Positions 1-64,000 of a stretch of DNA of 64,000 nucleotides are shown here, one piece after another. The stretch covers positions 14,619 through 78,618 of the forward strand of contig CAZYQT010000003.1 in the NCBI GenBank assembly GCA_964650255.1. Direction: 5' to 3'. Both the position numbers and the translations under genes were made by a program. Numbering within the stretch: the stretch's first letter is position 1; each line of letters starts with the position of its first letter. The stretch comes from an uncultured Candidatus Saccharibacteria bacterium (GTDB lineage: Bacteria; Patescibacteriota; Doudnabacteria; UBA920). Under the pieces are notes generated by a model. It had not been told where the DNA came from and searched no databases. It worked only from the letters and a program-made list of their open reading frames with translations.

Positions 1-582
1 TCCTTCACCATTAACACTGCTCCAGCCCAAGTAGCTACTCCGACCATTTCTCCAAATGGAGCAACCTTTACTACTTCTCAGACCGTTAGCCTTTCTACTT
101 CAACTGCAGGTGCTACCATCCGTTACACAACCGATGGTTCTACACCGAGTTCAACAGTAGGTACTGTATACAGCTCTGCCTTTACTTTAACTTCAAGTGC
201 CACTGTGAAAGCCATTGCTTACAAGTCTGGCTCCACAGACAGTGCTGTTGCTTCTGCTGCGTTTACGTATGCCGCTACATCAGATGCTCCCCCAAGAATC
301 ACATCTATTTGGTTAAGCGCAAAAACTCAAACCAGTGGTACCATTTCTTGGAAGACAAACAATGTTACGACTACAGGTACCATTGCATATGGAACCATTA
401 GAACCAACCTAAACCAAACAGTTCAAGAAACTAACCCGCCAAGCTGTAATTCAACCACCTGTACTCACACAGCGACTATTAGTGGGTTGACTCGTAACAC
501 AACTTACTACTACCGTATTACCTCAGTTGGTACTAACGGTACTTACACCACTAACCGCTACTCGTTCAAAACGAGTAGGTAG
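1..582 (+). CDS. 5'-truncated cell-surface protein fragment (chitobiase/beta-hexosaminidase C-terminal-like domain followed by fibronectin type III-like domain)
   Basis: Frame 1 is open from nt 1; motif ATIRYTTDGSTPSSTVGTVYSSAFTLTSSATVKAIAYKSG resembles CHB_HEX_C domain; following segment (PPRITSIWLSAKTQTSGTISW...TTYYYRITSVGTNG) is Fn3-like. Listed ORF start at 205 is only an internal Met. Confidence 0.5.
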   Translation, partial: SFTINTAPAQVATPTISPNGATFTTSQTVSLSTSTAGATIRYTTDGSTPSSTVGTVYSSAFTLTSSATVKAIAYKSGSTDSAVASAAFTYAATSDAPPRITSIWLSAKTQTSGTISWKTNNVTTTGTIAYGTIRTNLNQTVQETNPPSCNSTTCTHTATISGLTRNTTYYYRITSVGTNGTYTTNRYSFKTSR

Positions 583-617
583 GGTGTGGTATAATTCCTT
601 TATCAAGGAATTATGGA

Positions 618-1667
618 ATGCTTAAGAATTCAAAACAAAGCTTAATAAAATCTTCAGTTGTTATTGCTTGTTTAATGTTAGCTATTGGCGGTATCATTGC
701 ATACCGCCAATATGGTAAGGTGCAGCTTGTGTCTACTAAGGCTTCCTACGCTAACACTTTGAACTGGGAAGTCTTAGAGCCAGAGAGTACTGTCTCTGCT
801 AAAATTTATCGAACTACCACGGACTTTTTAGAAGACCCGGATGACCAGTATTTAGTAGCAACAGTTGCATATCCAACCACAACTTTTACCGACACTCATG
901 TTTCAAACGGAGTAACCTATTATTACTCTGTATTTTTAGTTGATGAAACCGGCGCAACATTTGACCCGTCATATTTCGCCATGGCGCCAGTTGATGTGGC
1001 TGGTGGAGATGATGGCGGCGGCGGAGGAGGAGGCGGAGGCGGTGGATCTTCTGGCGGTTCAGGCGGAGGAAGCGGGGGGGGGTCACCAAATATTCCACCA
1101 CCAACGCCAACAAGCGGTACTCGTTTAATTAATTCTAACGGCACATACTATTTTATTAGCGGTGGTTTCCGCAGGGGGATTACTTCTCCAGGAATTATGT
1201 ATGCTTGTGGTTTTGAATTTAAAGATGCCAAAGCTGCAACAGCGAGTGATCTTGCTGTGCCAACCAGCCTGCTACTTCCATGTGATGGTAGCTTAGTAAA
1301 GTCACGTGAAGACCAAACGGTTTACTTAATTTCTTCCAACAAGCGTTATGCCTTTACATCGGCTTCTGTATTTACAGGTTTGGGCTTTAAATTTTCATCA
1401 GTGTTAATTGTCACAAATCCTGAGCTACAAGCCTTAGCCAAAGCGAACGATTTGAATGATTCTAAAGCTACGCATTTGCCAGGAACTGACATAAACATGA
1501 GCGGTACAGTTTATTGGATTGATGGTAACATGCAAAAGCATGCGTACCCATCGTTAGAGGTTTATAACACATGGCACAGAGACGGGGACTTCACAACAGT
1601 TGTTCCTGCGAACGCCAATGATTCTAATTTAACAACTGGTAGTAACGTTAGCGCGCGAGCATTTTAA
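618..1667 (+). CDS. membrane-anchored surface protein with Fn3-like region and poly-Gly/Ser linker
   Basis: N-terminal hydrophobic anchor (SSVVIACLMLAIGGIIAY), Fn3-like beta-rich segment, 40-residue Gly/Ser linker (GGDDGGGGGGGGGGGSSGGSGGGSGGGS) encoded by G-rich DNA 1003-1090, C-terminal globular domain. Confidence 0.6.
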   Translation: MLKNSKQSLIKSSVVIACLMLAIGGIIAYRQYGKVQLVSTKASYANTLNWEVLEPESTVSAKIYRTTTDFLEDPDDQYLVATVAYPTTTFTDTHVSNGVTYYYSVFLVDETGATFDPSYFAMAPVDVAGGDDGGGGGGGGGGGSSGGSGGGSGGGSPNIPPPTPTSGTRLINSNGTYYFISGGFRRGITSPGIMYACGFEFKDAKAATASDLAVPTSLLLPCDGSLVKSREDQTVYLISSNKRYAFTSASVFTGLGFKFSSVLIVTNPELQALAKANDLNDSKATHLPGTDINMSGTVYWIDGNMQKHAYPSLEVYNTWHRDGDFTTVVPANANDSNLTTGSNVSARAF

Positions 1668-1690
1668 ATAGATAATCATACTATTAGATG

Positions 1691-1718
1691 AAAAACTGCC
1701 TTAAATAAGGCAGTTTTT
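1691..1718 (+). terminator. rho-independent terminator after surface-protein gene
   Basis: 7-bp stem ctgcctt/aaggcag with 4-nt loop followed by TTTTT; A-run upstream. Confidence 0.6.
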
Positions 1719-1743
1719 AAGTACAATAGTGCGGAATTGCTAT

Positions 1744-1771
1744 TGACAAATCCATAGCTTTATGATATAAT
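1744..1771 (+). promoter_or_regulatory. near-consensus sigma70 promoter (TTGACA-16-TGaTATAAT)
   Basis: TTGACA at 1744-1749, extended -10 TGATATAAT ending 1771, 28 nt upstream of the ATG at 1799. Confidence 0.55.
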
Positions 1772-1798
1772 TTGCAGTTAATAATTAACCAATAAATT

Positions 1799-2860
1799 AT
1801 GTCATTAACATCACTTAAGCGGGTAATTAGTTTATTCGTTGTAGCAGTAGTCATTGCGACCAGTCTTAGCACTCCTGCCTTGGCTAGCGCAGCTACTCAG
1901 GTTCAACCACCAAAGCTGGCTTTGGTATCAGCTCGAGACAATATCACTGGCAGTTTTACTACCAGCCAGTCTGTGTACGCTACTCAATCGTACATTTACT
2001 TGGCTTCTAGCCAGGGAACATTGTTTGTTTTAAAACGAAGCAAGTCAGAAAATTTTCCGTTGGTAGAACAAGTAAATATTGGCTCACCACTAACTTCAGT
2101 TCGTGGCTATGGTAGCAAACTATTCGTTGCATCGATGGATGGTTACTTGCGCCAATACTCAACTACTAACCCATTAACATTAGTTCGCTCAGTGCAAGTT
2201 TCTAGCTATGGTCTAAGCGCTATTGCTATTACTAACAATACTGTTTACGTAGCTAAAGGCCAGACTTCGTTAGCTGTTGATTCCAGCAATCTTTATTTAT
2301 CACAATTAAATGAAGGTGAAGTTGCTGTGGCTCTTAATAACAACCTTGAAGTCACAAAAACTTTTGGTACTACTTTTGAGCCAGGGCTTACTGTAGCTTA
2401 CAGTCGTAGTACTGGTGCTCGGATTGGTGCAGTTGCAAATCCAATTACAGTACTTAATGAGACAGGGTTTCCTTCATTATTCTCATTCAGCGGTAATTTG
2501 TTCCAAACAGTTCCGGGGTGTTGCGGTGATGGAGTATCGGTTACTCCAACCAGGACTTTGACTGATACTCGCGTAGTCTCTCAACCTTATGCCAATGCGG
2601 TAAGTGTAAATTCAAAAGGATTGGTAATTGGTGATGAACTCGGTAAGGTTAGTCTGTATAAGCTTAGTAATAGCTCTGCTACAAAACTAAAGACTGTAGA
2701 CTTGCGCCAGTTAACCAATAATACTGGTAGCGAAGATATTGAAATTCGCTCGGTATGGTCAGATGGTTATGACAACTTAGTATTTGCTGCTTCAAGTTGG
2801 GGTAATACTACAACTCAAAATGCAAGCTTGCCTTCAGTATTTATTTTGGAAGCTAACTAA
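1799..2860 (+). CDS. secreted beta-rich repeat protein (LVIVD/beta-propeller-like)
   Basis: Signal peptide (LFVVAVVIATSLSTPALASAAT); repeated hydrophobic-strand motifs (YIYLASSQGTLFVLK, KLFVASMDGYLRQYS, TVYVAKGQTSLAVDSSNLYLSQ) reminiscent of LVIVD repeats. Confidence 0.45.
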   Translation: MSLTSLKRVISLFVVAVVIATSLSTPALASAATQVQPPKLALVSARDNITGSFTTSQSVYATQSYIYLASSQGTLFVLKRSKSENFPLVEQVNIGSPLTSVRGYGSKLFVASMDGYLRQYSTTNPLTLVRSVQVSSYGLSAIAITNNTVYVAKGQTSLAVDSSNLYLSQLNEGEVAVALNNNLEVTKTFGTTFEPGLTVAYSRSTGARIGAVANPITVLNETGFPSLFSFSGNLFQTVPGCCGDGVSVTPTRTLTDTRVVSQPYANAVSVNSKGLVIGDELGKVSLYKLSNSSATKLKTVDLRQLTNNTGSEDIEIRSVWSDGYDNLVFAASSWGNTTTQNASLPSVFILEAN

Positions 2861-2888
2861 TTGGAAATTAGCTAAAGCGAAACATTTA

Positions 2889-2919
2889 AAAAACACCTCC
2901 CATTGCGGAGGTGTTTTTG
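2889..2919. terminator. bidirectional rho-independent terminator
   Basis: Stem acacctcc/ggaggtgt (8 bp), loop cattgc, A-run upstream and T-run downstream; sits between convergent genes. Confidence 0.65.
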
Positions 2920-2920
2920 G

Positions 2921-3277
2921 TTATAGTGCTAAGTTGATGATTATCAGGATTACCAGGGCCAGGAACAGCCAGCCTAGAGTGTATAGAAAGAGCTGGACTG
3001 CTTCAGTTTTTTTATCACCAAGATACATTAGAATCGGTCTACCCAACACCAAACCGCCAGTAATAGCTGCAGATAGTACAAACAAGGTCAGAAAAGTCAT
3101 TGGTGCCAATATCATGTGATCTTGTTCAATTAGTTGGCCTAAATTGGTCATAATTGTCACGACAATTGCCACGTAAGCAATTACACCAAGGGTGTTAATC
3201 AGGCTGTGCTTAATGAGTTTATTCATATTAATAAGATTAATTACTTTTACTATAACAAATACGTTCAATAGCTCCAA
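2921..3277 (-). CDS. small integral membrane protein
   Basis: Three predicted TM helices; start may be the internal Met (MNKLIKH, about nt 3226). Confidence 0.4.
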   Translation of the reverse strand: MELLNVFVIVKVINLINMNKLIKHSLINTLGVIAYVAIVVTIMTNLGQLIEQDHMILAPMTFLTLFVLSAAITGGLVLGRPILMYLGDKKTEAVQLFLYTLGWLFLALVILIIINLAL

Positions 3278-3292
3278 TGGTCACGTTGTAGT

Positions 3293-4060
3293 TTAGCTTA
3301 GTAAAGTTAAGGCTCCATAAAATCCAGCTTTGTCTCCAAGAGTAGAAATTTTGACAGGAATATTATAAGACCGTCCTTTGGTTAATTTTTCAAGCTCTTG
3401 TTTAATTTCATCAGCCTGCCAATTTGCCCCTTGGACAACCCCGCCGTTCAAAATAACTAATTCAGTTGGCCAATGCAAAATTGTATTGTACAAACCTATT
3501 GCAAAATATTTTTTAAAATCTGGCTCGTGAATATAGCTCTCTAAATGTCCGGGTTGATTGTGGGCAGGACAAAGTGGTCCGGTTGGATCGATAACCTGAT
3601 GCCCAATCCCAAAACTGTAGCTACCATCTACTAAGTTCTTGTTTGCTATCCAAGCACCACCAATACCAGTACCAATTGCAATATACACAAAATTTTCTAA
3701 TTCTTGCCCTTCCCCAAAATTGCTTTCTCCGAGTGCGCCCACAGCGCAGTCATTTTCCACCTTCACTGGGCAGTTAAACATTTCTGATAAAGTTTTGATT
3801 AATGGTTTATCTGACCAGTCTTGTAAATTGGCAGCGTGAACTATAATAGATTTATCTTTATTTAGTCTTCCTGCCACCCCGCCGGCAACCCCATTAATTT
3901 TTTGGCCAGCTGCTAGTTTAACCGCCTCTGTTTTTAGTAATTCAATGGCAGCATCAAATTTTTGCGGTGTTGGGAACGTAACGGTTTGCGCTAGAGTCTT
4001 ACCATCTCCAGAACTGGCCAGACGTAGATTGGTAGCACCGATATCAAAAAGTATGTACAT
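3293..4060 (-). CDS. ROK-family sugar kinase (glucokinase-like)
   Basis: N-terminal ILFDIGATNLRLA ATPase motif, GIGGAWIANKNL..., Cys/His cluster CPAHNQPGHLESY typical of ROK family. Confidence 0.7.
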   Translation of the reverse strand: MYILFDIGATNLRLASSGDGKTLAQTVTFPTPQKFDAAIELLKTEAVKLAAGQKINGVAGGVAGRLNKDKSIIVHAANLQDWSDKPLIKTLSEMFNCPVKVENDCAVGALGESNFGEGQELENFVYIAIGTGIGGAWIANKNLVDGSYSFGIGHQVIDPTGPLCPAHNQPGHLESYIHEPDFKKYFAIGLYNTILHWPTELVILNGGVVQGANWQADEIKQELEKLTKGRSYNIPVKISTLGDKAGFYGALTLLS

Positions 4061-4063
4061 AGT

Positions 4064-5095
4064 TTATTGCTTGAATAATTTTTTGGCCGCGTTGACCATG
4101 GAATCGTCGTCATGGTTTTTTTGCATCCAGTACCACCATTCTACACCCCAAAGATAGTTTTCGGAAAATCCAACTTTGGTGGCGTAATCAATGTTGTCTT
4201 GAAGGATTTTAGGATTCATGTGCAAGACTTGCTCATCGTGTGAGGTGTATGCAGGGTTGGAAATTTTTAGCCAAGGTTCAGCTTGCAGCTCAACCCCGAT
4301 AACTTTATTAGCCCCTGTAAGCAACCTTACTGCGCCAGCCTTTATATTATAAGTCCACCACGGTAAAGGATATGTCACATATTTGCCCTGTTTTTCGTAG
4401 TAAGCTTCTCGGTACATGGTTGCACCTAGGATGTTGGCTCCGCTTCGCGCTACGCCTATCCAGGCGCCTTTCTCGCCACTGTCAGTGGCAATCGTTGGCC
4501 TGCTATCTAGTTTTTTTACAGATTTCAGCTCCTTTTCGTACAATTCGCTTGGAGTTTGTGCACAGTCCGGTCCATATTGAAAATACGGCTCATTCTCTAT
4601 TTGCCAAGCTGCTATCGAAGTGTGGCTCTTGAAATGGGCAACTGCGATATCAACCATGTGAAGTTGGGCTTCATTTTGTTGTTCGGTCGTTAATCCATTG
4701 TACCATTCTGGTTGATGACATTCTGGCCAACGTGGCTGTTTTTTGCCTAGACCGAGAATGATCTGAATGTTTTGTTTGTCTGCTTGCCCTAGTAAAGCAT
4801 CGTAAGTTGTAAAGTCAAAATGCCCCTGCTGCGGTTCAAGCTCAGACCAATAAACTGGAAGGCGAATTTTTTGAGGACGCAAGTCAGTTAGAATTTTTTC
4901 AAACAGTTGTTGTGGATTAAAACCAAGTTCAGTAGCACGAATGGTAGAAAAGGTAATTCCCCAAGCAATGCCTTTTTGCGGTCGTCCTATAAAAAACAAA
5001 ACAACGCAAACAAAAATTATTGCTGCCAGTATGCCCGCAAAGATCTTGGCAACTTTTTTTAGTAAAGTTTTTTTGATCGGAAAGCTTTTGAACAT
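4064..5095 (-). CDS. glycoside hydrolase, clan GH-A TIM-barrel (GH5/GH42-like)
   Basis: N-terminal membrane anchor; motifs LPVYWSELEPQQGHFDF and AWQIENEP (catalytic acid in NEP context), later ELQAEPW. Confidence 0.55.
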   Translation of the reverse strand: MFKSFPIKKTLLKKVAKIFAGILAAIIFVCVVLFFIGRPQKGIAWGITFSTIRATELGFNPQQLFEKILTDLRPQKIRLPVYWSELEPQQGHFDFTTYDALLGQADKQNIQIILGLGKKQPRWPECHQPEWYNGLTTEQQNEAQLHMVDIAVAHFKSHTSIAAWQIENEPYFQYGPDCAQTPSELYEKELKSVKKLDSRPTIATDSGEKGAWIGVARSGANILGATMYREAYYEKQGKYVTYPLPWWTYNIKAGAVRLLTGANKVIGVELQAEPWLKISNPAYTSHDEQVLHMNPKILQDNIDYATKVGFSENYLWGVEWWYWMQKNHDDDSMVNAAKKLFKQ

Positions 5096-5096
5096 A

Positions 5097-5993
5097 CTAA
5101 GACATAGTTAAAAACACTAAGCCAGTACAAATTAAAATTATAGCAAGGATTTTTTGCGCTAAAATTGACCGGGTAATTTTTTCTTTGAGAATTTGCGGGT
5201 AGTATTTGGACAGGAAAATTGTTCCAACGAGTAGTAAAGCATATTGGGTCCCTTGCATGGCGTTAACAATGGTAACACTGCCCATTGATATAGCTGCGTT
5301 TTGGAGAAAACCACTTAGCATGCCAGTAACCCGCGCGCCTAAGTACAAAGCCTTGTTACCAGTTGAGGCCTGCTTTGGAGCATTAAACACAGCTGTGCGA
5401 ACAGAGCGTGGAATTAGGAAACAGAGAGATGTAAAAAAGAAACCAAATCTTGTCCAAATTAACCCTGACCACAAATTCGACTCTTGGGTGATGTATTTGA
5501 ACAAAACGAAGTGCAGGGCAAATAGCACGGCGGCAATAATTGCATTACCAAGTGCCTTTGCGTGCCAGCCAGTTTTATCTTCTCTAAGGGATACAATCAC
5601 TGCCCCTACAACTAGGAAGGCAAACGCTATCAGCTGAGTAGGCAGCAGACGCTCGCCTAAAATCACGTATGCAAATACTAAAGTAAATACTGGAACCAAA
5701 CCACCTTCAATGGGCAAGATGCGAGAAATGCTTGTGGCTTGCGTAGCTTTGTACATATAGTACAAAGCCAGTACAAAAGCTGCTCCGCTAACAAGGGCGA
5801 TTAGTATGTTTTGAGCTGATAGCAGCTGTAATCCAAATGGGGCCAGGATCAAAGTAAAAGGCGCGGTAATTCCAATATAGAAAGCGTATACTGCAGGGGA
5901 GCGCACTGCCTTGCTTAATAGGAACTTATCAATAACTCCATTAATTGCGTAAAGCGAGTAGGCAGCAATCGCAATGATGATGTAAAATGGCAT
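5097..5993 (-). CDS. EamA/DMT-family transporter
   Basis: Ten predicted TM segments in two 5-TM halves. Confidence 0.55.
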   Translation of the reverse strand: MPFYIIIAIAAYSLYAINGVIDKFLLSKAVRSPAVYAFYIGITAPFTLILAPFGLQLLSAQNILIALVSGAAFVLALYYMYKATQATSISRILPIEGGLVPVFTLVFAYVILGERLLPTQLIAFAFLVVGAVIVSLREDKTGWHAKALGNAIIAAVLFALHFVLFKYITQESNLWSGLIWTRFGFFFTSLCFLIPRSVRTAVFNAPKQASTGNKALYLGARVTGMLSGFLQNAAISMGSVTIVNAMQGTQYALLLVGTIFLSKYYPQILKEKITRSILAQKILAIILICTGLVFLTMS

Positions 5994-6000
5994 ACTTAGT

Positions 6001-7188
6001 TTAAGATCTTAATTGTTTGAAAACATCTGCGCTGGGTCGAACAGTTCGTTTTTGGGTTTCAAAGTTAACTTCAATTAGACCAAATTTTGGGCCAAACCCA
6101 TCGTGCCATTCGTGAGTGTCGGTGAGTGACCAATAGAAGTAACCGCGCACATCAGCCCCATCTTCTATAGCACGGTTTGTCCAGTAAAGATGTTCGCGAA
6201 TAAAATCTTGGCGCATGTCGTCGCGGGCATTGGCAATACCGTTCTCTGTAATGTACAAAGGCTTGTTGTATTTTTTTGATAGGTCCATCAGTAAATGATA
6301 AATTCCTTCTGGAAAAGTGCGCCAGCCCATATCGGATTTTGGACCATCAAGATTTTTTTGAACAATACCACCCCGCAAGGTCACAGTAAGTGAATGGTAA
6401 AAATAATAATTTAAACCAATAAAGTCTATCTCGTTTTTGATTTTGTTAAGAAACCAGTAATTGCCAAACCAATTATTTAGAGCCACTGCAGTTTTGTCTA
6501 AAAAGTTGTTGCGGAAAGGTTCGTTGTAAACATTATTTTTAGCAATGCTAATTTGTGCTTCAGGTATAACAGCCCTAATAGCATGGTAAGCACCTTTATG
6601 GGCAGCGGCCAAACCTCTGAACAGAAAAAAAGCACGACTAAGGCTTTTGGAAAATGGCGGCCAAAATCCTCGAATCGAACTCATGTAGGTAAAAACTTCT
6701 GGTTCGTTTATTGTGTTCCACAAATCAATTTCTGTTCCTAGCTGCTCAGCAATATATTGGGCGTATCGAATGAAAGCCGCGACGTTGTCTTTGTTGGTAA
6801 AGCCGCCACGTTCAGCTGCCCATTGCGGCAAAGTAAAATGATGCAAAGTTACCATCCTGGTTAAGCCTTGCTTCTTCATAGTTTGAAGAACTTTTCGGTA
6901 ATGCTCAATGGCGTCGGTATCCCACTTGTTTGGCTGTGGTTCAATCCGGGCCCATTCAATTGAGATCCGCATAGCCTCGAGGCCGATAGATTTGGCCAAG
7001 CTAAAATCTTCGTCGAATCTATTATAATGATCAGCTGCATCTCCGGACTTTGGCAGCTTACCAAGTCGTTCCTCGTGCCACCAGTCGCTATTGGTATTAT
7101 TGCCTTCAACCTGATGCGCGCTTGAAGCCGCCCCAAGTAGGAAATTAGTAGGTAATTTGAATGGTTTTTGTTTCTGGTCAATATTCAT
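6001..7188 (-). CDS. GH1 beta-glucosidase
   Basis: GH1 N-terminal signature FLLGAASSAHQVEGNN, acid/base TINEPEV, nucleophile ITENG. Start moved to internal Met (MNIDQKQK): the longer ORF to 7380 would run through the upstream terminator and into the neighbouring gene. Confidence 0.85.
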   Translation of the reverse strand: MNIDQKQKPFKLPTNFLLGAASSAHQVEGNNTNSDWWHEERLGKLPKSGDAADHYNRFDEDFSLAKSIGLEAMRISIEWARIEPQPNKWDTDAIEHYRKVLQTMKKQGLTRMVTLHHFTLPQWAAERGGFTNKDNVAAFIRYAQYIAEQLGTEIDLWNTINEPEVFTYMSSIRGFWPPFSKSLSRAFFLFRGLAAAHKGAYHAIRAVIPEAQISIAKNNVYNEPFRNNFLDKTAVALNNWFGNYWFLNKIKNEIDFIGLNYYFYHSLTVTLRGGIVQKNLDGPKSDMGWRTFPEGIYHLLMDLSKKYNKPLYITENGIANARDDMRQDFIREHLYWTNRAIEDGADVRGYFYWSLTDTHEWHDGFGPKFGLIEVNFETQKRTVRPSADVFKQLRS

Positions 7189-7220
7189 TTCTACCCTAAT
7201 TGTACTATATTTACTTGATA

Positions 7221-7246
7221 ACAAAAAACCGCCTTGGGCGGTTTTG
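7221..7246 (-). terminator. rho-independent terminator for pilin-like gene
   Basis: ccgcc/ggcgg stem with A-run on plus strand (T-run on minus). Confidence 0.55.
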
Positions 7247-7279
7247 TGGTCGCTCTGCTGGTAGGTATTTCTTCGGTAG

Positions 7280-7696
7280 TTATTTAGGATAATCGGCAGA
7301 ATTAAAAACATTAATCCCAGGTTTGAATTTCGATGTTGCTGGGAACTTATCACCCAGGCAGTATTCAAGTTTAAATTCACCGTTAGGTAATAAAGTGTAC
7401 TTGTATTGCAGTTGTTCCTTAGTGCAATATTTAGTCTTATTGTTCGGATAGACCGGCATTGCCGCCAAATAGGTTGGAATCAATTGCTCCAAATTATTTG
7501 GGTATACTTTATTCTCATCTTTGTACAATTCTAAAGCTGATGCGATAGCGCGTGCATTAGCAATTCTTTTACTATCCGGGCTGCGTTGTCCTTCTCCAAA
7601 GAATATGCCAACCACGAGAAAGAAAATTACAAAAATGCCTCCAACAACTGCAATTGTGGTAAGTAAAGTGATCACTATGAACCTTAGTGCTTTCAT
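7280..7696 (-). CDS. pilin/pseudopilin-like protein lacking canonical prepilin G-F-T-L-I-E motif
   Basis: N-terminal hydrophobic helix followed by RIANARAIASALELYKDENKVYPNNLEQL, which matches the conserved pseudopilin alpha1-C segment. Confidence 0.45.
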   Translation of the reverse strand: MKALRFIVITLLTTIAVVGGIFVIFFLVVGIFFGEGQRSPDSKRIANARAIASALELYKDENKVYPNNLEQLIPTYLAAMPVYPNNKTKYCTKEQLQYKYTLLPNGEFKLEYCLGDKFPATSKFKPGINVFNSADYPK

Positions 7697-7716
7697 AATA
7701 GAATTGAGCTGGAAAA

Positions 7717-8109
7717 TTATTCGCTAGTTACACCATCAAAATGTTCTTCGTCGCCTTCTGCCTCTTGCTTGGTTGCATGGGTAATGCCGTCTTTGTGGTT
7801 TGGAGGAGAGTAAACAGTATAAAGTTTCATGGTCTCTTGGGAAGTGTTAATGATATTATGCTCAACCCCAGCAGGAACTATTACAGCGAAACCATCAGCA
7901 ATATCATTTTCAACGCCGTTTAAAATTGTCTTGCCAGAAGCAGATTCAATTCTGATGAATTGATCTAAGTCATGGGTTTCGCTGCCAATATCTTCCCCAG
8001 GCTTAAGACTCATCACTACTAGTTGACTATTTTTTGCAGTATACAAAACTTTGCGAAAATTTTCATTTTCTAAAGAAGCTTTTTCAATATTTATTACGTA
8101 GCCGTTCAT
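7717..8109 (-). CDS. cupin-domain protein
   Basis: HDLDQFIRIESASGKTILNG...FAVIVPAGVEHNIIN cupin beta-barrel motifs. Confidence 0.65.
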   Translation of the reverse strand: MNGYVINIEKASLENENFRKVLYTAKNSQLVVMSLKPGEDIGSETHDLDQFIRIESASGKTILNGVENDIADGFAVIVPAGVEHNIINTSQETMKLYTVYSPPNHKDGITHATKQEAEGDEEHFDGVTSE

Positions 8110-8119
8110 AGGTATAAAA

Positions 8120-8284
8120 TTAATGAATCATTGAGCTAATTGTGATGCCCAAGTAATACGGCCAAATAATGAGAGCAAGCACACCTTTCCCAAAACTAAG
8201 GTGAACAAACCCAATTGTAAACAACCAACCAATAAACCAGATGGCTCCTGGAAAAGTGTGGTTTTCAATTTTAATTTTTTCCAT
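8120..8284 (-). CDS. 54-aa small membrane protein (not in supplied ORF track)
   Basis: Hand-translated MEKIKIENHTFPGAIWFIGWLFTIGFVHLSFGKGVLALIIWPYYLGITISSMIH; two hydrophobic helices; fills the gap between cupin and DUF4342 genes. Confidence 0.35.
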   Translation of the reverse strand: MEKIKIENHTFPGAIWFIGWLFTIGFVHLSFGKGVLALIIWPYYLGITISSMIH

Positions 8285-8298
8285 ATAATTCCTTTAGA

Positions 8299-8583
8299 TT
8301 AATTATTATTTTCAGGCTGGGTATCTGTCGCACCCCTTTTTATAACTATGATGCTGCATTCGCTAATTAGCGCAGCTAACGCACCAACTGCAGCCAAAAC
8401 CGGGGCTAGTACGGTACCAACCACAGCGATTGTTAATGGGATTTCCATTATCACATCACCTTTTTCATTTTTAAGAATTATTCGTCGAGCGTTGCCAGCC
8501 TTAATAATTTCTTTGATTTTTTGAACTAAACCATCGCCGGAAACTTTAAATTCTTCCTGGTGACTTGTATCTTGCTCATTCAT
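8299..8583 (-). CDS. DUF4342-like small protein
   Basis: EEFKVSGDGLVQKIKEIIKAGNARRIILKNEKGDVIMEIPLTIAVVGTVLAPVLAAVGALAALISECSIIV matches my recollection of DUF4342 domain architecture. Confidence 0.5.
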   Translation of the reverse strand: MNEQDTSHQEEFKVSGDGLVQKIKEIIKAGNARRIILKNEKGDVIMEIPLTIAVVGTVLAPVLAAVGALAALISECSIIVIKRGATDTQPENNN

Positions 8584-8591
8584 TTTTTTGG

Positions 8592-9008
8592 TTACTTAAT
8601 GATATTATTGTATGCATCATCTTTAAGCATCAGGCCTCGCAAAGTTTTGACACTAAAATAGATGGCAATTAGGAATAGAAGACCAAGGCCAATGTTCGTT
8701 AAGAAAAACTTTTCTGCTTGATCAGTATTGAAATGCTGTTGGTAGGTCCAAACAGCTGCTGACTCAAAGATTAAAAATCCGACAGTGGAGATGGTGGCAT
8801 TTATCCCAGCGTCCCAAGTTTGTTTGGGGTTTGTGAATCCTGCAGCAAAGCCTAATAGTAGAATGGCAGCAACTGAAACAGTCACAGGTACATTTAGCAG
8901 GTCTTTGAAGGTAGGGAGTGTCAGCAACATAATTATAGCAGCAATCATGAATAACCACCTGACTGTGTTTCCATAGTAGTGAGGGAATTTCATTATTGAT
9001 GGGTTCAT
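8592..9008 (-). CDS. 4-TM membrane protein
   Basis: Four hydrophobic helices; good SD (gagggggtgaaataaATG). Confidence 0.5.
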   Translation of the reverse strand: MNPSIMKFPHYYGNTVRWLFMIAAIIMLLTLPTFKDLLNVPVTVSVAAILLLGFAAGFTNPKQTWDAGINATISTVGFLIFESAAVWTYQQHFNTDQAEKFFLTNIGLGLLFLIAIYFSVKTLRGLMLKDDAYNNIIK

Positions 9009-9128
9009 ATTATTTCACCCCCTCTAAGCGCAATTAGGCTATTTTATCGACCTTTACCCTCCATCTTTATCAAAGACCCATTAGAGCACAATGTCAATAC
9101 CATTTAAAAAGGAGGGTCTTGACTTTTT

Positions 9129-9159
9129 TAAAAAACATCTGTCTAAAACAGATGTTTTT
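9129..9159. terminator. rho-independent terminator after ABC-2 permease gene
   Basis: Stem acatctgt/acagatgt 8 bp, loop ctaaa, flanked by A-run and T-run. Confidence 0.65.
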
Positions 9160-9172
9160 GCGTTATATAGAC

Positions 9173-9940
9173 TTAGGTAATTTTGCGGTACCGATATACA
9201 GCTAGGGGAACGAAGACAATTATAATTCCAAAAATCCAAGCCAGGGCCCACCACAGGTCGTGACCAACAGGCATCCCTAGGGAAAGCGCTCTTACTACAT
9301 TCACTGTGTAGCTCACTGGGTTGTGTACTGCAAAGGCATGCACGTATTTGTTGCTCAGGCTCTGCACTGGAACAAAAATTGAACTTGCAAAAGCTAGGGG
9401 AAACACCCAAATGAATCCAGCGGTTTGAGCAATCTCCACATTTTTTACTGCCAGACCAATAGTTGCAGAAATCCATGAAAAGGCAAACCCAAATAATATA
9501 GTTAGACCCATGGCCATGGCAAAATTAAGTATGCCGTGATCGATTCGAAAGCCAATTGCGAGGCCCACTAAGGTGATTAAAATAACTACAAACACGTTAC
9601 GAATACTTTCCGTAATAGTTCGGCCGGCTAGTACAGCGCTGCGTGCCATTGGTAAGCTTCGGAAACGATCAATCATTCCTTTGGAAAGGTCATCAGCCAA
9701 GCCAACGCCAGTTAGCATGGCACCAAACAAAACAGTTTGCACAATAATTCCTGGGATTAAGTAGTTCACATAAGAAACGCCCGGGGTGTTAATTGCGCCG
9801 CCAAATACATACACGAAAAGCAGCACAAACATTACCGGTTGAATACTAGAAAAAACAATTAACTGTGGCAAGCGTCGGTAACGCAATAAGTTGCGCTTGC
9901 TCATCACAATAATGTCAGAAATAGTTTGAGATAAAGTCAT
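9173..9940 (-). CDS. ABC-2 type transporter permease
   Basis: Six TM helices, ABC-2 family architecture, immediately downstream of ABC ATPase. Confidence 0.7.
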   Translation of the reverse strand: MTLSQTISDIIVMSKRNLLRYRRLPQLIVFSSIQPVMFVLLFVYVFGGAINTPGVSYVNYLIPGIIVQTVLFGAMLTGVGLADDLSKGMIDRFRSLPMARSAVLAGRTITESIRNVFVVILITLVGLAIGFRIDHGILNFAMAMGLTILFGFAFSWISATIGLAVKNVEIAQTAGFIWVFPLAFASSIFVPVQSLSNKYVHAFAVHNPVSYTVNVVRALSLGMPVGHDLWWALAWIFGIIIVFVPLAVYRYRKIT

Positions 9941-9950
9941 ATAGTAATTT

Positions 9951-11066
9951 CTAATTTTGAGCTGCCTCGGCTTCGTGGCCAGTTAGCTTCATAAATACAT
10001 CGTCTAAACTTGGGCGGCGCAGAATTACATCTTCCAAATTTAGTTTAGCTGTATCAATTTCTCTGATGATTTCCAAAAGCGTAGCCGTTCCACCAGAAAT
10101 AGGCATAGTTACAACACCACCTTCTGGTGCAATGTGAGCTGGTTCAGTTCCAAATTTGTTGATAAGTTCTGCAGCTTTTGGCGCAGTTGTGCGATCTTTC
10201 AAATGCAGTTCAATAATTTCGCCACCAACTTGTTGTTTTAATTCATCAGGAGTTCCTTGAGCAATAATTTTTCCATGGTCAATAACAAAAACTTGGCTAG
10301 CCAATTGATCAGCTTCTTCTAGATATTGAGTGGTTAGTAAAACAGTAGTGCCACCAGCCACTAAGTCTCTAATAATCTGCCACAAGGTAAAGCGAGATGA
10401 TGGGTCTAATCCTGTAGTTGGTTCATCGAGGAATAAAATCTTGGGACGAATAACTAAACTTGCGGCCAAATCCAAACGGCGGCGCATGCCACCAGAATAT
10501 GTTTTCGCAGTTCGGTCTGCGGCATCTTCTAATTCAAATTCTTTAAGAAGTTCTGCAGCACGTTGTTGGGCTGTTCGTTTAGGGAGATGATACAGCCGCC
10601 CAACCATTTCCAAATTTTCTCGGCCGGTTAAAGTTTCATCAACAGCCGCGTATTGTCCCGCAAGTCCTACTATAGAGCGGAGTTCTTGAGCGTTTTCAAC
10701 TACGTCTAAGCCAGCAATGGTTGCGGTACCGCTGGTTGGTGGTTGCAAGGTAGTAAGAATTCTAACTAAGGTGGTTTTCCCTGCACCGTTTGGACCAAGT
10801 AGGGCAGTAACCTGTCCAGGGACTACATCAAGGCTGAGGTTATTTAAAGCTTGTACTTTGCCGTAGGCCTTAGAAACGTTGCGTACTGAAATAATACTTG
10901 AGGTATTTTGCTTAAACTCCGGGACTTGAGTTTCCTGACTACTTGCTGCTGCAGGGATAGATGCTTCATTTCTAGCACTATTAATAGCCGCAAGCTTTTG
11001 CTCAACAACTAATTTTTCTACAAATATAAAGCGCTTAATAGCGCGGGATAGTCTTTTTAACCACAT
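9951..11066 (-). CDS. ABC transporter ATP-binding protein (DrrA-like)
   Basis: Walker A GPNGAGKTT, signature LSGGMRRRLDLA, Walker B ILFLDEPT. Confidence 0.85.
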   Translation of the reverse strand: MWLKRLSRAIKRFIFVEKLVVEQKLAAINSARNEASIPAAASSQETQVPEFKQNTSSIISVRNVSKAYGKVQALNNLSLDVVPGQVTALLGPNGAGKTTLVRILTTLQPPTSGTATIAGLDVVENAQELRSIVGLAGQYAAVDETLTGRENLEMVGRLYHLPKRTAQQRAAELLKEFELEDAADRTAKTYSGGMRRRLDLAASLVIRPKILFLDEPTTGLDPSSRFTLWQIIRDLVAGGTTVLLTTQYLEEADQLASQVFVIDHGKIIAQGTPDELKQQVGGEIIELHLKDRTTAPKAAELINKFGTEPAHIAPEGGVVTMPISGGTATLLEIIREIDTAKLNLEDVILRRPSLDDVFMKLTGHEAEAAQN

Positions 11067-11142
11067 AAATTTATATTTGATTATACGTCGAAATCACGTA
11101 CGCGTCAATACTTTATCATTCTCTCAATGAGAATGGTATTTA

Positions 11143-11727
11143 TTATTTTTTACACACGTAAACAAATGCTCTCGGGATATTTAAGACAGACTTCGTCTTA
11201 TAAACTGTGTCAAATTTTTGCTCTAATTTTTCTCTAAAGATTTTACCGCTCTTCAGTAGATTGAAAGGGGAGTAGGCGAATGTGAGAAACAATCCGCCAG
11301 GCTCCAAAGATTGATGGATTTTTTCTAGTATTGATTCTTGCATTGATTCTGTGAAGGCTGTCCATGGTAGTCCAGAGATGATCCGATCGCATCGGGCTTG
11401 GTTATGGTTTTGAAGCAAATATAAAATATTTTCTGCAGAGTCTTGGTAGGTAGTGATCTTTGGATATTTAGCTCTCATCAATTCAACAAAATCTGGATTA
11501 ATTTCTATGGTAAAAAAGTTATTTGCATTCGGAATATTATTTACAATGTGCTCGGTGAATACTCCAGTACCCGGGCCAATCTCCACAACAAATTTTGCTG
11601 CGGCTAAATCCGCGTGCTGGATTATCAGTTTGGCCAAATTCGTTGAGCTAGGTAAAACCGCGCCAGTGAATCTCGGGTGTTTAATCGTTTGTTTTAAAAA
11701 TGATGACATCTTTAATAAGGGTAACAA
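11143..11727 (-). CDS. class I SAM-dependent methyltransferase
   Basis: SAM-binding motif VVEIGPGTGVFT; 194 aa. Confidence 0.6.
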   Translation of the reverse strand: MLPLLKMSSFLKQTIKHPRFTGAVLPSSTNLAKLIIQHADLAAAKFVVEIGPGTGVFTEHIVNNIPNANNFFTIEINPDFVELMRAKYPKITTYQDSAENILYLLQNHNQARCDRIISGLPWTAFTESMQESILEKIHQSLEPGGLFLTFAYSPFNLLKSGKIFREKLEQKFDTVYKTKSVLNIPRAFVYVCKK

Positions 11728-11752
11728 AAAACCTTAGTTAGCAACAGCGGGT

Positions 11753-12472
11753 TTAAGGCTGGCTATTTATTTTAGATAGAAAAGCATCTGCCCAGTTTCT
11801 ATAGCCTACATCATTTGGATGAAATTGATCTTCCGCAAATGTAGATTTTATATCCGGATAGTTTTTCCAACCAAATTCATGAATGTCTATTATGCGCACT
11901 CTGTCATTTTCAAGCTCAGCCATTTGGTGGTTAATTTTTATGAGGCGCTGTTGAAGAAATTTGCGGTAAACATACGGGAGTAGTGGGGCCTTCTCAACTA
12001 TGGGTATATTCGTAATGTAAATACGTGCCCTAGTTTGTTCGGTTAAGGTATTAATGATAGTTTTTAAGTTTGATACTGTGTCATTGGGATTTCGAAGATG
12101 AGTCACATCGTTACCACCGATTGAAAGCGTTATAATATCTGGTTGAAATTTAATAATTTGAGAGAGCTGATTGTTAATAACGTCGCTTGTCTTGGCTCCG
12201 GTAACGCCAACATTTTTGTATTCTACAGTGTGGGATGAAGATAAATCCTGCGCAATAAGATAGGGGTAGGAATGTTCAACAGAGCTGGCACCAACACCAA
12301 CAGCAGTGCTATCACCAGCAGCAATATATTTAAGTTCGTCACCATTTCCAAATTTTTGATCATGTTGAACAATGGTATTCAAGTGGGAAGTATACAAAAT
12401 GTACTTAAATCGAACCACGGTACCAATCGTGTATATGAGCAATACAGCAATTACAAGATAAAGAATTTTCAT
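11753..12472 (-). CDS. SGNH/GDSL hydrolase
   Basis: Block I AAGDSTAVG (catalytic Ser), block III LSIGGNDV, C-terminal DxxHP (DQFHPN). Confidence 0.7.
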   Translation of the reverse strand: MKILYLVIAVLLIYTIGTVVRFKYILYTSHLNTIVQHDQKFGNGDELKYIAAGDSTAVGVGASSVEHSYPYLIAQDLSSSHTVEYKNVGVTGAKTSDVINNQLSQIIKFQPDIITLSIGGNDVTHLRNPNDTVSNLKTIINTLTEQTRARIYITNIPIVEKAPLLPYVYRKFLQQRLIKINHQMAELENDRVRIIDIHEFGWKNYPDIKSTFAEDQFHPNDVGYRNWADAFLSKINSQP

Positions 12473-12485
12473 CAGTTAAGCATAA

Positions 12486-12512
12486 CAAAAAACCGCCCTA
12501 AAGGCGATTTTT
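12486..12512 (-). terminator. terminator, member of near-identical family aacaaaaaaccgccCTAAAggcgattttt
   Basis: cgcc/ggcg stem plus flanking A/T runs; nearly identical copies at 14216 and 15004, related copy at 13055. Confidence 0.6.
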
Positions 12513-12516
12513 GAAT

Positions 12517-12552
12517 GGGGTGGTATAGTGGAGGACGTTCGCACCGCTGTTA
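12517..12552 (-). repeat. conserved 36-nt box A (tRNA-His 3'-end-like; putative att-like remnant)
   Basis: ggggtggtatagtggaggacgttcgcaccgctgtta; minus-strand reading ends ...ACCACCCCA like the tRNA-His acceptor end CACCCCA; its last three bases form the stop codon of the upstream gene. Confidence 0.45.
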
Positions 12553-13038
12553 TCTGAGAAAGGTTTCTAAGAGAGTAGAATGAGACAATAGGTTAGTTTT
12601 ATTGGAAATGTCTTGAGCAGTACTTGGGCGTGTGTCAAAACCTAGCCATTCTCCTTGAGAGCTATATCTTAGATCAACTACAATTGCATCATCAATAATC
12701 CAAAAATCTTGGTGGGGGATATTCAATTTCTCTATTTGATCTTCAGTAATGATTCGGATATCGTCTCCAAAAGGAACTGTCTTTCTAAAGATTTCTATTT
12801 CCATTTCTTTGTAAGGGGTCAGTGGTTTTCTGATTAAGCTTACCCTTTGCATATTAATCCCATTTTCTTTTTTGGTTGATATATACTGCCACCAAGTTTG
12901 CATGTACTCTTCCGCGATTCGTTGTTCTTTTTCCCAAGTTAAACGCAACTCTTTTTCAGCATTAAGCGAAAAAGACTGTAAATATTCATATCGAAATAAT
13001 GAATGCTCGGCTTGATCAAGTGTCTCAAGTAATGTCAT
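12550..13038 (-). CDS. hypothetical protein (162 aa)
   Basis: Soluble; C-terminal DFWIIDDAIVVDLRYSSQGEWLGFD motif; no family confidently recognised. Confidence 0.5.
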   Translation of the reverse strand: MTLLETLDQAEHSLFRYEYLQSFSLNAEKELRLTWEKEQRIAEEYMQTWWQYISTKKENGINMQRVSLIRKPLTPYKEMEIEIFRKTVPFGDDIRIITEDQIEKLNIPHQDFWIIDDAIVVDLRYSSQGEWLGFDTRPSTAQDISNKTNLLSHSTLLETFLR

Positions 13039-13054
13039 ACATAGAATATAACAA

Positions 13055-13080
13055 GAAATCGCCCTGTAGGCGATTTTTGA
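13055..13080 (-). terminator. terminator (variant of the same family, aacaagaaatcgccCTGTAggcgattttt)
   Basis: atcgcc/ggcgat stem, loop ctgta, T-run. Confidence 0.55.
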
Positions 13081-13095
13081 ATTGGACTGGGCAAA

Positions 13096-13557
13096 TTAAG
13101 TTTGTTTTTGGGGGATCGGCTGAACAGGATCGCGAAATGAATTCAAGGTCTGCACTAGCTTAAATGTTAAAAGCCAAAAAACATACCAACTAATGAATTG
13201 GTTGTCTACTGGTTCGTATGGGAAAATTCTTGCCAATGCTAATATGCTATATAAGAAAAATGCAAACCATATTGCTAAGAAGAAATAGAAAAATTCTCCC
13301 AAAAATTGTTTTTGCTTTTCTTTGTTACCTAAGTTGTGAGTAATTGCCAGGGTAATTATGTTTTTAAGTATAATTAGAAAACCACCAATGAACATCAGCC
13401 TGAAAACGCCCAAGGCGTTTGTAGGTATACCGAACAATTTTATTACCCAAGCAATTGGGATAATTGAAAAAGCAGTAAATGACTGAATTGCAAAAATCAA
13501 TGCCAATATACTATACAAAAATATTTTAATTTTATTTACAGTGTTAATTTTTATCAT
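13096..13557 (-). CDS. 4-TM membrane protein (153 aa)
   Basis: Hydrophobic helices throughout; no recognisable family. Confidence 0.5.
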   Translation of the reverse strand: MIKINTVNKIKIFLYSILALIFAIQSFTAFSIIPIAWVIKLFGIPTNALGVFRLMFIGGFLIILKNIITLAITHNLGNKEKQKQFLGEFFYFFLAIWFAFFLYSILALARIFPYEPVDNQFISWYVFWLLTFKLVQTLNSFRDPVQPIPQKQT

Positions 13558-13574
13558 ATTTTAATAATATCAAA

Positions 13575-13599
13575 AAACACCTCGTATTACGAGATGCTT
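13575..13599 (-). terminator. terminator hairpin
   Basis: cacctcg/cgaggtg-like stem followed by TTTTTT on minus strand. Confidence 0.45.
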
Positions 13600-13606
13600 T
13601 TAGTTT

Positions 13607-13640
13607 CGGGTGTATAGTGGAAGATGTGACCACTGCGTTA
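13607..13640 (-). repeat. conserved box B
   Basis: cgggtgtatagtggaagatgtgaccactgcgtta; about 80% identical to boxes A and C. Confidence 0.45.
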
Positions 13641-13647
13641 ATTATAA

Positions 13648-14202
13648 TCAACTATTTATCCATTGTGATTTGTTTAAAATGTGATTTGCCACTTCCATCG
13701 CAACTTCTTCTGGATTTTTAGTATCCGTATCGATTATTTTGCAACCCTCCAAAGCAAATTTATCACGGAGTATTGGGGCAAATGCTGCGCACTCCTCCGC
13801 AAATTCTTTCAATGGCTTACCTGCTGCCCGTTCAATTTCTTTTTCACTCTCTTTTGTAGGATAGCGTCCAAGTAGGCGTCGTCTAATAACATCACCACTG
13901 GCATTCAAAAGTATTAATTCCGTTTCAGGGTATGCCTCATTCCACACAGCCCGAATCCGTTCAGGCTCGTTAAAACCGCAAATAACAGTTGATTTATCCT
14001 CCTTTGCATTAACTTTTCCTACCTCAAGCCAATTAGCAGTTTCTTGTTTATGCCATATCGGCCCACCTCCATCTGGTACGCCACGCTCATCGAAATCACG
14101 TATATCAAAATTACTCTCTGGTAGAAATTTTTTTAAGTGTTCCATCGTGGAGGTTTTACCAACTCCAGATACTCCGCTGACAAAGTAAATTTTTTTATTC
14201 AT
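13648..14202 (-). CDS. P-loop NTPase / small-molecule kinase-like (AAA_33-like)
   Basis: Walker A at N-terminus YFVSGVSGVGKTS; 184 aa. Confidence 0.6.
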   Translation of the reverse strand: MNKKIYFVSGVSGVGKTSTMEHLKKFLPESNFDIRDFDERGVPDGGGPIWHKQETANWLEVGKVNAKEDKSTVICGFNEPERIRAVWNEAYPETELILLNASGDVIRRRLLGRYPTKESEKEIERAAGKPLKEFAEECAAFAPILRDKFALEGCKIIDTDTKNPEEVAMEVANHILNKSQWINS

Positions 14203-14215
14203 ACTTTATAATTCT

Positions 14216-14244
14216 AACAAAAAACCGCCCTAAAGGCGATTTTA
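14216..14244 (-). terminator. terminator (family copy aacaaaaaaccgccCTAAAggcgatttta)
   Basis: Identical core to 12486-12512. Confidence 0.6.
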
Positions 14245-14258
14245 GTTATGAGATTCAT

Positions 14259-14294
14259 GGGGTCGCATAGTGGAAGATGTGGCAACTGCGGTTA
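14259..14294 (-). repeat. conserved box C
   Basis: ggggtcgcatagtggaagatgtggcaactgcggtta; ends in the stop codon of gene 14292..14651; minus-strand reading ends GCGACCCCA. Confidence 0.45.
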
Positions 14295-14651
14295 GAAACT
14301 TTCCCATGGCCATACCCAACTTGAATTCATTTGAGTAATTGGGTGTCCAGTCTTAATATAGAATGGCTCGAAGAACTTTATGTTACGTACGCAATAATCA
14401 CTTTCGCCGCTAGACCGATGTACTAATCCTTCCTTATAATCTTTTGCGTGGGGTCCTAGTACAATTACTTTATCCAAGTATTTTTGAGAATCTGTTTGAG
14501 GGCTACAAGAATAAGAAGTGAGAAGAGGGATAGCCAATATAATTATCACCAGAAAATATATAAGTCTACTCTTACCTTTGAATGCCAAGCTTAAGATTAT
14601 AAAACTTGCAGGTATTAGAGTGAGTATAATATATAAACCGCCATCAAACAT
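14292..14651 (-). CDS. small membrane-anchored protein (119 aa)
   Basis: N-terminal two TM helices; start overlaps the upstream gene stop by 8 nt. Confidence 0.5.
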   Translation of the reverse strand: MFDGGLYIILTLIPASFIILSLAFKGKSRLIYFLVIIILAIPLLTSYSCSPQTDSQKYLDKVIVLGPHAKDYKEGLVHRSSGESDYCVRNIKFFEPFYIKTGHPITQMNSSWVWPWESF

Positions 14652-14991
14652 TCGAATTTAAATTTACTGTTGATGAAACATGTCGTTTGTGAATTTTTTT
14701 GGTAAACCATAGGATGACGAATGCTATCACTATCCAAATGGCAATGTTGATAAACCAATTCAATATCAAAGTAGATGACTCAAATCCTAAAGAGCTATTT
14801 ACGCTTTGTCGGAAAGGAAATCCAAAGTGTAAAATAGTTTCCACAGACTTACCACTTTTATTTAGGGGTTCGGGTACAATATTATATTCAGGAGATACAG
14901 ATAAATAATAAATAGACCAGCCAAGGGCTATCCCTAAGAGTATACTCCAGCCTGCAAGATGTTTTTTTGTTTCCAAAGTAAATATTTTCAT
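14644..14991 (-). CDS. small membrane protein (115 aa)
   Basis: Start set to internal Met MKIFTLETKK, because the listed ORF start at 15093 would read through the terminator and tRNA-His. Confidence 0.5.
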   Translation of the reverse strand: MKIFTLETKKHLAGWSILLGIALGWSIYYLSVSPEYNIVPEPLNKSGKSVETILHFGFPFRQSVNSSLGFESSTLILNWFINIAIWIVIAFVILWFTKKIHKRHVSSTVNLNSNV

Positions 14992-15003
14992 ACATAAATA
15001 ATA

Positions 15004-15031
15004 ACAAAAAACCGCCGTAAAGGCGATTTTT
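15004..15031 (-). terminator. terminator directly after tRNA-His (family copy aacaaaaaaccgccGTAAAggcgattttt)
   Basis: cgcc/ggcg stem, T-run on minus strand. Confidence 0.6.
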
Positions 15032-15033
15032 GC

Positions 15034-15108
15034 TGGGGTGATCGAGGAGAATCGAACTCCCGACCTCGCTGCCACAGAGCGATGTTTTACCATTAAACTA
15101 CGACCACC
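15034..15108 (-). tRNA. tRNA-His (anticodon GTG) with encoded G-1 and CCA
   Basis: Hand-folded cloverleaf: G-1, acceptor GTGGTCG/CGATCAC, D-stem GTTT/AAAC, anticodon stem TCGCT/AGCGA with loop CTGTGGC, T-arm GGGAG-TTCGATT-CTCCT, discriminator C73, then CCA. Confidence 0.8.
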
Positions 15109-15132
15109 ATATTTTAGTTACGAGTTTAGAAT

Positions 15133-15162
15133 AAAAAAACTCGCTTCACAGCGAGTTTGTTC
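15133..15162 (-). terminator. rho-independent terminator
   Basis: Stem actcgc/gcgagt, 6-nt loop, strong T7 run on minus strand. Confidence 0.65.
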
Positions 15163-15214
15163 ATCTCTTAATATCTGCTGTGTCAGATAGGTATTTAAAA
15201 GGAATACCAAGACT

Positions 15215-15243
15215 ATTATAGCTTAAATCGAGTCTGTAGTCAA
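15215..15243 (-). promoter_or_regulatory. consensus sigma70 promoter TTGACT-17-TATAAT (minus strand)
   Basis: rc of 15238-15243 is TTGACT, rc of 15215-15220 is TATAAT, 17-nt spacer; sits between the anti-sigma stop and tRNA-His. Confidence 0.6.
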
Positions 15244-15256
15244 TCCGCTCAACAGA

Positions 15257-16048
15257 CTATCGCCGTTCCCACAGGTTATTAAGATGTTCGTCCACTCTAA
15301 ATTCTTCATTGGAATCTTGATGGCGATCATGGCCTGCTTCAGAAGAAGTGTTATCTCTTTGCCATTCGGATCGTCGGTTTTCTTCCAGTTGCTGTCTGTA
15401 CTGCTGAACTTTGTCTTCGATTTCTTTGGCGCGATCAGAATCGCCTTTGTGCTGCCAATTGTCTCGAGCTTTTTGTAATGACTCCACTGCATCCTCGGCT
15501 TCCTTTTGAGCTTTGTCGCGGCGCTGATTTTGTTGCTTGTGTCCTGAGCTCACATTCTCACTATCAATATCTACTGCAGTATCATCATCCTGAGATTTAG
15601 AGTTTGAGTCCCTGTTTGGTTGTTTGCCAGAAGAAGGCTTACTCTGATCGCGCACTTGAATTTGCTCCAGTTCTTCTATGCGGCGCTGTGCAAACTGCTC
15701 TTGTAGATTTAATTTTGATTCCTCGCTCGGAGCAATTAATAGTTGGGCATTTTCAACTTGGCGCTTTACTCCATATAATGTATCTCCAGGCAGAGCATTG
15801 GCTGAGGCATAGGTTGCACCAGTAATAAACAACACTGCTAAAACAGGAACGAGTACATATGCCCGGAATACAGTGCGACGAACAATCTCAACCCAACCCT
15901 CTTTAGCTGTCGGCGAGTCATTAGTTACAGAGCCAAGATTGTTAAAAATTTTTTCTTTTACGCGATTACGGGCTTGCTCGCTCATTATCAAATTGGGATT
16001 CTTGCGATCCGAATGTTGGTTATAAAAATTTTTCAAATCATCTTTCAT
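15257..16048 (-). CDS. putative membrane-anchored anti-sigma factor
   Basis: Start overlaps the ECF sigma stop (ATGA); cytoplasmic N-terminus, single TM helix (VLVPVLAVLFITGATYA), extracytoplasmic region LPGDTLYGVKRQVENAQLLIA (DUF5667-like from memory), charged C-terminal tail. Confidence 0.55.
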   Translation of the reverse strand: MKDDLKNFYNQHSDRKNPNLIMSEQARNRVKEKIFNNLGSVTNDSPTAKEGWVEIVRRTVFRAYVLVPVLAVLFITGATYASANALPGDTLYGVKRQVENAQLLIAPSEESKLNLQEQFAQRRIEELEQIQVRDQSKPSSGKQPNRDSNSKSQDDDTAVDIDSENVSSGHKQQNQRRDKAQKEAEDAVESLQKARDNWQHKGDSDRAKEIEDKVQQYRQQLEENRRSEWQRDNTSSEAGHDRHQDSNEEFRVDEHLNNLWERR

Positions 16049-16620
16049 TGTTTTGTAGGGGTATCATTAGAATTTTTAAATAAGTCCTTCAAACGTGTTA
16101 GGGCACGAAATTGCCAGACGCGAATAGTGACACTATTTTTACCCATAATGTTTGCAGTTTCAGTAACGGTAAAGTCTTGAAAAAACCTAAGCTCGATTAC
16201 CTCTTTATAGTGCTGCGGGAGTTTTGCCAAGGCTCGTTGAACAGAAGTTCTCTCAAGCCCATGACTTGTTTTTTCTTCGGGACCAATTTCTTTTGAGGCA
16301 AACTGCCGAGCTTCTTCAAGAGGGACTTGGCTCGGTTGCCGATATTTTCTCCGGTAATAATCATTGATTGTGTTTCCGGCAACTTTGTAAAGCCACGCGG
16401 AAAAATTAAGATTTTGTAGATTCAGGTTTTTAGACCCAGCCCAAGCTTTTAAAAATACTTCTTGTAAAATATCTTCTGCTTCGGCATCTGATTCTACTTT
16501 TATGCGGATGAATGCATACAGTCTTTGAGCAAACTCATCATATAGCTCGGCAAAGGCTGATTGATCACCACCCTGAACCTGTTTTATTAGATTCAAAATT
16601 TTGGTTTTTTCCATACTCAT
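16045..16620 (-). CDS. ECF-type RNA polymerase sigma-70 factor
   Basis: Region 2 (YAFIRIKVESDAEAEDILQEVFLKAW) and region 4 HTH (VIELRFFQDFTVTETANIMGKNSVTIRVWQFRALTRLK). Confidence 0.85.
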   Translation of the reverse strand: MSMEKTKILNLIKQVQGGDQSAFAELYDEFAQRLYAFIRIKVESDAEAEDILQEVFLKAWAGSKNLNLQNLNFSAWLYKVAGNTINDYYRRKYRQPSQVPLEEARQFASKEIGPEEKTSHGLERTSVQRALAKLPQHYKEVIELRFFQDFTVTETANIMGKNSVTIRVWQFRALTRLKDLFKNSNDTPTKQ

Positions 16621-16632
16621 CCGTCAGTAAAT

Positions 16633-16661
16633 GTATCGCTTAATTAATCAAAAATGTTTCA
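16633..16661 (-). promoter_or_regulatory. ECF-type promoter TGAAAC-N17-CGATAC upstream of sigma gene (putative autoregulation)
   Basis: Minus-strand read: atatTTGAAACatttttgattaattaagCGATACatttactgacggATG; resembles the Bacillus sigmaW-class consensus TGAAAC-N16-CGTA. Confidence 0.5.
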
Positions 16662-16731
16662 AATATGTATAAAACTATTCTAACATCTTTTTATGATAGT
16701 AAAATTTGTCTTAAATACGACAGATTTTATT

Positions 16732-16760
16732 TGAAACATTCATGCCGGGCTAAGCGATAT
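16732..16760 (+). promoter_or_regulatory. divergent ECF-type promoter TGAAAC-N17-CGATAT for the secreted protein gene
   Basis: Plus-strand tatTTGAAACattcatgccgggctaagCGATATattatacg, 45 nt upstream of the ATG at 16806; -35 flank identical to the sigma promoter. Confidence 0.5.
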
Positions 16761-16805
16761 ATTATACGAAGGGTTAATTAATCGAAAATAAAGAAAGGAT
16801 AGGTT

Positions 16806-17603
16806 ATGTTAAAATATTTAGCGAAATTAATTGGGGTGTTTTTGGCGGTTATCATGATTACTCCGGCTTTGGCCTTAGCTCATGGAGATGACCGAGGCGA
16901 TAGAGAGAGCCACCGTTTAGACCATCAATCCACTGAACGTCGCAGTACGGACGAGTGGGTAACCAATGAATTTGGAGTAAGAGTATTCGATCAGAATAAT
17001 TCACAGCAAGAAAACGATGACCAAGTCGAAAATGACTCCGATCATAATAAGAGCGAAGGCAAACATGAAAATAAGGACAAACATGAAGACCGTGGTTTGC
17101 ACTTAGGCCAGTTTAAGAATCGTGGTTTCTTTCCAAACATGTTTTACAACGGAACAGTAACCGCCGTTTCCAGTACTGGATTCACAATTGAAACAAAAGA
17201 TGATACCCAATTTGTTGTTGATGCAGATTCAGCGAAAATTATTCAGATCCCGCGCACAGTTGTTGCTTTAGGGGATATCGACGTAGGTGACACAGTGCAC
17301 ATTACCGGCACTAAAACTTCTGATGATGGAATTAATGCAACTGTTGTATATGTAATGCCAGCGAACCTTAGCCCGGCAATGGCTAAAGGCACTGTCACCG
17401 CAGTAACCGATGACACAATTACTTTGCAGACAGGTGATGACACTTCGATTACGGTAAATACTAATAGCGATACCCAGATTACTAATTCAGATCATGAAGA
17501 TGTAGATCAAGGCGATATTGAAGTAGGTATGAAAGCAAAATTAGTTGGATTCTGGGATTCGGTTCTGAATGTTTTCAATGCTATTAAGATTAAGTTGTTC
17601 TAA
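16806..17603 (+). CDS. secreted protein with His/Asp/Glu-rich region and repeated beta-domains (DUF5666-like)
   Basis: Signal peptide; acidic/His-rich segment (HGDDRGDRESHRLDHQSTERRSTDE...HNKSEGKHENKDKHEDRG); two repeats GTVTAV(S/T)...I(Q/T).... Confidence 0.55.
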   Translation: MLKYLAKLIGVFLAVIMITPALALAHGDDRGDRESHRLDHQSTERRSTDEWVTNEFGVRVFDQNNSQQENDDQVENDSDHNKSEGKHENKDKHEDRGLHLGQFKNRGFFPNMFYNGTVTAVSSTGFTIETKDDTQFVVDADSAKIIQIPRTVVALGDIDVGDTVHITGTKTSDDGINATVVYVMPANLSPAMAKGTVTAVTDDTITLQTGDDTSITVNTNSDTQITNSDHEDVDQGDIEVGMKAKLVGFWDSVLNVFNAIKIKLF

Positions 17604-17646
17604 ATTGTTGGTTAGCGCAGTAGTTGAGCTGAAAAACTAGAATAGA

Positions 17647-17680
17647 AAAAGCCCCGCATGCGTGAGCGGGGCTTGCTTTG
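17647..17680. terminator. bidirectional terminator
   Basis: gccccgc/gcggggc 7-bp GC stem, 8-nt loop, flanked by A-run and T-rich tract; between convergent genes. Confidence 0.7.
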
Positions 17681-17700
17681 TACCTTATCAATTTTACAGA

Positions 17701-19251
17701 CTAATCCTCGTCTGAGTAAGCTTTGCGGCTAATAAAGAAGCCGCGTGCACTTTGGGAAATTTTCTTAAGTGACTGAGGAGGAGCTTTGCGGCCACGCTCG
17801 TAATCTGACCATTTTTTGTTTTTTGGTCTTCCTTTTGATGCTCCAGCGCTATGTCCGCCTGAGCCATGTCCACCTGAGCTATGACTAGGTTTGTAACCGC
17901 CTGGTGTTCTGGAAGGGGATGATGGCCCTGCGGATCTTCCTGAAAATGATGGTTTTTGGAATGGTGGACGAGATCCTTCGCGGCGAGGCGCTGGCCCAGA
18001 TGGGCGAGGTCCTCGTGGTCCTCGAGGGGCACCGTAGCTCGACCCACGTCCTCGAGAATAACCACGCAGCGGTGGGCGAGGTGGGGTAACAGAAGCCACT
18101 CGTTCTAGTTTTGGTAGGACTGCGACTGGTAAAGATTTACGAATTAGCTTTTCAATGGTTTTTACATCGCGGCGTTGGTCGTGAGTAGCAAAGGAGATAG
18201 CGTGTCCTGTCATAGAAGCACGACCTGTACGGCCAATGCGGTGTACGTAATCTTCCGCCTGGTCTGGCAAGTCGTAGTTAATTACTAGTTGAATTCCAGT
18301 AACATCAATTCCGCGAGCTGCAATGTCTGTAGCAACTAGTACGCGGTAAGTTCCCAACTTGAAACCTTTCAAGGCATCCAAACGTTGATTCAAAGAACGG
18401 TTGGAGTGAATTTCAGTAGCAGTAATTTTCATGTTGCGGATATCTCGGGCAATTTTCTTAGCACCATGCTTGGTTCTAGAAAATACTAAGACACTACCAT
18501 TAAACTTACCTAACAGTTCTTTAAGTAAAGCTAACTTTTCGCCACGTTCCAAAAAGTAAATTTCTTGAGTCACAGATTTTACTGCACTACCAGCTGGCGC
18601 AACTTCAATACGCAAAGGAGTCTTCATGTACGAATTAGCAATCTTTACAATCTCGGGTGGCATGGTTGCAGAGAATAGCAAAGTTTGGCGCGCCTTCGGC
18701 ACCTTCTCTAAAATTTTATTAATCTGCGGGGCAAAACCCATGTCGAGCATGCGATCAGCTTCATCCAAAACCAAAACCGCAGTTTTAGAAAGATCTACAC
18801 TTTTATGATCTAAGTGATCAATCAATCGTCCAGGAGTAGCAATAATAATGTGCGGGTTTTTCTTTAGCGCGACTATCTGGCGACCAATGTTTTCACCACC
18901 AATTAGAATAGCAGTTTTTAAACCAATTGATGCACCAATTTTCTTCAGAGTTTCATTCACCTGTAAAGCCAGTTCGCGAGTCGGAAGTACTACTAAGCCT
19001 GTGCCTTTACCTTGAGCAAGGCGTTGGATCATGGGAATACCAAAAGCCAAGGTCTTACCAGTACCAGTTTGGGCAATACCCATTAAATCAGTTCCAGAGA
19101 GGGCAGCGGGAATAGATTGTTCTTGAATCGGGGTTGGAGTAACGAATTTATTTTTCTGTAAAATGTCGAGCAGCTTCGGAGCAATACCTAAATTACTGAA
19201 TCCACCAGAACTGCTAGCAGCGTTACTATTGTTATCATTCGTATTTATCAT
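17701..19251 (-). CDS. DEAD-box ATP-dependent RNA helicase with C-terminal RG/SG-rich tail
   Basis: Q-motif, Walker A AQTGTGKT, DEAD (VLDEADRMLDMGF), SAT, HRIGRTGR; last 130 aa rich in RG, GP and SG. Confidence 0.9.
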   Translation of the reverse strand: MINTNDNNSNAASSSGGFSNLGIAPKLLDILQKNKFVTPTPIQEQSIPAALSGTDLMGIAQTGTGKTLAFGIPMIQRLAQGKGTGLVVLPTRELALQVNETLKKIGASIGLKTAILIGGENIGRQIVALKKNPHIIIATPGRLIDHLDHKSVDLSKTAVLVLDEADRMLDMGFAPQINKILEKVPKARQTLLFSATMPPEIVKIANSYMKTPLRIEVAPAGSAVKSVTQEIYFLERGEKLALLKELLGKFNGSVLVFSRTKHGAKKIARDIRNMKITATEIHSNRSLNQRLDALKGFKLGTYRVLVATDIAARGIDVTGIQLVINYDLPDQAEDYVHRIGRTGRASMTGHAISFATHDQRRDVKTIEKLIRKSLPVAVLPKLERVASVTPPRPPLRGYSRGRGSSYGAPRGPRGPRPSGPAPRREGSRPPFQKPSFSGRSAGPSSPSRTPGGYKPSHSSGGHGSGGHSAGASKGRPKNKKWSDYERGRKAPPQSLKKISQSARGFFISRKAYSDED

Positions 19252-19332
19252 TTTTTAATTTTAACACAAAAGTGCAAAATAGGCAAGTAAACCATGCTAT
19301 ACTTAATTAACTAACAAAAACATCAACAAACT

Positions 19333-20856
19333 ATGAAAAAAATAACATCAAAAATTTTCTATTTATTGGCCACGGTACTCGTGGCAACGCCATTATTTGG
19401 CTCAATTAGCACTGCTAGTGCACAGCTTTCTGCAGTTCGAACTATTGTTTTCCCGGTCATTGGCACAGTGAGCTATTATGATGACTTTGGTAATCCTCGC
19501 AGCGGCGGTCGCACTCACGAAGGTAACGATTTGATGGGCAAAAAATTAATGCCATTAGTTGCCGCAGTAGATGGCACTATCATCAATGTAAATTATCCAG
19601 AACAATCTTGGGGCTACTCGATTACGATTAAAGATAAAGATGGTTACACCTATCATTATTTGCACATGAATAATGACAATCCTGGAACTGATGATGGTCA
19701 TGGTGATGGCATGAATGCTTACGCACCAGATATTCAGCAAGGCAATAAAGTTGTGAAGGGGCAGTTGGTTGGCTATATGGGTGATAGTGGTAATGCCGAA
19801 GGTACGGGCCCACACTTGCATTTTGAAATTCGGTATCAGGGTACTGCATTTAGTCCTTACCAGAGTTTGCAAAATGCTACCAAGATTACTACACCTGTAA
19901 CTAGTTATCCTAAATTAGATAAAGAAATTTTGCCGTACGAAAGTTTTGGTGGAGGCGCCAATGTTGCAGCGGGGAATTTAGATACTGACAGTGCAATTGA
20001 ATATGTTACTGGTGCTGGTCCAGGTGGCGGGCCGTTAATTAAGGTTTTGGAAAAAGATGGGAAAGTTGTAAAGCAGTTTTACGCGTACGCGACTAACTTT
20101 ACTGGTGGTGTTGATGTTGCCGTCGGGGATGTAAATGATGACGGCAAGAATGAAATTATTACCTCACCTGGTCCAGGCGGCGGGCCAGATGTAAAAGTAT
20201 TTAAGGCTGATGGAACTTTGTTAAAAGAGTTTTTTGCGTATGCCGCCAACTTTTATGGTGGGGTGCATATTAGTGCTGCCGATATCGACAGTGATGGAAA
20301 TTGGGAAATAGTCACTGCGCCTGCTTCTGCCGGAGGTCCCCATGTAAAAATTTGGGATGTAAAGATTGCTGCTGGTAGTGCTGTGCCAACTGTGAAAAAA
20401 GAACTTATGGCGCACGACACTTCTTTGTCCTCAGGGCTCGACGTCGCTGGGTTTGATGGTGGTTTTGTAACTGTGCCAGGCAAGGGTGGTGGACCGCATG
20501 TAAAGATATTCGACAAGACCGCTTCATTGAAGAAAGAATTTTTTGCCTACGACGGCACTTTTACTGTAGGGATGCGTGTAAGTGTTGGTGATGCAAGCAC
20601 CTCTAAAACTGGAAGTGAAATTGTTGTTGCCCCGGCTTCCACTGGTGGACCGCATGTAAAAATGTTCTCTATGGCAGGGTCGGAAGTGTTTAGTAAGTTG
20701 GCAGCGTTCGAGCCGTGGTGGCGCGGCGGTTACGACATTGCCGCATTCAAGGCCGGTGCTGTAATTACCAGTATGGGTGGTCGTCGCACTAGCCTACGGT
20801 CTGCTACGTCAACAACTACTACACGCGATGATACTTGTCGCCGTCGGTGCAATTAA
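19333..20856 (+). CDS. secreted M23 (LytM-type) peptidase fused to FG-GAP/VCBS-like repeat domain
   Basis: Signal peptide; M23 motifs HEGNDL and GPHLHFEI; then six or more repeats of ...GGGPHVKIF.... Confidence 0.75.
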   Translation: MKKITSKIFYLLATVLVATPLFGSISTASAQLSAVRTIVFPVIGTVSYYDDFGNPRSGGRTHEGNDLMGKKLMPLVAAVDGTIINVNYPEQSWGYSITIKDKDGYTYHYLHMNNDNPGTDDGHGDGMNAYAPDIQQGNKVVKGQLVGYMGDSGNAEGTGPHLHFEIRYQGTAFSPYQSLQNATKITTPVTSYPKLDKEILPYESFGGGANVAAGNLDTDSAIEYVTGAGPGGGPLIKVLEKDGKVVKQFYAYATNFTGGVDVAVGDVNDDGKNEIITSPGPGGGPDVKVFKADGTLLKEFFAYAANFYGGVHISAADIDSDGNWEIVTAPASAGGPHVKIWDVKIAAGSAVPTVKKELMAHDTSLSSGLDVAGFDGGFVTVPGKGGGPHVKIFDKTASLKKEFFAYDGTFTVGMRVSVGDASTSKTGSEIVVAPASTGGPHVKMFSMAGSEVFSKLAAFEPWWRGGYDIAAFKAGAVITSMGGRRTSLRSATSTTTTRDDTCRRRCN

Positions 20857-22490
20857 TGATGTCTAATATGGTCGGTGTAAAAGGTTAAATCTGCGTCAGT
20901 TTTTTTGTGCGGGTTGAAGATGTTTAAAGGATCGAAGATAGCTTTGGTCCTTTTAAATATGTCGAAAATTTTGTCACCAAACATGAATGGCAGGAAAGTG
21001 CCGCGCACTAAACCGTCATTGTGTTCTGCGGCCATTGAACCTTTGAAGTCGCGCACAAGTTTGAACACTTCGTCACTCATTTGGATTATTTGCTTACGAT
21101 GTTTTTCTTCAGACACATCTACTAAAGGAATGATATGGAAGTTGGCATCGCCAGCGTGGCCAGCAATTGTGTACACAAAGTCTGGATATTTGTTGAGGAT
21201 TTGATCCAGCTTTGGCATAAATTCTGGTAACTGATCTGGATGCACAACAATATCCTCAATAAACGGAGCAGAAATTTTGCGCGCATTGTGTTGGCGAAGT
21301 AGATTATAGCTTTCGCGGCGAATTATCCAATACTTTTGAGCTTCATCAAAACTTTTCGTTAAATGGGTTTGTAAATTAAAATGTTCGCGGATATTTTTTT
21401 GCGCCGCTTTAGCCCGAGCCTGTACTTGCACACCATCATCACCAGTAAAGTCAGCTAGTAAAACAATTTCCGGCAACCCGCCCTTAAGAGACATCCATAG
21501 TTCGGGTAAGAATTGCCAAAACAATTTCCATGGTGAGCCTTTCATTTTGCGGAGAATTTCTGGTAAGTATTTTAAAGCCAATCGCAATGTGTGCTTATCA
21601 AAAATTTCAAAACTTTCTGGCTTTAACTCGTTAACATGAGTGACCAATTGGCCTAACTGCTTTAGGTCGTTTAAAAAGAATACCAACAGACGAGAGTGGC
21701 GATGCACTGGCACAATCTTCCATTTGATTTTTGTAATTACTCCCAAGGTACCTTGCGAGCCAACGAACAGTTTGGTTAAATCAAAAGTTTTACCATCCCA
21801 CACATCCCACAAATAGTAACCAGATGAATTTTTGGAAGTGGTTGGTTTTGCTGCTTGGATTATTCGGTAATTATCTTGGATTAGTTCAAAAGTTTTGCGG
21901 TAGACTTCGCCCTCAAAAGTACTTAGTGCCATTTTAGTCTTTAGTTCAGTTTCGTTGAGTGGTTTTATGGTGTATGAATTGCCATCAGCTAAAACTACTT
22001 CGAGTTCTTCAACGAAGTCAATGGCCTGGCCGTACTGAAAAGTTTTTTCTCCTCCACAGTTGTTGCCAACCATCCCGCCAACTGAGACCCAGGCTTTGGA
22101 TACTGGGTAAGCTGGCATAATTTTGTTTTGCGCTGACAACTTCACTTCTAAATCGCGGAACATTACACCGCTTTCTGTTTGCACGCTAGCATCAGTTAGA
22201 TTTGAGATATGATTTAAGTGGCGTGTTGTGTCTATAATAATCGAATCATTCACGCTGCCGCCGGTCATGTCTGTGCCGCCACCACGAGGGGTAAGGGATA
22301 GCCCAGCGTTGGTCGCTTTATTCTCTGAGGCAAACTTCACCAAGTTTTTTACATCATCAACATCAGCAGGAAAGACAATTGCCTCTGGGGCAATTTGAAA
22401 AATACTCGCATCACGACTGTAATGTTCAATATCTTGCTCAGAAGTTGTTATTTCGCCTTTGAAATTTTGTTTCAGGGCACTTAGGTCCAT
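20853..22490 (-). CDS. FAD-linked oxidase (GlcD/D-lactate dehydrogenase family)
   Basis: FAD_binding_4 (PCMH) motif PRGGGTDMTGGSV, 545 aa with FAD-oxidase C-terminal domain. Confidence 0.7.
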   Translation of the reverse strand: MDLSALKQNFKGEITTSEQDIEHYSRDASIFQIAPEAIVFPADVDDVKNLVKFASENKATNAGLSLTPRGGGTDMTGGSVNDSIIIDTTRHLNHISNLTDASVQTESGVMFRDLEVKLSAQNKIMPAYPVSKAWVSVGGMVGNNCGGEKTFQYGQAIDFVEELEVVLADGNSYTIKPLNETELKTKMALSTFEGEVYRKTFELIQDNYRIIQAAKPTTSKNSSGYYLWDVWDGKTFDLTKLFVGSQGTLGVITKIKWKIVPVHRHSRLLVFFLNDLKQLGQLVTHVNELKPESFEIFDKHTLRLALKYLPEILRKMKGSPWKLFWQFLPELWMSLKGGLPEIVLLADFTGDDGVQVQARAKAAQKNIREHFNLQTHLTKSFDEAQKYWIIRRESYNLLRQHNARKISAPFIEDIVVHPDQLPEFMPKLDQILNKYPDFVYTIAGHAGDANFHIIPLVDVSEEKHRKQIIQMSDEVFKLVRDFKGSMAAEHNDGLVRGTFLPFMFGDKIFDIFKRTKAIFDPLNIFNPHKKTDADLTFYTDHIRHH

Positions 22491-22531
22491 AAATGTATTA
22501 TATCAGATTAAGTGCTATAATTTGAGGTAGA

Positions 22532-23035
22532 ATGGCTACTAAACATAAGAAAAAATTAGACAACCAAATTGCGCTGTCTGAGCGTTTTACGACTTGGCTT
22601 GGTTCGCCAGCTTCGATTGTGGTGCATACACTCCTGTTTTTGGCAGCTTTTGCTTTGGTAATTTTTGGTGTGCCGTTTGATTCTGTACTGTTAATTCTGA
22701 CCACAGCCGTGTCTTTAGAGGCAATTTACTTGGCGTTGTTTATTCAGATGACGGTTAACAAAAACACTCAGAGTTTGGCCGATGTAGAAGAAGATATTGA
22801 AGAGATTGCCGAAGACGTTGAAGGGATTGAGAAGGACATTGATGAAATCGAAAAAGATATTGATGAAATGCAGGAAGACGTGGAGGGGATTGAGCAGGAT
22901 ATTGATGAGATTGAAAAAGATGATGAAGAGGATGATCTCCACGACGAGCAAACAATGAAAACTTTAAATCAGCTTCAGACTGATATCCAAAAGGTGATGG
23001 AAGATTTGCAAACGTTGAAAGATCAAAAGAAATAA
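22532..23035 (+). CDS. DUF1003-like membrane protein with acidic heptad-repeat C-terminal coiled coil
   Basis: Two TM helices (ASIVVHTLLFLAAFALVIFGVPFDSVLLILTTAVSLEAIYLALFIQM), then seven 21-nt / 7-aa repeats xDIxEIE (22783-22930). Confidence 0.5.
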   Translation: MATKHKKKLDNQIALSERFTTWLGSPASIVVHTLLFLAAFALVIFGVPFDSVLLILTTAVSLEAIYLALFIQMTVNKNTQSLADVEEDIEEIAEDVEGIEKDIDEIEKDIDEMQEDVEGIEQDIDEIEKDDEEDDLHDEQTMKTLNQLQTDIQKVMEDLQTLKDQKK

Positions 23036-23040
23036 AATTA

Positions 23041-23077
23041 AACAGGCCGTGAGAGAATCAGGCCTGTTATTTTTTTT
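23041..23077 (+). terminator. rho-independent terminator
   Basis: aacaggcc/ggcctgtt 8-bp stem, 12-nt loop, T8 run. Confidence 0.7.
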
Positions 23078-23280
23078 GGTTTTTTAAACGCCAATAGGAA
23101 AAACAAGTTAACCCAACGATCGCAAATATGTATTCTGGCCACATTGTAAATGTGACGGTTGGGCCAAAAAGTAAGAGCAACGATGTTAAAATAAACATTT
23201 TTCCCCCTGTCTATTTTTCATCCGGTTCATCTTCAAAGTTACATAAATTATATCACAAGTTTATTCATCTGGAGAAATTT

Positions 23281-23335
23281 GCTGTCGCCATAGCGCAGAA
23301 TACAAACCGTTTTCTTTCAGGAGCTGTTCGTGAGT
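23281..23335 (-). pseudogene. duplicated relic of the ABC exporter 3' end (55-bp direct repeat, copy 1)
   Basis: 91% identical to 24268-24322; encodes the same peptide THEQLLKENGLYSALWRQ in the ABC frame with five third-position differences, but has no start codon and is interrupted upstream by a stop. Confidence 0.6.
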
Positions 23336-23379
23336 GGATAACTAATTTGTGCTCATTTAAGGCCACTTATATACTTTAA

Positions 23380-24258
23380 GTGTTATTAAATAAATCTATG
23401 GAGAAAACAAAAATGAATCACCATGCAAAAATGAAACTTTTGCTGGGGTTGTTAGTCTGTGTCGCAGTGGTTGGTGCTTTCTATTTGAAGACTAGTACAA
23501 ATGCGCTTCATGGGTTAAACTCTCATGCTGATGAGTTGCCGCAGGTTCATTGGCAACACGCAACCACACCTTTTGCTTTAAAGATTATTGACCATACCAC
23601 AACTAATTGGAACAATACTCTGGAGAATATAACGAAGAAATGGTCAGCGGCTGATGTTATTAATTATCAAATAACACCAAGCAAGGCTCCTTTCCAGTGT
23701 TACCCTATTGTCATGCCTCCTTCAGATACCGGCATGCATGTTTGCAATATCAACGAGGAAAATGACTGGTTGGCGATCGCGGGTTATACACAACTAGCTG
23801 ATAGCCCGCATATTTATTATGGATTGGTTGTGCTTAACGATTTTTATTTAAACAACGAGAGCTCTGAGTATTCTACTGATGCTTGGCGCAATAAACTAGT
23901 CTGTGAATACTTGGGCTGGACTGAAGGCCTACCGTTTCGATTAGATGTCGGAGACGATTCTAATAGTTGTATGAATCTGGATTATGGTTTTGGAAATGTT
24001 CACAAGCAACAGTATCCCGACCAAATCGATCTAGATAGCATGAAATTAATTTATCGTAATCATATTGATCCAATTATGCCTAGCAGCGAAGGTGTAACAA
24101 CTAAATCGACAAAACAAAAAGTCACTAACCAGTCTTTGCAGGATGGTAAGTTCGGTCGTTTAGTTGAAACTATCAACAACGGAACTACGGAAATTTATCA
24201 GTTAGAATTAGCTGATGGTTCTAAAATGAACACTTTGATTCAGAGGGCTAGGCATTAG
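23380..24258 (+). CDS. secreted/membrane-anchored hypothetical protein (292 aa), cargo of the inserted islet
   Basis: Signal-anchor LLLGLLVCVAVVGAFYL; no recognisable family; flanked by the 55-bp direct repeats. Confidence 0.55.
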   Translation: MLLNKSMEKTKMNHHAKMKLLLGLLVCVAVVGAFYLKTSTNALHGLNSHADELPQVHWQHATTPFALKIIDHTTTNWNNTLENITKKWSAADVINYQITPSKAPFQCYPIVMPPSDTGMHVCNINEENDWLAIAGYTQLADSPHIYYGLVVLNDFYLNNESSEYSTDAWRNKLVCEYLGWTEGLPFRLDVGDDSNSCMNLDYGFGNVHKQQYPDQIDLDSMKLIYRNHIDPIMPSSEGVTTKSTKQKVTNQSLQDGKFGRLVETINNGTTEIYQLELADGSKMNTLIQRARH

Positions 24259-25996
24259 TAGCAACCTGCTGCCGCCACAGTGCAGAGTACAAACCGTTTT
24301 CTTTAAGGAGCTGTTCGTGAGTACCTTGCTCAACCAGTTTACCTTTTTCAAGAACGAAAATAGTGTCAGCGTGAATGACGGTAGACAATCGGTGTGCTAC
24401 TAAGATGCGGATTAAATCTGGTCTCGTCTTTTCAATTTCCTTTATAGTCTGCGTAATTGATTCTTCGGTGATAGAGTCGAGTGAAGAAGTGGCTTCATCA
24501 AAAATTAGAAGGTCTGGATTGCGGAGTAGGGAGCGGGCAATAGCTAAGCGTTGTTTTTCACCACCGGAAAGCTTAAGGCCGCCTTCGCCAATTTTTGTGT
24601 CTAGACCCAAATCGCCGCCGCGTTCAAGCAAACTTTGCGCACTCGCGGCTTTAAGAGCATCAATACATTCTGAGTCAGTGGCTGTTGGTTTTACGAACTG
24701 CAAATTTTCGCGAATGGTGCCAGAGAACAATTGAGTTTCTTGGGCGACTAAGCCAACGCGGTTGCGCAAAGATACTAGATCAATTTCTGTGCTAGGCAAT
24801 CCGTTAAATAGCACTTGTCCTTCTGTGGGAGTGTAAAGACCAACGGTTAGTTTTATAACTGTACTTTTACCACTACCAGATGGCCCAACAAAAGCCACGG
24901 TTTTACCAGATTGGATTTCAAATTTTACCTTTGAAATCGCATGATCATTTCCGGTTTGGTAGCCAAAAGAAACGTCATTGAAAGCAATGGTACTGATTTT
25001 TCCAACAGGTTTTGGGTTTTCTGGCTGCTTGTCCTGTGGTTGGTTAAGAATTTCTTCAAGTTTTGCCAAGCTGGCTTTAGTTTCACCGTAGCTGGTTCCT
25101 AAATCTCCAAGGGCACCCAAAGGCGCAAAAATAAAGAATGAATAAATTTGTAGAGTGAAAAATTCCCCAATAGTTAATTGGCCCTCATAAATTAACCAGA
25201 ACATGGCAAGCATTAACACGGCACGCAGGGCGTTAATAATAGTCCCTTGCATAAAACTGTAGGCACGGATTAAGCGAACTTTTTTTAGTTCAAGATCGAG
25301 GATTTTTTGGTTGGTTAAATTAAGGCGATTAATTTCCTGACCCTCCAATCCTAAAGACTTAACCAATTCAACATTGCGCAATGTTTCAGTGGTGGATCCT
25401 GCCAAAGCCTGCGATTCATTAACAATTGGTGTTTGAGCGTCTTTGATTTTTTTAGTGATGTAAAAAGTTGTAATACCTAAAGTTGGGATCATCAACAAAT
25501 ACATTAAACCAATTAACCAGTGCACCCAGGTTGCGTAAATTAAGACAAACACAATTCCAACCAGGGACACGTAGAGCAGGCCAATAGCAAGGTTAAGAAA
25601 TTTTTGGGTATCGTTACGGGCTTGTTGTAGTTTTTGTAAAAATTCACCCGAGCGCTGATCTTCAAATACGGCATAGGGGAGAGAGAAGGAGTGAGTGACA
25701 CTGTCGGCATACATTTTTGCACCAAGGCGCTGGGTTATTACGTTGGTGTAATAGTCTTGAAAGTTCTTTGCTACGCGCGACACAAAAGCTGTACCAATGA
25801 AAGCTAACAGCAATAAAATAACTCCCTGGAAAAATTCTCCACGAGCAAAGTCTGAAAAATGCGCTGCGTATTTATCAACTAAAATTCGAAGCAGCTGCGG
25901 CTCCATTAAAGAAAACACTTGGTTAACCGTTGCCAAGATTAATGCTCCAGCAAGGAGGCCTTTGTAATTTTTTAAATATTTAGCGAATAGCTTCAT
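24248..25996 (-). CDS. ABC exporter, fused permease-ATPase (type I, MsbA-like)
   Basis: Six TM helices, then Walker A GPSGSGKST, signature LSGGEKQRLAIAR, Walker B LLIFDEATS. Confidence 0.85.
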   Translation of the reverse strand: MKLFAKYLKNYKGLLAGALILATVNQVFSLMEPQLLRILVDKYAAHFSDFARGEFFQGVILLLLAFIGTAFVSRVAKNFQDYYTNVITQRLGAKMYADSVTHSFSLPYAVFEDQRSGEFLQKLQQARNDTQKFLNLAIGLLYVSLVGIVFVLIYATWVHWLIGLMYLLMIPTLGITTFYITKKIKDAQTPIVNESQALAGSTTETLRNVELVKSLGLEGQEINRLNLTNQKILDLELKKVRLIRAYSFMQGTIINALRAVLMLAMFWLIYEGQLTIGEFFTLQIYSFFIFAPLGALGDLGTSYGETKASLAKLEEILNQPQDKQPENPKPVGKISTIAFNDVSFGYQTGNDHAISKVKFEIQSGKTVAFVGPSGSGKSTVIKLTVGLYTPTEGQVLFNGLPSTEIDLVSLRNRVGLVAQETQLFSGTIRENLQFVKPTATDSECIDALKAASAQSLLERGGDLGLDTKIGEGGLKLSGGEKQRLAIARSLLRNPDLLIFDEATSSLDSITEESITQTIKEIEKTRPDLIRILVAHRLSTVIHADTIFVLEKGKLVEQGTHEQLLKENGLYSALWRQQVATNA

Positions 25997-26013
25997 AGGG
26001 TGTAAATCAAGGA

Positions 26014-26802
26014 TTAGTTACTAACAGTGATCATAAATTTTTTAGTGTCATCAACATTGTTGGTGCTGTGGTCCCAGTCGGCAGCGGCGTCAAATAAAGT
26101 TTTATAATCGTACTGGTAATTTTTACCAAACTTAGTGCCTGGGTCATTGGTAATAAATTTGCCGTCTTCGGTCCAGCCGGTAATGACCATCATGTGATGA
26201 ATTGGTCCCGGCTGTTTATAGTGCGGGTTGTGCAAAGCACGACCGTTAAATGATATTAACACTAATTTGTTCTCTGCCAAAGCCTGCTTTATTTCTGATT
26301 CGGAAAGACCCAGCTGCTTTGTCTTTAAACCATACATAGCTTCAATCATTACTGATGTTTCGGCGGTTGTCTGGTCTAAATGATATCCTTGATGCTCGTC
26401 TTGCCAATGGGTGAGTTTATTTATTTCGCCTTCCACTAATGAGACTGTCAGTGTTTGGTCTGCCGGAGTTCCATCAAAGTAAGCATTGGCCATAATGGCG
26501 CTGGCTTCTTCGCAGGCTTCGTTGTGAAGTTCATCCCAATTTGCAGTTGGGGCTTGAGTCGTGAAAGGCACTTTTATTAGTAGGGAAGGAGGAAGCGGTT
26601 TCGCGGCTTCGTTAGGAGTGTCATTTGGGGTTTCTTTTTTTGGTGTGTCGGTTGGGCCGTCAAACGTTACTGCGGTTTTAGGCGCAGGCATGGATTGGTT
26701 AGACGCTCGGCGGTGTAATAAATAGAATGCACCCAAAGCAATTAGCGCTGTCAGAAAAAGCAGTACTAAAAATTTGGCTGAGTGTTTGCGGAATTTCCTC
26801 AT
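26014..26802 (-). CDS. membrane-anchored C39-like (Peptidase_C39_2) cysteine peptidase domain protein
   Basis: TM anchor, Pro/Thr-rich linker, VPFTTQAP...NEACEEAS (putative catalytic Cys) and C-terminal HHMMVITGW (putative His). Confidence 0.45.
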   Translation of the reverse strand: MRKFRKHSAKFLVLLFLTALIALGAFYLLHRRASNQSMPAPKTAVTFDGPTDTPKKETPNDTPNEAAKPLPPSLLIKVPFTTQAPTANWDELHNEACEEASAIMANAYFDGTPADQTLTVSLVEGEINKLTHWQDEHQGYHLDQTTAETSVMIEAMYGLKTKQLGLSESEIKQALAENKLVLISFNGRALHNPHYKQPGPIHHMMVITGWTEDGKFITNDPGTKFGKNYQYDYKTLFDAAADWDHSTNNVDDTKKFMITVSN

Positions 26803-27494
26803 AGAATATCGGACTTTTTAACTTCAATATATTCACCCACGGGAATGTTTTCTAGATGAAGTTTATTGATGCGCACCCGCTTTAAATTATGCACGCCCAA
26901 ACCAACCGCATTGAACATCCGCCTTACTTGTCGTTTTTTTCCTTCGTGAATAGTAATATAAATTTTTCCAGAGCGTTGGCGAATGCTTGCTGGTGAAGTC
27001 AGGCCAGTTGGCAATTCAATTCCCTCGCGAAGTTTTTCAAGTTGCGCAGGCTTAGCTGGTTCGTTGGTGATTACTTCGTACTCTTTATCGTGTTCGTACT
27101 TTGGGTGGGCAAGCTGTTGGGTGAGATCACCATCATTAGTTAGAATTAATAACCCTTCGGTATCGTAATCTAGACGACCAACGTTATGAACTTTGGTACG
27201 CAGCTCTTCTGGTAATAATGAGAATACGGTTTTGCGTCCATTCGGGTCTCGCTTGCTAACTACAGTGTTCTTTGGTTTGTTGAGCGCAATGTAAATTTTT
27301 TTAACCCGTGCTTCGCCTTTAGCTTTAACAATTTTTCCATAAACCTTAATTTCGTCGTTGTCTGGATCGACTTTGTCACCGAGTTTAGCCCTGCGCCCAT
27401 TAATTGAGACTTGCCCTGACTTAATAAACTCCTCGGCTTTTCGCCGAGAAGCAACACCAATTTCACTTAAAAATTTTTGAACTCGTTCTTGCAT
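26799..27494 (-). CDS. pseudouridine synthase, RsuA/RluB family
   Basis: N-terminal S4 domain (VASRRKAEEFIKSGQVSINGRR), catalytic motif HNVGRLDYDTEGLLILTNDG. Confidence 0.8.
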   Translation of the reverse strand: MQERVQKFLSEIGVASRRKAEEFIKSGQVSINGRRAKLGDKVDPDNDEIKVYGKIVKAKGEARVKKIYIALNKPKNTVVSKRDPNGRKTVFSLLPEELRTKVHNVGRLDYDTEGLLILTNDGDLTQQLAHPKYEHDKEYEVITNEPAKPAQLEKLREGIELPTGLTSPASIRQRSGKIYITIHEGKKRQVRRMFNAVGLGVHNLKRVRINKLHLENIPVGEYIEVKKSDIL

Positions 27495-27509
27495 TCAGTT
27501 TAATTAATT

Positions 27510-28853
27510 TCAGGTCTTGATAGGTAATTGTACAAAAAATGTGGTTCCTTGGCCAACCTCAGATTTTAGCCAAAGTTTTCCACGATGCATTTCAATAATC
27601 TTTTTGGCAAAGTATAAGCCAAGCCCAGTACCGCTTACCCCAGATTTAACTGCATTATCGGAGCGGTAATAGCCTTCAAATATTTTTTCTTGATCGGATT
27701 TTGGAATACCAATACCTTGATCCGTGAAATGCATTACTAAATTATCAGCAGTTTGTTCCAAGCCAATGTTGATATTGGAATTTTCCGGTGAATATTTAAT
27801 TGAGTTAGACAGAATATTGCTGATTACACGCCTGACCTTTTCTTTGTCAATTTGAAGGATATAATTTTTTGAGTGAACTGAACTGAAATCTATGTTCACG
27901 TTTTTTTGTTTGGCATTGAACTCTTGTTGCTCAATCACATCTTTTAGTAACTCATTAATATTGACCGGCTCCATAAGTAGCTTGGTCGCTCTTCCGGTTA
28001 CTGCCGAGGCATCTAAGATATCGTTAATGTTACCCATTAAATTATTAGTAGCGCTGGCAATTCCTGAAATGGCATCGGTTTGTTCTGGTAATAGGTTGCT
28101 TGCCTTGCGCAAATTTTGCAAAGCCCAAGTAATACCGTTCAATGGCGAGCGTAGCTCATGTGATGCAATCGAAACAAACTCAGATTTTTGCTCTAGCATT
28201 TGCTGCTGGTGTTTAATCATTCTTTGGCCAATGAACACTAAAGCTAAAAGCAAAAGGGTTACCAATGCAGGAACGGCTGTTGTGGCTATTAAACGGCCTT
28301 CATAGCCAGCCGCAGCAACATCAATTCCAGCAACTGCAATTAACTGGCCGGACTCATCTACTATAGGTGACAGAGCAGTGTACCAATTTCCCCAGCGATC
28401 TTTGCTCGGACCGTATACCAGAGGCTTTTTGGAATTAAAAACAGAAACAAAGTTTTCGTCGGCCTCATCGTAAGTTTGGCCAGGAGGGGAGTAATCTTCA
28501 GAATTTGGATCTTCGGAATCTGCGATGAAGTAAATCTCGCCACTCTCATTTTTGGCGGTTAAATAAACAAAGCGCACGTCCTTTTGAACAGAGCGAATTT
28601 TTATCAGTTTCTCTTTGAGTTTGATGTAGCTCGGATTATCTAAGTCTGCTTCTGAACCTTGCAATGCGGAAATTTCATCAAGATCCATTGATGAAGCAAT
28701 GGTTTGCACACCCTCGGAAAGGGAGTCGAGGTTAGATTGGTTTGCAAAGTTGTAGACATAAATAGTCAGCGCTGCACCAGCAACAAAAATTACTAACAAG
28801 AGCAGTCTAAAGAACCACTTATATAGAAATTTATTTGAAGTAAAATTTTCCAT
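27510..28853 (-). CDS. sensor histidine kinase with periplasmic Cache-like domain (orphan)
   Basis: Two TM helices flanking a periplasmic domain; H-box SIASHELRSPLNG; N/G1/G2 boxes (GTGLGLYFAKKIIEMHRGKLWLKSEVGQGTTF). Confidence 0.85.
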   Translation of the reverse strand: MENFTSNKFLYKWFFRLLLLVIFVAGAALTIYVYNFANQSNLDSLSEGVQTIASSMDLDEISALQGSEADLDNPSYIKLKEKLIKIRSVQKDVRFVYLTAKNESGEIYFIADSEDPNSEDYSPPGQTYDEADENFVSVFNSKKPLVYGPSKDRWGNWYTALSPIVDESGQLIAVAGIDVAAAGYEGRLIATTAVPALVTLLLLALVFIGQRMIKHQQQMLEQKSEFVSIASHELRSPLNGITWALQNLRKASNLLPEQTDAISGIASATNNLMGNINDILDASAVTGRATKLLMEPVNINELLKDVIEQQEFNAKQKNVNIDFSSVHSKNYILQIDKEKVRRVISNILSNSIKYSPENSNINIGLEQTADNLVMHFTDQGIGIPKSDQEKIFEGYYRSDNAVKSGVSGTGLGLYFAKKIIEMHRGKLWLKSEVGQGTTFFVQLPIKT

Positions 28854-28882
28854 TTTTGATTTTGATTTTCGTTTGGGTTTTT

Positions 28883-28960
28883 TGGTGGCTCCGGCAGGGA
28901 TCGAACCTGCGACCTTGGCCTTAGAAGTGCCCTGCTCTGATCCAACTGAGCTACGGAGCC
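28883..28960 (-). tRNA. tRNA-Arg (anticodon TCT)-like; anticodon stem has two mismatches
   Basis: rc gives GGCTCCG-TA-GCTC...GAGC, anticodon loop CTTCTAA, T-arm GCAGG-TTCGATC-CCTGC, acceptor CGGAGCC-A-CCA; anticodon stem GGGCA/GGCCA pairs only at its three central positions. Confidence 0.55.
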
Positions 28961-28992
28961 TCGTGCACGCTGTGCGTGAGACTATTAGTATT

Positions 28993-29024
28993 ATAACAAA
29001 AAACGCCTTGCGGCGGTTTTTCTT
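28993..29024 (-). terminator. terminator downstream of tRNA-Arg(GCG)
   Basis: acgcc/ggcgg-type stem aaacgcc-ttgc-ggcggttt, T-run on minus strand. Confidence 0.55.
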
Positions 29025-29027
29025 TTC

Positions 29028-29104
29028 TGGTGCACCCGACAGGATTCGAACCTATGACCTCTCGCTCCGCAAGCGAACGCTCTATCCAGCTGAGCTACGG
29101 GTGC
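29028..29104 (-). tRNA. tRNA-Arg (anticodon GCG by hand folding)
   Basis: rc: GCACCCG-TA-GCTC-AGCTGGATA-GAGC-G-TTCGC-TTGCGGA-GCGAG-AGGTC-ATAGG-TTCGAAT-CCTGT-CGGGTGC-A-CCA; clean cloverleaf. Confidence 0.75.
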
Positions 29105-29146
29105 ATGAAACTTAAATACCAGAAAATTATAACTAATTTTGGCTTT

Positions 29147-30118
29147 TTAATCAAGCTGAGCAGTTTGGATTACAGTCTCTACTTCGGTAGCATTTTTGCA
29201 GTTATACAGCTGTTCGCGTAGGTCGGCAGCGCCATCAAAACCACTAACATAGGCTTTAAAGTGGCGCTTCATAATATCCCACGGCTTTATCCCAGTAAAC
29301 ATTTCTTCGTAAAGTTTGCAGTGCTCTATTAATACTTTCATGCGCACATCAAGAGGTGGACGAGTATCCAGATTTTTTGCGAACAACCAGGGATTACCAA
29401 AAATAGCTCGGCCGAGCATCATACCATCTGCACCAGTGTCTTGAATTTTTTGTTTTGCTTCCACTAAATCTTTGATATCGCCATTGCCCATAATTAGCGG
29501 GCGAGTTGCTTCGGTGGTTTGTTTGTGAATAAATTTTACGATGTTTGGCATTTCCTCCCAGTGGGCAGGCACTTTAGACATTTCTTTGCGGGTGCGTAGG
29601 TGAATGGCAATTGCTGCTGGTTGCCCCTCGAGTAAAGTTGCAATCCAGTTTTCCCAATCAACTTTAGTATCACCAATCCGAATTTTGATAGATACCGGAA
29701 TTTCTGGCGCGCCTTCTTTGCACGCCAAAATTAATTCCTTGGCTAATTGGGGGGTATGGAATAATCCTGCACAAGAACCACCGCGCACTGCGTTTTTTTC
29801 TGGGCAACCCATGTTAATATCAATACCGTCAAAACCAAGCTTGGCAACTAGCTTGGCAGTTTCAACATATTTATCAGTTTTCGCGCCAAATACTTGCGCC
29901 ACAATTGGGTGTTCAGTTTTTGAATATTTAAAATGATGAATTACTTTCTCGCGGCCAACATCATGCAGCAACGCTTCCGTCGATGTGAACTCAGTGTAAA
30001 AGACATCTGGTTTGCCCTCGCGAGCAATGATGCTACGAAAAGCCGCATCAGTGACATCCATCATTGGTGCGAGTGCAAAGAAAGGTTTGGGTAATTTTTT
30101 CCAAAAGCCGTAATTCAT
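29147..30118 (-). CDS. tRNA-dihydrouridine synthase (Dus family)
   Basis: FALAPMMDVTDAAFR N-terminal motif, TIM-barrel FMN-binding pattern, catalytic-Cys region GCPEKNAVRGG. Confidence 0.85.
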   Translation of the reverse strand: MNYGFWKKLPKPFFALAPMMDVTDAAFRSIIAREGKPDVFYTEFTSTEALLHDVGREKVIHHFKYSKTEHPIVAQVFGAKTDKYVETAKLVAKLGFDGIDINMGCPEKNAVRGGSCAGLFHTPQLAKELILACKEGAPEIPVSIKIRIGDTKVDWENWIATLLEGQPAAIAIHLRTRKEMSKVPAHWEEMPNIVKFIHKQTTEATRPLIMGNGDIKDLVEAKQKIQDTGADGMMLGRAIFGNPWLFAKNLDTRPPLDVRMKVLIEHCKLYEEMFTGIKPWDIMKRHFKAYVSGFDGAADLREQLYNCKNATEVETVIQTAQLD

Positions 30119-30204
30119 GACCGTAATTGTAGCTGAAATTAGGCATAAAAAAAAGAGGCTAAACTGCAGCCTTCTTTTCCTAATCCATTGGGTGACGGGT
30201 ATAA

Positions 30205-30297
30205 TTACATTAATTTACCCAGGTGATCTCCGACTGTGGTGTAAACGGAGAATGCGATCAAGGCGATCGCAATTAAAACGTATATGACTTTTTTCAC
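30205..30297 (-). CDS. possible 30-aa single-TM small protein (GTG start)
   Basis: Hand translation V/MKKVIYVLIAIALIAFSVYTTVGDHLGKLM with SD-like GAGAGGA 8 nt upstream; not in supplied ORF track. Confidence 0.25.
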   Translation of the reverse strand: MKKVIYVLIAIALIAFSVYTTVGDHLGKLM

Positions 30298-30430
30298 AGT
30301 TTTGTCCTCTCTCAAATTGATGTGCTTGGGATTTACCTATTATACTCCGGCCAAACAGCCGGTCAAGTGGATATCTTGTTCTGAGATTGCGGTAATTTGC
30401 CAGCCGTGACAATTCCTATAAAATATAGAA

Positions 30431-31465
30431 ATGGATATACAAAAAGCAAATCCAGAGTCACTACCATCAGCGGACCAAGTACTTTTGGATAAAATTAGCT
30501 CAGAGTTGGGTGGCAATGTTCTATCAACCCATGAACTAAGTGCAGGCATGAACAATCGACTTTTCGAAATAGAAACTGATGACGGCAAATACTTGCTTAA
30601 AAAGTACCAAAGGGATGAACGAGAACGCCTTGAAAGAGAGTATCGGGCGCTTTCATTTTTGAGAGACCATGGTTTTGATAATGTGCCCAGGCCTGTTTTA
30701 AGAGGCGACGATGACTACGTAGCGGTATATTCCTATGAAGCTGGAAATTCAAAACTTGCTTCCGAAGCTACCTTGGATGACATTGATAATGTATTAGACT
30801 TTGTGATTGAACTACAGTCATTCAAGAGCGGAAATATAGAGACAGAGTTTCCTCCTGCTGTTATGGGGTGTTTTTCGCTCAAGGACTACATTAGAAATAT
30901 AGATTTTAGATTTGGGAAATTTCTTGAATGTATTAATGATCCAAACGTGCATCCTTTGATAAAAGATTTGGCAGAGTCGACAAAAGTAGTTGAATACATG
31001 ACTGAGCATAGGAACCAATTATTAGAGCGCGTTGAAAGCCTGCACGATCAAAACGTTTCTGATACTGAAAAAAGACTAAGTCCGGTAGATTTTGGCTTCC
31101 ATAATATTATCGTTAAAGAAGATGGGGGGTTCTGCTTTGTTGATTTTGAATACTTTGGTTGGGATGATCCGCAGGCTATAATAGCGGATTTTGTTAATCA
31201 TGATGCTCAGCAAAAACTACCAAGTTCCCATAAAGAACATTTCATTACAGAATACATTAGGAGGGCTAACCTATCTAAAGATCAAGCTGGTAGGTTGAAT
31301 TTAGTTCTTGATCTAAAGAATTTGGAGTGGTTGTCGATTTATTTGTATGGAATGACTCCCGACCGATTAGCTAGCCGAGCTCATGCAGATGTAGACTTTG
31401 ATTTAGAAAAAGCTCTTCAAGCACCAATCGACAAGGTTAGATCCAGATACTTTAATCAAAGTTAA
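30431..31465 (+). CDS. phosphotransferase-family protein (APH/choline-kinase-like kinase fold)
   Basis: Brenner-type catalytic motif FHNIIVKEDGGFCFVDFEYFGWDDP. Confidence 0.6.
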   Translation: MDIQKANPESLPSADQVLLDKISSELGGNVLSTHELSAGMNNRLFEIETDDGKYLLKKYQRDERERLEREYRALSFLRDHGFDNVPRPVLRGDDDYVAVYSYEAGNSKLASEATLDDIDNVLDFVIELQSFKSGNIETEFPPAVMGCFSLKDYIRNIDFRFGKFLECINDPNVHPLIKDLAESTKVVEYMTEHRNQLLERVESLHDQNVSDTEKRLSPVDFGFHNIIVKEDGGFCFVDFEYFGWDDPQAIIADFVNHDAQQKLPSSHKEHFITEYIRRANLSKDQAGRLNLVLDLKNLEWLSIYLYGMTPDRLASRAHADVDFDLEKALQAPIDKVRSRYFNQS

Positions 31466-31475
31466 CGCCTCATCC

Positions 31476-32450
31476 CTATTTTTTGTTATGAAACTTCTTG
31501 TGGACTTCGCGCAGTTGCGAGTTGGTTACGTGAGTGTAGATTTGGGTAGTAGTAATAGAGGCGTGGCCAAGCAGGGTTTGTACGCTACGAATGTCAGCGC
31601 CGTTTTGAAGTAAGTCTGTAGCAAAAGAGTGTCGGAATGTGTGCGGCGTAACTTTATGCATAATTCCAGCAAGGGCCGCGTATTTTTTTACTAGGCGCTG
31701 CACACTGCGTGCTGTTAACCCCGCTGCGTGATGTTGATCACTTTTTTTGCCCATTGAGTCCATTTGCTTTGTAACTGAGTTGCCAATTTGGCTGTGACTT
31801 ACAAATAGGGCTGGATTGTTGTCCGTGCGCTTCTTAAGATAGGCGCGCAGCATTTTTACTGCTTCATCAGACATAAACACTAGGCGGAGTTTATCACCTT
31901 TGCCGCGTACAGTGAATTCGCCACGTTCAAAGTTTAATTGTTTTTGTTGGAGCTGTACTAGCTCAGAAATACGCACTCCGCTGGAAAAGAGCAGTTCTAG
32001 TATGGCTGCGTCTCGTAGTCGAGCGATTTCATTATCTTCCGAAGCAACTGCCTTTTTGATGCGCTCAATCTCTTCATTTGTCATAATTTCTACTTCACGC
32101 GCGGGATTCTTGGCTAATTCAATTTTTTCCGCAGATAGGGTATCTACATCGCGCTTAGCCAAATACTTCAAAAAAGCACGCAAAGCAATAACATGGTAGT
32201 TTTGGGTAACTAACTTTAAATTTTTGCCGCGTTCATCAGCAAGGCGATTAAGGAATAGGCGATAGGATCGCACAGTATCTAAAGTAATATCCTCGGGGCG
32301 ATTTAGGCTGTGAGCTTTAGCAAAAGCCGCAAAGCGGGCGAGATAGTGCTCATAGTTGCGAATAGTTAGTAAACTCTTGTTTTTCTCGATTTCGCAGTAT
32401 TCGAGGAACTCTCGTACATACTTTTCAATTTTCGTTTTGGTTTCAGACAT
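31476..32450 (-). CDS. tyrosine site-specific recombinase (XerC/XerD family)
   Basis: N-terminal SAM-like core-binding domain; C-terminal catalytic HTFRHSFATDLLQNGADIRSVQTLLGHASITTTQIYTHV (R-H-R-Y signature). Confidence 0.85.
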   Translation of the reverse strand: MSETKTKIEKYVREFLEYCEIEKNKSLLTIRNYEHYLARFAAFAKAHSLNRPEDITLDTVRSYRLFLNRLADERGKNLKLVTQNYHVIALRAFLKYLAKRDVDTLSAEKIELAKNPAREVEIMTNEEIERIKKAVASEDNEIARLRDAAILELLFSSGVRISELVQLQQKQLNFERGEFTVRGKGDKLRLVFMSDEAVKMLRAYLKKRTDNNPALFVSHSQIGNSVTKQMDSMGKKSDQHHAAGLTARSVQRLVKKYAALAGIMHKVTPHTFRHSFATDLLQNGADIRSVQTLLGHASITTTQIYTHVTNSQLREVHKKFHNKK

Positions 32451-32532
32451 TTTGTTGATATATAAGGCTATTGCAGTATACTCTCAAATTTACCGCGCCG
32501 CAAATTATTCGATTGTGCGACAAGGAGGTAAT

Positions 32533-32561
32533 TTGCCTATTTCCAGGCCATTTGATATAAT
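32533..32561 (+). promoter_or_regulatory. rpsO promoter TTGCCT-17-TGaTATAAT
   Basis: Extended -10 TGATATAAT at 32553-32561, about 90-nt structured leader before rpsO. Confidence 0.5.
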
Positions 32562-32650
32562 ACCCTCATAAATTAACCACGCAGCGGAAAATATACTGCC
32601 GTTGTCGTGCATCGCTGCACGCAAGTAGTAGCGAGAAGAAAGGAAAGTAT

Positions 32651-32926
32651 ATGCTGAGTAAAAAAGACAAAGACGCGATCATCAAGAAGTATCAAACCCA
32701 CAAGGATGATACTGGTTCTCCAGAAGTACAAATTGCTGTGCTAACTAAGGAAATCGAACAAGTTAGCGAGCACTTGCAGATTCACAAAAAAGATAACCAC
32801 TCTCGCCGCGGTCTTCTGAAAATGGTAGGCAATCGCCGCCGCCTCCTTCGTTATTTAAAGAGCGAAGATGCAAAGCGTTACGACAAAATTGTTGATAAAT
32901 TGAAGTTAAAGAAAGATTCAAATTAA
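32651..32926 (+). CDS. rpsO: 30S ribosomal protein S15
   Basis: Full-length match to the S15 pattern ([48 protein letters not shown]). Confidence 0.92.
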
Positions 32927-32935
32927 TTTTTCCCA

Positions 32936-32963
32936 AGCCCTGGCCTTTCTGGCAGGGCTTGAT
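32936..32963 (+). terminator. rpsO terminator/attenuator hairpin
   Basis: caagccctg/cagggcttg 9-bp stem. Confidence 0.5.
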
Positions 32964-32971
32964 ATTGTTTT

Positions 32972-33397
32972 ATGGCAGAAAATACTATTGTCGAACCAAC
33001 CTCCCAGTCTAATTCACAAGCCGCTTGGGATGTAGATGACTTCCAAAAAGAATGGATTCGTGTAAACGAGCAGGTTATTGCTCATCTCATGGCTAATCCT
33101 GATATCGAAAAGATTAAGCAGAAAGTGCGGTCTCAGGGCCATGTAAAGTTTGATGACCGTGACGAGTTCATTAATTTGGTTAATCAGATTAAGTATGATG
33201 TGATTTACAAAAAGTATGGCCCGGAAGGTAGTGAGGGTTACGAAGCCTTTCAAAAAGCTTGGCGACACTGGCACAGCCTAAAAGGCACGAGCATTCCGAA
33301 GCCAGAAAATATGTTTGAAGACAATATCTATCATTTACTGTTCGGCAGCACTCCTAATCCTGATGCGTTCCTAAAAGATTTTGATGTTAATAACTAG
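32972..33397 (+). CDS. hypothetical protein inserted between rpsO and pnp
   Basis: 141-aa soluble ORF with no recognised family; rpsO and pnp are adjacent in most bacteria. Confidence 0.45.
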   Translation: MAENTIVEPTSQSNSQAAWDVDDFQKEWIRVNEQVIAHLMANPDIEKIKQKVRSQGHVKFDDRDEFINLVNQIKYDVIYKKYGPEGSEGYEAFQKAWRHWHSLKGTSIPKPENMFEDNIYHLLFGSTPNPDAFLKDFDVNN

Positions 33398-33597
33398 TTG
33401 TAATTAATTAATAATTAAGCAAAACACAGACACAAGTTCCAAGAGTGAAGTGTTGGAGGGAAGAATAATTGCAAAGCGGGCAGTAAGCTAGCGCCGCCGC
33501 GAAGCGGCAAAGCGCTGCCTGCGTGCAAGTATTCTTTCCCTTCATCCAACCCTTCACTTTTGGCCGCTTGCATCTGTTGCTTGCGAAAGGTATCTAA

Positions 33598-35904
33598 ATG
33601 GATACAAAGAAAATTACCGCAAACATTGCGGGAGCTGACTGGCAGTTTGAAACTGGCAAGTTAGCAAAACAAGCCAGCGGAGCTGTTTTGGCTCGCGTTG
33701 GTGACACAGTTGTGTTGGCAGTCGCAGTATTAGGTAAAAATCCACGCGAAGGTATGGACTTCTTTCCTTTGCTAGTTGATTACGAGGAAAAGTTATACGC
33801 TGCTGGAAAAATTAAAGGTAGCCGTTGGGTAAAGCGCGAAGGTCGTCCGACTGATGAAGCGATTCTAACCGGCCGCGTGATTGACCGTTCCCTTCGTCCA
33901 CTATTCCCAGAGGGAATGCGTAACGATGTGCAAGTTGTTACCACAGTGCTATCTATTGATGGTGAAAACGAACCAGACATGATTGCTGTGAACGCAGCGA
34001 GCATGGCTCTTCATATTTCTGAAATTCCTTTTGATGGCCCCGTGGCAGCAGTGCGCATTGGTAAAATCGATGGCCAGTTTGTGGCTAACCCAAACAAAGA
34101 ACAGCGTGAGCAATCTCAAATGGATCTAATTGTTTGTGGGACTGCTGAACACATCATAATGGTTGAAGCTGGAGCAAACCTTGTTCCTGAAGAAGATATT
34201 GTGGAAGGAATCAAAGTTGCCCAAACACATTTAAAGGTTTTGGCTGAAGCTCAAGAATCTTTCCGTGAAGAAGTTGGAGTAGAAAAAGCCACTAATATTG
34301 TAATTAAGGAAGTTAATGCAGCTGTAATGGAGAAAGTAAAAGCATTGCTTACTGATGATAAAATCGAAGCCGCTTTGTATGTTAAAGAAAAATCCGTGCG
34401 CGATGTGAATGTGGCGGTTATGGAATCAGAAATTTCTGAAGCCGTTAAGTCGGAACTTGAAGCATCTCCTGAGATGGAGGACGTAAATATTTCTAAAGAA
34501 GTTCATAATGCAGTAGACAAAATCTTAAAGAAGTATCAGCAAAAGCAGATTCTTGAACACAGCCGTCGCGTTGATGGTCGTGCTATGGATGAAACTCGTC
34601 AAATTACAGCAGAAGTTGGCGTATTGCCCCGTACTCATGGTTCAGCCTTGTTTACCCGTGGTGAAACCCAAGTGCTTACAGTTACTACTTTAGGAAGCAA
34701 AGGCGACGAGCAGTTATTGGATGGCATGGAAGACCCGACTGAAGGACGGGCGAAGCGTTACATCCACCACTATAACTTCCCAGGATATTCCGTTGGCGAA
34801 GTTTCTCCAAACCGCGGTGCTGGTCGTCGTGAAGTTGGTCATGGTGCATTAGCTGAACGTGCAGTTGAGATTGCGCTTCCAGCTCAAGAAGAATTCCCTT
34901 ACACAATGCGTTTGGTTTCTGAAACATTGTCTTCTAACGGCTCAACATCAATGGCTTCCACTTGTGGTTCAACTTTAAGTTTGATGGACGCTGGTGTGCC
35001 GATTAAAGATATTATCGGTGGAGTTGCTATGGGATTAGTTATGGATGAATCGAATCCAAGCAACTTTAAAGTATTAACAGATATTGCAGGTATCGAAGAC
35101 TTTAATGGTCACATGGACTTTAAAGTTACTGGTAGCGAAAAAGGTGTTTCTGCTTTGCAACTCGACATTAAAGTTAAAGGTTTGACCGCAGAAATTGTAG
35201 CCGAAGCTTTGGCTGCTGCGAAGCCAGCGCGTATGCACATCTTAAGTAAAATGAAAGAAGCGCTTGATGCGCCTCGCCCAGAACTTTCTCCATACGCACC
35301 ACGTATTACTAGCTTCAAGATTGACCCTGAAAAAATTCGCGAAGTTATTGGTAGTGGTGGTAAGACCATCAATGGAATTATTGCGGAATGCCCTGGCGTG
35401 AAAATTGACATTGAAGATGATGGTTTGGTAATGGTGACATCAACTGATGCAGCCGCTGCAACCAAAGCTGTAGAAATGATCCAAAACATTGTTAAAGAAG
35501 TTGAGCCAGGCGAAATTTACGAAGGTAAAGTTGTGAAGATTATGGACTTTGGTGCGTTCGTGGAAATCCTTCCAGGCAAAGATGGTATGGTGCATGTGTC
35601 ACAGCTTGCTAATTATAGAGTGAACCATCCAGAAGATGTGGTTAAGGTAGGCGACACTTTGAAAGTTCAAGTTCAAGAAATTGATGATCAAGGCCGTATT
35701 AATTTAACTCACAAACCTTTCGCACCTGATCCAACTCCAGAGCAGTTGGCTAGCAGTGGTGGCGATCGTGGTGGTCGTCCTAGTGGTCGACCTTCGGGTG
35801 GTCGTGGTGGGTTCGGTGGCCGCGGTGGGGGAGATCGTCATGGTGGTGGTGGTCGAGGTGGATTCCCATCACGCGCTCCACGCCAAGGCGGCGCTAACCG
35901 TTAG
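33598..35904 (+). CDS. pnp: polynucleotide phosphorylase with C-terminal RGG-rich tail
   Basis: Two RNase PH domains, KH and S1 domains ([16 protein letters not shown]), then a 60-aa tail [36 protein letters not shown]. Confidence 0.95.
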
Positions 35905-35921
35905 ATAGCGTAAATCAAAAA

Positions 35922-35953
35922 CAACTCTTACTTAAGAGTTGTTTTTTGTTAGC
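35922..35953 (+). terminator. pnp terminator
   Basis: aacaactctta/aagagttgtt stem followed by TTTTTGTT. Confidence 0.7.
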
Positions 35954-36030
35954 TTGACCAATAAGGGATTTTATGGTAAATTTAGGCCTGGTTTTGATAT
36001 CAAAAAAACTATGGAGGACACCTTATATTT

Positions 36031-36399
36031 ATGTTTCGTAACTTGTTAGGCTACAACGTAGCAACTGGAATGGGATTCCCAAAAAATCCCCTCGCTCTTT
36101 GGATTACTCGTCGAGCGGCAGAGTATTGCCGAGAAGGTTATGTTCCCGGACAGGCGGCAGTGTTGACTGCTAGCCCAAAGATTAATTTTCTTGATAAACC
36201 CATTCGGGTGATCAAGGATCGACGAAAGATCCCTCGTACCGACACAACCCAAATTTTGACGGTTAAGATATTCGATGGGAAGCCCACCCTCGTCGATTCT
36301 AATGGTTTGGTATTTACCCGAAATCCTGACCCGACCACTGTGCCCACAGTGATTATCGAAAATCCCCAGACCAGAGTCTCTAACGAGACCGATGCCTAA
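36031..36399 (+). CDS. hypothetical protein (122 aa)
   Basis: ORF with SD GGAGG about 13 nt upstream; no family recognised. Confidence 0.35.
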   Translation: MFRNLLGYNVATGMGFPKNPLALWITRRAAEYCREGYVPGQAAVLTASPKINFLDKPIRVIKDRRKIPRTDTTQILTVKIFDGKPTLVDSNGLVFTRNPDPTTVPTVIIENPQTRVSNETDA

Positions 36400-36418
36400 C
36401 CCGAAGGCGAAAATTTTT

Positions 36419-36456
36419 AAACAGCAAGACTTTCCCGAAGTTTTGCTGTTTTTCTT
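36419..36456 (+). terminator. rho-independent terminator
   Basis: aacagcaa/ttgctgtt stem, T-run. Confidence 0.6.
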
Positions 36457-36503
36457 ATGTTTACCTATTTATCTTAAGCGTTATCTCAGCTATAATACCA
36501 TTT

Positions 36504-37673
36504 ATGTCACAACCTTATTTCGAAATACTAAAAAAAGATGAAAACTCTAAAGCGCGTGCGGGAGTAATTCACACTGCGCATGGCGATGTTCATACACCGC
36601 AGTTTTTACCTATTGGTACAAAAGGCACGATCAAAACTGTTACTAGCGAAGAAATAAAATTTTGGGGAGCAAGTATGGTGCTGGCTAACACCTATCATTT
36701 GTGGCAGCGACCTGGCGATGCGTTGATCTACAAGGCCGGCGGCTTGCACAAATTCATGAACTGGAAGGGTCCGATCTTTACAGACTCTGGTGGTTTCCAA
36801 GTTTTTTCTTTGGCAAAGATGCGTAAGGTTTTGGAAGCTGGCGTGTTGTTTCAGTTTGATATGGATGGCAAGCAAGAAATCCTATCACCAGAAAAATCCA
36901 TAGACATTCAAGCGAACCTAGGTAGTGATATTTGTTTAATTTTAGATGACTTCCCAGGATTTCCATTTGAATACGAACGCAGCAAGCAATCTATTGAATT
37001 AACTAAGCGCTGGGCAGAGCGTGCTGTAGCTGAGCACAAAAAGATTTTAGAGCATGGAGATCCGGTTAACCCTGGGCAAAAGTTGTGGGGAATCGTTCAA
37101 GGTGCAAGCTTCGAAGATTTACGTAAGCAATCAGCAGAGAACATGACTGAACTTGGCTTTGAAGGTTTTGCTATTGGCGGTGTTGCAGTTGGTGAGCCGC
37201 ACGAAGAAATGATGAAAGCTGTGAACTTTGCTATTCCGCATTTGCCTGAAACTGCACCGAAACATTTGCTTGGTGTTGGCACTCCTTTTGATATTATTCA
37301 AGCCGTAGCGCGTGGCTGCGATACTTTTGATTGCGTTATTCCAACCCGGGAAGCTCGTCATGGTCGTCTCTATATAACTGCTCGCGACGAAGAGGGCAAA
37401 GAAGGTTACGAAACTATTGATATTCGTTTGTCCAAATATGCAGAAGACTTTACACCTATCGATTCAACTTGCAACTGTTATGGGTGTGTTAATCACACTC
37501 GGGCCTATATCAATCACCTTATGAAAAGCGGGGAAAATTTGGGCGAACGGCTGGCGACTATGCATAACCTTAGATTTTATTTAAATTTGATGGAAAAAGT
37601 GCGTAATGCTATTCAATATGACTATTTCGCTCAAATGTTAGCGGATTTTCGGGATTTAACTAAAAAACTTTAG
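36504..37673 (+). CDS. tgt: queuine tRNA-ribosyltransferase
   Basis: LPIGTKGTIK, LANTYHLW, DSGGFQV, zinc site CNCYGCVNHTRAYINHL. Confidence 0.92.
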   Translation: MSQPYFEILKKDENSKARAGVIHTAHGDVHTPQFLPIGTKGTIKTVTSEEIKFWGASMVLANTYHLWQRPGDALIYKAGGLHKFMNWKGPIFTDSGGFQVFSLAKMRKVLEAGVLFQFDMDGKQEILSPEKSIDIQANLGSDICLILDDFPGFPFEYERSKQSIELTKRWAERAVAEHKKILEHGDPVNPGQKLWGIVQGASFEDLRKQSAENMTELGFEGFAIGGVAVGEPHEEMMKAVNFAIPHLPETAPKHLLGVGTPFDIIQAVARGCDTFDCVIPTREARHGRLYITARDEEGKEGYETIDIRLSKYAEDFTPIDSTCNCYGCVNHTRAYINHLMKSGENLGERLATMHNLRFYLNLMEKVRNAIQYDYFAQMLADFRDLTKKL

Positions 37674-37747
37674 AAAAACTTTACATGGATTTTATCAGCC
37701 CTTTGCTATGCTGGGTAAAAGTACTAAAATAAAGGAAAGGATTTGCC

Positions 37748-38218
37748 ATGGAAATAAAACAAGAATTCAAAAAACTACATAGCGAGTTGGTAAAACTTAA
37801 TAAGCGACTAGGCAGCACTGTCACCAAAGAAGATGCGAAACGATTCGCCACCAAGGACGACTTGAAAAACTTTTCGACCAAGGATGACTTGAAACAATTC
37901 GCCACGAAGGATGACTTGAAAAACTTTTCGACCAAGGATGACTTGAAACAATTCGCCACCAAGGACGATTTGAAAAACTTTGCCACCAAGGACGATTTGA
38001 AAAACTTTGCGACCAAGGACGATTTGAAGGCGCAAACAGAAGAGTTGAAAGAATTCGCCGAAGAACAAACCGATAAGTTAGCGCAGGTTATTGCTGAAAC
38101 AATCGATAAGCCATTAACCAAGCATTTAAAGGACGTTTCTTTAGATGGGGATTTAAGTATGCGTGTGTTGCATTTGGAAAAGGATGTTCGCCAAATTAAG
38201 AAAACTATACATGCCTGA
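37748..38218 (+). CDS. coiled-coil protein with 27-nt tandem repeats ([A/S]TKDDLK[N/Q]F, about 7 copies; DUF1640-like)
   Basis: Tandem repeat 37847-38035 with near-perfect 27-bp units; the antisense ORFs over this region are repeat artefacts. Confidence 0.6.
   Translation: MEIKQEFKKLHSELVKLNKRLGSTVTKEDAKRFATKDDLKNFSTKDDLKQFATKDDLKNFSTKDDLKQFATKDDLKNFATKDDLKNFATKDDLKAQTEELKEFAEEQTDKLAQVIAETIDKPLTKHLKDVSLDGDLSMRVLHLEKDVRQIKKTIHA
37847..38035 (+). repeat. 7 x 27-bp in-frame tandem repeat
   Basis: Units gccaccaaggacgacttgaaaaacttt / tcgaccaaggatgacttgaaacaattc alternate; only synonymous or conservative changes. Confidence 0.85.
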
Positions 38219-39497
38219 AATAAAAAATCAAATTAAGAGACCGTCCACAGTAGCTCCAGCGCCACAACCACCGCAAAAACTCTTTGAGCTACCAGAGCGG
38301 CGGCGAAGTTATAGCAAATTTATCTTTGCTATCCTAGTCCTTGTCTTTTTAGGAGCAGTGAGTTATTTTGCATATTCTCAATACACTAAACCATCTTCAG
38401 CACCAGTGGTGCAAGCACCTCCTGAACCTGAAGAAAAGACTATTCCAGAAGGCACAGCATTTTATTTGGGCCATGATGAAAAAAACACAGAAACAATTGT
38501 TTACAAATATTCTCCCAATTCCTCTGAGCCAGATGAAAAAATCGGTACCATCCCAGAAAAAAATATTATTGTCTTAGGTGACTATATCAACCCATATACG
38601 TATGTGACAAGCAATACCGATGGGAACAAATTACAGACCTTAGATGCAACCACTGCAAAGCTGCAACCTTTGTTTGATTTGCCAGCGCAGGCAATTACTC
38701 GTGCAGTATCAGTTTCAGCAGACAAAAAATATTTAGCTTACAGTCGTATATATGGATCGGAGACAGAAACTGGTCATGGCGAGCTTTGGCTTTATAATCT
38801 AGAGACCAAAGAGCAAAAGAAATTGGGTGAAGATTTTGCCTTAGCTTTGTACCAGACCATGAATGTTTCGGCTTGGCGCGATAATGACAAGCAACTAATT
38901 TTGAAAGTATGGGTTGCTGATGGCGCAGGTTATGCTGGTAATATTTATACTGCGGATGTTCAAACTGGGAAGTTAGAAAAAGTTAATGAACCAGATGTGC
39001 TTGGTCAATTGAGTCCGAATCACGATCTAATTCTTTACGATGGGTGTGTAACTCCAGATGCAGCCGCTCAATCAGCTGAAAATGGCTATGAACGTGCCTG
39101 TGCATCTGGTGCTGAGTTGTTCACTTATGATTTCACTACTAAGCAGGTAAAATCGGTTTATCATAATTTACGTTACGATACTAATGCTAACAAAAGCACT
39201 TTGCGTACGTTCATGAGTTACCTTTGGCAAGATGATAAAACTATTATTGCTGCAGTACCAGGCGCATTATTGAGTATTCCATTGGGCAGTCCAGAAAAAA
39301 CTACTGAAATTTTTAGTTATGATCGAGTTGACCCCGCAAAGTTTAAAGATAATTTCGTATATTTAGAAAAAGCCAACTCGGGTACAATTATTTTTAGCAG
39401 AGAGGATAATTGGTATATTCTCGATCGCATCTCGCAAAAGTTGGTAAACCTTTCTGTGGACGCTCGTAAAGAAACAATTTCGACCTGGTTGAATTAG
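38211..39497 (+). CDS. membrane-anchored periplasmic beta-propeller-like protein
   Basis: Start ATG overlaps the upstream stop (ATGCCTGA); Pro-rich N-terminus, one TM helix, beta-rich periplasmic domain (TolB/DUF5050-like impression). Confidence 0.5.
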   Translation: MPEIKNQIKRPSTVAPAPQPPQKLFELPERRRSYSKFIFAILVLVFLGAVSYFAYSQYTKPSSAPVVQAPPEPEEKTIPEGTAFYLGHDEKNTETIVYKYSPNSSEPDEKIGTIPEKNIIVLGDYINPYTYVTSNTDGNKLQTLDATTAKLQPLFDLPAQAITRAVSVSADKKYLAYSRIYGSETETGHGELWLYNLETKEQKKLGEDFALALYQTMNVSAWRDNDKQLILKVWVADGAGYAGNIYTADVQTGKLEKVNEPDVLGQLSPNHDLILYDGCVTPDAAAQSAENGYERACASGAELFTYDFTTKQVKSVYHNLRYDTNANKSTLRTFMSYLWQDDKTIIAAVPGALLSIPLGSPEKTTEIFSYDRVDPAKFKDNFVYLEKANSGTIIFSREDNWYILDRISQKLVNLSVDARKETISTWLN

Positions 39498-39520
39498 CCT
39501 GAAATTGCTATAATTTCGGT

Positions 39521-40861
39521 ATGTCTAAAACTGAAAACTCCTCTGAATTGATGGAAAAAATTGTTAGTTTGGCCAAACGGCGTGGGTTTGTATACCCGGG
39601 CTCGGAAATTTATGGTGGGCTGGCAAACTCCTGGGATTACGGTCCTTTGGGGGTGGAATTAAAAAATAATATTAAGCAGCTTTGGTGGAAGCGTTTTGTG
39701 CAGTCCCGGCCAGATATGGTTGGTATTGATGCTGCCCTAGTAATGAATCCAAAAGTTTGGGAAGCATCTGGGCATGTGGCGACTTTTTCCGACCCTCTTG
39801 TAGAGTGTAAAAATTGCCACTCTCGTTTTCGAGCCGATCAAATTGATTTATCAGCAAAGTGTTCAAGCTGTGGAAAGGCTGATGGTTTTTCTGCTCCAAA
39901 GCAATTTAACTTGATGTTAAAGACTTTTCTTGGCCCAGCAGAAGAACAGGCTAATATAGCGTACTTCCGACCGGAAACAGCACAAGCAATGTTTGTACAA
40001 TTTAAGAATGTGCAACAAACTTCCCGAAAGACTGTTCCTTTCGGTATTGCGCAAATCGGTAAAGCATTTCGCAACGAGATCACCCCGGGAAACTTTGTGT
40101 TCCGCACCCGTGAGTTTGAACAAATGGAAATTGAGTATTTTATTCCAGCTCCAAAAAATGATGATGAGTGGAATAAGTATTTCGAAGAATGGCGACAGCA
40201 AATGGGCTCGTGGATTAGCGATGACCTTCAATTAAATAAAGACCATGTTCATGAAGTAGAAATTTCCGATGAGGACCGTGCGCACTACTCTAAGCGTACG
40301 ATAGATTTTGAATTTGAATATCCGTTTGGTCAAAAAGAACTGTATGGGCTAGCCTACCGCGGTGATTTTGATTTACAAAATCATATTAAAGCATCGGGGG
40401 AAGACCTTAGCTACCTTGATCCGCAAACTAATGAAAAATATGTCCCGCATGTGATTGAGCCGTCCATGGGTGTTGATCGATCATTCCTAGCAGTTTTGCT
40501 CGATCACTATAAAGAAGAAGGCGAAGGCGACAGCAAGCGCATCTGGTTGTCTTTACCGCCAAAGCTTGCACCTTACAAAGCCGCCGTATTCCCATTGCTA
40601 AAGAACAAGCCAGAGTTAGTGGAAAAAGCAAAAGAAATTTACGAAGAACTTTCTAAGCACTTCATGGTGGCTTGGGACGATCGTGGTAATGTAGGGAAGC
40701 GTTACTACAGTCAAGATGAAATTGGAACGCCATTTGGTATTACCGTGGACTTTGATTCCTTAGAAGATGGTGCGGTTACTGTTCGTGATCGCGATACCGC
40801 TCAGCAGCAAAGAGTAAAAATTGCTGATCTGACCACATGGCTACAAGAGAAATTAGTTTAA
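39521..40861 (+). CDS. glyQS: glycine--tRNA ligase, alpha2-type (class II)
   Basis: N-terminal RRGFVYPGSEIYGGLANSWDYGPLG, class II motifs, 446 aa. Confidence 0.9.
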   Translation: MSKTENSSELMEKIVSLAKRRGFVYPGSEIYGGLANSWDYGPLGVELKNNIKQLWWKRFVQSRPDMVGIDAALVMNPKVWEASGHVATFSDPLVECKNCHSRFRADQIDLSAKCSSCGKADGFSAPKQFNLMLKTFLGPAEEQANIAYFRPETAQAMFVQFKNVQQTSRKTVPFGIAQIGKAFRNEITPGNFVFRTREFEQMEIEYFIPAPKNDDEWNKYFEEWRQQMGSWISDDLQLNKDHVHEVEISDEDRAHYSKRTIDFEFEYPFGQKELYGLAYRGDFDLQNHIKASGEDLSYLDPQTNEKYVPHVIEPSMGVDRSFLAVLLDHYKEEGEGDSKRIWLSLPPKLAPYKAAVFPLLKNKPELVEKAKEIYEELSKHFMVAWDDRGNVGKRYYSQDEIGTPFGITVDFDSLEDGAVTVRDRDTAQQQRVKIADLTTWLQEKLV

Positions 40862-41889
40862 TGGGTGCATCAAAAATTAAAAAATTACAGAAAACCCTCA
40901 AGACCCCTTTGTTGATAAAAGACCCAGGGGACTTGTTTTATTTAACCGGAAATACCTTTAGCGACGGCGGTTTGCTGCTGGTTACTAAAAAGCAGGCAGT
41001 TCTTTTTGGCGGGTTTTTGGAAAAGGTTGATATTAAGACCGATTCAATTCGCAATATCAGCAAGTGCTTGGGCGCTAGTAAAACTCTACAAATTGATGAT
41101 CAGACCAATTTACGAGAGTTTAATTTTATAAAAAAGTTGCTACCAAAGCGGAAATTAATGCCTGTAGTAAGCCCGGTGAAACAGCTTCGCTTAATAAAGA
41201 CTTCAGATGAGTTAGCTAAAATGCAGTTAGCGTATCAAATTACTGTAAAAGTATTTGTTTCGGTGAAAAAGGCTTTAAGGCGGAGCAAGCCTTGGACGGA
41301 AAAAGAACTAGCTGAATTTATTCGTTTGGAAGGGTTAAGGATGGGTGCGGATGATATTAGTTTCCCTGTGATTGTGGCTAGCGGTGCAAATGCTGCAGTG
41401 CCGCATCATGTACCAACAAATAAAACAATCAAAATAGGGGAAAGCGTGGTTTTGGATTTCGGCTTTAAAATTAAGGGTTATTGTAGCGATTTCACTCGCA
41501 CAGTTTTTCTTAAAAAGATTTCGCCAGAAATGGCGCAAATTTATTTAGCTGCAGAGGAAGCTTACCGAGAAGGTTTTAAAACAGCACGCCATAACGTTGT
41601 TGCGAAAACTGCAGACTTAGCAGCGCGTAACACACTCGCTCAATACAATCTTGATAAATACTTTATTCATAGTTTAGGTCATGGCACAGGAATTGATGTG
41701 CACGAAGCTCCGCACATCCATGCTAATTCAGAAGAGGTTCTTAGCAATGGCATGGTGTTTAGTATTGAGCCTGGAGTTTATGTTCCGCGTTTCGGTGGAG
41801 TTCGAATTGAAGATTTGGTATATTTAAAGAATGGCAAAGCAAATTATTTTGCTAAAGCGTCAACAAAATTAAAAGACATGATTATATAA
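40861..41889 (+). CDS. M24-family Xaa-Pro aminopeptidase
   Basis: Metal-ligand motifs HSLGHGTGIDVHE and VFSIEPGVY; start ATG overlaps the glyQS stop (TAATG). Confidence 0.8.
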   Translation: MGASKIKKLQKTLKTPLLIKDPGDLFYLTGNTFSDGGLLLVTKKQAVLFGGFLEKVDIKTDSIRNISKCLGASKTLQIDDQTNLREFNFIKKLLPKRKLMPVVSPVKQLRLIKTSDELAKMQLAYQITVKVFVSVKKALRRSKPWTEKELAEFIRLEGLRMGADDISFPVIVASGANAAVPHHVPTNKTIKIGESVVLDFGFKIKGYCSDFTRTVFLKKISPEMAQIYLAAEEAYREGFKTARHNVVAKTADLAARNTLAQYNLDKYFIHSLGHGTGIDVHEAPHIHANSEEVLSNGMVFSIEPGVYVPRFGGVRIEDLVYLKNGKANYFAKASTKLKDMII

Positions 41890-43161
41890 ATGAAGTACCA
41901 CAAACGAGTTTTAAAAAACGGGTTAACAATTATTGAAGTACCAAGCAACGATGCCGAAAGTGTTGTTGTAGACTTTTTTGTAAAAACTGGTTCGCGCTCA
42001 GAGACTGCAAAAGAAAATGGCATCTCGCATTTCTTGGAACATTTTTTGTTTAAAGGTTCTAAGAAGTATCCCAGTGCTATGGCGATTACAGAATTAATTG
42101 ATGGCATGGGCGGGGAGATGAACGCATCAACTGGTAAAGAAGCCACGCAGTTCTACATCAAAACTCGATTTGTGCACTTACCAATTATTTTTGAGGTGCT
42201 CACAGATATGCTTCAAAACCCTTTACTCGACAAAGAAGAACTTGAGCGCGAAAAAGGGGTTATTGTAGAAGAGATTAATATGTACCGCGACACCCCAAGA
42301 GTTAACGTCGGCAATATTTTAGAAGAAGTCATGTGGCCTAACGATCCTTTGGGAAGAGATACCGCTGGTTCACCGGAGGTGGTTAGAAAGTTTACCCGTC
42401 AAATGTTTGCCAGTTATATGGATCGGAATTACCAACCTGGAAATATGTTGGTGGGAATTTCTGGAAAGTACGATCGACAGGCTTTAAATAGGTTAATTGC
42501 TAAATATTGGAGTAAATTACCTGCTAAAAAATGGGATAAATGGACGGTCGCTAAGGATAAGCAGACCAAACCACGCCTTAAGGTGCAGTTCAAAAAGACA
42601 GAGCAAGCTCATTTTGACATGGGCTTTAAAGCCTACAGCGTGGATGATAAACGCAACCCTGCGGCACTAGTTTTGGCAGCAATTTTGGGGGGTGGTATGA
42701 GTAGTCGTTTGTTTATGGAAATCCGGGAGCGCAGGGGTCTTGCCTACACTATACGAGCTGGCGCTTCGCAGTATCAAGATACTGGCGCTTTCTACATTAG
42801 TGGCGGAGTGCGAGTGAGTAGTTTAGAAGATGCGCTAAAAGCATCCTTGGAAATTTTAAAGGACATTAAATCAATTCCTGTAACTGAGCGTGAACTCGGT
42901 AAAGCTAAAGCTTATTTGAAAGGGCGCACTACTTTGTACTTAGAAGATAATCAAGCAAGACTTGATTGGTATTTAGAGCAGTCAGCGTTTCAAAAAATAG
43001 TAAAGTCTCCACAACAAGCTTTTAAGGAAATAGACGCAGTTACGTCAAAGCAAGTGCGCGATGTAGCTCGTGATTTATTCCAACCTAGAAAAACTTCTCT
43101 GGCTATTATCGGTCCATATAAAAGTGGGGCTAAGTTTGAAAAAATTATTAGTAAGTTTTAA
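41890..43161 (+). CDS. M16-family zinc peptidase (insulinase-like)
   Basis: Inverted zinc-binding motif HFLEH at the N-terminus (GISHFLEHFLFKGS). Confidence 0.8.
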   Translation: MKYHKRVLKNGLTIIEVPSNDAESVVVDFFVKTGSRSETAKENGISHFLEHFLFKGSKKYPSAMAITELIDGMGGEMNASTGKEATQFYIKTRFVHLPIIFEVLTDMLQNPLLDKEELEREKGVIVEEINMYRDTPRVNVGNILEEVMWPNDPLGRDTAGSPEVVRKFTRQMFASYMDRNYQPGNMLVGISGKYDRQALNRLIAKYWSKLPAKKWDKWTVAKDKQTKPRLKVQFKKTEQAHFDMGFKAYSVDDKRNPAALVLAAILGGGMSSRLFMEIRERRGLAYTIRAGASQYQDTGAFYISGGVRVSSLEDALKASLEILKDIKSIPVTERELGKAKAYLKGRTTLYLEDNQARLDWYLEQSAFQKIVKSPQQAFKEIDAVTSKQVRDVARDLFQPRKTSLAIIGPYKSGAKFEKIISKF

Positions 43162-43165
43162 CTTT

Positions 43166-44146
43166 ATGCCAGCAAAAAAATCAGCACCAAAAGTTGCAGC
43201 AAAAAAGGTTGTCAAAAAGAAAGGTAAACTTTCTGCAGCAAAAATTTCAAATGACCAAAAAATTCCTAAAGTGGCATTGCCCAAAACTGGACAGCCACTA
43301 ATTGGCTGCCATGTTTCAATTGCTGGTGGTTTACAAAATGCGCCTGCGCGTGCTGCGCTTTTCGGCTGCGAAACTTTGCAAATTTTTTCTCGCAGTCCCC
43401 AAGGCGGAGCAGCAGCCCCTATTACGAAAGAAGTAGAGCAAGAGTTTAAGCAGAACTTGGCAGGCAGCGGAATAGAAACTTTCGTGATTCACGCTCCTTA
43501 TATTTTAAATTTAGGCTCGGCCAAAAAATCCACATACCACGGTAGCATCAATTTAATTCGAACAGATTTAGAGCGTGGCAGCAAGCTAGGAGCCAAGTAT
43601 GTCATGTTCCATCCCGGGAGTTTCAAGGATCTTGGTGAAAAAGAAGGCATGAAGCAAGCTCGGGAAGGGATGAAAAAGATTTTGGATAAATACACTGGCA
43701 CCACACAACTTCTTATTGAAATTTCCGCTGGATCTGGGGAAGTCATTGGTGACACCTTTGAGGAAATCGCTGAGTTGATGGATCCGGTAAAGAAGCATAA
43801 AGGCTTTGGTGGGGTTTGCTTTGATACCCAGCATGCTTTTGGTAGCGGCTATGACCTGCGTACCCCCGAAACAGTTAAAAAAACCTTCACCAGCTTCGAT
43901 AAAGCGATTGGTTTGGAGTATTTGCGCATGAGTCATGCCAATGATTCCAAGGTAGAATTTGGCTCGCATCGCGACCGACATGAGCATATTGGTGAGGGGC
44001 ATATCGGGGAAAACGGATTTTTAGCTATATTCGAATATCTGAAACAAAAAAAGTTAGCCATTCCCTTGATCTTAGAAACTGAGCATGATAAGGTTGAAAC
44101 AGACATTAAAAAACTCAAGGCTTTAAGAGTTAAGGCCTGGAAATAA
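43166..44146 (+). CDS. nfo: endonuclease IV with N-terminal Lys/Ala-rich histone H1-like extension
   Basis: Core IGCHVSIAGGLQNAPARAALFG, HAPYILNLGS, HPGS, H..D..H motifs; 45-aa N-terminal tail MPAKKSAPKVAAKKVVKKKGKLSAAKISNDQKIPKVALPKTGQP in frame. Confidence 0.85.
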   Translation: MPAKKSAPKVAAKKVVKKKGKLSAAKISNDQKIPKVALPKTGQPLIGCHVSIAGGLQNAPARAALFGCETLQIFSRSPQGGAAAPITKEVEQEFKQNLAGSGIETFVIHAPYILNLGSAKKSTYHGSINLIRTDLERGSKLGAKYVMFHPGSFKDLGEKEGMKQAREGMKKILDKYTGTTQLLIEISAGSGEVIGDTFEEIAELMDPVKKHKGFGGVCFDTQHAFGSGYDLRTPETVKKTFTSFDKAIGLEYLRMSHANDSKVEFGSHRDRHEHIGEGHIGENGFLAIFEYLKQKKLAIPLILETEHDKVETDIKKLKALRVKAWK

Positions 44147-44157
44147 AAGGTAAAAAC

Positions 44158-44328
44158 ATGAGTGGACCAGAAACCGGTTTTAATCCAACCGAAATGAGCG
44201 CTTTGCCTCAGCAAACAAATGAATTTCAAGGAGATGTTACTCCTGTGCCAGAGTCGAGAGATGACAGGAAATCAATCGCAGCTAAGCTATATAGGATTGT
44301 AAGAGAGGTAGAACAAGGAAATTAATTA
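44158..44328 (+). CDS. small hypothetical protein (56 aa, not in ORF track)
   Basis: Hand translation MSGPETGFNPTEMSALPQQTNEFQGDVTPVPESRDDRKSIAAKLYRIVREVEQGN; stop overlaps the next ATG (TAATTATG). Confidence 0.3.
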
Positions 44329-44555
44329 TGGACGAAAAAATTCAAAAGATAGTACATCTGATTCAGGAATCTGACTTAGACCAAACTATCAAAGACATCT
44401 TAATTCGGGATTTACAAACCGAAGGGTTAACTGACTTTTTACGCGAGCAGATCAAAGCTTATTGCCTTGAGGGTATTAAGCGATTGGATGTTACAATCGA
44501 AGACGCCAAAAAAGCTTTGGAAGAATCCGAATCTGGTTCAGAAAATCCAGCCTAG
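44328..44555 (+). CDS. small acidic hypothetical protein (75 aa)
   Basis: ORF coupled to the preceding small ORF. Confidence 0.4.
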   Translation: MDEKIQKIVHLIQESDLDQTIKDILIRDLQTEGLTDFLREQIKAYCLEGIKRLDVTIEDAKKALEESESGSENPA

Positions 44556-44592
44556 TGGCTGGATTTTTGATTTTATGTAGTATACTTTAGAT

Positions 44593-45624
44593 ATGACATT
44601 CCATCTCGATTATTCAACAAAAGTGATTTTACGGGTAGTAGCTGTGTTACTGGCTTTGGCGTTTTTGTGGGTAGTCCGTGATATCGTAATTGTAATTTTG
44701 CTTTCACTAGTGCTTGCTTCGGCCATGGAGCCAATGGTGGATTATTTGAATCGGCGCAAAATTCCTCGTTCAGTTAGTGTGCTGGGCGCGTATGTAATAG
44801 TGATTGCAATTATTGTTTTGATTGTATCGTTAATGGCCCCTTTGGTAGCGGAACAGTTTAAAGTTTTGACTCAAAACTTACCGCAATATACTTTGGAAAT
44901 GCAAGCGCGCTATCCGACCATCGCGGCTTTCTTTGGGGATTTTGATGCTAATGCAATTTTGCATTCTTTTATTTCTAGTGGGGCCGGAGCAGACGCACTG
45001 TTTAGCAGGACAGTTGGACTGTTTAATGGGTTAGTGGCATTGGTCTCGGTTTTAGTAATTTCCTTTTATTTGGTTGCTGCTGATAGAGGTATGAAGCACT
45101 TTATTCACGATCTGGTGCCAACAGCCCAACAGGATGTAGTGATGAAACTGATAGCTAAAATTCAACATAAGATGGGTCTGTGGGTGGCAGGACAATTAAT
45201 TTTAAGTGTATTTATTTTTTCTTTAACTTTTATTGGGTTATCGATCTTGGGGGTTAAGTATGCTCTGTTCTTGGCCATTATTGCCGGCCTTCTCGAAGTG
45301 GTTCCATATGTAGGACCATTTCTATCTGCTATCCCAGCCGTTTTCTTTGCCATGGTCCAAAGCCCGGCTTTGGTAGTTGGAGTAATAATTTTATATGTTG
45401 TGATTCAGAAAACCGAAGGGTACGTGTTGGTACCAAAAGTAATGGAAAAGACTGTTGGTACATCACCGCTGGTGGTGCTCCTGGCTTTATTGGTTGGGTT
45501 TAAGTTAGCCGGGGTATTAGGCCTGCTTTTGGCCGTACCATTGGCCGGTGCTATTACAGTGGTTATTGCTGAATTGTTCCAGGAAAAACCCGCCCATGTT
45601 CCAGTAACACAGCCCGACGTTTGA
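44593..45624 (+). CDS. AI-2E family transporter (UPF0118/PerM-like)
   Basis: Eight TM helices; conserved VPYVGPFLSAIP motif. Confidence 0.8.
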   Translation: MTFHLDYSTKVILRVVAVLLALAFLWVVRDIVIVILLSLVLASAMEPMVDYLNRRKIPRSVSVLGAYVIVIAIIVLIVSLMAPLVAEQFKVLTQNLPQYTLEMQARYPTIAAFFGDFDANAILHSFISSGAGADALFSRTVGLFNGLVALVSVLVISFYLVAADRGMKHFIHDLVPTAQQDVVMKLIAKIQHKMGLWVAGQLILSVFIFSLTFIGLSILGVKYALFLAIIAGLLEVVPYVGPFLSAIPAVFFAMVQSPALVVGVIILYVVIQKTEGYVLVPKVMEKTVGTSPLVVLLALLVGFKLAGVLGLLLAVPLAGAITVVIAELFQEKPAHVPVTQPDV

Positions 45625-45648
45625 CATAACATTAGAAATAAGCCATAA
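45620..45648 (+). promoter_or_regulatory. putative promoter TTGACA-17-CATAAT
   Basis: TTGACA overlaps the AI-2E stop codon; it would drive the short transcript that ends at the 45783 terminator. Confidence 0.35.
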
Positions 45649-45782
45649 TTAACCCATGAAATTTAATAACTGCCAAAATCAGATTCACGGCTCAACCCTT
45701 TCTTACCCAATGGGTGTTTTTTCGTTATCTGGCCAAGGCAGTGTTCATCAGAGAGTTTTAGCTTAATTTTCTTTCAATCAAC

Positions 45783-45816
45783 ACGACCTCGGTTAGATAA
45801 CCGAGGTTTTTTGTTA
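45783..45816 (+). terminator. strong rho-independent terminator
   Basis: acctcggtta/taaccgaggt 10-bp stem, 3-nt loop, TTTTTTGTT. Confidence 0.8.
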
Positions 45817-45823
45817 TCTAAAT

Positions 45824-46468
45824 TTGAAAACACTAAAAATAAATGGAGGAAATATGGAACACAATGATAATAACTTTGTCCGGCCCATTAATTATTCTGG
45901 GCTATTAACTAACCTTGGGCCAATAAGTCCCGAGCATGATTTGCCATTTTTGTGGCAATGGATTAATGATCCTGAGGTTGCTAAGTATACCTTGGCGATC
46001 TGGCCCACTCATCTTTATGCTGAGAAAGAGTATGTTGAGAATTTGCACAAGAAAGACAATGATGCAACATTTGCTTTGGAAGCTAAAGAAGAAAAGAAAT
46101 TCATCGGCATGATGGGACTGCATAACATCAGTTACCGAAACGGTACTGCTGTTACAGGTGCAATAATCGGTGATGCTGAATTTCGAGGAAAGCGTTATGG
46201 CGGCGATGCTAAAATGCATCTTCTGTACCACGCTTTCGAGGTCTTGGGTTTGCGGAAAGTTTGTTCGGCAGTGAAAGCTTACAACGTACGGAGCCTTCGC
46301 TACCTAAAAACTAGCGGCTACGAAGTAGAGGGAGTTCGTAAAGAAATGTTCTATTTCGAGGGTTGTTACCATGATGAAATTTTGTTAAGCATCACTCGGA
46401 AAGACTTTTTGCCAAAATGGCGAAAGTACAAAAAGGTGCTGGAAAAAGCAAATGATCTGAAATCGTGA
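45824..46468 (+). CDS. GNAT-family N-acetyltransferase
   Basis: Acetyl-CoA binding block GDAEFRGKRYGGDAKMHLLYHAFEVLGLRKV. Confidence 0.7.
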   Translation: MKTLKINGGNMEHNDNNFVRPINYSGLLTNLGPISPEHDLPFLWQWINDPEVAKYTLAIWPTHLYAEKEYVENLHKKDNDATFALEAKEEKKFIGMMGLHNISYRNGTAVTGAIIGDAEFRGKRYGGDAKMHLLYHAFEVLGLRKVCSAVKAYNVRSLRYLKTSGYEVEGVRKEMFYFEGCYHDEILLSITRKDFLPKWRKYKKVLEKANDLKS

Positions 46469-46472
46469 TTGA

Positions 46473-46500
46473 GTGGCGCGTAACTTTACGCGCCCCTTTA
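46473..46500 (+). terminator. rho-independent terminator
   Basis: ggcgcgtaa/ttacgcgcc stem, TTT. Confidence 0.6.
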
Positions 46501-46508
46501 TTCTCTAT

Positions 46509-46537
46509 TTGAGAAACTAATCATTAATCGGTATAAT
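46509..46537 (+). promoter_or_regulatory. promoter TTGAGA-17-TATAAT placed for leaderless metG mRNA
   Basis: -10 ends 7 nt before the A of the metG ATG (46544), so the predicted TSS coincides with the start codon. Confidence 0.45.
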
Positions 46538-46543
46538 GAGGCA

Positions 46544-47983
46544 ATGACACAGGGAAATTCAGAAAAATTTTATATAACCACAGCGATTGACTACATTAAT
46601 GGCAAGCCGCATATTGGTCATTCTTACGAAAAAGTAGCTGCCGATGTGCTAGCGCGTTTTTACCGTTCCAGACTTGGAACTGATAATGTTCGTTTTTTAA
46701 CTGGCACAGATGAGCATGGGGCAAAGATTGCGGAGTATGCGGCTCAGTCGGAACTGTCTCTCGGTGAATTTGCCGACCAGACCTCGGCGTTTTTCAAAGT
46801 TGCTTGGGATAATTTGAATGTGTCGTATAATCGTTTTATCCGCACCACGGACGAAGATCATGTAAAAGTTGTAGAAGACTTCATTGCCAAAATTAAAGAC
46901 AACGGCTATTTGTATGAGGACGACTACGAAGGGTTGTACTGTGTTGGGCACGAAGCGTTTTTAACAGAAAAAGATTTGGTTGATGGCTTATGCCCTGATC
47001 ATAAAACTAAACCGCAAATCATTAAAGAAAAAAATTGGTTTTTTCAAGTTTCAGAGTTTACAGATGCGATTAAGTTGAAAATCGAAGCTGGCGAATTCAA
47101 TATTTACCCGCAATCTGCACGTAAAGAAATTTTGAGCATGCTCAATGAAGGCTTTAACGATATTGCGGTGACCAGGCCGAACGTAAAGTGGGGTATTCCT
47201 GTTCCTTGGGATAAAGAGCAAACTATTTATGTGTGGGTGGATGCGTTAATAAATTATTTTACTGGCGCGCAAACAGAAAATGGAGCAAATTTTTGGCCAG
47301 CAGATGTGCATGTTATTGGTCCAGACATTGCAAAGTTTCACTGTATAATTTGGCCGGCCTTACTTTTGGCTGCTGGTTACGATATGCCAAAGGGCGTGGC
47401 TGTGCATGGGTTTCTGACTTTAAATAATCAGAAAATTTCTAAAACCACAGGCAATATTATTGATCCAAATGAATGGGTGGAAAAGTATGGTGCCGATGCG
47501 GTGCGTTACTTTTTGCTACGCGAAGTACCGTTTGATTCTCATGGCGATGTTAGTGAAGAAAAGTTGCGTGCGCGCTACGACGGCGACTTGGCTAATGGCT
47601 TAGGGAATTTGGTTAGCCGTGTTACAACCTTGGTTGAAAAATATTTAGATGGAGTGATCCCGCGTGGGACTGTGCCTGATCAGGTTGATGTTCCGGCAGC
47701 AATTGAAGAACCAATTCAAAATTTTCGTTTCCACGAAGCTCTCGCTGAGATTTGGAAAGAAGTTGCACGCGCTAATAAAATTGTTGATGAAACAAAATTA
47801 TGGGAATTGGGAAAAACAGACTTAGAAGAATTTGCTCGTGTAGCAAAAGAAGTCTTGGTAATTATTGAAACCGTTGCCAAACAGTTATTGCCATTTATTC
47901 CAGAGTCTGCGCAAAAGATTTTGGATGCTGTGCAAGCCGAAAAAATTACTAAAGTGGAACCATTGTTTCCGAGAATTGGATAG
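46544..47983 (+). CDS. metG: methionine--tRNA ligase (core form without C-terminal dimerisation domain)
   Basis: HIGH-type motif KPHIGHSYE, KMSKS-type motif NNQKISKTTGN; 479 aa. Confidence 0.9.
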   Translation: MTQGNSEKFYITTAIDYINGKPHIGHSYEKVAADVLARFYRSRLGTDNVRFLTGTDEHGAKIAEYAAQSELSLGEFADQTSAFFKVAWDNLNVSYNRFIRTTDEDHVKVVEDFIAKIKDNGYLYEDDYEGLYCVGHEAFLTEKDLVDGLCPDHKTKPQIIKEKNWFFQVSEFTDAIKLKIEAGEFNIYPQSARKEILSMLNEGFNDIAVTRPNVKWGIPVPWDKEQTIYVWVDALINYFTGAQTENGANFWPADVHVIGPDIAKFHCIIWPALLLAAGYDMPKGVAVHGFLTLNNQKISKTTGNIIDPNEWVEKYGADAVRYFLLREVPFDSHGDVSEEKLRARYDGDLANGLGNLVSRVTTLVEKYLDGVIPRGTVPDQVDVPAAIEEPIQNFRFHEALAEIWKEVARANKIVDETKLWELGKTDLEEFARVAKEVLVIIETVAKQLLPFIPESAQKILDAVQAEKITKVEPLFPRIG

Positions 47984-47985
47984 CT

Positions 47986-48576
47986 ATGCAAGTTGAATTT
48001 GAAGCAACTTTTGAAAAAATAGATAAGGACCAAATTCGCCAAAAGCTAAAATCAATTGGAGCGACTTTGGTGCGTGGGGAATACATGCAAAAGCGATCTG
48101 TTTTTAATATGCCTGCAGGTCATGATATTAAGGGTGGCTGGCTTCGAGTTAGGGATGAGGGCGATAAAATTACTATGAGTTTAAAAGCGGTAGATGGAGA
48201 AGGTATAGAAAGTCAAAAAGAAATTGAAATTACCGTTAGCAATTTTGATGACGCTGTGGCATTGTTAGAAAATATTGGTTGCAAGAAAAAGGCCTATCAA
48301 GAATCTTTACGTGAACTTTGGCAATTAAATAACGTTGATATCACTATTGATGAGTGGCCATTTTTAGAACCATTTGTTGAGGTTGAAGGGAAGTCGGAAA
48401 AAGACGTGAGAGAAGTCGCCGAAAATTTAGGTTTTGACTATTCCGAAGCTTTGTTTGATTCAGTGGATGCCCAATACAGCGAAAAGTACAATATTAGCAA
48501 AGAGGCAGTCAACCAACGCACTCCTGAGATTTTATTCGATATGGAAAACCCATTTCTTAACCGCACTGATCAATGA
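47986..48576 (+). CDS. CYTH-domain protein (CyaB/thiamine-triphosphatase-like)
   Basis: N-terminal EFEATF..., acidic beta-barrel pattern, 196 aa. Confidence 0.5.
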   Translation: MQVEFEATFEKIDKDQIRQKLKSIGATLVRGEYMQKRSVFNMPAGHDIKGGWLRVRDEGDKITMSLKAVDGEGIESQKEIEITVSNFDDAVALLENIGCKKKAYQESLRELWQLNNVDITIDEWPFLEPFVEVEGKSEKDVREVAENLGFDYSEALFDSVDAQYSEKYNISKEAVNQRTPEILFDMENPFLNRTDQ

Positions 48577-49436
48577 AATTCATAGACACGCACACCCATA
48601 TAAATTTACGGGCTTTTAAAGACGATGCCGAAGCTGCTATTCAACGTGCCTTAGACGCAGGGGTTGCTATAGTTAATGTTGGCACTCAAATTGATACCAG
48701 CCGCCAAGCCGTGGAACTTTTAGAAAAATTTGATCAAGATGTATATGCAGTTATTGGCCTTCACCCAGTGCACACTTACGCGCATGATTTTGAAGATGAA
48801 GAAGAGGTAAAATTCAAAACCCGAGAAGAGAGTTTCGAGCAAGCATTGTATCAAGAACTATTACAGTCTCCGCATGCAGAACGCATTGTTGGAATTGGGG
48901 AGTGTGGCTTAGATTATTATCGCTTGCCAGAAGATCGTGATCATAAAGAAATCAAACAGTTACAGCGAACAGCTTTTGAAAAACAAATTCAATTTGCGTT
49001 AGAAAATAACAAAGCCTTGTGTGTTCACTGCAGACCAACAGACGGCACTGCCGATGCCTATGAAGATTTACTAGAAATAATCAAACAAACTATGTCGCAA
49101 AATCCAGAACTTCGTTTCGAAGTTCACTGCTTTACCGGCGATGCGGCAACAGCTTTAAAATTTACAGATCTCGGCGGCTTTATTGGTTTAAACGGTATTA
49201 TTACTTTTGATAAAACAGAGCGCAGTAAGGAAGTAGTGCAGGCTGTGCCACTAGAAAATATTATTTTAGAAACAGACGCACCATACCTTTCACCAAAGTC
49301 TATGCGCGGCAAGCGCAACGAACCTTCTTACTTGCCTGAGGTTGCAGAGAAAATAGCTGAGTGGAAAAATATTTCTTTAGAAGAAGTTGCAGCTCAAACT
49401 ACAGTGAATGCAAAAAAACTTTTTAATATTGCATAA
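48573..49436 (+). CDS. TatD-family metal-dependent hydrolase
   Basis: FIDTHTHIN, GECGLDYY, HCRPTDG, ILETDAPYL motifs. Confidence 0.85.
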   Translation: MKFIDTHTHINLRAFKDDAEAAIQRALDAGVAIVNVGTQIDTSRQAVELLEKFDQDVYAVIGLHPVHTYAHDFEDEEEVKFKTREESFEQALYQELLQSPHAERIVGIGECGLDYYRLPEDRDHKEIKQLQRTAFEKQIQFALENNKALCVHCRPTDGTADAYEDLLEIIKQTMSQNPELRFEVHCFTGDAATALKFTDLGGFIGLNGIITFDKTERSKEVVQAVPLENIILETDAPYLSPKSMRGKRNEPSYLPEVAEKIAEWKNISLEEVAAQTTVNAKKLFNIA

Positions 49437-50032
49437 TGGAAATTGACGGACTGATCAAATTCATCGAGCTAACAAATCGATTTCGTGAAATTGAAAGGGT
49501 TATCTTAATAAAAGGGTCAGATAGATTTGAAAATGATCTCGAGCATTCGTATCAGCTTGCAATTTGTGCGTGGTATGTAATTACTACAAAGAAGCTACCG
49601 TTAAGTGTTGAGAAAGCCATGAAGTATGCATTGGTTCACGATTTGGTGGAAGTGTATGCTGGTGATGTATTTTTCTATGATCAAGAAGATCCAGCAGTGG
49701 CACAGAGAAAGAAGGAGAGGGAAAAAGAAGCTGTAGACATGTTGCGCAAAGAATTTCAGGAGTTCCCTGATATGGCTGACTTTATTGATAATTATCAGAA
49801 TAAGTCTGAAGAAGAAAGCAGATTTGTTTATGCTTTAGATAAAATTATCTCGCCTATAAATATTTATCTTGATGGCGGACGGATATGGCATCAACACAAT
49901 ATTACATTGGAGAAGCTTTATAAGGCCAAAAAACCCAAAGCCGATGCTTACCCGGAGGTGGGGAAATATTTTGATGAGCTCAAAGAAATTTTGGACAAGC
50001 ATCCAGATTTTTTCCCGGGAGAAGTTAAGTGA
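49436..50032 (+). CDS. HD-domain phosphohydrolase (YfbR-like)
   Basis: H...HD motif (EHSYQLAI...LVHDLVEVYAGD). Confidence 0.65.
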   Translation: MEIDGLIKFIELTNRFREIERVILIKGSDRFENDLEHSYQLAICAWYVITTKKLPLSVEKAMKYALVHDLVEVYAGDVFFYDQEDPAVAQRKKEREKEAVDMLRKEFQEFPDMADFIDNYQNKSEEESRFVYALDKIISPINIYLDGGRIWHQHNITLEKLYKAKKPKADAYPEVGKYFDELKEILDKHPDFFPGEVK

Positions 50033-50595
50033 ACTATTCAAGAGAGCAAGCAATAGATTTAATTTTGCAGCACCGACCAGATTGTCCTAGGGAGGTTGTT
50101 GAATCTTTGGTGCTATTGGATGTAAATTTTTTTGGTTTTGACAATCAAATACACGACGGGCAAATTGTTGTGCATAAAGATTTAATGCAAGACACTTTGG
50201 ATTTGTTTCAATTCATGCTAGAAAAAAAATTTCCACTGCAAGAAGTTTCGCCAATTGTAAAATACAATTGGGACGATGAAGTATCGATGTCGGCAAACAA
50301 TAGCTCCGCGTTTAATTATAGGACTATCATTAATACAGATAGGATTTCTTTGCACGGGCTTGGGCGCGCGATTGATATCAATCCAAAAATCAATCCAGTG
50401 ATAACTGGGTTAAAGCCTGAACAAATCAAAATTACCCAACCAGCGAATGGTACTTACGACCCCTCTGCGCCAGGGACTTTATTTACTGGTCACGAGGTAG
50501 TGGAATTTATGAAGGCGCGTGGTTGGGAATGGGGAGGTGACTGGCACGACCAAAAAGGTTATAAAGATTATCAGCATTTTCAAAAGCCAAGCTAA
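50029..50595 (+). CDS. M15-family metallopeptidase (VanY/endolysin-like)
   Basis: SLHGLGRAIDINP (H-x6-D zinc motif) and C-terminal GGDWHDQKGYKDYQHFQ. Confidence 0.5.
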   Translation: MNYSREQAIDLILQHRPDCPREVVESLVLLDVNFFGFDNQIHDGQIVVHKDLMQDTLDLFQFMLEKKFPLQEVSPIVKYNWDDEVSMSANNSSAFNYRTIINTDRISLHGLGRAIDINPKINPVITGLKPEQIKITQPANGTYDPSAPGTLFTGHEVVEFMKARGWEWGGDWHDQKGYKDYQHFQKPS

Positions 50596-50642
50596 AGCTG
50601 ATATAATAATATTGATCGGTAACTTTCAGAAACCAAAAACAA

Positions 50643-51797
50643 ATGACATTTCACGAACACTTTCACCTACCACATTATTTTACTGCGAAAATTCGCGGTC
50701 AGATTGAGCACTTGTATGCATCAGTGGCAATTGCCAATTTGTCCCAAGCAATTATTACCTTGTTTGAGCCAATTTTTTTATACCACGTGGTTGGTTTAAC
50801 GGTGGTGCAGTTGTTGTTATTTGTTGCAGCAGTATACGCACTTTATATTTTATTGATTCCTTTCGGTGGCAAAATTGCGGCAAGGTTTGGATACGCGCAT
50901 GCTATTTTCTTTAGTATTCCATTCCAAGTATTATTTTGGTTTTTGATTCTAGGTTCAGAAAAAAATGTCTTACTGCTAATCCCAGCAGCTCTGGCCTTCG
51001 CTATTCAAAAGTCTTTATATTGGCCAGCTTTGCACGCCACGCTAGCCCGGTTTTCGAAGAAGAAACAAATGGCTCGTGAGTTTAGCATGATGTATGCCAT
51101 TATGAATCTAATGCAAATCGTCGGCCCAATGATCGGCGGATTTTTATCTGCAATATGGGGTATCGAAGTGATTTTTATCATTAGTTCGATAGTTTATTTT
51201 TGTTCAGCTATCCCGTTATTTTGGTCCAAAGAAAAATTTATTTATAAACCGTATCGATTTCATGACACGTGGGCATTATACAAAAAATATCCCACAAGAT
51301 TTTTTGGCTATTTGGGCTTCGGAGAAGAAATGTTGGTGTTAACAATTTGGCCGGTATTTATGTTTATGATACTTAACAACTACCAAGACACTGGTTCTTT
51401 GGTAACAGTTGCGACTTTGGTGGCCACTGGACTTGGTTTGTATATAGGGTTTTATACAGATAAACATAGCAAACATTCATTGCTGAGGGCAGGGACATTA
51501 ATTTACGCTTTGACTTGGCTGGCACGTATTCCGGTAATTTCTGCTTTCGGAGCATTTATTACTGATGCGTTATCGCGCACGACCAAGAGCTTGGTGTTCA
51601 TACCAGCATCAACCATTACTTACGAAAACGCTGAGAATACTCACATCATGCCTTACATTGTCGGTTTCGAGCAGATGTTGTCAGTCGGTAAGCTTTTTGC
51701 GGCTTTGTTGGGTATGGTTGTGTTCGCGGCAACCGGTAGTTTTGTAGCGCTATTCATTTTAGCGGCCGTGTTCTCATTATTCTACTTTTTGATATAA
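50643..51797 (+). CDS. MFS-like polytopic membrane transporter
   Basis: Twelve predicted TM helices. Confidence 0.45.
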   Translation: MTFHEHFHLPHYFTAKIRGQIEHLYASVAIANLSQAIITLFEPIFLYHVVGLTVVQLLLFVAAVYALYILLIPFGGKIAARFGYAHAIFFSIPFQVLFWFLILGSEKNVLLLIPAALAFAIQKSLYWPALHATLARFSKKKQMAREFSMMYAIMNLMQIVGPMIGGFLSAIWGIEVIFIISSIVYFCSAIPLFWSKEKFIYKPYRFHDTWALYKKYPTRFFGYLGFGEEMLVLTIWPVFMFMILNNYQDTGSLVTVATLVATGLGLYIGFYTDKHSKHSLLRAGTLIYALTWLARIPVISAFGAFITDALSRTTKSLVFIPASTITYENAENTHIMPYIVGFEQMLSVGKLFAALLGMVVFAATGSFVALFILAAVFSLFYFLI

Positions 51798-51855
51798 ACA
51801 TTAGTAATATCTGGTTGTGTTTGTAAACCTGGCGTTTCCTGGTATATTTAAGAGT

Positions 51856-53109
51856 ATGAGATTAGACTTTTTAGAAAAAATTGATCCAAATGTAGCAGAT
51901 ATTATTCACGCCGAAGAACAGCGCCAAAAAGAGGGAATTGAAATGGTTCCATCGGAGAATTACGTGTCGAGCGCGGTTTTAGAAGCTTTGGGTAGCGTGC
52001 TAACGAATAAATATTCAGAAGGTTATCCTGGCAAGCGCTATTACGGCGGTCAACCGAATACTGATGCAATTGAGTCTTTGGCAATTAATCGGGCCAAAGA
52101 ATTATTTAAAGCTGAACACGCCAATGTGCAAACACATTCGGGGGCACCGGCTAACATTGCGGTGTATTTAGCGTTATTGCAGCCGGGCGATACAGTTTTG
52201 GGTATGGATTTGTCGCATGGTGGTCATTTAACGCATGGCCATCCTGTCACTCAAGCCGCCAAGTTTTACAACTTCATTCGTTACAAAATGAAAGATGTTA
52301 ATACTGGTGAAATAGATTATGATCAGCTGCGCGAAATGGCGTTAAAGGAAAAGCCGAAAATTATTTTGGCTGGCTTTTCTAGTTACCCACGAGAAATTGA
52401 TTATGCAAAAATGAAAGCTATTGCTGACGAAGTCGGGGCAGTAACTATGATGGACGCCGCGCATATTGCAGGACTTATAGCAGCAGGGGAACTGCGTAAT
52501 CCCTTTGATGATGGTTTCGACATAATTACTTCTACCACCCACAAAACTTTGCGTGGTCCGCGCGGCGGTTTGATTATGTGCAAAAAAGATTTTGCTCCAG
52601 CAATAGACAAAGCTGTGTTCCCGGGTTTGCAAGGCGGCCCGCATATGAACAATGTAGCTGCTAAGGCGGTAGCATTTGGTGAGGCTTTGCAACCAGAGTT
52701 TAAAGTTTATGCCAAGCAGGTCCTGAGTAATGCACAAGCTTTGGCGAGTGCACTGCAAGAGCGTGGTGCTCAATTGGTGACTGGCGGCACCAGCAATCAC
52801 ATGATGCTAATTGATACAGTGGCATCTTACAATTTACCAGGAAAATTTGTTCAGGACCTACTCGATGAAGTGGGAATTACTCTGAACAAAAATGTTTTAC
52901 CAGACGATCCGCGTGGTCCGCTCGATCCGAGTGGGGTCAGGCTGGGTACCCCAGCGATTACTACTCGTGGCGCAAAAGAAGATGATATGGTTAAAATCGC
53001 AGATTGGATTGTACAAACGATTAAAAATCCAGAAGACAAAGTTTTGCATGAAAAAATTAAAGCGGAAGTGCGTGAATTCAGTTTGCAAATTCCTGTGCCA
53101 GGAGTTTAA
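51856..53109 (+). CDS. glyA: serine hydroxymethyltransferase
   Basis: SENYVS, PLP site THKTLRGPRGG; start set to Met preceded by SD AAGAG (the ORF-track start at 51817 has no SD). Confidence 0.93.
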   Translation: MRLDFLEKIDPNVADIIHAEEQRQKEGIEMVPSENYVSSAVLEALGSVLTNKYSEGYPGKRYYGGQPNTDAIESLAINRAKELFKAEHANVQTHSGAPANIAVYLALLQPGDTVLGMDLSHGGHLTHGHPVTQAAKFYNFIRYKMKDVNTGEIDYDQLREMALKEKPKIILAGFSSYPREIDYAKMKAIADEVGAVTMMDAAHIAGLIAAGELRNPFDDGFDIITSTTHKTLRGPRGGLIMCKKDFAPAIDKAVFPGLQGGPHMNNVAAKAVAFGEALQPEFKVYAKQVLSNAQALASALQERGAQLVTGGTSNHMMLIDTVASYNLPGKFVQDLLDEVGITLNKNVLPDDPRGPLDPSGVRLGTPAITTRGAKEDDMVKIADWIVQTIKNPEDKVLHEKIKAEVREFSLQIPVPGV

Positions 53110-53111
53110 TA

Positions 53112-53918
53112 ATGGAAATATTTCAAGCGTTTATTTTGGGAATGGTTCAAGGGTTGGGTGAGTTTTTGCCCATCTCCAGTTCGGCACACTTAATCCTTGC
53201 GCCGTGGTTGTTCAAATGGACCGACCCAGGTTTAGCTTTCGACGTTGCATTGCATTGGGGAACGCTACTGGCTGTAGTCGCGTATTTTTATAAGGAAATA
53301 TGGAAAATATTTCTCGGTTTTATGCGTTCCCTTACCAAGAAAGGCCGTGATATTAAAAATGATATTTATCAGCGCCTAGCCTGGCTGCTGATCTTGGCAT
53401 CAATTCCTGGAGCAATAATAGGAAAGTTGTTAGAACAGCAAGCAGAAACAAGTTTCCGTAGCCCCATTTTAATTGCCGGCACTTTGGCGGTGGTGGGCGT
53501 AATTTTGTGGCTATCAGATTTATACGGCCGGAAGCAAAAAGATATTGAACATATTAAGTGGTTGAATGCGCTTATCATTGGATTTAGTCAAGCGCTAGCA
53601 ATTATCCCTGGCGTATCTCGAAGTGGCGCGACTATTACTGCTGGACTTCTACAGGGATTCAAAAGAGAAGATGCGGCCAAGTTCAGCTTTTTAATGTCTA
53701 TCCCCATTATACTTGGGGCCGGAATTTTTAAATTACCTGAGATTGCTAACATTCAAAATACAGGTGCCTTAGCGGTTGGATTTATTTCATCAGCAGTGTT
53801 TGGGTTTTTGGCTATCAAGTTTATGCTTCAATATTTAGCACATCGTACTTACGCGATTTTTGCTTGGTATAGATTTGCCCTTGCGTTAATAATTGTTTTG
53901 GTTTATTACTTTCGTTAA
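53112..53918 (+). CDS. uppP: undecaprenyl-diphosphatase
   Basis: GLGEFLPISSSAHLIL N-terminal motif and GVSRSGATI. Confidence 0.9.
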   Translation: MEIFQAFILGMVQGLGEFLPISSSAHLILAPWLFKWTDPGLAFDVALHWGTLLAVVAYFYKEIWKIFLGFMRSLTKKGRDIKNDIYQRLAWLLILASIPGAIIGKLLEQQAETSFRSPILIAGTLAVVGVILWLSDLYGRKQKDIEHIKWLNALIIGFSQALAIIPGVSRSGATITAGLLQGFKREDAAKFSFLMSIPIILGAGIFKLPEIANIQNTGALAVGFISSAVFGFLAIKFMLQYLAHRTYAIFAWYRFALALIIVLVYYFR

Positions 53919-53927
53919 AGTCGATAA

Positions 53928-54482
53928 GTGCAGCATGTTCCTATGATTAAGCATTCTACTTACCTTGAATATCAAGAAGCGCTTCATGGGAATAAGTTGT
54001 TCCGTGCGTTCTGGGAATTTTGGGGGAACCATTCTTTTGTATTTTTTGTTGCCGCTGGTATTTACGCGCTTGCCAATCCAGAATATGCAGTCGCTGCCAG
54101 ACAATTATCAATTTTATTGATTGCTGCTCTACTAATTGCTCGTGGCATAGTCGTGACTATCATCAATGCCATATATGAAAGACAAAGGCCATACCAAGTC
54201 TATGGTTTCGTCCCAATTACTTCTCGATTTTTTTCATTCACTACACGGATACCAAATTCATTTCCATCGCGGCATGCCACAGTTTTCTTTGCCTGGTCTA
54301 CTGTGGTGAGTTTGTTTTTCCCGGGGTTGGGTGCTGCTCTTGTGGCCGTATCTCTTGCAACAGGCGTGGCGAGGGTGGTGTTGGGGTACCATTGGTCATC
54401 AGATGTCATAGCAGGAGCTTTAATAGGTACTTTGGTGGGGTATTTAACTGTTTTGATTGGTCACCCTTTACTATTTACTTAA
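53928..54482 (+). CDS. PAP2-family phosphatase
   Basis: PAP2 motifs PSRHAT and GYHWSSDV. Confidence 0.8.
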   Translation: MQHVPMIKHSTYLEYQEALHGNKLFRAFWEFWGNHSFVFFVAAGIYALANPEYAVAARQLSILLIAALLIARGIVVTIINAIYERQRPYQVYGFVPITSRFFSFTTRIPNSFPSRHATVFFAWSTVVSLFFPGLGAALVAVSLATGVARVVLGYHWSSDVIAGALIGTLVGYLTVLIGHPLLFT

Positions 54483-54522
54483 AGGTTAAAATTTGCTAAA
54501 ATTGTAAGGATTTTAGTAATTA

Positions 54523-54608
54523 GCCGGCGTGGTGGAATGGGATACACGAACGACTCAAAATCGTTTGTCCTTACGGACATGTGGGTTCGACTCCCACCGC
54601 CGGCACCA
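54523..54608 (+). tRNA. tRNA-Leu (anticodon CAA), class II with long variable arm, CCA encoded
   Basis: Acceptor GCCGGCG/CGCCGGC, anticodon stem AACGA/TCGTT with loop CTCAAAA, variable arm TGTCCTTACGGACATGT, T-arm GGGTTCGACTCCCAC. Confidence 0.8.
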
Positions 54609-54614
54609 AAATAA

Positions 54615-55214
54615 ATGTATTACACAAAACCCGTCAAATGGAATAGAGAAGTCTTGGCTTATCTTGTTGGTGTGGGTTTAGGTGATGGAAACCTATCTAA
54701 GGTAAACGGTAGAGCTGTTAGGTTAAGGATATCTTGTGATTTAAAGTATCCTTTTTTGATTACAGAAATTATCGCTGCTATTAAATATGTTTTACCAGAA
54801 AGCAGTGTTGGTTTAGTTCCCAATAGTAGAAGGTGCGTCAATATTGTATCGTATTCAAACTACTGGGAAACAATACTTGGCTGGAAAGCTCTATTGGGTA
54901 GCAAGTTTGCACAGAATGCTCGCGTACCCGATTGGATTTGGTATAAAGATGAATATGTTAAAGCTTGCTTAAAGGGATTGATTGAAACTGATGGATCAAT
55001 TTACAATGATCGCGGATATCCCATGGTTATGTTTACTAATGTTGTTAAGGATTTAGCAATGGATGTTTTTGAAATGATGCAATGGCTTGGATATAAGCCT
55101 AAGGTTTATAGTATGTTGCCAAAGTCTGAATTTAATAGACAGAGATTTTATCATGTTCGTCTTTCTAGACAAGTGCAAGATTTTTTAAATTTAATTCAAC
55201 CAGTAAAAGCTTGA
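54615..55214 (+). CDS. free-standing double-motif LAGLIDADG homing endonuclease
   Basis: Two LAGLIDADG motifs, LAYLVGVGLGDGNL and LKGLIETDGSIY, about 100 aa apart; starts 7 nt after the tRNA-Leu CCA and ends 1 nt before parB. Confidence 0.7.
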   Translation: MYYTKPVKWNREVLAYLVGVGLGDGNLSKVNGRAVRLRISCDLKYPFLITEIIAAIKYVLPESSVGLVPNSRRCVNIVSYSNYWETILGWKALLGSKFAQNARVPDWIWYKDEYVKACLKGLIETDGSIYNDRGYPMVMFTNVVKDLAMDVFEMMQWLGYKPKVYSMLPKSEFNRQRFYHVRLSRQVQDFLNLIQPVKA

Positions 55215-55215
55215 T

Positions 55216-56214
55216 ATGGACAGTATTGTACCGCACCAGCAGCCCCCTGAGCCGCAACCAGATTTTATTGAAGAGTTTGATGATCTAGTATCAAGCTCTG
55301 ATTTTGTTGCCACACAACAAGATGCACCTGTGGTGGATACCAGTGTACCGATGGAAGCTTCGACGGAAGCACCAACCGAAAAAGTTTCTTACGCGGATAG
55401 CAGTATTCAAGAATTGGATATTGCGTCGATTGTAGCTAACCCGTATCAGCCACGCACACAGTTTAAACCTGAGGCTCTCCAAGAATTGGCCGACTCGATT
55501 AAAGAGCATGGCGTGATTCAGCCTTTGGTAGTGACAGAAACTCCAAATGGTTTTGAGTTGGTAGTGGGGGAGCGACGTTTTCGTGCGTCACAGCTTGCAG
55601 GCTTAACCAAAGTGCCAGCGATTGTGAAAAAAACTTTGCACGATCAAACTAAGTTAGAAGTTGCGCTCATTGAAAATATTCAACGGCAAGAATTAAACGC
55701 CATCGAAGAAGCGCGCGGTTATGATCGATTAATTAAATCTTTTAACTTAACTCAGGATCAGGTTGCAAAAAAAGTGGGCAAGTCTCGCAGTGCTGTGGCC
55801 AACACCTTGCGATTATTAAACTTGCCAGCCGAAATTCAGCGGGGTGTTATTGAAGGAAAGATTACCGAAGGCCACGGTCGCGCAATTTTAGGATTAGGCG
55901 ACAGCATGGAAAAAATGATTTTGATGTATCAGACTATTCAAGATCAAGGCTGGAATGTTCGCCAGGTGGAAGCTAAGGTGCGTGAAATCACTGTGAAGCG
56001 CAGGATCGATGCTGCCACCCCAGATCCAAAACTAATGGCTATTGAAACCGAATTACGTGGCAAGCTGGGTGCGCAAGTGAAAATCCAACGCCAGGGCCGC
56101 GGCGGTAAAATTACAATCGACTTTTTCAGCGATGAAGATTTAGATGAAATCTTACAAAGAATTCGCGAAGAGCAAAGCGGTAATATAGATCAAGATAATT
56201 ATTTAGTTGTTTAA
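55216..56214 (+). CDS. parB: ParB/Spo0J partition protein with about 70-aa acidic N-terminal extension
   Basis: ParB box GERRFRASQLAGLTKVPAIV, HTH, C-terminal dimerisation region; no parA in the window. Confidence 0.85.
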   Translation: MDSIVPHQQPPEPQPDFIEEFDDLVSSSDFVATQQDAPVVDTSVPMEASTEAPTEKVSYADSSIQELDIASIVANPYQPRTQFKPEALQELADSIKEHGVIQPLVVTETPNGFELVVGERRFRASQLAGLTKVPAIVKKTLHDQTKLEVALIENIQRQELNAIEEARGYDRLIKSFNLTQDQVAKKVGKSRSAVANTLRLLNLPAEIQRGVIEGKITEGHGRAILGLGDSMEKMILMYQTIQDQGWNVRQVEAKVREITVKRRIDAATPDPKLMAIETELRGKLGAQVKIQRQGRGGKITIDFFSDEDLDEILQRIREEQSGNIDQDNYLVV

Positions 56215-56250
56215 AAAAACTTGGCCACTCGCCAAGCTTTTTTTAAAAGT
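56215..56250. terminator. bidirectional terminator
   Basis: cttggc/gccaag stem with A-run and T-run; between convergent genes. Confidence 0.6.
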
Positions 56251-56253
56251 GGT

Positions 56254-57516
56254 TCAAGAAATTTGCCTCGGGGTTGGTTTGTAGAGAAGCAAGAAAATTA
56301 AGCCGGAAAATAGAATCATTACTGATGAAACCATGAGCGGAGCACTTGGTGTTAACCATGCTGCAACATATCCGGAAAGCATTGGTGCGATTGATTGTGC
56401 CAACGTATTGATACTAGAATTCACGCCTAAAATCTCGCCTTGCTTATCGGGTCCAGCACTCCGGCTGATTAATGACAAGAAATTTGCTTGAACTAAGCCA
56501 ATGAACATGGCAAAGAAAGGCACAATGAAGAGTAGCCCAGAACTGGTTTTGGGCACAAAGAATAAAGCAATGCTACCAGCTAGAGCGATTAAGCCAAACC
56601 GCAGAATACTATGTTCATTAAAATGTTTTGAGATAGTACTGTTTACCACTAATTGCGAAAATACAATCCATAAACCAATGTAGGCGAAGAAGTCACCTAC
56701 ATTGCCTTGAGTAAAATCAAATTTACGAATTAAGAAGATACTCGCGAATGTAAACAAAAAATTAAATCCCGCTTGAAACAAAAAATTACTAACAAAAGGA
56801 ACTCGTAAGGACTTTGCACGAAACGCAGCAATAATGTTGCGTATAGATTTTAACCACTGAATATATACGTGCGGATGAATTTTGGGTAATGTTTCCGGGA
56901 ATAGTACTAACACTGATAGGACGTTTATAAAACTTAACCCAGCGGCGAACCAAAATGGAGTGGCCGGATTAAACCAGTCCACTAGATTTGGGTCAGAAAG
57001 CTTTCCGCCTAAGTATGGGCCAATAATTAATCCTAGACCAAAGGCCGCACCAATAAACCCGAAATTACGAGCCCGCGTTACAGGAGTTGAGACATCGGCA
57101 ATCGCGGCTTGTGCAACAGAAATGTTGCCACCAGTTAAACCATCAACAGCGCGAGCGACAAACAACAAAGGGATGCTGCGAGTTAGAACTCCAATGGCAA
57201 ATGCAATATAGGAGAAACATGTGCCAGTCAATGAAACTGCCAAAACTTTCTTTCGTCCGAATTTGTCTGAAATCTGACCCAGAATTGGCGTAGCCACAAA
57301 TTGCATCAAAGGATAAATACCCACCAAGAAACCCAGTAAGATATAGCCAGTGTCTATAGACATGCCAGGGGGTAAAATTGAAAACACTGAGTTTTCGTTA
57401 CCAAGAAGTTGTGGTACCACAGGAATTAAAATACCGTAACCGAGCATGTCTACAAAAATTGTAAACAATACTACTGGTAACGGCCTGCGGCGTAAAAGTG
57501 ATGCGAGTTTTCCCAT
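56254..57516 (-). CDS. MFS efflux transporter (TetA-like motif GRKKVLAVSL)
   Basis: Twelve TM helices; MFS motif A G(R/K)xGR(K/R) in loop 2-3. Confidence 0.75.
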   Translation of the reverse strand: MGKLASLLRRRPLPVVLFTIFVDMLGYGILIPVVPQLLGNENSVFSILPPGMSIDTGYILLGFLVGIYPLMQFVATPILGQISDKFGRKKVLAVSLTGTCFSYIAFAIGVLTRSIPLLFVARAVDGLTGGNISVAQAAIADVSTPVTRARNFGFIGAAFGLGLIIGPYLGGKLSDPNLVDWFNPATPFWFAAGLSFINVLSVLVLFPETLPKIHPHVYIQWLKSIRNIIAAFRAKSLRVPFVSNFLFQAGFNFLFTFASIFLIRKFDFTQGNVGDFFAYIGLWIVFSQLVVNSTISKHFNEHSILRFGLIALAGSIALFFVPKTSSGLLFIVPFFAMFIGLVQANFLSLISRSAGPDKQGEILGVNSSINTLAQSIAPMLSGYVAAWLTPSAPLMVSSVMILFSGLIFLLLYKPTPRQIS

Positions 57517-57586
57517 AAATTTAGTACCTCGGTATTATATCATGCCACGTTCCAAAGGTGCTATAATGAGAAAAAGAAAGGTTTAT

Positions 57587-57913
57587 ATGAACTTTGATGA
57601 TTACCAAAAGGAATCTAATAAAACCGCTCAATACCCAAAGGAGCAAGCTTTGTACTATTGTGGTTTGGGCTTAACAGGGGAGGCGGGCGAAGTTGCTGAG
57701 AAACTAAAAAAGGTCCTGCGAAACGATAATGGCGTTTTGTCAGATGAAAAGAAGACCGAAATTCAAAAAGAATTAGGTGATGTATTATGGTACATCGCTC
57801 AGCTATGCACTGTGATGAATATTTCTATGCAAGATGTGGCCAAGGGAAATTTAGCTAAATTATTTGATCGGATGGATAGAAATGTTTTGAAAAGTGAAGG
57901 GGATAATCGGTAA
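57587..57913 (+). CDS. MazG-like nucleotide pyrophosphohydrolase
   Basis: MazG EExxE-type motif GLTGEAGEVAEKLKK and second helix pair ELGDVLWYIAQL. Start set to Met after TGcTATAAT promoter (57557-57565) and SD; the longer ORF overlaps the MFS gene. Confidence 0.75.
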   Translation: MNFDDYQKESNKTAQYPKEQALYYCGLGLTGEAGEVAEKLKKVLRNDNGVLSDEKKTEIQKELGDVLWYIAQLCTVMNISMQDVAKGNLAKLFDRMDRNVLKSEGDNR

Positions 57914-58420
57914 ATGAAAAAACCATCAAAAAAGTACAGTCTCATAATCCGCAACTTTACCTTTGGAGTAGAAGATAGTTTAGTTTCCACTGTGGGATTG
58001 TTAGCTGGAATTGCTTTGGCTGGAGTTGGCCGAGAAACAATTGTCGTAACAGGTTTAGTGTTGATTTTTGTCGAAGCATTTTCTATGGGCGTGGGCAGCT
58101 TGTTGTCCGAGCAATCCGTAGAAGAGTACGAATCGAGCAAGGAAGTGTCTCTGGCAAAGCCAGGCATTGCAGCTCTGGTGATGCTTGTGTCGTATATTGT
58201 AGCTGGGTTAATACCTTTGGCGCCGTATGCTTTTTCTACTTCGGTGAGTGCGGTATATTGGTCCGTTGGGTTAACACTGCTGGCATTGTTAGTGTTGGGC
58301 GCATTTAATGCTCATTTGTTCAAAGTACGTTTGTGGAGAGACGCAATTCTTACTTTAGCCATGGGCGGCCTTGCTATTGTTGTGGGCGTTGTTGTTGGTC
58401 AGGTGGCTAATCACTTTTAA
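57914..58420 (+). CDS. VIT1/CCC1-family iron/manganese transporter
   Basis: FGVEDSLVSTVGLLAGIA motif; five TM helices. Confidence 0.7.
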   Translation: MKKPSKKYSLIIRNFTFGVEDSLVSTVGLLAGIALAGVGRETIVVTGLVLIFVEAFSMGVGSLLSEQSVEEYESSKEVSLAKPGIAALVMLVSYIVAGLIPLAPYAFSTSVSAVYWSVGLTLLALLVLGAFNAHLFKVRLWRDAILTLAMGGLAIVVGVVVGQVANHF

Positions 58421-58431
58421 CTTGCGATGTT

Positions 58432-58896
58432 ATGAAAGTCACGACTTTAGTAGTAGTTCATGATGATGAAAAGATTTTACTCGGTTATAAAAAACGTGGA
58501 TTTGGTGCTGGTCGTTGGAACGGGTTTGGCGGCAAGTTAAATGATGGAGAAACCTTAGAGCAGGCAGCGCATCGCGAGTTGGAGGAAGAAATTGGGATTA
58601 CTGCCAATAGCCTTCAGTCACGCGGTCAAATTGTTTTTACTTTTGAAGATGGCCATGAGCCAGTTGAGGTCAATATTTTTACCCTTGAATCTTTTTTGGG
58701 TGAACCAGTAGAGTCTGAAGAAATGCGCCCGCAGTGGTATTTGCATGCAGACATTCCATACTCTGAAATGTGGCCAGACGACGAGTTTTGGCTACCATTG
58801 GTTTTGCAAGGCAAGAACGTGACTGGCGCTGTTCATTTTGACAGCCCTGGCTCGCAAAATATTTTGCAAAATAGTTTTGAAGAACTAGTTATATAA
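58432..58896 (+). CDS. NUDIX hydrolase (MutT-like)
   Basis: Nudix box GGKLNDGETLEQAAHRELEEEIGI. Confidence 0.85.
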   Translation: MKVTTLVVVHDDEKILLGYKKRGFGAGRWNGFGGKLNDGETLEQAAHRELEEEIGITANSLQSRGQIVFTFEDGHEPVEVNIFTLESFLGEPVESEEMRPQWYLHADIPYSEMWPDDEFWLPLVLQGKNVTGAVHFDSPGSQNILQNSFEELVI

Positions 58897-58898
58897 TT

Positions 58899-60623
58899 AT
58901 GTTTAAGTTTAAATATTTTTATTTTTTAATTTTAACTTTCGCAATTGGTGGTTTAATTTTTGTTGCGCCGGTAAACCAAGTTCATGCGCAAGAAATTATC
59001 CCTAACTACCTGACTAACATTGTTATTAACAAAGACGGTAGCGTGAATGTTTCTGAGGAAATAACTTATGACTTTGGTAGTACAGAACATCATGGTATTA
59101 CCAGGAATATTCCATACAAATACAAAGCGCGTGGTGGTAACTATAAGCTACGCATAAGCAACATTACTGTGACGGATGATAAAGGTATCGCTGTACCATT
59201 TACTAAATCAACGGGTGGCGGGGAAATTCAATTGAAAATTGGCGACCCGGAAACTTTTGTAACCGGGCAGCATATTTATAAACTATCGTATACAGTTAGG
59301 AGAGCAATCAATTTTTTTGGTGATCACGATGAGTTTTATTGGAACGCCATTGGCCAAAGTAGCGAAGTGGGTGTAACAAAAGCGCAGGTAACTGTGACTG
59401 CACCAGCTCAAATGAATCCAGTTGTTTGTTATACCGGCGCTGCAGCAAGCACTGAGCAAAATTGCAGCATAGTTGGCGGTAATACTAATACCGCAACTAT
59501 TACCCTGACAAAGCCATTGTCGGCGAAAGAAGGAATTACTGTTGTCGCTGGCATGCCGGTTGGTAGTATCGACAAGCCAACCACAGCTCAAAAGCTGAAA
59601 GATATTATTTTGGATAATGGCATTTTGGTTTTACCGCTGCTCGTGCTAATTGGTATGTACTATATTTGGCAGCGGTTTGGTAAAGACGCCAAGCGGAAAA
59701 ATGCAATCGTTGCTCAGTACGAAGCACCGGATAATTTGTCTGCCATGTATGTTGGCGCATTAATGCATAGCTCGGTGGCAAATAAAGACATTGCAGCCGA
59801 AGTAATATATCTAGCCACTCAAGGGTATTTAAAAATAGAGCAGTTAGATACCAAAGCTTTGCTTGTGTTTAACAGCCATGATTATAAATTTACAAAATTA
59901 ACTAAACCAACCGAAGGTCTTGCTCCACAAACCCGAGCGCTATTAAATAAAATCTTTGCTTCAGGCAAGAACGAGGTGTTGTTATCTGAATTAAAAGGTG
60001 ATAAAGATTTTGGCACCGCACTGGCTGGAATTAAACATAGCGTTATGAAAAACTTGGTAGCAGATGGTTATTACCGTGCTAATCCAGTAGTGGTCAAATC
60101 TGCTTGGCTCGCCGGAGCGTTCATTGGCGGGGCAGCTCTAACTGGATTTTTGGGATCATCAATTGGATATATTGGTGGTATTGCAGGGGCAGCTTCTTGG
60201 ATAATCTTGTTGATATTCGCATACCTTATGCCGGCACGGACTCAAAAAGGTGCAGACACACTTGCGAAAATTTACGGTTTGGAAGATTATATGTCTGTAG
60301 CGGAGAAGGACCGAATGGCCTTCCATGATGCTCCAGAAAAAAAGCCTGAACAGTTTTCCATATTGTTGCCATTTGCAATTGCTTTGGGTGTTGAAGCCGC
60401 TTGGGCTGCACAGTTTAAGGGCTTAACTCAAGCGCCATCGTGGTACACTAGTACTAGTAGCCAAGCTTTCAATGCCATGGCTTTTACAAACTCGTTGAGC
60501 AATTTTTCTGGCTCCATGCAATCCGCTGCCAGCTCAGCAAGTTCAGCCTCTTCTGGTGGAAGTGGATTTAGCGGAGGCTCGAGTGGTGGAGGTTTTGGAG
60601 GCGGCAGCGTTGGTAGTTGGTAA
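58899..60623 (+). CDS. DUF2207-family membrane protein with C-terminal Gly/Ser-rich tail
   Basis: Signal peptide, extracellular DUF2207 region (NIVINKDGSVNVSEEITYDFGSTEHHGITRNIPYKY), TM helices, tail SSASSASSGGSGFSGGSSGGGFGGGS. Confidence 0.65.
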   Translation: MFKFKYFYFLILTFAIGGLIFVAPVNQVHAQEIIPNYLTNIVINKDGSVNVSEEITYDFGSTEHHGITRNIPYKYKARGGNYKLRISNITVTDDKGIAVPFTKSTGGGEIQLKIGDPETFVTGQHIYKLSYTVRRAINFFGDHDEFYWNAIGQSSEVGVTKAQVTVTAPAQMNPVVCYTGAAASTEQNCSIVGGNTNTATITLTKPLSAKEGITVVAGMPVGSIDKPTTAQKLKDIILDNGILVLPLLVLIGMYYIWQRFGKDAKRKNAIVAQYEAPDNLSAMYVGALMHSSVANKDIAAEVIYLATQGYLKIEQLDTKALLVFNSHDYKFTKLTKPTEGLAPQTRALLNKIFASGKNEVLLSELKGDKDFGTALAGIKHSVMKNLVADGYYRANPVVVKSAWLAGAFIGGAALTGFLGSSIGYIGGIAGAASWIILLIFAYLMPARTQKGADTLAKIYGLEDYMSVAEKDRMAFHDAPEKKPEQFSILLPFAIALGVEAAWAAQFKGLTQAPSWYTSTSSQAFNAMAFTNSLSNFSGSMQSAASSASSASSGGSGFSGGSSGGGFGGGSVGSW

Positions 60624-60637
60624 TTAATTTAAAGAGT

Positions 60638-61135
60638 ATGAGTTTTCCGTTTAATTTTATAATTATTCCAGGAATTATTATTGCCACTGCGGTTATCGGT
60701 GGCAAGCATGCCAGAAAAGGGGTTGATTCTTGGTATAAGCATTTGCACAAACCTAAAGGTACGCCGCCAGGAAAGTTAATTGGCGAAATATGGTTTTTCT
60801 TGTACGTAATCACTGGCTTAGCAGTTTTGTGGTATTGGAATGTATCTTATCCTGGGTGGACCAAATATTTGGTTGGGGGAGTATTACTGATAAATGCTTA
60901 TTATAATGCGACTTGGAACAAGGTTTTCTTTGTTGAGCATAACCTTGGTAAGGCCCATCAATTTGCCAAACGCCTCTTCGTGACGGCAGTGATTGCTGCT
61001 GGTCTAATGGCTGTGCATTCTTTCATTGCTGCATTCCTCATGCTGCCATATATTGTTTGGCTTGCTTATGCCACCAAGCTGGCTAGGCAAATTCAGAAAT
61101 TGAACCATCAGCAAAGTCATCAACAAAATAATTAG
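60638..61135 (+). CDS. TspO/MBR-family tryptophan-rich sensory protein
   Basis: SWYKHLHKPKGTPPGKLIGEIWFFLYV matches the TspO motif WYxxLxKPxWxPPxWxFxxVWxxLY; five TM helices; start set to Met with SD AAAGAG. Confidence 0.65.
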   Translation: MSFPFNFIIIPGIIIATAVIGGKHARKGVDSWYKHLHKPKGTPPGKLIGEIWFFLYVITGLAVLWYWNVSYPGWTKYLVGGVLLINAYYNATWNKVFFVEHNLGKAHQFAKRLFVTAVIAAGLMAVHSFIAAFLMLPYIVWLAYATKLARQIQKLNHQQSHQQNN

Positions 61136-61148
61136 TCATGTTTAAGCA

Positions 61149-61178
61149 ATCTCCAGGCATCTGGAGATTTTTTCATCA
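61149..61178 (+). terminator. rho-independent terminator
   Basis: atctccag/ctggagat 8-bp stem, loop gcat, TTTTTT. Confidence 0.8.
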
Positions 61179-61477
61179 CGTACTCATTCTGTTTTCAGTT
61201 TTGAATAGTATATTGAAAGTGTTCCTGCTTTTGAGTCTGGTTATATTGCGGGAGCAGAAAGGATTTCCATGTTCGGAACAAAATTGGTCAACCATTTAGT
61301 TCGAGAACTCTGGGACGACGCCTAGCGAGGTTTATTATGATGTATGAAAAGAATGCAGGGGTATTTACAATTGAATAAGCGAGGAATTTTGCATTGCAAA
61401 TTATGAAATCGAATCACGCAATATTAGAAGGGAATCTCTCTTCGGCTGCTATCCACGCAGCAATTAAAAAGAAATAT

Positions 61478-61509
61478 AAAAACCGCCTCAGTAAGAGAAG
61501 CGGTTTTTA
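61478..61509 (-). terminator. rpmB terminator (overlaps stop codon)
   Basis: aaaccgc/gcggttt stem with T-run on minus strand. Confidence 0.6.
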
Positions 61510-61695
61510 TGCTGCGACTTTGGCGGTCTTTGACTTGGCCTTAATGCAGCGCGTACAAGCTTTAACTCGGTTTCCATCTTCGTTACGAGTCCACTGAGTG
61601 TTTGGCATCAATCTGCGGATTGAAGCGCGCATAGAGTGGGATCGTTTGATAGTTTTTGAGTAAGTCTTGCCGCAAATGGTGCACATTCTTGGCAT
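61507..61695 (-). CDS. rpmB: 50S ribosomal protein L28
   Basis: MPRMCTICGKTYSKTIKRSHSMRASIRRLMPN matches the L28 N-terminal pattern (M-R-C-x-GK...SHS...R...PN). Confidence 0.75.
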   Translation of the reverse strand: MPRMCTICGKTYSKTIKRSHSMRASIRRLMPNTQWTRNEDGNRVKACTRCIKAKSKTAKVAA

Positions 61696-61713
61696 TTCAG
61701 TAAAATTTAATAC

Positions 61714-62112
61714 TTGCTAAGTATATACGAATATATTAAAATTGGCAAGAGTTTGGAGTTTTTATTCAGGAGGAGTGCCAAAATGTCTTTAGAATTGGTG
61801 TTATCGCGAATGTTTCTTGCCTTGCTGATAATTTTTCTGTCAGGACTATATGCCGTTACTTCGCTTGTATCACTAGCAATAATCAGATATGTGAAAAGTA
61901 GGTTATTTGGAAATTACCAGACTTTCCCGCCTGGATTTATTTATACTTTCTGGCTTGGATGCACTTTGTATCATGAAGTGTTGCTGATGCTGCAGATTTC
62001 CGAGTATATTAGCTTTAGGGATAGCGAACTCCTGTTTTTAATAGGAGCCACTACCTTGCCTTTACTTGCAATGGTTTCGCTGGGCCGAAATGATCCAGCG
62101 AATCGCCTCTGA
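61714..62112 (+). CDS. small membrane protein (132 aa)
   Basis: Four TM helices; no family recognised. Confidence 0.45.
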   Translation: MLSIYEYIKIGKSLEFLFRRSAKMSLELVLSRMFLALLIIFLSGLYAVTSLVSLAIIRYVKSRLFGNYQTFPPGFIYTFWLGCTLYHEVLLMLQISEYISFRDSELLFLIGATTLPLLAMVSLGRNDPANRL

Positions 62113-62146
62113 AAAGGGGCTTTTATTTTTGTGCTAAAATAAGTTT

Positions 62147-62764
62147 ATGGAAATTTTCATTACCTTAGTCATTTTAATATTTTCGGCCATTGTTCATGAG
62201 GTGTCGCACGGGCTTATGGCGGAAAAGTTAGGGGATAGTACGGCGCGCGATGAGGGGCGCATTACTTTAAACCCAATTCCGCATATCGATCCTTTTGGTT
62301 CGATTTTGCTACCAGCTTTGCTTTTATTTTTGCATAGCCCGATTGTGTTTGGTGCAGCCAAGCCTGTGCCTGTAGATTTCAATAATCTTAAACCGCGTAA
62401 GCTTGGTATGGCATTAGTCTCCCTGGCGGGACCTTTGAGTAACTTTATTTTGGCCGCAGTGTTTTTGTTGATTTTAAAATTTGGCTCACCACTACACATT
62501 ATTAACGAAATTTCTGGGCCAATTCTTACTACTGCAGCCTTAATTAATGTAGTGTTGGGAACTTTCAACTTGCTTCCAATCCCACCTCTTGATGGCAGCA
62601 AAATTGTGGCATCATTCTTGCCAGACAAATTAATGTACTGGATCCTCTCCATGGAGCAGTATGGATTTTTTCTAGTTATCATTTTTCTGATGCTGGGAAT
62701 TTTAGAGAAAATTTTGGTACCAGTAGTAACTTTGTTTTTCTCTCTGTTTGGAATTAGTATTTAA
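62147..62764 (+). CDS. M50-family site-2 protease-like membrane metallopeptidase
   Basis: HEVSHG zinc motif within TM1 and a downstream conserved Asp (LLPIPPLDGSKI). Confidence 0.8.
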   Translation: MEIFITLVILIFSAIVHEVSHGLMAEKLGDSTARDEGRITLNPIPHIDPFGSILLPALLLFLHSPIVFGAAKPVPVDFNNLKPRKLGMALVSLAGPLSNFILAAVFLLILKFGSPLHIINEISGPILTTAALINVVLGTFNLLPIPPLDGSKIVASFLPDKLMYWILSMEQYGFFLVIIFLMLGILEKILVPVVTLFFSLFGISI

Positions 62765-62786
62765 GATAAAATAGACAAAAGAAAAA

Positions 62787-62816
62787 TACTCCCATTCTTG
62801 CGAAGGGGAGTATTTG
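62787..62816. terminator. bidirectional terminator
   Basis: atactccc/gggagtat 8-bp stem, loop attcttgcgaa. Confidence 0.7.
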
Positions 62817-62838
62817 CTTGTACTCGGGAAGTACATTG

Positions 62839-63648
62839 CTATTGTATGGTGAGGTGCGCGAACGGGTTCGCTGACTTTAATGGATTATAGCCTAAGCGTC
62901 CAAGGGCGCTTGTGAGCATCTTGGCACAGATTTTGCCGGCTGATTCTCTGGCAACCACCCTCGTGATCGGCTTAACTAAGTTTGCCTCGTCCTTGATGAA
63001 TATAATTAGGTCCTCCATGTTGATCCACTTACGGGATGTGCCGTGAATTCGACTTGAGGCGCTGTTCCCTTCGGACGCTAAGCGCCTTTCGTTGAATACG
63101 AAGGCGACTTCACCTCTTTCCAGTTCGATTCTGGGTTCGTCGTATGCCATCATCAAGCTCTTGTCGAGCTCTGATCCGGGAACAAAATTATAGAAATCGA
63201 TCGGGAGCTCTGGCGCTCGGTAGCGCAGTGTCATTTTACCGCTGACTGGTTTGAACTTTATCCAGTCGCCGGGTCGCATTGTGAACTCTCTTTCTTTTGA
63301 TTCCGCTGGTATCGCTTTTAGCTGCACCCATCGGTTTAGCTTCGGCGTTATTTCGAGGGCAGCGCAGGCTTCGTTGTTCAGAGGTCTGTGTACTCCGGGG
63401 ATCTTAAACAAATACTCAGATGATAGAATTAGGGTCGTATGAGGGGCAATACAATTGCCGTTATTTTCCATAATGTATTTAATCAGCAGATTAGGCTCGC
63501 TACACCACCAATATATCCTCTTATTGAAAGTTGATCCTGCTGCCTTCGGGATTGGCAACAGATTCATATTATACATCTTTTTAGCGGAATTGTCAACGAG
63601 TGGCTGACTATTTGCTTTTTTCCTGAAAAGACTATATAATATCAGCAC
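62839..63648 (-). CDS. hypothetical protein, start ambiguous (GTG at 63648 or downstream Met)
   Basis: Long ORF, no family recognised; a perfect TTGACA-17-TATAAT promoter (63568-63596, minus strand) lies inside its 5' part. Confidence 0.45.
   Translation of the reverse strand: MLILYSLFRKKANSQPLVDNSAKKMYNMNLLPIPKAAGSTFNKRIYWWCSEPNLLIKYIMENNGNCIAPHTTLILSSEYLFKIPGVHRPLNNEACAALEITPKLNRWVQLKAIPAESKEREFTMRPGDWIKFKPVSGKMTLRYRAPELPIDFYNFVPGSELDKSLMMAYDEPRIELERGEVAFVFNERRLASEGNSASSRIHGTSRKWINMEDLIIFIKDEANLVKPITRVVARESAGKICAKMLTSALGRLGYNPLKSANPFAHLTIQ
63568..63596 (-). promoter_or_regulatory. perfect consensus sigma70 promoter inside the 5' region of ORF 62839..63648
   Basis: Minus-strand read cgTTGACAattccgctaaaaagatgTATAATatgaatctg. 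Confidence 0.5.
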
Positions 63649-63863
63649 AATTCATTTGAAGCCCAAGCTGACCCGAAAGGGGAGGCTCAAGAATTACTGA
63701 CACATTTGCTCGCTATATGGGAATTTACTGGCATAGGCTTCGCCAGAGTACCAAACAGCGAAACCTTAAGAGAATCGACTCTGGGTCGATTTTTTATGTG
63801 CTAATTAACGGGACGTCTCGAAAGAGGCACGTGTCATCCCACAAAGAAAGGGACATCTAAAAG

Positions 63864-64000
63864 ATGCCAACTATTAATCAATTGGTTCGAAAAGGCCGCA
63901 AGCCTTTGAAAGCCAAGAGTAAGTCTCCGGCGCTACAACGCCGCGTAAACTTGCTGAAGAACAAAACCATCAACATGCCAACCGGCAGCCCGTTTATGCG
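63864..64000 (+). CDS. rpsL: 30S ribosomal protein S12 (3'-truncated by window end)
   Basis: MPTINQLVRKGRKPLKAKSKSPALQRRVNLLKNKTINMPTGSPFM matches the S12 N-terminus. Confidence 0.9.
   Translation, partial: MPTINQLVRKGRKPLKAKSKSPALQRRVNLLKNKTINMPTGSPFM

What the first reader, a model, noticed from the sequence alone, without database searches (positions are those of the whole stretch)
12480..15110. Array of small gene modules at tRNA-His, each ending in a conserved box that mimics the tRNA-His 3' end plus a near-identical terminator
Seen in sequence: tRNA-His (15034-15108, minus strand) is followed on that strand by a terminator, then a run of one- or two-gene units, all minus strand. These are two small membrane proteins, a P-loop kinase-like protein, a membrane protein, and a 162-aa unknown. 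Three of the units end with a conserved ~36-nt box: A 12517-12552, B 13607-13640, C 14259-14294, consensus GGGGTNGNATAGTGGARGAYGTGNCNACYGCGGTTA. Each box lies directly after, or overlapping, the stop codon. In A and C the final TTA is the stop codon itself. A 29-nt terminator of one sequence family, aacaaaaaaccgccNTAAAggcgattttt, recurs at 12486, 14216, 15004 and 13055, and the copies at 12486, 14216 and 15004 are almost identical. Read on the minus strand, boxes A and C end in ...ACCACCCCA and ...GCGACCCCA. This is the same end as the tRNA-His acceptor/discriminator/CCA sequence ...ATCACCCCA. Inference: a tRNA gene followed by tandem units, each ending in a short direct copy of the tRNA 3' end plus conserved arm-like sequence, is the expected footprint of repeated site-specific integration into the 3' end of a tRNA gene. 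Each insertion regenerates the tRNA end and leaves a partial att-like repeat. Here the inserted units are tiny, 0.5-1 kb with one or two genes, and none encodes its own integrase. This suggests trans-mobilised cassette-like elements that target tRNA-His, loosely integron-like but using a tRNA att site. The only recombinase in the window is the XerC/D-like gene at 31476-32450. I do not recognise this arrangement as a described system.
Basis: partly seen in the sequence, partly recalled or inferred. Interest (0 to 1): 0.72.

Follow-up and report, generated by a model that had tools for sequence, protein, structure and literature searches.

The report
Serine-integrase cassette array at tRNA-His
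Downstream of tRNA-His this tiny-genome (Saccharibacteria-like) bacterium carries four one- or two-gene modules, each ending in a leftover attachment site of a large serine integrase that inserts at the CCA end of tRNA genes; the conserved 'box' is the split-off last dozen codons of that integrase gene.

Summary
The boxes are not tRNA copies, RNA motifs or dispersed repeats. Read on the + strand they encode WG(G/R)IVEDV(R/A)TAV, which matches the C-terminal tail of a very abundant large serine recombinase (LSR) family of CPR bacteria. In four other metagenomic loci this LSR gene runs into the antisense 3' end of a tRNA-His gene. In two of them a box lies about 10-11.6 kb away, at the far end of the element. 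An intact, non-integrated LSR gene contains hairpin, TGG (the complement of CCA) and a box-like sequence contiguously. So box + CCA + hairpin is a roughly 70-nt attP remnant, and tRNA-His + hairpin is the tRNA-side junction. Arrays of such modules recur next to tRNA-His in other CPR lineages with unrelated cargo. The box as a tRNA mimic and a role for Xer are not. Current trans-mobility is untested: the window has no LSR, two of four sites are decayed, and 13 fragmentary same-strain contigs show no variation. The closest analogue is tandem SCC cassettes.

The parts
15034..15107 (-). tRNA-His (GTG), intact, with G-1 and CCA encoded. It is the chromosomal (B) arm of the attachment site. Its T-loop motif AGTTC starts 22 nt before CCA.
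15004..15033 (.). Right arm directly after the tRNA CCA: a hairpin plus T-run that acts as the tRNA terminator. It is followed by a TGnTAnnnT extended -10-like motif, with the ATG at 14991. It belongs to the same sequence family as the hairpins after boxes A and C.
14292..14991 (-). Module 1 cargo: two overlapping small ORFs that look like membrane proteins from their hydrophobic stretches (115 aa from the ATG at 14991; 119 aa at 14292-14651). The last codons of the 119-aa ORF lie antisense to a remnant of the LSR tail.
14257..14294 (+). Box C, the P arm. On the + strand it reads WGRIVEDVATAV, and weak tail homology continues to 14326 (..RNFPMAIPNLN compared with ..YIYIPDLN).
14216..14256 (.). 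Hairpin after box C (14216-14243) and an 11-13-nt spacer insertion (14244-14256) not present at site A. The insertion displaces the hairpin from the CCA core.
13648..14202 (-). Module 2 cargo: a 184-aa P-loop NTPase or kinase-like protein.
13604..13641 (+). Box B, a decayed P arm. It has a 1-nt deletion and the CCA core is mutated (gene strand CACCCGAAA).
13573..13601 (.). Hairpin terminator after box B. Its stem sequence differs from the A, C and tRNA family.
13096..13557 (-). Module 3 cargo: a 153-aa protein that looks like a membrane protein from its hydrophobic stretches.
13056..13092 (.). Fourth junction: a hairpin of the A/C family (13056-13076) plus a vestige of the core and box start (GAATTGGACTGGGCA compared with GAATGGGGTGGTATA at site A). 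The rest of the box is missing.
   Evidence: comparison read
12550..13038 (-). Module 4 cargo: a 162-aa DUF6879 protein.
12486..12557 (+). Site A, the best-preserved complete att unit. On the + strand, hairpin, TGG and box form one open frame, QKTALKAIFEWGGIVEDVRTAVI*, which aligns to the LSR C-terminus QKEALASVRSQWLRIVNDVRT. Box A is 12515-12552 and the hairpin is 12488-12512.
11753..12472 (-). First gene after the array, a GDSL lipase. It starts 12 nt after the hairpin T-run, as the module genes do.

Best explanation
The region is an island built by accretion at tRNA-His, made by elements that use a large serine recombinase (LSR).

Shown:
- A very abundant, highly conserved LSR family of CPR bacteria integrates at the encoded CCA end of tRNA genes.
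- Its attP lies inside the 3' end of its own gene. After integration the LSR ORF runs into the antisense tRNA. Its last roughly 12-26 codons are left at the far end of the element, next to a terminator.
- Those stranded codons are the 'box' (P arm).
- The hairpin that follows the tRNA and the boxes corresponds in position, and in an open reading frame, to the hairpin inside the LSR codons K-T-(E)-A-L just upstream of the crossover (P' arm). It doubles as a terminator.
- The window holds tRNA-His plus four such junctions, each separated by one or two intact small genes, and no LSR.

Inferred:
- At least three or four separate integration events stacked next to the tRNA, newest nearest the tRNA. 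Boxes A and C derive from different LSR alleles.
- This requires that the tRNA-side hybrid site stays usable as a target, as at rlmH for SCC elements.
- Each module has been reduced to cargo plus an att unit of about 70 nt.
- The hairpin's T-run is followed at once by an extended -10-like motif. This suggests each module has its own terminator and promoter.
- In this strain the array is probably now largely fixed.
For: 1. Elements with the LSR. L020 has tRNA-His, an LSR (Resolvase + Recombinase + Zn_ribbon_recom domains) overlapping its 3' end, a Toprim primase, a type III R-M system, and then box + terminator 11.6 kb away. L024 is the same with a 10-kb element. Its distal site reads WGRIVRDVRMIIQQQDEYIYIPDFR*. 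L022 and L023 also have the LSR overlapping tRNA-His.

2. The LSR family. More than 4600 homologues were found; the best 120 are 75-83% identical. All share ...KAKTEALASVRA(R/H)W and then diverge. About 64 of the 120 continue with tRNA-antisense tails (W..W[DE]SNP). About 12 continue with native tails such as WLRIVNDVRTIFQRQKEYIYIPDL.

3. An intact LSR gene. L033 holds hairpin, TGG and a box-like sequence contiguously in frame.

4. Independent native tails. When searched against all six frames of the window, their best hits are site A (12486-12545, hairpin included) and box C (14258-14326).

5. Codon-like variation. Box variation falls mostly on third codon positions of that frame (28/19/45). 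Arg is kept through CGC, CGG and AGA.

6. Short shared core. attL and attR of L020 and L024 share only about 5-8 nt around ACCCC(A), as expected for serine integrases.

7. Five-nt offset. A T-loop-like motif starts 27 nt before CCA in six of seven box or attP sequences. In the seventh (L024) my strict pattern found no match, but its CATTC sits at the same offset by eye. The motif starts 22 nt before CCA in all six tRNA-His genes. MAFFT places a 5-nt gap there. This matches the attP versus attB half-site offset I recall from structural work on LSRs.

8. Recurrence with unrelated cargo.
   - L013: four boxes.
   - L010: tRNA-His plus two boxes.
   - L018: tRNA-His plus two boxes.
   - L026: same sigma-DUF5667-tRNA-His synteny, one Tag cassette.

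9. No match to tRNA or Rfam models, and no conserved fold.
Against: - No LSR gene or fragment beyond the roughly 24 terminal codons is present in the window. A search for an LSR with the exact tail WGRIVEDV found none, so the cognate Saccharibacteria enzyme has not been seen.
- The individual tail alignments are short (E about 0.1-0.2). They persuade only by being consistent with each other.
- Canonical serine integrases do not use attL as a target, so serial stacking needs relaxed site choice or another route.
- The last site (A) looks like attP (P + P') rather than the expected attR (P + host arm).
- The hairpins sit about 5-6 nt closer to CCA than the P' hairpins of L020, L024 and L033, so their origin (element or host) is not settled.
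- The cargo ORFs abut the box and hairpin more tidily than random decay of 10-kb elements would predict.
Confidence: 0.8

Rival explanations
1. Live integron-like platform. Each one- or two-gene module plus its roughly 70-nt att unit is an independently mobilisable mini-cassette. An LSR encoded elsewhere (in another element or genome region) excises it as a circle and re-inserts it at tRNA-His. On this view the compact layout is selected, not decay.
For: - Both arms are trimmed to about 33-36 nt in many independent sites. The cargo ORFs start 10-20 nt after the hairpin and stop at or on the box edge.
- Cargo is unrelated between arrays.
- Boxes are about 80-95% identical across Saccharibacteria and Doudnabacteria although nothing else is shared.
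- In four sites the hairpin-TGG-box frame is still open.
- Ccr serine recombinases are shown to mobilise recombinase-less tandem cassettes in trans (PMC11470126).
Against: - Two of the four window sites are damaged (box B core mutated, box at 13056 truncated), and site C has an insertion.
- All 13 contigs from the same population are identical to the window over their matching parts and match it in one unbroken stretch, although each covers only part of the array.
- No circular form or empty site was seen.
- No LSR is in the window.
Confidence: 0.3
2. Tyrosine-recombinase or Xer-driven cassettes. The box + terminator is an attC- or dif-like site used by the XerC/D-like protein at 31476-32450.
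For: A Phage_integrase-family protein is present in the window. Tyrosine integrases are the usual enzymes at tRNA genes (general knowledge).
Against: - It lies 16 kb away and is unlinked to the array.
- In the four loci with a recombinase at the junction, that recombinase is an LSR.
- The junctions share only about 5-8 nt, not a long identity block covering the tRNA 3' half.
- The box is homologous to an LSR gene end.
- The box has no dyad resembling dif or attC.
Confidence: 0.04
3. The box is a functional RNA element in the 3' UTR, either a tRNA-His-like CCA mimic or a binding site for a regulator. On this view it marks mRNA ends and has nothing to do with DNA recombination.
For: It lies between the stop codon and the terminator on the transcribed strand and ends in CCCCA like tRNA-His.
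Against: - ARAGORN and Rfam give no match.
- There is no shared fold and no covarying helix (inspection of the alignment).
- Variation follows codon positions of the opposite strand.
- The same sequence sits inside an intact LSR ORF and at the far end of 10-12-kb LSR elements.
Confidence: 0.03
4. Dispersed REP- or MITE-like repeat, or local tandem duplication of the tRNA-His terminator region.
For: The hairpins within one genome are near-identical: the window, and L018 with a different stem family.
Against: - There are no copies elsewhere in the 64 kb.
- Boxes A and C carry different LSR alleles (CGC-Arg and GCA-Ala types) that co-occur with the same types in other phyla.
- Where enough flank is available, the partner is tRNA-His.
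Confidence: 0.03

Closest known systems
SCC / SCCmec composite arrays at rlmH (orfX) in staphylococci, mobilised by the large serine recombinases CcrAB and CcrC
   Same: Serine-recombinase att sites bound consecutive modules stacked at the 3' end of one conserved housekeeping gene. Many modules lack their own recombinase. In SCC they are excised and circularised by the recombinase of a neighbouring element (PMC11470126).
   Different: - The target here is the CCA end of a tRNA gene, not a protein-coding gene.
- Modules here are 0.5-1 kb with 1-2 genes, against several to tens of kb.
- The att site here is part of the recombinase ORF itself.
- The LSR family was not compared with Ccr here.
- No mobility has been shown here.
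- The host is a CPR bacterium.
tRNA-inserted genomic islands, and the stacking (accretion) of integrating elements with recombinase-less att-flanked elements, by tyrosine integrases (for example ICESt3 with such elements in streptococci; from memory)
   Same: Integration at a tRNA 3' end that keeps the tRNA intact. Tandem accretion occurs, and att-flanked elements devoid of recombination genes are known.
   Different: Those systems use tyrosine recombinases with a long identity block that duplicates the tRNA 3' half. Here only about 5-7 nt are shared and the enzyme family is serine.
Integron cassette arrays (IntI, attI, attC)
   Same: Small, mostly single-gene units are stacked at one insertion point, each ending in a recombination site. 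Cargo is diverse. The recombination sites are homogeneous within a genome.
   Different: There is no IntI and no attC-type folded bottom-strand structure. The sites here are conserved in sequence, whereas attC sites are conserved in structure. Each unit here appears to carry its own terminator and -10-like promoter, rather than relying on a common Pc promoter.
SSV1-type integrases of archaeal viruses, whose gene is partitioned by integration into a tRNA gene (from memory)
   Same: attP lies inside the integrase ORF, so integration at a tRNA gene splits the gene and leaves a small fragment at the far junction.
   Different: SSV integrases are tyrosine recombinases and the split removes a large part of the gene. 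Here a serine recombinase keeps about 540 residues and swaps only its last 12-30 residues for a tail encoded by the tRNA antisense strand.
Phage large serine integrases (phiC31, Bxb1, A118/LI) and their attP/attB architecture (from memory of Rutherford, Van Duyne and colleagues)
   Same: The domain set is Resolvase + Recombinase + zinc ribbon. Only a few bases are shared at the crossover. The outer motif lies 5 bp further from the centre in attP than in attB.
   Different: The host elements are about 10-kb, non-viral-looking elements with a primase and R-M system (no LSR relative was found in IMG/VR with one query protein, and no box match). The targets are tRNA CCA ends. Stacked arrays would need non-canonical site use.

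Membership tests
Attachment-site remnant of a large serine recombinase (LSR) element | An LSR gene (Resolvase + Recombinase + Zn ribbon) lies at one junction of the same target in related loci. | tested here: met
   In L020, L022, L023 and L024 the LSR overlaps the 3' end of tRNA-His.
Attachment-site remnant of a large serine recombinase (LSR) element | The box is homologous to element-side sequence of an intact attP. | tested here: met
   The intact LSR ORF in L033 contains hairpin, TGG and a box-like sequence. Native LSR tails hit boxes A and C as their best matches in the window. The L024 and L020 distal sites carry the longer tail.
Attachment-site remnant of a large serine recombinase (LSR) element | The two junctions of one element share only a few bases at the crossover. 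| tested here: met
   L020 and L024 share about 5-8 nt around ACCCC(A), and the flanking arms are unrelated.
Attachment-site remnant of a large serine recombinase (LSR) element | The outer half-site motif lies 5 bp further from the centre in attP than in attB. | tested here: met
   The motif starts 27 nt before CCA in 6 of 7 P arms (no pattern match in L024) and 22 nt before CCA in all 6 tRNA-His B arms. MAFFT places a 5-nt gap. The rule itself is recalled from the literature, not re-derived here.
Attachment-site remnant of a large serine recombinase (LSR) element | A cognate LSR is present in the same genome. | tested here: inconclusive
   None is in the 64-kb window. The rest of the genome is not available. 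No database protein with the exact WGRIVEDV tail was retrieved.
Attachment-site remnant of a large serine recombinase (LSR) element | The sites are recombined by the enzyme. | not testable with these tools
   This needs an in vitro or in vivo assay, or read-level junction evidence.
SCC-like tandem cassette array | Consecutive modules are bounded by serine-recombinase att sites at the 3' end of one conserved gene, and most lack a recombinase. | tested here: met
   The window has tRNA-His plus four junctions and no recombinase. The same holds in L010, L013, L018 and L026.
SCC-like tandem cassette array | Individual cassettes excise and circularise; strains differ by presence or absence of cassettes. 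| tested here: not met
   All 13 same-population contigs (several samples) are identical to the window over their matching parts and match it in one unbroken stretch; each covers only part of the array. Variation is seen only between distant relatives (L026). Circles could not be searched for.
tRNA gene, tRNA fragment or tRNA-like RNA | Scores as a tRNA or has T-arm and acceptor pairing. | tested here: not met
   ARAGORN and Rfam find only the four real tRNAs. The box has no T-stem and no conserved fold.
Integron (IntI/attI/attC) | An IntI-type tyrosine recombinase lies next to the array, and the attC sites have conserved imperfect-palindrome structure. | tested here: not met
   No tyrosine recombinase lies within 16 kb. 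No inverted repeat was found within the box; the only palindrome is the terminator hairpin.
REP/MITE-type dispersed repeat | Many copies scattered through the genome. | tested here: not met
   All copies in 64 kb lie in 12.48-15.04 kb. A scan of 185,579 species genomes gave only 6 true loci, all in CPR bacteria.

The most novel reading that the evidence does not exclude
CPR bacteria may possess an integron-like gene-capture system driven by a serine recombinase. A minimal unit of about 70 nt (hairpin-CCA-box) would make any one- or two-gene module a cassette. An LSR supplied in trans could then insert it at, and excise it from, the CCA end of tRNA-His (and, for sister subfamilies, other tRNAs). 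The unit would also supply the terminator and promoter that punctuate the array. In addition, because attP lies inside the LSR ORF, integration swaps the enzyme's C-terminal tail for one encoded by the tRNA antisense strand. That swap could act as a built-in switch of directionality or activity.
Probability: 0.25. Interest if true: 0.85.

Novelty: new variant of a known kind. Interest (0 to 1): 0.68.

Why it matters
CPR/Patescibacteria have tiny genomes, and how they gain and shuffle accessory genes is poorly understood.

- **A major vehicle.** This locus points to a single, very abundant and highly conserved serine-integrase family: more than 4600 database proteins, the best 120 being 75-83% identical across many CPR lineages. 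It uses the CCA ends of tRNA genes as landing pads and leaves stacks of small accessory genes behind.
- **Annotation.** It explains a recurrent conserved 'orphan' motif in these genomes. It also explains why many LSR protein entries have odd C-termini: they are read into antisense tRNA.
- **A testable substrate.** It supplies concrete attP and attB sequences for a new LSR family with a short, universal target. Such enzymes are sought as genome-engineering tools.
- **If the mini-modules are mobile.** That would be the first integron-like cassette system run by a serine recombinase outside staphylococcal SCC, and in an uncultured radiation.

I found no paper describing this, but the searchable library is incomplete.

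Tried and rejected
1. **RNA structure.** I looked for helices within the box, or between the box and upstream sequence. No pairing is kept between copies (by eye; folds). The apparent 9-bp 'acceptor stem' in L016 is only the ...EYIATPN... part of the LSR tail.
2. **Small + strand protein gene.** The ORFs are 23-57 codons, have no start upstream of the box, and are conserved only within the box.
3. **Fragment of a chromosomal target gene.** No full-length gene with the IVEDV.TAV motif exists in any CPR locus. The four non-CPR hits of the genome scan are chance matches inside unrelated genes.
4. **Phage origin.** There is no box match in IMG/VR. The single LSR query (P0010) found no LSR relative there; its one match covers only the residues encoded by antisense tRNA.
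5. **An LSR with the exact Saccharibacteria-type tail.** The search returned only 8 short fragments, none with that tail. The word-index search may simply be too insensitive for this.
6. **Strain polymorphism.** Exact-protein look-ups of the flanking and cargo genes returned only collinear contigs identical to the window. L031 has 98 nt of foreign high-GC sequence at one end, which I judged an assembly chimera. Contig ends at 14215 and 13107 fit breaks at the short repeats rather than variants.
7. **Shared cargo between arrays.** There are no BLASTP hits between loci and no PADLOC defence hits.
8. **Origin of the array hairpins.** I tried to decide from spacing whether they are element-type (P') or host-type (B') arms. 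They start 12-14 nt from CCA, against 18 nt in LSR P' arms and 15-17 nt in the two host arms. The result was inconclusive.
9. **Literature.** Searches for a CPR serine recombinase acting at tRNA found nothing relevant.

Full report
**1. Checking the observation**

ARAGORN and Rfam place a normal tRNA-His (GTG) on the minus strand at 15034-15107. Read on that strand it encodes G-1 and ends ...CGATCAC-C-CCA.

Shuffled sequence gives 0.00 matches. Box B (13604-13641) is a weaker copy. It has a 1-nt deletion and a mutated end, CACCCGAAA.

The hairpin family occurs at 12489-12511, 14221-14243 and 15008-15030 (0.01 expected). A diverged copy lies at 13056-13076. Each folds as a stable hairpin followed by a T-run. 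Nothing similar exists elsewhere in the window.

The 162-aa protein is DUF6879 (E 3e-29), and the 184-aa protein has only weak P-loop matches. The TAA stops of the 162-aa and 119-aa ORFs are the first bases of boxes A and C on the gene strand.

I add a fourth junction at 13056-13092: a hairpin plus a vestige of the box start.

**2. Where else the box occurs**

I scanned one genome for each of 185,579 species with a degenerate box pattern. This gave 10 loci. Four are chance matches inside unrelated genes of other phyla. Six are in CPR bacteria: four Saccharibacteria and two Doudnabacteria MAGs. In those six the similarity extends beyond the pattern through ...GCGACCCCA into a hairpin with a T-run.

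A profile built from these copies found more. L013 has four boxes in one array. L010 has a tRNA-His followed by modules and two boxes.

A metagenome scan added three true loci:
- L018: Fur, tRNA-His, a 138-aa gene, box, a Peptidase_S51 gene, then a degenerate box.
- L021.
- L020.

IMG/VR gave no box match.

The window belongs to this group. Its GH1 protein is 68% identical to that of a Saccharibacteria MAG, and it carries DUF5667.

**3. The key locus**

L020 has, in order: a tRNA-His; a 568-aa ORF with Resolvase, Recombinase and Zn_ribbon_recom domains (a large serine recombinase, LSR); a Toprim primase; a type III restriction-modification pair; and, 11.6 kb from the tRNA, a box plus terminator in the same orientation as in the window.

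The LSR ORF converges on the tRNA and reads into its antisense strand: ...RARW GRHWESNP... Here TGG GGT is the complement of ACCCCA.

The boxes show 3-nt periodic variation in exactly that frame on the + strand: TGG GGT CGC ATA GTG GAA GAT GTG GCA ACT GCG GTT, which translates to WGRIVEDVATAV.

This led to a prediction. The attP of these elements lies inside the 3' end of the LSR gene, and the box is the piece of that gene left at the far junction.

**4. Tests of that prediction**

(a) The LSR has more than 4600 database homologues, and the best 120 are 75-83% identical to it. All share ...KAKTEALASVRA(R/H)W and then diverge:
- About 64 of the 120 continue with tRNA-antisense tails (W..W[D/E]SNP...).
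- 44 stop within three residues.
- About 12 have other tails. Of these, P0116 (WLRIVNDVRTIFQRQKEYIYIPDL...) and P0057 (WLRTVNNVRNKIQQYNGTIYIPDL...) resemble the box peptide. P0006 (WGHMVESIRTIIQQQTGYIYIPDL...) also does, although my crude pattern had counted it among the tRNA-antisense tails.
- The residue after W is G in 25, L in 80, R in 8 and Q in 7. This suggests subfamilies aimed at tRNAs with different discriminator bases.

(b) Three further 'WG' LSRs all overlap a tRNA-His (L022-L024). In L024 the distal site, 10 kb away, reads WGRIVRDVRMIIQQQDEYIYIPDFR*. That is a complete native tail.

(c) P0006 sits on L033 as an intact ORF. There, an A-run, a hairpin (ACAGAGGC...GCCTCTGT, encoding TEALASV), TGG and a box-like sequence are contiguous.

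(d) I searched native tails from database proteins against all six frames of the window. These tails were not found through the box. Their best hits are:
- site A, hairpin included: QKEALASVRSQWLRIVNDVRT against QKTALKAI-FEWGGIVEDVRT, at 12486-12545;
- box C: WGHMVESIRTIIQQQTGYIYIPDLN against WGRIVEDVATAVRNFP--MAIPNLN, at 14258-14326.

Each alignment alone is weak (E about 0.1-0.2). The agreement across queries is what counts.

(e) Over 17 boxes, departures from the consensus number 28, 19 and 45 at codon positions 1, 2 and 3. Arg is kept through CGC, CGG and AGA. This is the signature of past protein-level selection on the + strand, opposite to the cargo genes.

**5. Features typical of serine integrases**

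The two junctions of L020 and of L024 share only about 5-8 nt around ACCCC(A). Their flanks are unrelated.

A T-loop-like pentamer starts 27 nt before CCA in six of the seven box or attP sequences I tested. In the seventh (L024) the strict pattern found no match, but the corresponding CATTC lies at the same offset by eye. The motif starts 22 nt before CCA in all six tRNA-His genes. MAFFT independently aligns box to tRNA with one 5-nt gap.

A 5-bp outward shift of the distal motif in attP relative to attB is what I recall from structural work on LSRs. That rule is background knowledge, not something tested here.

The box is thus the P arm and the tRNA-His T-arm and acceptor region is the B arm. 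The crossover lies in or next to the CCA.

**6. What the window array is**

Read 5' to 3' on the minus strand:
- tRNA-His, hairpin;
- two small membrane-like ORFs, box C, an 11-13-nt insertion, hairpin;
- P-loop protein, box B (core mutated), a hairpin of a different sequence;
- membrane protein, vestigial box, hairpin;
- DUF6879, box A, hairpin;
- GDSL lipase.

No LSR sequence beyond about 24 terminal codons per site is present.

Boxes A and C carry different LSR alleles, Arg-CGC and Ala-GCA types. The same two types are also seen in other phyla. They therefore stem from separate acquisitions, not from local duplication.

At site A, and at three sites in L016 and L013, hairpin, TGG and box still form one open frame: QKTA(L/V)KAI..WG.IV.DV.TA.. 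I therefore read the hairpin as the element's P' arm, so that box + hairpin is an attP-type unit of about 70 nt.

This reading is not secure. The array hairpins begin 12-14 nt from CCA, against 18 nt in the P' arms of L020, L024 and L033.

After every T-run comes TGnTAnnnT, and the next ATG follows 7-12 nt later (read). Each unit therefore looks like a terminator plus an extended -10 promoter. This is an inference.

**7. Comparison across relatives**

L026 keeps the sigma factor-DUF5667-tRNA-His synteny but has a single module. That module carries a 3-methyladenine glycosylase gene and ends in a degenerate box followed by a different hairpin. This is a textbook attL...attR pair with other cargo.

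L016 and L008 have a box + hairpin directly upstream of the GH1-EamA operon, which the window carries at 4.1-7.4 kb. Cargo is unrelated between all the arrays. Content therefore varies between lineages, with breakpoints at the tRNA and the boxes.

Within the window's own population, 13 contigs from several samples are identical to it over their matching parts. Each matches in one unbroken stretch, so no rearrangement or cassette loss is visible, although each contig covers only part of the array. The one odd contig is a chimera.

**8. Mechanism and its rivals**

Best supported (0.8): these are attachment-site footprints of LSR elements that target the tRNA-His CCA end, stacked by successive integrations next to the tRNA and reduced to cargo plus att unit.

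Stacking requires that tRNA-His + P' remains a usable target. Canonical phage integrases do not allow this. The Ccr recombinases at rlmH evidently tolerate stacked sites (PMC11470126).

Whether the mini-modules are still mobile in trans is open (about 0.3):
- For: the tidy trimming of both arms to att-site size, and the strong conservation of the box.
- Against: two damaged sites, an insertion in a third, no LSR in view, and no polymorphism.

The Xer or tyrosine recombinase, RNA-element and dispersed-repeat readings are each contradicted by tests here.

**9. Novelty**

Genomic islands at tRNA genes and tandem SCC cassettes are known kinds. What I did not find described (the library is incomplete) is the following:
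- an LSR family spread across the CPR that uses tRNA CCA ends;
- an attP that lies inside the LSR's own ORF, so that integration swaps the enzyme's tail;
- arrays of 0.5-1-kb modules that carry only an att unit.

I rate it a new variant of a known kind, with interest 0.68.

Noticed in passing
L025:13844-19799: A relative with the same sigma-DUF5667 neighbourhood has two tRNA-His genes flanking a Shedu-type (SduA_C) gene. The first copy is disrupted from the T-loop onward. A different large serine recombinase (24% identical to the L020 LSR) lies 2.7 kb downstream. This looks like a second, unrelated integrase system using the same tRNA.
   Followed up: partly
proteins P0001-P0120 (homologues of L020:10132-11835): Many database entries of this LSR family have C-termini that are translations of antisense tRNA (W..W[D/E]SNP...). 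The residue after the invariant W is L in 80, G in 25, R in 8 and Q in 7. This suggests subfamilies that target tRNAs with different discriminator bases. All four 'WG' members checked sit on tRNA-His.
   Followed up: partly
L020:11735-11782; L024:11265-11306; L033:3095-3140: Inside the LSR coding sequence, the conserved peptide K-T-E-A-L-A-S-V is encoded by a perfect hairpin preceded by an A-run. After integration this hairpin plus a T-run sits directly after the tRNA CCA, on the tRNA strand, where it would serve as the tRNA's terminator.
   Followed up: partly
window:12472-12490, 13557-13575, 14202-14220, 14991-15008: Each hairpin T-run is followed at once by TGnTAnnnT (extended -10-like), and the next ATG comes 7-12 nt later with no visible Shine-Dalgarno sequence. 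The module genes may be transcribed as leaderless or near-leaderless mRNAs. The generic -35/-10 scan did not pick these up.
   Followed up: no
window:4064-7380 compared with L016:2029-5191 and L008:2629-5890: The GH1-EamA-340-aa operon is syntenic with two Saccharibacteria MAGs, in which a box + hairpin lies directly upstream of GH1. In the window, 7.6 kb of other genes lie between tRNA-His and GH1: lipase, methyltransferase, ABC transporter, cupin and others. The accreted region may therefore extend well beyond box A, with the older sites eroded.
   Followed up: partly
L031:1-98: A MEGAHIT contig from ERZ27258500 joins 98 nt of high-GC foreign sequence to window position 13128. I judged this an assembly chimera, not a variant.
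   Followed up: yes
L024:6391-6612: The 10-kb LSR element encodes a 73-aa HTH_17/MerR-type protein, the domain type of many excisionases. It also encodes a SocA_Panacea-domain protein near the distal end. The first is a candidate directionality factor; the second is candidate toxin-antitoxin cargo.
   Followed up: no
It lies 16 kb from the array and I saw no att-like repeat linking it to the array.
   Followed up: partly

What the first reader, a model, noticed from the sequence alone, without database searches (positions are those of the whole stretch)
23281..24322. 1-kb single-gene islet inserted at the 3' end of an ABC exporter gene, flanked by a 55-bp direct repeat differing only at synonymous sites
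Seen in sequence: 23281-23335 and 24268-24322 share 50 of 55 nt. Copy 2 is the real 3' end of the ABC exporter gene on the minus strand, encoding ...THEQLLKENGLYSALWRQQ.... Copy 1 encodes the identical peptide in the same frame. All five differences are third-position synonymous changes: CTT/CTG, TAC/TAT, GCA/GCG, CTG/CTA and CGG/CGA. Copy 1 has no start codon and is truncated by a stop, so it is a relic. Between the repeats lies one gene, 23380-24258, encoding a secreted or membrane-anchored 292-aa protein of unknown function, with its own terminator context. Inference: the synonymous-only pattern shows copy 1 evolved as coding sequence. This is the signature of an integrative element that targets the 3' end of a protein-coding gene and brings a replacement 3' end, attP-encoded, as many tRNA- and gene-end-targeting integrases do. 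One of the two copies originated in a different but related genome. Together with the tRNA-His array, the window shows two separate cases of very small single-gene insertions bounded by duplicated target 3' ends.
Basis: seen in the sequence. Interest (0 to 1): 0.62.

Follow-up and report, generated by a model that had tools for sequence, protein, structure and literature searches.

The report
Recombination scar beside an ABC gene
A leftover copy of the last 25 codons of an ABC exporter gene lies about 1 kb downstream of the real gene end in a Patescibacteria genome; it is most likely a scar of recombination between two related strains at a gene slot that varies between genomes, not the footprint of a mobile integrative element.

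Summary
The repeat is real: 50/55 nt, or 19 codons with six differences, all synonymous, followed by two diverged five-codon tails. An independent assembly reproduces it. Neutral drift would give this pattern with probability 1e-4 to 1e-3, so both copies evolved inside working ABC genes.

Three related Patescibacteria genomes carry a homologue of the 281-292-aa gene in the same slot and orientation, without any repeat.

Across 11 clade genomes the slot holds this gene family (4), unrelated genes (4) or nothing (3). The four syntenic homologues are only 29-43% identical, against 72-90% for their flanks.

The window's extra DNA is a 300-bp block (hairpin, 43-aa ORF, relic) lying exactly between the neighbouring gene's stop codon and the conserved cargo promoter. 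No integrase, viral link or further repeat copy was found.

The cargo is a membrane-anchored protein with a snapalysin-like metzincin fold whose catalytic motif is lost.

Best explanation (0.6): exchange between a cargo-bearing and a cargo-less haplotype, homologous at one end and illegitimate at the other, as in 3'-end displacement at Rhs and T6SS loci. Which side was imported is unresolved. Interest is modest.

The parts
24248..25996 (-). Intact ABC exporter gene (582 aa, permease plus ATPase, MsbA-like), ending ...THEQLLKENGLYSALWRQQVATNA*
   Evidence: Pfam ABC_membrane plus ABC_tran. The best NCBIfam hit, MsbA, scores below its curated cut-off. Orthologues of 72-86% identity sit in syntenic loci.
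24248..24322 (-). Repeat copy 2: the last 19 conserved codons, the five-codon tail VATNA and the stop of the working ABC gene.
   Evidence: The tail resembles those of the closest relatives (VASNE, VATGE, VASN, VASQE).
23257..23335 (-). Repeat copy 1 (relic): the same 19 codons with six synonymous differences, the tail ISPDE and a stop. It has no start codon and an in-frame TAG two codons upstream.
   Evidence: It is also present in the independent contig L001.
23398..24258 (+). Cargo gene: a membrane-anchored pseudo-metzincin of 286 aa. The alternative starts are 23413 (281 aa, preceded by GGAG) and 23380 (292 aa, GTG). Its stop overlaps the ABC stop by 11 nt.
   Evidence: No Pfam or NCBIfam hit. 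The family has about 300 clusters at 50% identity. The AF2 model has pLDDT 90. The best PDB matches are snapalysin, MMP-3, myroilysin and astacins. The HExxHxxGxxH motif is replaced by CEYLGWTEGLPF.
23336..23397 (+). Cargo promoter and leader. It is homologous to the whole intergenic region between the DUF1003-like gene and the cargo homologue in relatives, and contains the conserved TATATACTTT at 23368-23377.
   Evidence: Alignments with L102, L103 and L084. In the relatives this region starts directly after the DUF1003-like stop codon.
23036..23335 (.). Extra 300-bp block absent from all relatives: hairpin, 43-aa ORF, spacer and the ABC relic. The illegitimate junction is at 23335/23336.
   Evidence: The only blastn matches of the block are ABC 3' ends.
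23067..23198 (-). 43-aa hydrophobic ORF downstream of the relic on the same strand. No homologue was found, so whether it is a real gene is unknown.
   Evidence: tblastn against all fetched loci matched only the window's own sequence.
23041..23068 (.). Strong hairpin (about -16 kcal/mol) followed by a T-run on the + strand. It is a probable bidirectional terminator for the DUF1003-like gene and for minus-strand read-through.
   Evidence: RNA fold. The consensus scan missed it, whose criteria allow loops of only 3-8 nt.
22532..23035 (+). DUF1003-like membrane and coiled-coil gene, the conserved right-hand border of the variable slot.
   Evidence: Orthologues border the slot in L003, L084, L085, L086, L102, L103, L106 and L107.

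Best explanation
The relic is a scar of recombination between two related Patescibacteria haplotypes that differed in what they carried between the ABC exporter gene and the DUF1003-like gene.

One haplotype carried the pseudo-metzincin gene: ABC-tail2 >< cargo - promoter - DUF1003. The other did not: ABC'-tail1 - 43-aa ORF - hairpin - DUF1003.

The exchange was homologous at one end and illegitimate at the other, with the illegitimate junction at 23335/23336. This is homology-facilitated illegitimate recombination or an equivalent template switch. As a result the window now holds both haplotype-specific segments in tandem, with the last 25 codons of the second ABC allele stranded between them.

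The direction of the event is unresolved:
- (a) The cargo and a new ABC 3' end came in and displaced the old 3' end downstream, as at Rhs, CDI and T6SS loci.
- (b) A 300-bp fragment of a cargo-less relative was trapped next to the DUF1003-like anchor.

**Shown:** the repeat, its coding-type divergence, the synteny, the variability of the slot, and the absence of an integrase.

**Inferred:** the two parental haplotypes, the recombination mechanism and the route of DNA entry.
For: 1. All six differences in the 19 codons are synonymous, dN is 0 over 44.5 sites, and the unconstrained tails differ at 8 of 18 nt. The relic therefore diverged while it was part of a working gene and was truncated recently.
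2. No sampled relative has the same 19-aa peptide (2-5 differences each). The source was a close allele that has not been sampled, not a distant gene.
3. Cargo-family genes sit in the same slot and orientation in L084, L102 and L103/L104 without repeats.
4. The slot is hypervariable. Of 11 clade genomes, 4 hold the cargo family, 4 hold unrelated genes and 3 are empty. The syntenic cargo copies are 29-43% identical, against 72-90% for the flanks.
5. The extra 300 bp lies exactly between the DUF1003-like stop codon and the intact ancestral cargo promoter region, which is where homology between the two haplotypes would resume.
6. The unit holds no integrase and neither the repeat nor the cargo was found on viral contigs.
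7. The window holds no second MsbA-like ABC gene.
8. Published precedent exists. Clean homologous replacement is reported as common, with rarer HFIR events leaving orphaned 3' pieces, at Vibrio T6SS and Rhs loci (PMC5361080). Natural competence has been shown in Saccharibacteria (PMC10633639).
Against: - Neither parental haplotype has been observed. No sampled genome has an ABC gene ending ISPDE* followed by the 43-aa ORF, and no relative closer than 86% ABC identity exists in the databases searched.
- Microhomology at the junction cannot be assessed, because at most a 3-nt AGT can be inferred from L102.
- No mosaic breakpoint is visible in the ABC gene, and synonymous sites are saturated against all relatives. 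Direction and donor therefore cannot be determined.
- In direction (a) the junction lies inside the homologous anchor, which needs a duplication-type outcome. I did not find that outcome documented for HFIR.
Confidence: 0.6

Rival explanations
1. A miniature integrative element targets the 3' end of the ABC gene by site-specific recombination. Its attP encodes a replacement 3' end (copy 2 plus VATNA), the relic is the displaced original end (attR), and the integrase acts in trans or has been lost.
For: - Direct repeats flank a single gene, and the target gene is kept intact.
- Empty sites exist in the relatives L086, L003 and L107.
- Two identical 17-nt stretches within the repeat could serve as a crossover core.
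- A second repeat family sits next to tRNA-His in the same window.
Against: - There is no integrase in the 1-kb unit or beside it. The only recombinase in the window is the conserved Xer-type orthologue at 31479-32429.
- Cargo-family genes elsewhere are not at ABC gene ends.
- No viral contig carries the repeat or the cargo.
- The right end of the 'element' coincides exactly with the end of the ancestral intergenic region. That fits haplotype recombination and would be a coincidence for an element.
Confidence: 0.1
2. The relic is the remnant of a second, tandem ABC paralogue. The ancestor carried two same-strand ABC genes flanking the cargo gene, and the downstream one was deleted except for its last 25 codons.
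For: - Both copies evolved under purifying selection.
- ABC half-transporters often occur as tandem pairs, and some distant loci do hold a second ABC gene nearby (L004, L007, L019, L027).
Against: - None of the 10 syntenic clade genomes has a second ABC gene at this position.
- The second ABC genes seen in distant loci are only 37-47% identical in this region and end differently.
- A 19/19 identical peptide between long-lived paralogues would be unusual when orthologues at 85% identity differ at 2-5 of these residues.
- This model needs a duplication, long co-existence and then a near-complete deletion.
Confidence: 0.12
3. A duplication of the ABC 3' end arose within this genome, for example as a target-site or tandem duplication during an insertion, and the non-functional copy then drifted.
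For: The direct-repeat topology is compatible with this model.
Against: - A drifting relic should accumulate changes at all codon positions. With the tails differing at 44% of sites, about 9 differences are expected at non-synonymous sites, and none is observed. The probability that six random substitutions are all synonymous is 1e-4 to 9e-4.
- There is no similarity beyond the 83-nt repeat that would point to a larger duplicated segment.
Confidence: 0.03

Closest known systems
3'-end (C-terminal) displacement with orphaned gene ends at Rhs, CDI and T6SS effector loci, attributed to homology-facilitated illegitimate recombination (PMC5361080 and the Rhs/CDI papers it cites)
   Same: - An intact conserved gene is followed, on the same strand, by a start-less fragment of its own 3' part that comes from another allele.
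- New DNA lies between the two.
- No integrase is involved.
- Clean homologous replacement is the usual outcome in relatives, and the scar is the rare one.
   Different: - The gene here is a housekeeping-type ABC exporter, not a polymorphic toxin.
- The displaced piece is only 25 codons and carries no toxin domain or immunity gene.
- There is one relic, not an array.
- The organism is a Patescibacteria member.
- The direction of the event is unresolved.
Homology-facilitated illegitimate recombination during natural transformation (Acinetobacter, S. pneumoniae and P. stutzeri; references cited in PMC5361080 and PMC3240628)
   Same: One homologous anchor and one illegitimate junction trap a short stretch of non-homologous DNA next to the anchor.
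   Different: - Nothing was tested experimentally here.
- Microhomology at the junction cannot be verified.
- The HFIR passages read here do not say whether recipient DNA is usually deleted at the illegitimate junction; here none appears to have been lost.
Genomic islands and prophages that integrate into the 3' end of a tRNA or protein gene and restore it from attP
   Same: Direct repeats made of the target gene's 3' end flank the extra DNA, and the target gene stays intact.
   Different: - There is no integrase and no element genes.
- The unit is only 1 kb with a single resident-type gene.
- The same gene family occupies the site in relatives without att repeats.
Snapalysin (MEROPS M7) and other minimal metzincins, as the closest relatives of the cargo protein
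   Same: - The predicted fold matches (Foldseek E = 3e-6, TM 0.71 on the target).
- Distant family members carry (H/Q)ExxHxxGxxH.
   Different: - The cargo and its CPR clade have lost all zinc ligands and the catalytic Glu.
- They carry an N-terminal membrane anchor and an extra C-terminal beta-domain.
- No Pfam or NCBIfam model covers them.

Membership tests
Integrase-driven integrative element inserting into a gene 3' end | The element encodes, or lies adjacent to, a site-specific recombinase | tested here: not met
   The unit holds a single ORF with a metzincin-like fold. The only recombinase in the window is the Xer-type orthologue at 31479-32429, which is conserved in L085 and L105.
Integrase-driven integrative element inserting into a gene 3' end | Direct repeats (attL/attR) derived from the target 3' end flank the insert | tested here: met
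   Two copies of 55-83 nt lie 987 nt apart.
Integrase-driven integrative element inserting into a gene 3' end | The cargo is absent from the site in relatives, or present only together with the att repeats | tested here: not met
   L084, L102 and L103/L104 carry a homologue in the same slot with no repeat. L086, L003 and L107 are empty.
Integrase-driven integrative element inserting into a gene 3' end | The same element or att sequence recurs at the same target in other genomes or on mobile DNA | tested here: not met
   There are no viral-contig matches to the repeat or the cargo. Family members elsewhere are not at ABC gene ends.
HFIR / 3'-end displacement scar | A start-less fragment of the conserved gene's 3' part lies downstream of the intact gene on the same strand | tested here: met
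HFIR / 3'-end displacement scar | The fragment derives from a different functional allele, shown by a coding-type substitution pattern | tested here: met
   All six differences are synonymous, dN = 0, and the tails have diverged.
HFIR / 3'-end displacement scar | The locus is a recombination hot spot with alternative contents between conserved flanks | tested here: met
   Slot census of 11 genomes.
HFIR / 3'-end displacement scar | Short microhomology at the illegitimate junction | tested here: inconclusive
   Only a possible 3-nt AGT can be inferred from L102. The parental sequences are unknown.
HFIR / 3'-end displacement scar | DNA uptake and RecA-dependent recombination operate in this organism | not testable with these tools
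   Competence has been shown for Saccharibacteria only (PMC10633639).
Metzincin metallopeptidase (cargo protein) | Metzincin catalytic-domain fold | tested here: met
   The AF2 model has pLDDT 90. The top PDB matches are snapalysin, MMP-3, myroilysin, MMP-12 and astacins.
Metzincin metallopeptidase (cargo protein) | HExxHxxGxxH zinc-binding and catalytic motif | tested here: not met
   The cargo has CEYLGWTEGLPF at the aligned position. Distant family members have (H/Q)E(L/I/V)GHTxGLxH. The protein is therefore a probable pseudo-enzyme.
MsbA-type ABC exporter (target gene) | Fused ABC_membrane and ABC_tran domains | tested here: met
MsbA-type ABC exporter (target gene) | Score above the curated equivalog cut-off for MsbA | tested here: not met
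   TIGR02203 scores 353 bits against a cut-off of 602. It is a generic ABC subfamily-B exporter.

The most novel reading that the evidence does not exclude
The 57-75-bp direct repeats make the pseudo-metzincin gene a minimal cassette without its own integrase. Such a cassette could be precisely excised and re-inserted at the ABC gene end, leaving a working ABC gene ending either VATNA* or ISPDE*. It might be moved by the resident Xer-type recombinase or by short-homology recombination. On this reading it would represent a general way for ultra-small Patescibacteria genomes to swap surface-protein genes, with the tRNA-His repeat array as a second instance.
Probability: 0.07. Interest if true: 0.65.

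Novelty: new member of a known kind. Interest (0 to 1): 0.3.

Why it matters
The relic is direct, datable sequence evidence that related Patescibacteria lineages exchange DNA at a hypervariable slot between conserved genes. It also shows that at least one such exchange used an illegitimate junction.

Few cases of this kind have been documented in these mostly uncultivated, reduced genomes. Recombination there is usually inferred only from phylogenetic incongruence.

The slot's usual occupant also turns out to belong to an undescribed family of fast-evolving, membrane-anchored, catalytically dead metzincin-like proteins. That makes it a plausible cell-surface interaction factor for an episymbiotic lifestyle.

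None of this changes current concepts. It removes a candidate 'new mobile element' and replaces it with an ordinary, though neatly preserved, recombination scar.

Tried and rejected
1. **Closer relatives.** I searched for a relative that would show the empty or donor haplotype. The best ABC match in 5.8 billion clusters is 85-86% identical, and none has the ISPDE tail or the identical 19-aa peptide.
2. **43-aa ORF and the 300-bp block.** A search of all fetched loci found only ABC ends and the window's own sequence.
3. **Relics in other genomes.** I looked in L003, L084-L086, L103 and L105-L107 and found none.
4. **Repeat around the distant cargo homologue in L083.** There is none.
5. **Mosaic breakpoints.** Sliding-window identity along ABC, plus inspection of the aligned DUF1003-like proteins, gave no signal.
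6. **Assigning each copy to a lineage by synonymous sites.** These sites are saturated, with splits of 3/2, 2/4 and so on.
7. **Viral-contig scans.** Scans for the repeat and for the cargo both returned nothing.
8. **Rfam scan of the window.** It found only four tRNAs.
9. **First metagenome scan.** The scan with the 40-sequence alignment failed for lack of a conserved stretch. It was repeated with 7 sequences.
10. **Chance or assembly artefact.** Rejected on the shuffle test and the independent contig.
11. **Fortuitous tail.** I rejected the idea that VATNA* is a chance read-through into inserted DNA, because it matches the VA[ST]xx tails of the relatives.
Full report
**1. Observation**

The two copies are real. 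Window 23281-23335 and 24268-24322 share 50 of 55 nt. On the minus strand both encode THEQLLKENGLYSALWRQQ.

- Counting whole codons (57 nt) there are six differences. All are third-position and synonymous, giving pS = 6/12.5 = 0.48 and dN = 0/44.5.
- Homology continues more weakly through two five-codon tails in the same register. The relic ends ISPDE* and the working gene ends VATNA*, and the tails plus stops share 10 of 18 nt.
- Two codons upstream of the relic an in-frame TAG ends the frame, and there is no start codon.
- A 41-nt core of the repeat occurs exactly twice in the window, with none expected by chance.
- An independently assembled contig (L001) is 100% identical over window 22777-27452, so this is not an assembly artefact.

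**2. Substitution pattern**

If the relic had drifted neutrally after an in-place duplication, changes would fall on all codon positions.

- The probability that six random substitutions are all synonymous is 1e-4 to 9e-4, depending on transition bias.
- The tails differ at 44% of sites. At that level of divergence about nine changes would be expected at non-synonymous sites of the relic, and none is seen.
- Both copies therefore spent nearly all of their divergence time inside working ABC genes, and the truncation is recent.

**3. Organism and synteny**

The window comes from a Patescibacteria (CPR) genome. The gene order is histidine kinase, RluB, C39-like peptidase, ABC exporter, [slot], DUF1003-like gene, FAD oxidase, M23/FG-GAP protein. 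This order is conserved in relatives whose ABC proteins are 72-86% identical.

**4. The cargo gene is a usual occupant of the slot**

- The first protein search found only one distant homologue. The exhaustive representative search then found a family of about 300 clusters at 50% identity.
- Family members lie in exactly the same slot and orientation (DUF1003-like -> homologue -> <- ABC) in three other genomes:
  - L084 (ABC 85% identical)
  - L102 (carrying the closest homologue, 42-44% identical)
  - L103/L104
- None of these has a relic or any direct repeat.
- In L084 and L102 a hairpin terminator separates the two convergent stop codons. In the window the two genes overlap by 11 nt and no terminator is predicted.
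- Elsewhere the family is found at unrelated positions, for example between IF-2 and a DAGK-family gene in L083, L100 and L101. It is not next to MsbA-like ABC gene ends there.

**5. The slot is hypervariable**

| Slot content | Genomes |
|---|---|
| Cargo-family gene | window, L084, L102, L103/L104 |
| Empty | L086, L003, L107 |
| Unrelated genes | L085, L105, L106, P0007 contig |

The four syntenic cargo copies are only 29-43% identical to one another. That is no closer than they are to family members at other loci, while the flanking ABC and FAD-oxidase proteins are 71-90% identical across these genomes. Either the gene evolves extremely fast or its alleles are repeatedly exchanged.

**6. 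Anatomy of the extra DNA**

- In the three relatives the intergenic region from the DUF1003-like stop to the cargo start is 66-105 nt and contains a conserved TATATACTTT element.
- The window has the same region intact at 23336-23397, with TATATACTTT at 23368-23377.
- Between that region and the DUF1003-like stop (23035) lies a 300-bp block found in no relative. It consists of:
  - a strong hairpin with a T-run (23041-23068, about -16 kcal/mol)
  - a 43-aa hydrophobic ORF on the minus strand with no homologues
  - a 57-nt spacer
  - the relic
- Read on the minus strand, the block looks like the end of another ABC allele together with its own downstream region, running up to the DUF1003-like gene.
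- The window therefore equals a cargo-bearing haplotype, complete up to the point where homology with a cargo-less haplotype resumes. That is joined at 23335/23336 to a cargo-less haplotype beginning at ABC codon 562.

**7. Mechanism**

The simplest account is one recombination event between two such haplotypes. It would be homologous at one end and illegitimate at the other. This is homology-facilitated illegitimate recombination, or a template switch at the border of a heteroduplex.

Two directions give the same product:
- (a) The cargo and a new ABC 3' end entered a cargo-less genome and displaced the old end downstream.
- (b) A short fragment of a cargo-less relative (relic, 43-aa ORF, hairpin) was trapped next to the DUF1003-like anchor in a cargo-bearing genome.

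I could not separate the two directions:
- No relative closer than 86% ABC identity exists in the databases searched.
- Sliding-window identity shows no breakpoint.
- Synonymous sites are saturated against all relatives.
- Tail similarity is ambiguous. VATNA resembles the VA[ST]xx tails of close relatives, while ISPDE resembles the IASxE tails of slightly more distant ones.

The published analogue is the displacement of effector 3' ends and modules at Vibrio T6SS and Rhs loci. There, clean homologous replacement is considered common and HFIR rare, with the rare events leaving orphaned pieces (PMC5361080). Natural competence has been demonstrated in Saccharibacteria (PMC10633639). DNA uptake in this lineage is plausible but was not tested.

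**8. Rival explanations**

- **Integrase-driven element.** This is disfavoured.
  - The 1-kb unit encodes only the pseudo-metzincin.
  - The sole recombinase in the window (31479-32429) is the conserved Xer-type orthologue, 86% identical to the one in L085.
  - Neither the repeat nor the cargo was found on viral contigs.
  - The same gene family sits in the slot without att-like repeats in three genomes.
- **Lost tandem ABC paralogue.** This would also explain the purifying selection. However, no syntenic relative has a second ABC gene there, the window has no other MsbA-like gene, and 19/19 identical residues would be unusual for old paralogues.
- **In-place duplication followed by drift.** The substitution pattern effectively excludes this.

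**9. The proteins**

- **ABC gene.** It is a generic subfamily-B exporter with ABC_membrane and ABC_tran domains. It scores below the MsbA equivalog cut-off.
- **Cargo protein.**
  - It has an N-terminal transmembrane helix.
  - A confident AlphaFold model (pLDDT 90, pTM 0.81) has as its best solved-structure matches snapalysin, stromelysin-1, myroilysin, MMP-12 and astacins.
  - Distant family members carry (H/Q)ExxHxxGxxH and give weak Pfam metzincin hits.
  - The cargo and its CPR relatives have CEYLGWTEGLPF at that position, so every zinc ligand and the catalytic glutamate are replaced.
  - It is best described as a membrane-anchored, extracellular, catalytically dead metzincin-like protein. 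A role in surface binding is an inference.

**10. Verdict**

The inference that the relic evolved as coding sequence in a related genome is supported. The integrative-element mechanism and the view of the gene as a foreign islet are not supported.

The feature is a well-preserved recombination scar at a variable slot, a known kind of event seen here in an unusual lineage and at an unusual gene. Interest is modest at 0.3. It would rise if read-level data showed active excision, or if such relics proved recurrent in Patescibacteria.

Noticed in passing
window 12461-15107: Four copies of a ~59-nt unit (hairpin AAAAAACCGCCnnAAGGCGATTTTT plus flanks) start at 12461, 13027, 14193 and 14980. The start-to-start spacings are 566, 1166 and 787 nt, and each copy follows one or two small minus-strand ORFs. 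Only the last copy adjoins the single intact tRNA-His (15034-15107). Copies 1 and 3 keep 6-8 nt resembling the tRNA 3' end (CACCCCA).
   Followed up: partly
slot between the ABC and DUF1003-like genes in L003, L084-L086 and L102-L107: The slot content differs in almost every clade genome: a pseudo-metzincin, unrelated genes of 77-209 aa, or nothing. Neighbouring intergenic positions also vary, for example a 208-aa gene (no domain search run) in L003, a 287-aa gene in L085, and an APH gene plus an 83-aa gene in L103.
   Followed up: partly
window 24248-24258: The convergent cargo and ABC genes overlap by 11 nt with no terminator between them. L084 and L102 have a clear hairpin terminator at this position. 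ABC transcription here would run antisense through the cargo gene, possibly as far as the hairpin at 23041-23068.
   Followed up: partly
window 22787-22954 (DUF1003-like gene): There are 21-nt (7-aa) tandem repeats encoding an acidic E/D-I-E/D coiled-coil segment. The copy number differs between relatives: the window and L003 each have one unit more than L084, L085, L086 and L106.
   Followed up: no
L085 compared with the window: The L085 ABC protein is 85% identical to the window's. Its RluB, FAD oxidase and M23 proteins are only 78%, 76-77% and 58% identical, whereas L084 and L086 are at 80-92% for those genes. The ABC gene may have been exchanged between lineages, or it may simply be more constrained.
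   Followed up: no
cargo protein family (alignment A2; P0149-P0159): This uncharacterised family has about 300 clusters at 50% identity and no Pfam or NCBIfam model. One branch keeps a metzincin motif, often with Gln in place of the first His (QEIGHTFGLxH). The CPR branch has lost the motif entirely but keeps four invariant cysteines.
   Followed up: partly
window 23067-23198 (minus strand): A 43-aa hydrophobic ORF (MFILTSLLLLFGPTVTFTMWPEYIFAIVGLTCFSYWRLKNQKK) is preceded by a G-rich stretch. It has no detectable homologue in any fetched locus, and whether it is a real gene is unknown.
   Followed up: partly
window 31479-32429 (minus strand): A tyrosine recombinase, 86% identical to the Phage_integrase-domain protein of L085. 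A Phage_integrase-domain gene is also called at the edge of L105. It looks like the resident Xer-type enzyme rather than one carried by a mobile element.
   Followed up: no

Follow-up and report, generated by a model that had tools for sequence, protein, structure and literature searches.

The window (the whole 64,000-nt stretch of DNA that was analysed) holds a tightly packed group of genes on the forward strand. An intact type-II tRNA-Leu(CAA) gene with a long variable arm and an encoded CCA occupies positions 54523..54608 (ARAGORN; Rfam, 57.4 bits). It is followed by a 6-nt spacer, AAATAA (54609..54614), and the seventh base after the CCA is the first base of an ATG start codon. This codon opens a gene of 199 codons (54615..55214, with a TGA stop at 55212-55214) that the ORF list, Pfam and AlphaFold identify as encoding a free-standing, two-domain LAGLIDADG endonuclease. 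A single nucleotide separates its stop codon from the ATG of parB (55216..56214), which encodes a complete ParB with the Pfam domains ParB_N, HTH_ParB and ParB_C. The GC content of the endonuclease ORF is 35%, compared with 41% for the window. Equally tight packing of tRNA, ORF and parB was seen in the four closest relatives (L001-L004), and no flanking repeats were found around the window copy.

A sequence scan located a terminator-like hairpin with a T-run 3' of parB (56220..56236, forward strand), which is likely the end of a tRNA-Leu/endonuclease/parB transcription unit; parB is probably co-transcribed and translationally coupled with the endonuclease gene. About 20 nt upstream of the tRNA lies a promoter-like site on the same strand (TTTACT-17 nt-TAAAAT, with TG; 54474..54502), which is a consensus match alone, of a type showing no enrichment over shuffles. 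The spacer before the tRNA (54483-54522) contains TTGCTAAAAT...GGATTTTAGTAA. It is conserved in the window and in L001-L004, all of which carry the endonuclease gene, and it is different in L081 and L082, which lack the gene.

The encoded endonuclease

A sequence-only reading of this DNA had described the ORF as a free-standing LAGLIDADG enzyme with two motifs, and sequence, Pfam, AlphaFold and Foldseek all bore this out. Motif 1 (LAYLVGVGLGDGNL; residues 14-27, L14-L27; 54654..54695, forward strand) was defined by an alignment of 37 homologues with 46-78% identity, and motif 2 (LKGLIETDGSIY; residues 119-130, L119-Y130; 54969..55004, forward strand) by Pfam together with that alignment. The motif cores are LVGVGLGDG, which contains D24, and LKGLIETDG, which contains D126. 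Across the 37 homologues, G19, G23, D24 and G25 are invariant in motif 1, as are L119, G121, E124, D126 and G127 in motif 2. The acidic residues noted earlier at the motif ends, D24 and D126, are thus both present and invariant, and they are the putative catalytic aspartates, one per motif.

Pfam LAGLIDADG_3 (PF14528) matched residues 113-194 with E = 7.5e-9 and a score of 36.2 bits, above the cut-off of 22.5, and the N-terminal domain was undetected by Pfam. A sequence search of the PDB gave no match, and a fold search was therefore needed. The AlphaFold model (pLDDT 92.5) predicts two alpha-beta-beta-alpha-beta-beta-alpha halves (H-E-E-H-E-E-H twice), and the best PDB folds retrieved by Foldseek were I-DmoI, PI-SceI and I-Tsp061I (E about 1e-8; TM 0.65-0.72). 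The homologue search returned 298 endonuclease homologues, and dN/dS between the window endonuclease and its closest relatives was 0.09-0.18, demonstrating that the ORF is a real coding sequence. Taken together, the motif alignment and the predicted structure confirm the ORF as an intact, free-standing, single-chain LAGLIDADG homing endonuclease, and the enzyme is probably active.

Neither an intron nor an intein accounts for the gene. No Rfam model of a group I or group II intron matched the ORF or its flanks in 53500-56500, even at E <= 10, and none reached the Rfam gathering threshold across the whole window; the same analysis of nine atypical related loci returned tRNAs only. An intron is also excluded because the flanks of 6 nt and 1 nt leave no room for one, in agreement with the earlier argument from the intact tRNA and the tight spacing. 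The ORF has its own start and stop codons and contains no Hint/intein Pfam domain, which excludes an intein; its sole NCBIfam match was to the endonuclease part of an intein-containing protein, at 13.7 bits against a cut-off of 1700. A phage-borne element was likewise rejected: viral contigs gave one weak match (27% identity), and PHROGs returned only a weak match to a family of unknown function.

Linkage to tRNA-Leu(CAA) across the family

Among GTDB species genomes, 166 relatives were confirmed, and 80 of these loci were analysed, 74 of which contained enough upstream sequence to be informative for tRNA linkage. In 64 of the 74, a tRNA-Leu(CAA) gene on the same strand ends no more than 45 nt (usually 0-21 nt) ahead of the start codon, and in six more it lies within 450 nt; no other tRNA species adjoins a family member in any of these loci. 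The gap between tRNA and ATG measures 0-5 nt in 37 of the loci, and in another 22 it measures 6-21 nt. The linkage persists where the neighbours vary, with parB found downstream, or upstream on the opposite strand, or absent, and it also holds in L009, on a contig of 70% GC labelled Binatia. In the loci tested, the ORF is poorer in GC than its flanks, by 7.5 points on average (sd 2.9). The window protein belongs to a compact subfamily whose genes reside at the 3' end of tRNA-Leu(CAA). In ultra-small (CPR/Patescibacteria) bacteria nearly every relative directly follows this tRNA gene, and the linkage, as a pattern in the genome sequences, points to a selfish DNA cassette tied to this tRNA. The sequence-only reading had suggested a homing or insertion site next to the tRNA; this is likely, given the tie to the tRNA 3' end and the presence/absence polymorphism described below.

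Database gene calls of several homologues carry an N-terminal extension that is the translated tRNA 3' end, and the linkage is therefore hidden in annotation. Our literature search found no paper describing a linkage between an endonuclease and tRNA-Leu(CAA).

The gap between tRNA and parB holds unrelated genes in L084 and L090 (IS200/RAYT-like in L090), and part of the pattern could therefore reflect a general hotspot. Extended to the whole family, this explanation would have the enzyme cut another site or none, with the gene gathering in a recombination and expression hotspot behind tRNA-Leu(CAA) and spreading by ordinary homologous recombination between conserved flanks. The exchange between L003 and L081 described below, whose boundaries fall exactly at the flanking genes, is what flank-mediated recombination would produce. 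However, the linkage follows the tRNA and not the flanks, holding with differing neighbours and on a GC-rich contig whose label is not CPR; in about 60 loci the tRNA ends 0-21 nt before the start codon; no family member sits beside any other tRNA; and the junctions of the tRNA remnants reported below cluster in the T-loop. We consider a mere passenger in a hotspot to be quite improbable.

Presence and absence, cassette exchange and tRNA remnants

The closest ParB relatives (59-78% identity) keep the gene order glyA-uppP-PAP2-tRNA-Leu-parB, and the endonuclease gene is present in 1 of about 25 of them. The sequence-only reading had placed the endonuclease where parA would normally precede parB, and had asked whether relatives lack the endonuclease gene and have parA in that position. 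The gene is indeed absent from most close relatives, but the part concerning parA did not hold: in relatives that lack the gene, parB comes right after tRNA-Leu(CAA), with no parA at that place, so the endonuclease gene displaced nothing. The window contained no ParA-type Walker A motif.

Two pairs of genomes were informative. L006 and L095 are 84% identical over 8 kb, and their sole indel is the endonuclease ORF; their tRNAs differ by one base, located in the T-loop. An 'ACCA' microhomology is apparent at the junction and may be due to chance. The flanks of L003 and L081 are 95-100% identical, up to the stop codon of PAP2 and from the ATG of parB onward, and the whole intergenic cassette differs between them, with tRNAs only 64% identical. 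At the level of sequence comparison, these pairs show that the gene is optional and is present or absent as a cassette lying between the tRNA and the gene that follows. In some genomes this cassette extends to the whole tRNA or to its 3' part. L003 and L004 were considered as a second clean exchange; this pair is uninformative because its flanks are only 70-81% identical.

Empty sites were also searched for remnants of the endonuclease 3' end, a comparison meant to polarise loss against gain. The search was not significant in six of seven sites, with p = 0.008 (uncorrected) in L088, and tblastn found no convincing endonuclease pseudogenes in empty sites. Endonuclease and ParB divergence were only weakly correlated (Spearman 0.33; MAFFT alignments), and in some pairs endonuclease identity was 69% versus 44% for ParB, both of which speak for mobility. 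The closest hosts tend to carry the closest endonucleases, indicating that much of their inheritance is vertical.

In 13 of 78 loci, where about 0.8 would be expected, a scan with a family position-weight matrix and control windows revealed a second, diverged tRNA 3' end no more than 70 nt beyond the stop codon. At least nine of these remnants begin at T-loop nucleotides 56-58. The remnants differ from the functional upstream tRNA 3' ends, and for this reason a search with each locus's own tRNA 3' end found few of them (significant in 3 of 66). Degraded second copies of the tRNA adjoin the ORF in L056 and L074. The best remnant score in the window was 0.26 bits (55200-55500), and L001-L004 contained no remnant; the duplication architecture is therefore shown in other lineages only. 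A tRNA-targeting island mediated by a tyrosine or serine integrase was rejected, since the LAGLIDADG ORF alone fills the roughly 600 nt from tRNA to remnant.

These results bear on whether the window copy is a relic: a former homing endonuclease, no longer mobile in this lineage, that persists wedged in the tRNA-Leu/parB transcript because imprecise deletion would harm parB expression or the tRNA, the stop codon being 1 nt from the parB ATG. The lack of a tRNA remnant and of flanking repeats in the window, the equally tight packing in L001-L004 and the close endonucleases of close hosts are all consistent with a relic. So are the look-ups made for an endonuclease-free allele of the window's exact species: those with the identical endonuclease and the identical ParB returned only contigs bearing the gene. 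A look-up with PAP2 was empty. Against a relic, a dN/dS of about 0.1 and the invariance of the catalytic residues point to selection acting on the protein as such, the near-conspecific pair L003/L081 shows that the locus is still turning over in the window's clade, and precise loss does occur, as in L006/L095. We therefore regard a relic as unlikely.

Domestication, which the sequence-only reading had offered as an alternative, fares worse. The protein would then be a WhiA-like DNA-binding regulator or a factor acting in the tRNA-Leu/parB region, inherited vertically from an early CPR ancestor and often lost. Homologues are called 'transcriptional regulator WhiA' in some sources, purifying selection acts on the protein, its neighbourhood near parB is conserved in many lineages, and it has weak Pfam matches to the LAGLIDADG-like domains of WhiA. 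These matches, however, score 17.1 and 12.9 bits, below the cut-off of about 23, and the 199 residues contain no C-terminal HTH, whereas WhiA, a conserved housekeeping gene product, joins such an HTH to degenerate LAGLIDADG domains without catalytic residues. The low GC content relative to the flanks also argues against domestication, as do the tRNA remnants and degraded tRNA duplicates, which are insertion scars. Since most close relatives and one near-conspecific genome lack the gene, while both catalytic aspartates are invariant, unlike in WhiA, we consider domestication, whether as a WhiA-type regulator or otherwise, very unlikely.

Proposed mechanism and comparison with known systems

The best reading of these data, to which we assign a probability of roughly 0.7, is a mobile cassette composed of a tRNA 3' end or whole tRNA plus the endonuclease gene, and expressed by read-through from the tRNA. 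The enzyme would cut tRNA-Leu(CAA) alleles free of the endonuclease gene, probably within or close to the T-loop/T-arm, the region to which most remnant junctions map. Repair of the break from a template bearing the gene would install the gene and, along with it, a substitute tRNA 3' end or an entire tRNA allele, which would restore the essential tRNA and presumably resist cutting. The displaced, diverged 3' end of the resident tRNA would be left after the endonuclease stop codon, where it is indeed seen in about one-sixth of the loci. The window copy, which lacks a remnant and fills the space between tRNA and parB almost to the last nucleotide, is on these grounds an established, streamlined insertion.

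Expression is envisaged as follows. The 0-21 nt between tRNA and start codon are too few to hold a promoter or a Shine-Dalgarno site, and from this gap and the lack of a ribosome-binding site we infer that the endonuclease gene lacks its own promoter. Transcription would begin at the tRNA promoter and read through into the gene, and maturation of the tRNA 3' end would then free an endonuclease mRNA that is leaderless or nearly so. In the window, parB would lie downstream in the same transcription unit as the tRNA and the endonuclease gene.

A target within the tRNA would expose the intact tRNA linked to the endonuclease to cutting as well. T-loop nucleotide 59 differs between alleles with and without the endonuclease gene, a difference confounded by phylogeny. 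The window tRNA carries C59, the base of alleles without the gene, and no single immunity polymorphism explaining all cases was found.

A more specific version of the mobile-cassette reading, which we put forward only tentatively and hold to be somewhat doubtful, is a tRNA-borne gene drive. The enzyme would cut endonuclease-free tRNA-Leu(CAA) in or near the T-arm and travel with a cleavage-resistant tRNA allele or 3' half, its mRNA arising from tRNA 3'-end processing, and repair would both rescue the tRNA and install the endonuclease gene. If so, the leaderless message would parallel, in bacteria, the 'tRNA punctuation' of mitochondria, and the family would constitute a natural collection of monomeric meganucleases of compact size (about 200 aa), whose tRNA-gene targets co-evolve with them.

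To our knowledge, bacterial homing endonucleases are known almost only from introns, inteins and phages and, in CPR, from rRNA insertions. A free-standing family that is fixed at the 3' end of one tRNA gene and brings along a substitute tRNA end or a whole tRNA allele would be new among bacteria. Such a family would account for mosaic tRNA-Leu(CAA) alleles and for a recurrent breakpoint next to parB in Patescibacteria, and a start codon abutting a tRNA bears on how such ORFs are translated and on leaderless mRNAs formed through bacterial tRNA processing. In practical terms, the family would provide dozens of compact single-chain LAGLIDADG scaffolds, each beside a natural candidate target region.

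Free-standing endonucleases are known from phage T4, where the Seg proteins, including SegB in the tRNA gene cluster, are GIY-YIG enzymes of phage genomes that drive 'intronless homing'. The likeness would lie in a free-standing gene beside the region that it targets, in the co-conversion of markers on its flanks and in an immunity that donor sequence polymorphism confers; the family described here, however, is chromosomal and LAGLIDADG, with the one weak viral-contig match (27% identity) noted above. In architecture, the window protein resembles enzymes of the I-DmoI, I-Tsp061I and PI-SceI type, which are encoded in archaeal rRNA introns or in inteins: it is a monomer of about 190-200 aa with two domains, and each motif contributes one acidic residue. 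Sequence identity to these enzymes is 16-20%, and the window protein lies outside any intron or intein, with a tRNA gene as its site.

Within the same host radiation, the CPR rRNA-insertion LAGLIDADG enzymes such as I-ShaI are predominantly single-domain homodimers located in group-I-like rRNA insertions, and Saccharibacteria rRNA genes largely lack such insertion endonucleases; tRNA is not mentioned in that study (PMC11270868). These enzymes share with the window protein the superfamily and, if the proposed target is right, a highly conserved RNA gene as target, whereas the window protein is double-domain, free-standing, tRNA-linked and found in Saccharibacteria-like genomes. Bacterial tRNA group I introns with endonucleases, including those of tRNA-Asn/Asp in Patescibacteria, occupy the anticodon loop, are self-splicing and in Patescibacteria encode HNH enzymes (PMC13011429). 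Here too a homing endonuclease is tied to a tRNA gene in Patescibacteria, but the window gene has no intron, lies 3' of the tRNA and encodes a LAGLIDADG enzyme.

The closest parallel is found in mitochondria, where mobile ORFs (mORFs), described in Glomus, are free-standing LAGLIDADG or GIY-YIG genes at the 3' end of atp6, atp9, cox2 or nad3; they bring a foreign C-terminus of the host gene and leave the native C-terminus as a downstream remnant (PMC3630166, which also cites the atp6 mORF of Allomyces macrogynus). Both systems combine a complete host gene and an endonuclease ORF without any intron, followed in some of the loci studied here by a displaced, diverged host 3' end; in both, the inserted 3' end differs from the native one, presence or absence varies between close relatives, and expression would proceed by read-through from the host gene. 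The ORF lies directly 3' of the intact host gene (6 nt in the window; 0-21 nt in about 60 relatives), and the foreign host-gene part is seen in relatives, in the remnants and in the L003/L081 tRNAs, and not in the window. The differences are that the host gene here is a bacterial tRNA and not a mitochondrial protein gene, that the ORF is not fused in frame, that the remnant occurs in only 13 of 78 loci, the window not among them, and that a whole tRNA allele with its promoter spacer is sometimes exchanged (L003/L081). By this analogy, the tRNA/endonuclease cassette is best read as a bacterial, tRNA-based analogue of the mitochondrial 'mobile ORFs', which would extend their mechanism to bacterial RNA genes.

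The LAGLIDADG gene and its product

An ORF of 199 codons (54615-55214, + strand; ATG start, TGA stop) lies between tRNA-Leu(CAA) and parB and carries both LAGLIDADG motifs, exactly as the sequence-only reading had described. The tRNA (54523-54608, +) is intact with an encoded CCA, and ARAGORN and Rfam agree on it. Its sequence is followed by a 6-nt spacer, AAATAA, before the ATG; parB (55216-56214, +) starts 1 base after the TGA, and glyA, uppP (BacA) and a PAP2 phosphatase gene lie upstream of the tRNA. Intron models gave no match in the ORF region even at E <= 10 and none at gathering score across the whole window, in agreement with the earlier expectation of no intron. The ORF is neither an intron-encoded nor an intein endonuclease.

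None of the six frames of the window (64 kb) contains the deviant Walker A motif of ParA/Soj proteins (KGGxGK[ST]); parB therefore lacks a parA partner nearby. The ParB N-terminus (55216-55400) is a Pro/Gln/Glu/Asp-rich extension of about 60 residues ahead of ParB_N at residue 63, and its length differs between relatives. The first codons (MDSIVP...) are kept whether or not an allele carries the endonuclease gene, and the annotated parB start is therefore probably real.

Pfam LAGLIDADG_3 matched the C-terminal half of the ORF above threshold, and 298 homologues were retrieved. Among 37 aligned homologues (46-78% identical), the Gly-Asp-Gly ending each motif is invariant, including D24 and D126. 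The AlphaFold model (pLDDT 92.5) shows a duplicated alpha-beta-beta-alpha-beta-beta-alpha topology, with best PDB fold matches to monomeric I-DmoI and I-Tsp061I and to the PI-SceI endonuclease domain; a sequence-level PDB search returned no match. Values of dN/dS against the four closest relatives were 0.09-0.18. The family is compact, with only about 20 clusters at 50% identity and E <= 1e-30; past this level there is a steep fall in score to other LAGLIDADG proteins. Motifs, profile and predicted fold all place the protein among the single-chain LAGLIDADG homing endonucleases, and it looks like a working enzyme.

Linkage to tRNA-Leu(CAA) across the family

From species-representative genomes, 166 relatives were confirmed and 80 loci were fetched, nearly all from Patescibacteria MAGs of many classes. 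For 74 loci, 100 nt or more of upstream sequence was available, and a tRNA scan of these placed tRNA-Leu(CAA) on the same strand, its 3' end at most 45 nt ahead of the start codon, in 64. It lay within 450 nt in another arrangement in six, at 2.9 kb in one, and was not found in three, all GC-rich contigs, one of which carries fragments resembling tRNA 3' ends on either side of the ORF. Of the 64 abutting loci, 37 have a gap of 0-5 nt and 22 a gap of 6-21 nt; at two of them the start codon and the CCA overlap. Among the six loci with other arrangements are two in which a degraded second tRNA copy lies against the ORF, a convergent and a divergent case, and one whose tRNA follows the ORF. Across the fetched loci the ORF was never adjacent to a different tRNA species. 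The linkage is independent of parB, which may lie downstream, lie upstream on the opposite strand or be missing, and it extends to a 70% GC contig labelled Binatia (L009). Position after tRNA-Leu(CAA) is therefore a property of the whole family.

The tRNA is convergent with the gene in L052 (3974-4666) and divergent from it in L058 (1073-1799); in L078 (3986-4745) the gene precedes tandem tRNA-Leu(CAA) and tRNA-Leu(CAG), and its upstream side has no tRNA. Endonuclease genes of 51-65% GC occur on contigs of 58-70% GC whose labels are Binatia, proteobacterium or Terriglobales (L009, 3890-4558; L021; L025; L020). The L009 ORF is directly 3' of tRNA-Leu(CAA) without a canonical start codon after the tRNA, and in L021, where no intact tRNA is present, TCGACCTCGGCACCA-like tRNA-end fragments flank the ORF on either side. 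Provided that binning is correct, the GC-rich copies suggest cross-phylum transfer.

In the 37-homologue alignment, many database entries carry N-terminal extensions, such as RVGSIPTTGTK or GVWVRFPPPAPP, that are translated tRNA T-arm and acceptor (P0002, P0010, P0014, P0016, P0019, P0039, P0045, P0053, P0060 and P0120 in alignment A1). These extensions are an annotation artefact that masks the linkage. A window ORF at 14644-15093 (- strand; region 14644-15107), as listed, begins within tRNA-His (15034-15107), its initial residues GVRFSS being translated T-arm; the true start is probably farther downstream (MKIFTLETKK...). Its product is a small membrane protein, not an endonuclease, and the overlap may be the tRNA-end theme noted previously.

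Turnover of the gene as a cassette

With the window ParB as probe in metagenome contigs, its closest relatives (59-78% identity) were found to retain the order glyA-uppP-PAP2-tRNA-Leu(CAA)-parB, and all but one of about 25 tRNA-containing loci lack the endonuclease gene. The ancestral arrangement is thus tRNA-Leu directly ahead of parB; no parA was replaced, contrary to the sequence-only reading, which had put the gene where parA would normally precede parB. Its proposal of a free-standing, intron-less homing endonuclease at a likely tRNA insertion site is upheld by the tRNA linkage and the optional presence. The domestication it also considered is unlikely; a domesticated WhiA-like protein is very improbable given invariant catalytic residues, a missing HTH and near-conspecific genomes without the gene.

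Two locus pairs demonstrate this turnover. L006 carries the gene and L095 lacks it; across 8 kb the pair is about 84% identical, with the ORF as the sole indel and tRNAs that differ by one T-loop base. L003, which has the gene, and L081, which does not, have flanks 95-100% identical, ending at the PAP2 stop codon on one side and resuming with the parB start codon on the other, and are unalignable throughout between them: in L003 this stretch comprises a 36-nt spacer, a tRNA-Leu(CAA) allele and the endonuclease gene, and in L081 a 53-nt spacer, a tRNA-Leu(CAA) 64% identical to that of L003, and 33 nt. An upstream spacer motif, TTGCTAAAAT..GGATTTTAGTAA, is common to the endonuclease-bearing alleles of the window and its closest gene-bearing relatives (L001-L004) and is missing in empty alleles. 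In the loci tested, ORF GC was below that of the flanks (mean -7.5 points, sd 2.9; window 35% vs 41%). Endonuclease and ParB divergence correlated weakly (Spearman 0.33), and a few pairs were much closer in endonuclease than in ParB. This near-conspecific pair has a second mosaic block (L003, 2947-3246; L081, 12-311), the uppP 3' part being only 63-75% and the adjoining PAP2 gene 90-100% identical, which indicates a further putative breakpoint of recombination, upstream of the cassette by about 650 nt.

Many loci carry a second, partial tRNA 3' end immediately past the endonuclease stop codon. A position-weight matrix of the tRNA 3' end, scored up to 70 nt past the stop against 1560 control windows, detected such remnants in 13 of 78 loci (about 0.8 expected). 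At least nine start at T-loop positions 56-58, and in sequence they differ from the functional tRNA upstream. The gene is thus a site-linked, optional, intact LAGLIDADG gene that has moved or been lost as a cassette at the tRNA-Leu(CAA) 3' end, sometimes with a different tRNA allele and sometimes with the 3' end of the resident tRNA left behind as a scar.

The family member in the window is intact and streamlined and has no remnant. Its tight packing and lack of a remnant would fit a relic kept solely through being wedged in the tRNA-parB transcript, an unlikely reading at odds with purifying selection and with turnover in the same clade. Among loci without the gene, the tRNA-Leu(CAA)/parB gap holds a 137-aa IS200/RAYT-like Y1 transposase ORF in L090 (326-739) and an uncharacterised 103-aa ORF in L084 (472-783); the gap is a general insertion hotspot. 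These unrelated ORFs favour a passive hotspot passenger, which we nevertheless consider quite unlikely, as it leaves unexplained why the gene is linked to the tRNA and not to the flanks, why the spacing is 0-21 nt and why remnants are anchored in the T-loop.

Proposed mechanism and comparison with known systems

For the mobile cassette, we propose that the enzyme cleaves tRNA-Leu(CAA) alleles that lack the endonuclease gene. Since most remnant junctions map to the T-arm or its vicinity, the cut would most likely lie there. Repair from an endonuclease-bearing template would install the gene with a replacement tRNA 3' end or whole tRNA, and the gene-linked tRNA would presumably resist cleavage. 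Such resistance could stem from T-loop nt 59, from nt 72 or from divergence of the whole allele. Nucleotide 59 is mostly G with the gene and mostly C without (Fisher p = 1e-5 with all loci included and 3e-4 when restricted to the synteny group), an association confounded by phylogeny; the window's own tRNA has C59, the base commoner without the gene.

The space between tRNA and ORF is too short for a promoter or Shine-Dalgarno site. With a promoter-like site ahead of the tRNA and a terminator after parB, transcription of the gene is therefore probably by read-through from the tRNA promoter. Processing of the tRNA 3' end would leave the mRNA leaderless or nearly so. Within the window's clade, parB begins 1-3 nt past the endonuclease stop codon and is probably translationally coupled to it.

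A full-text literature search, incomplete in journal coverage and hence no proof of novelty, did not bring up any account of a LAGLIDADG family linked to tRNA-Leu(CAA). The CPR rRNA-insertion enzymes are mostly single-domain homodimers within group-I-like insertions, unlike the window endonuclease, and Saccharibacteria rRNA genes mostly lack them; tRNA is not mentioned in that study (PMC11270868). The element also differs from Patescibacteria tRNA group I introns, which lie in the anticodon loop and carry HNH enzymes (PMC13011429). Its architecture best matches mitochondrial mobile ORFs, free-standing endonuclease genes inserted at the 3' end of atp6, atp9, cox2 or nad3, which supply a foreign C-terminus, so that the native one remains downstream of the insert (PMC3630166, citing the Allomyces atp6 case). 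The feature is a bacterial, tRNA-gene-associated, free-standing homing-endonuclease cassette with putative cleavage activity.
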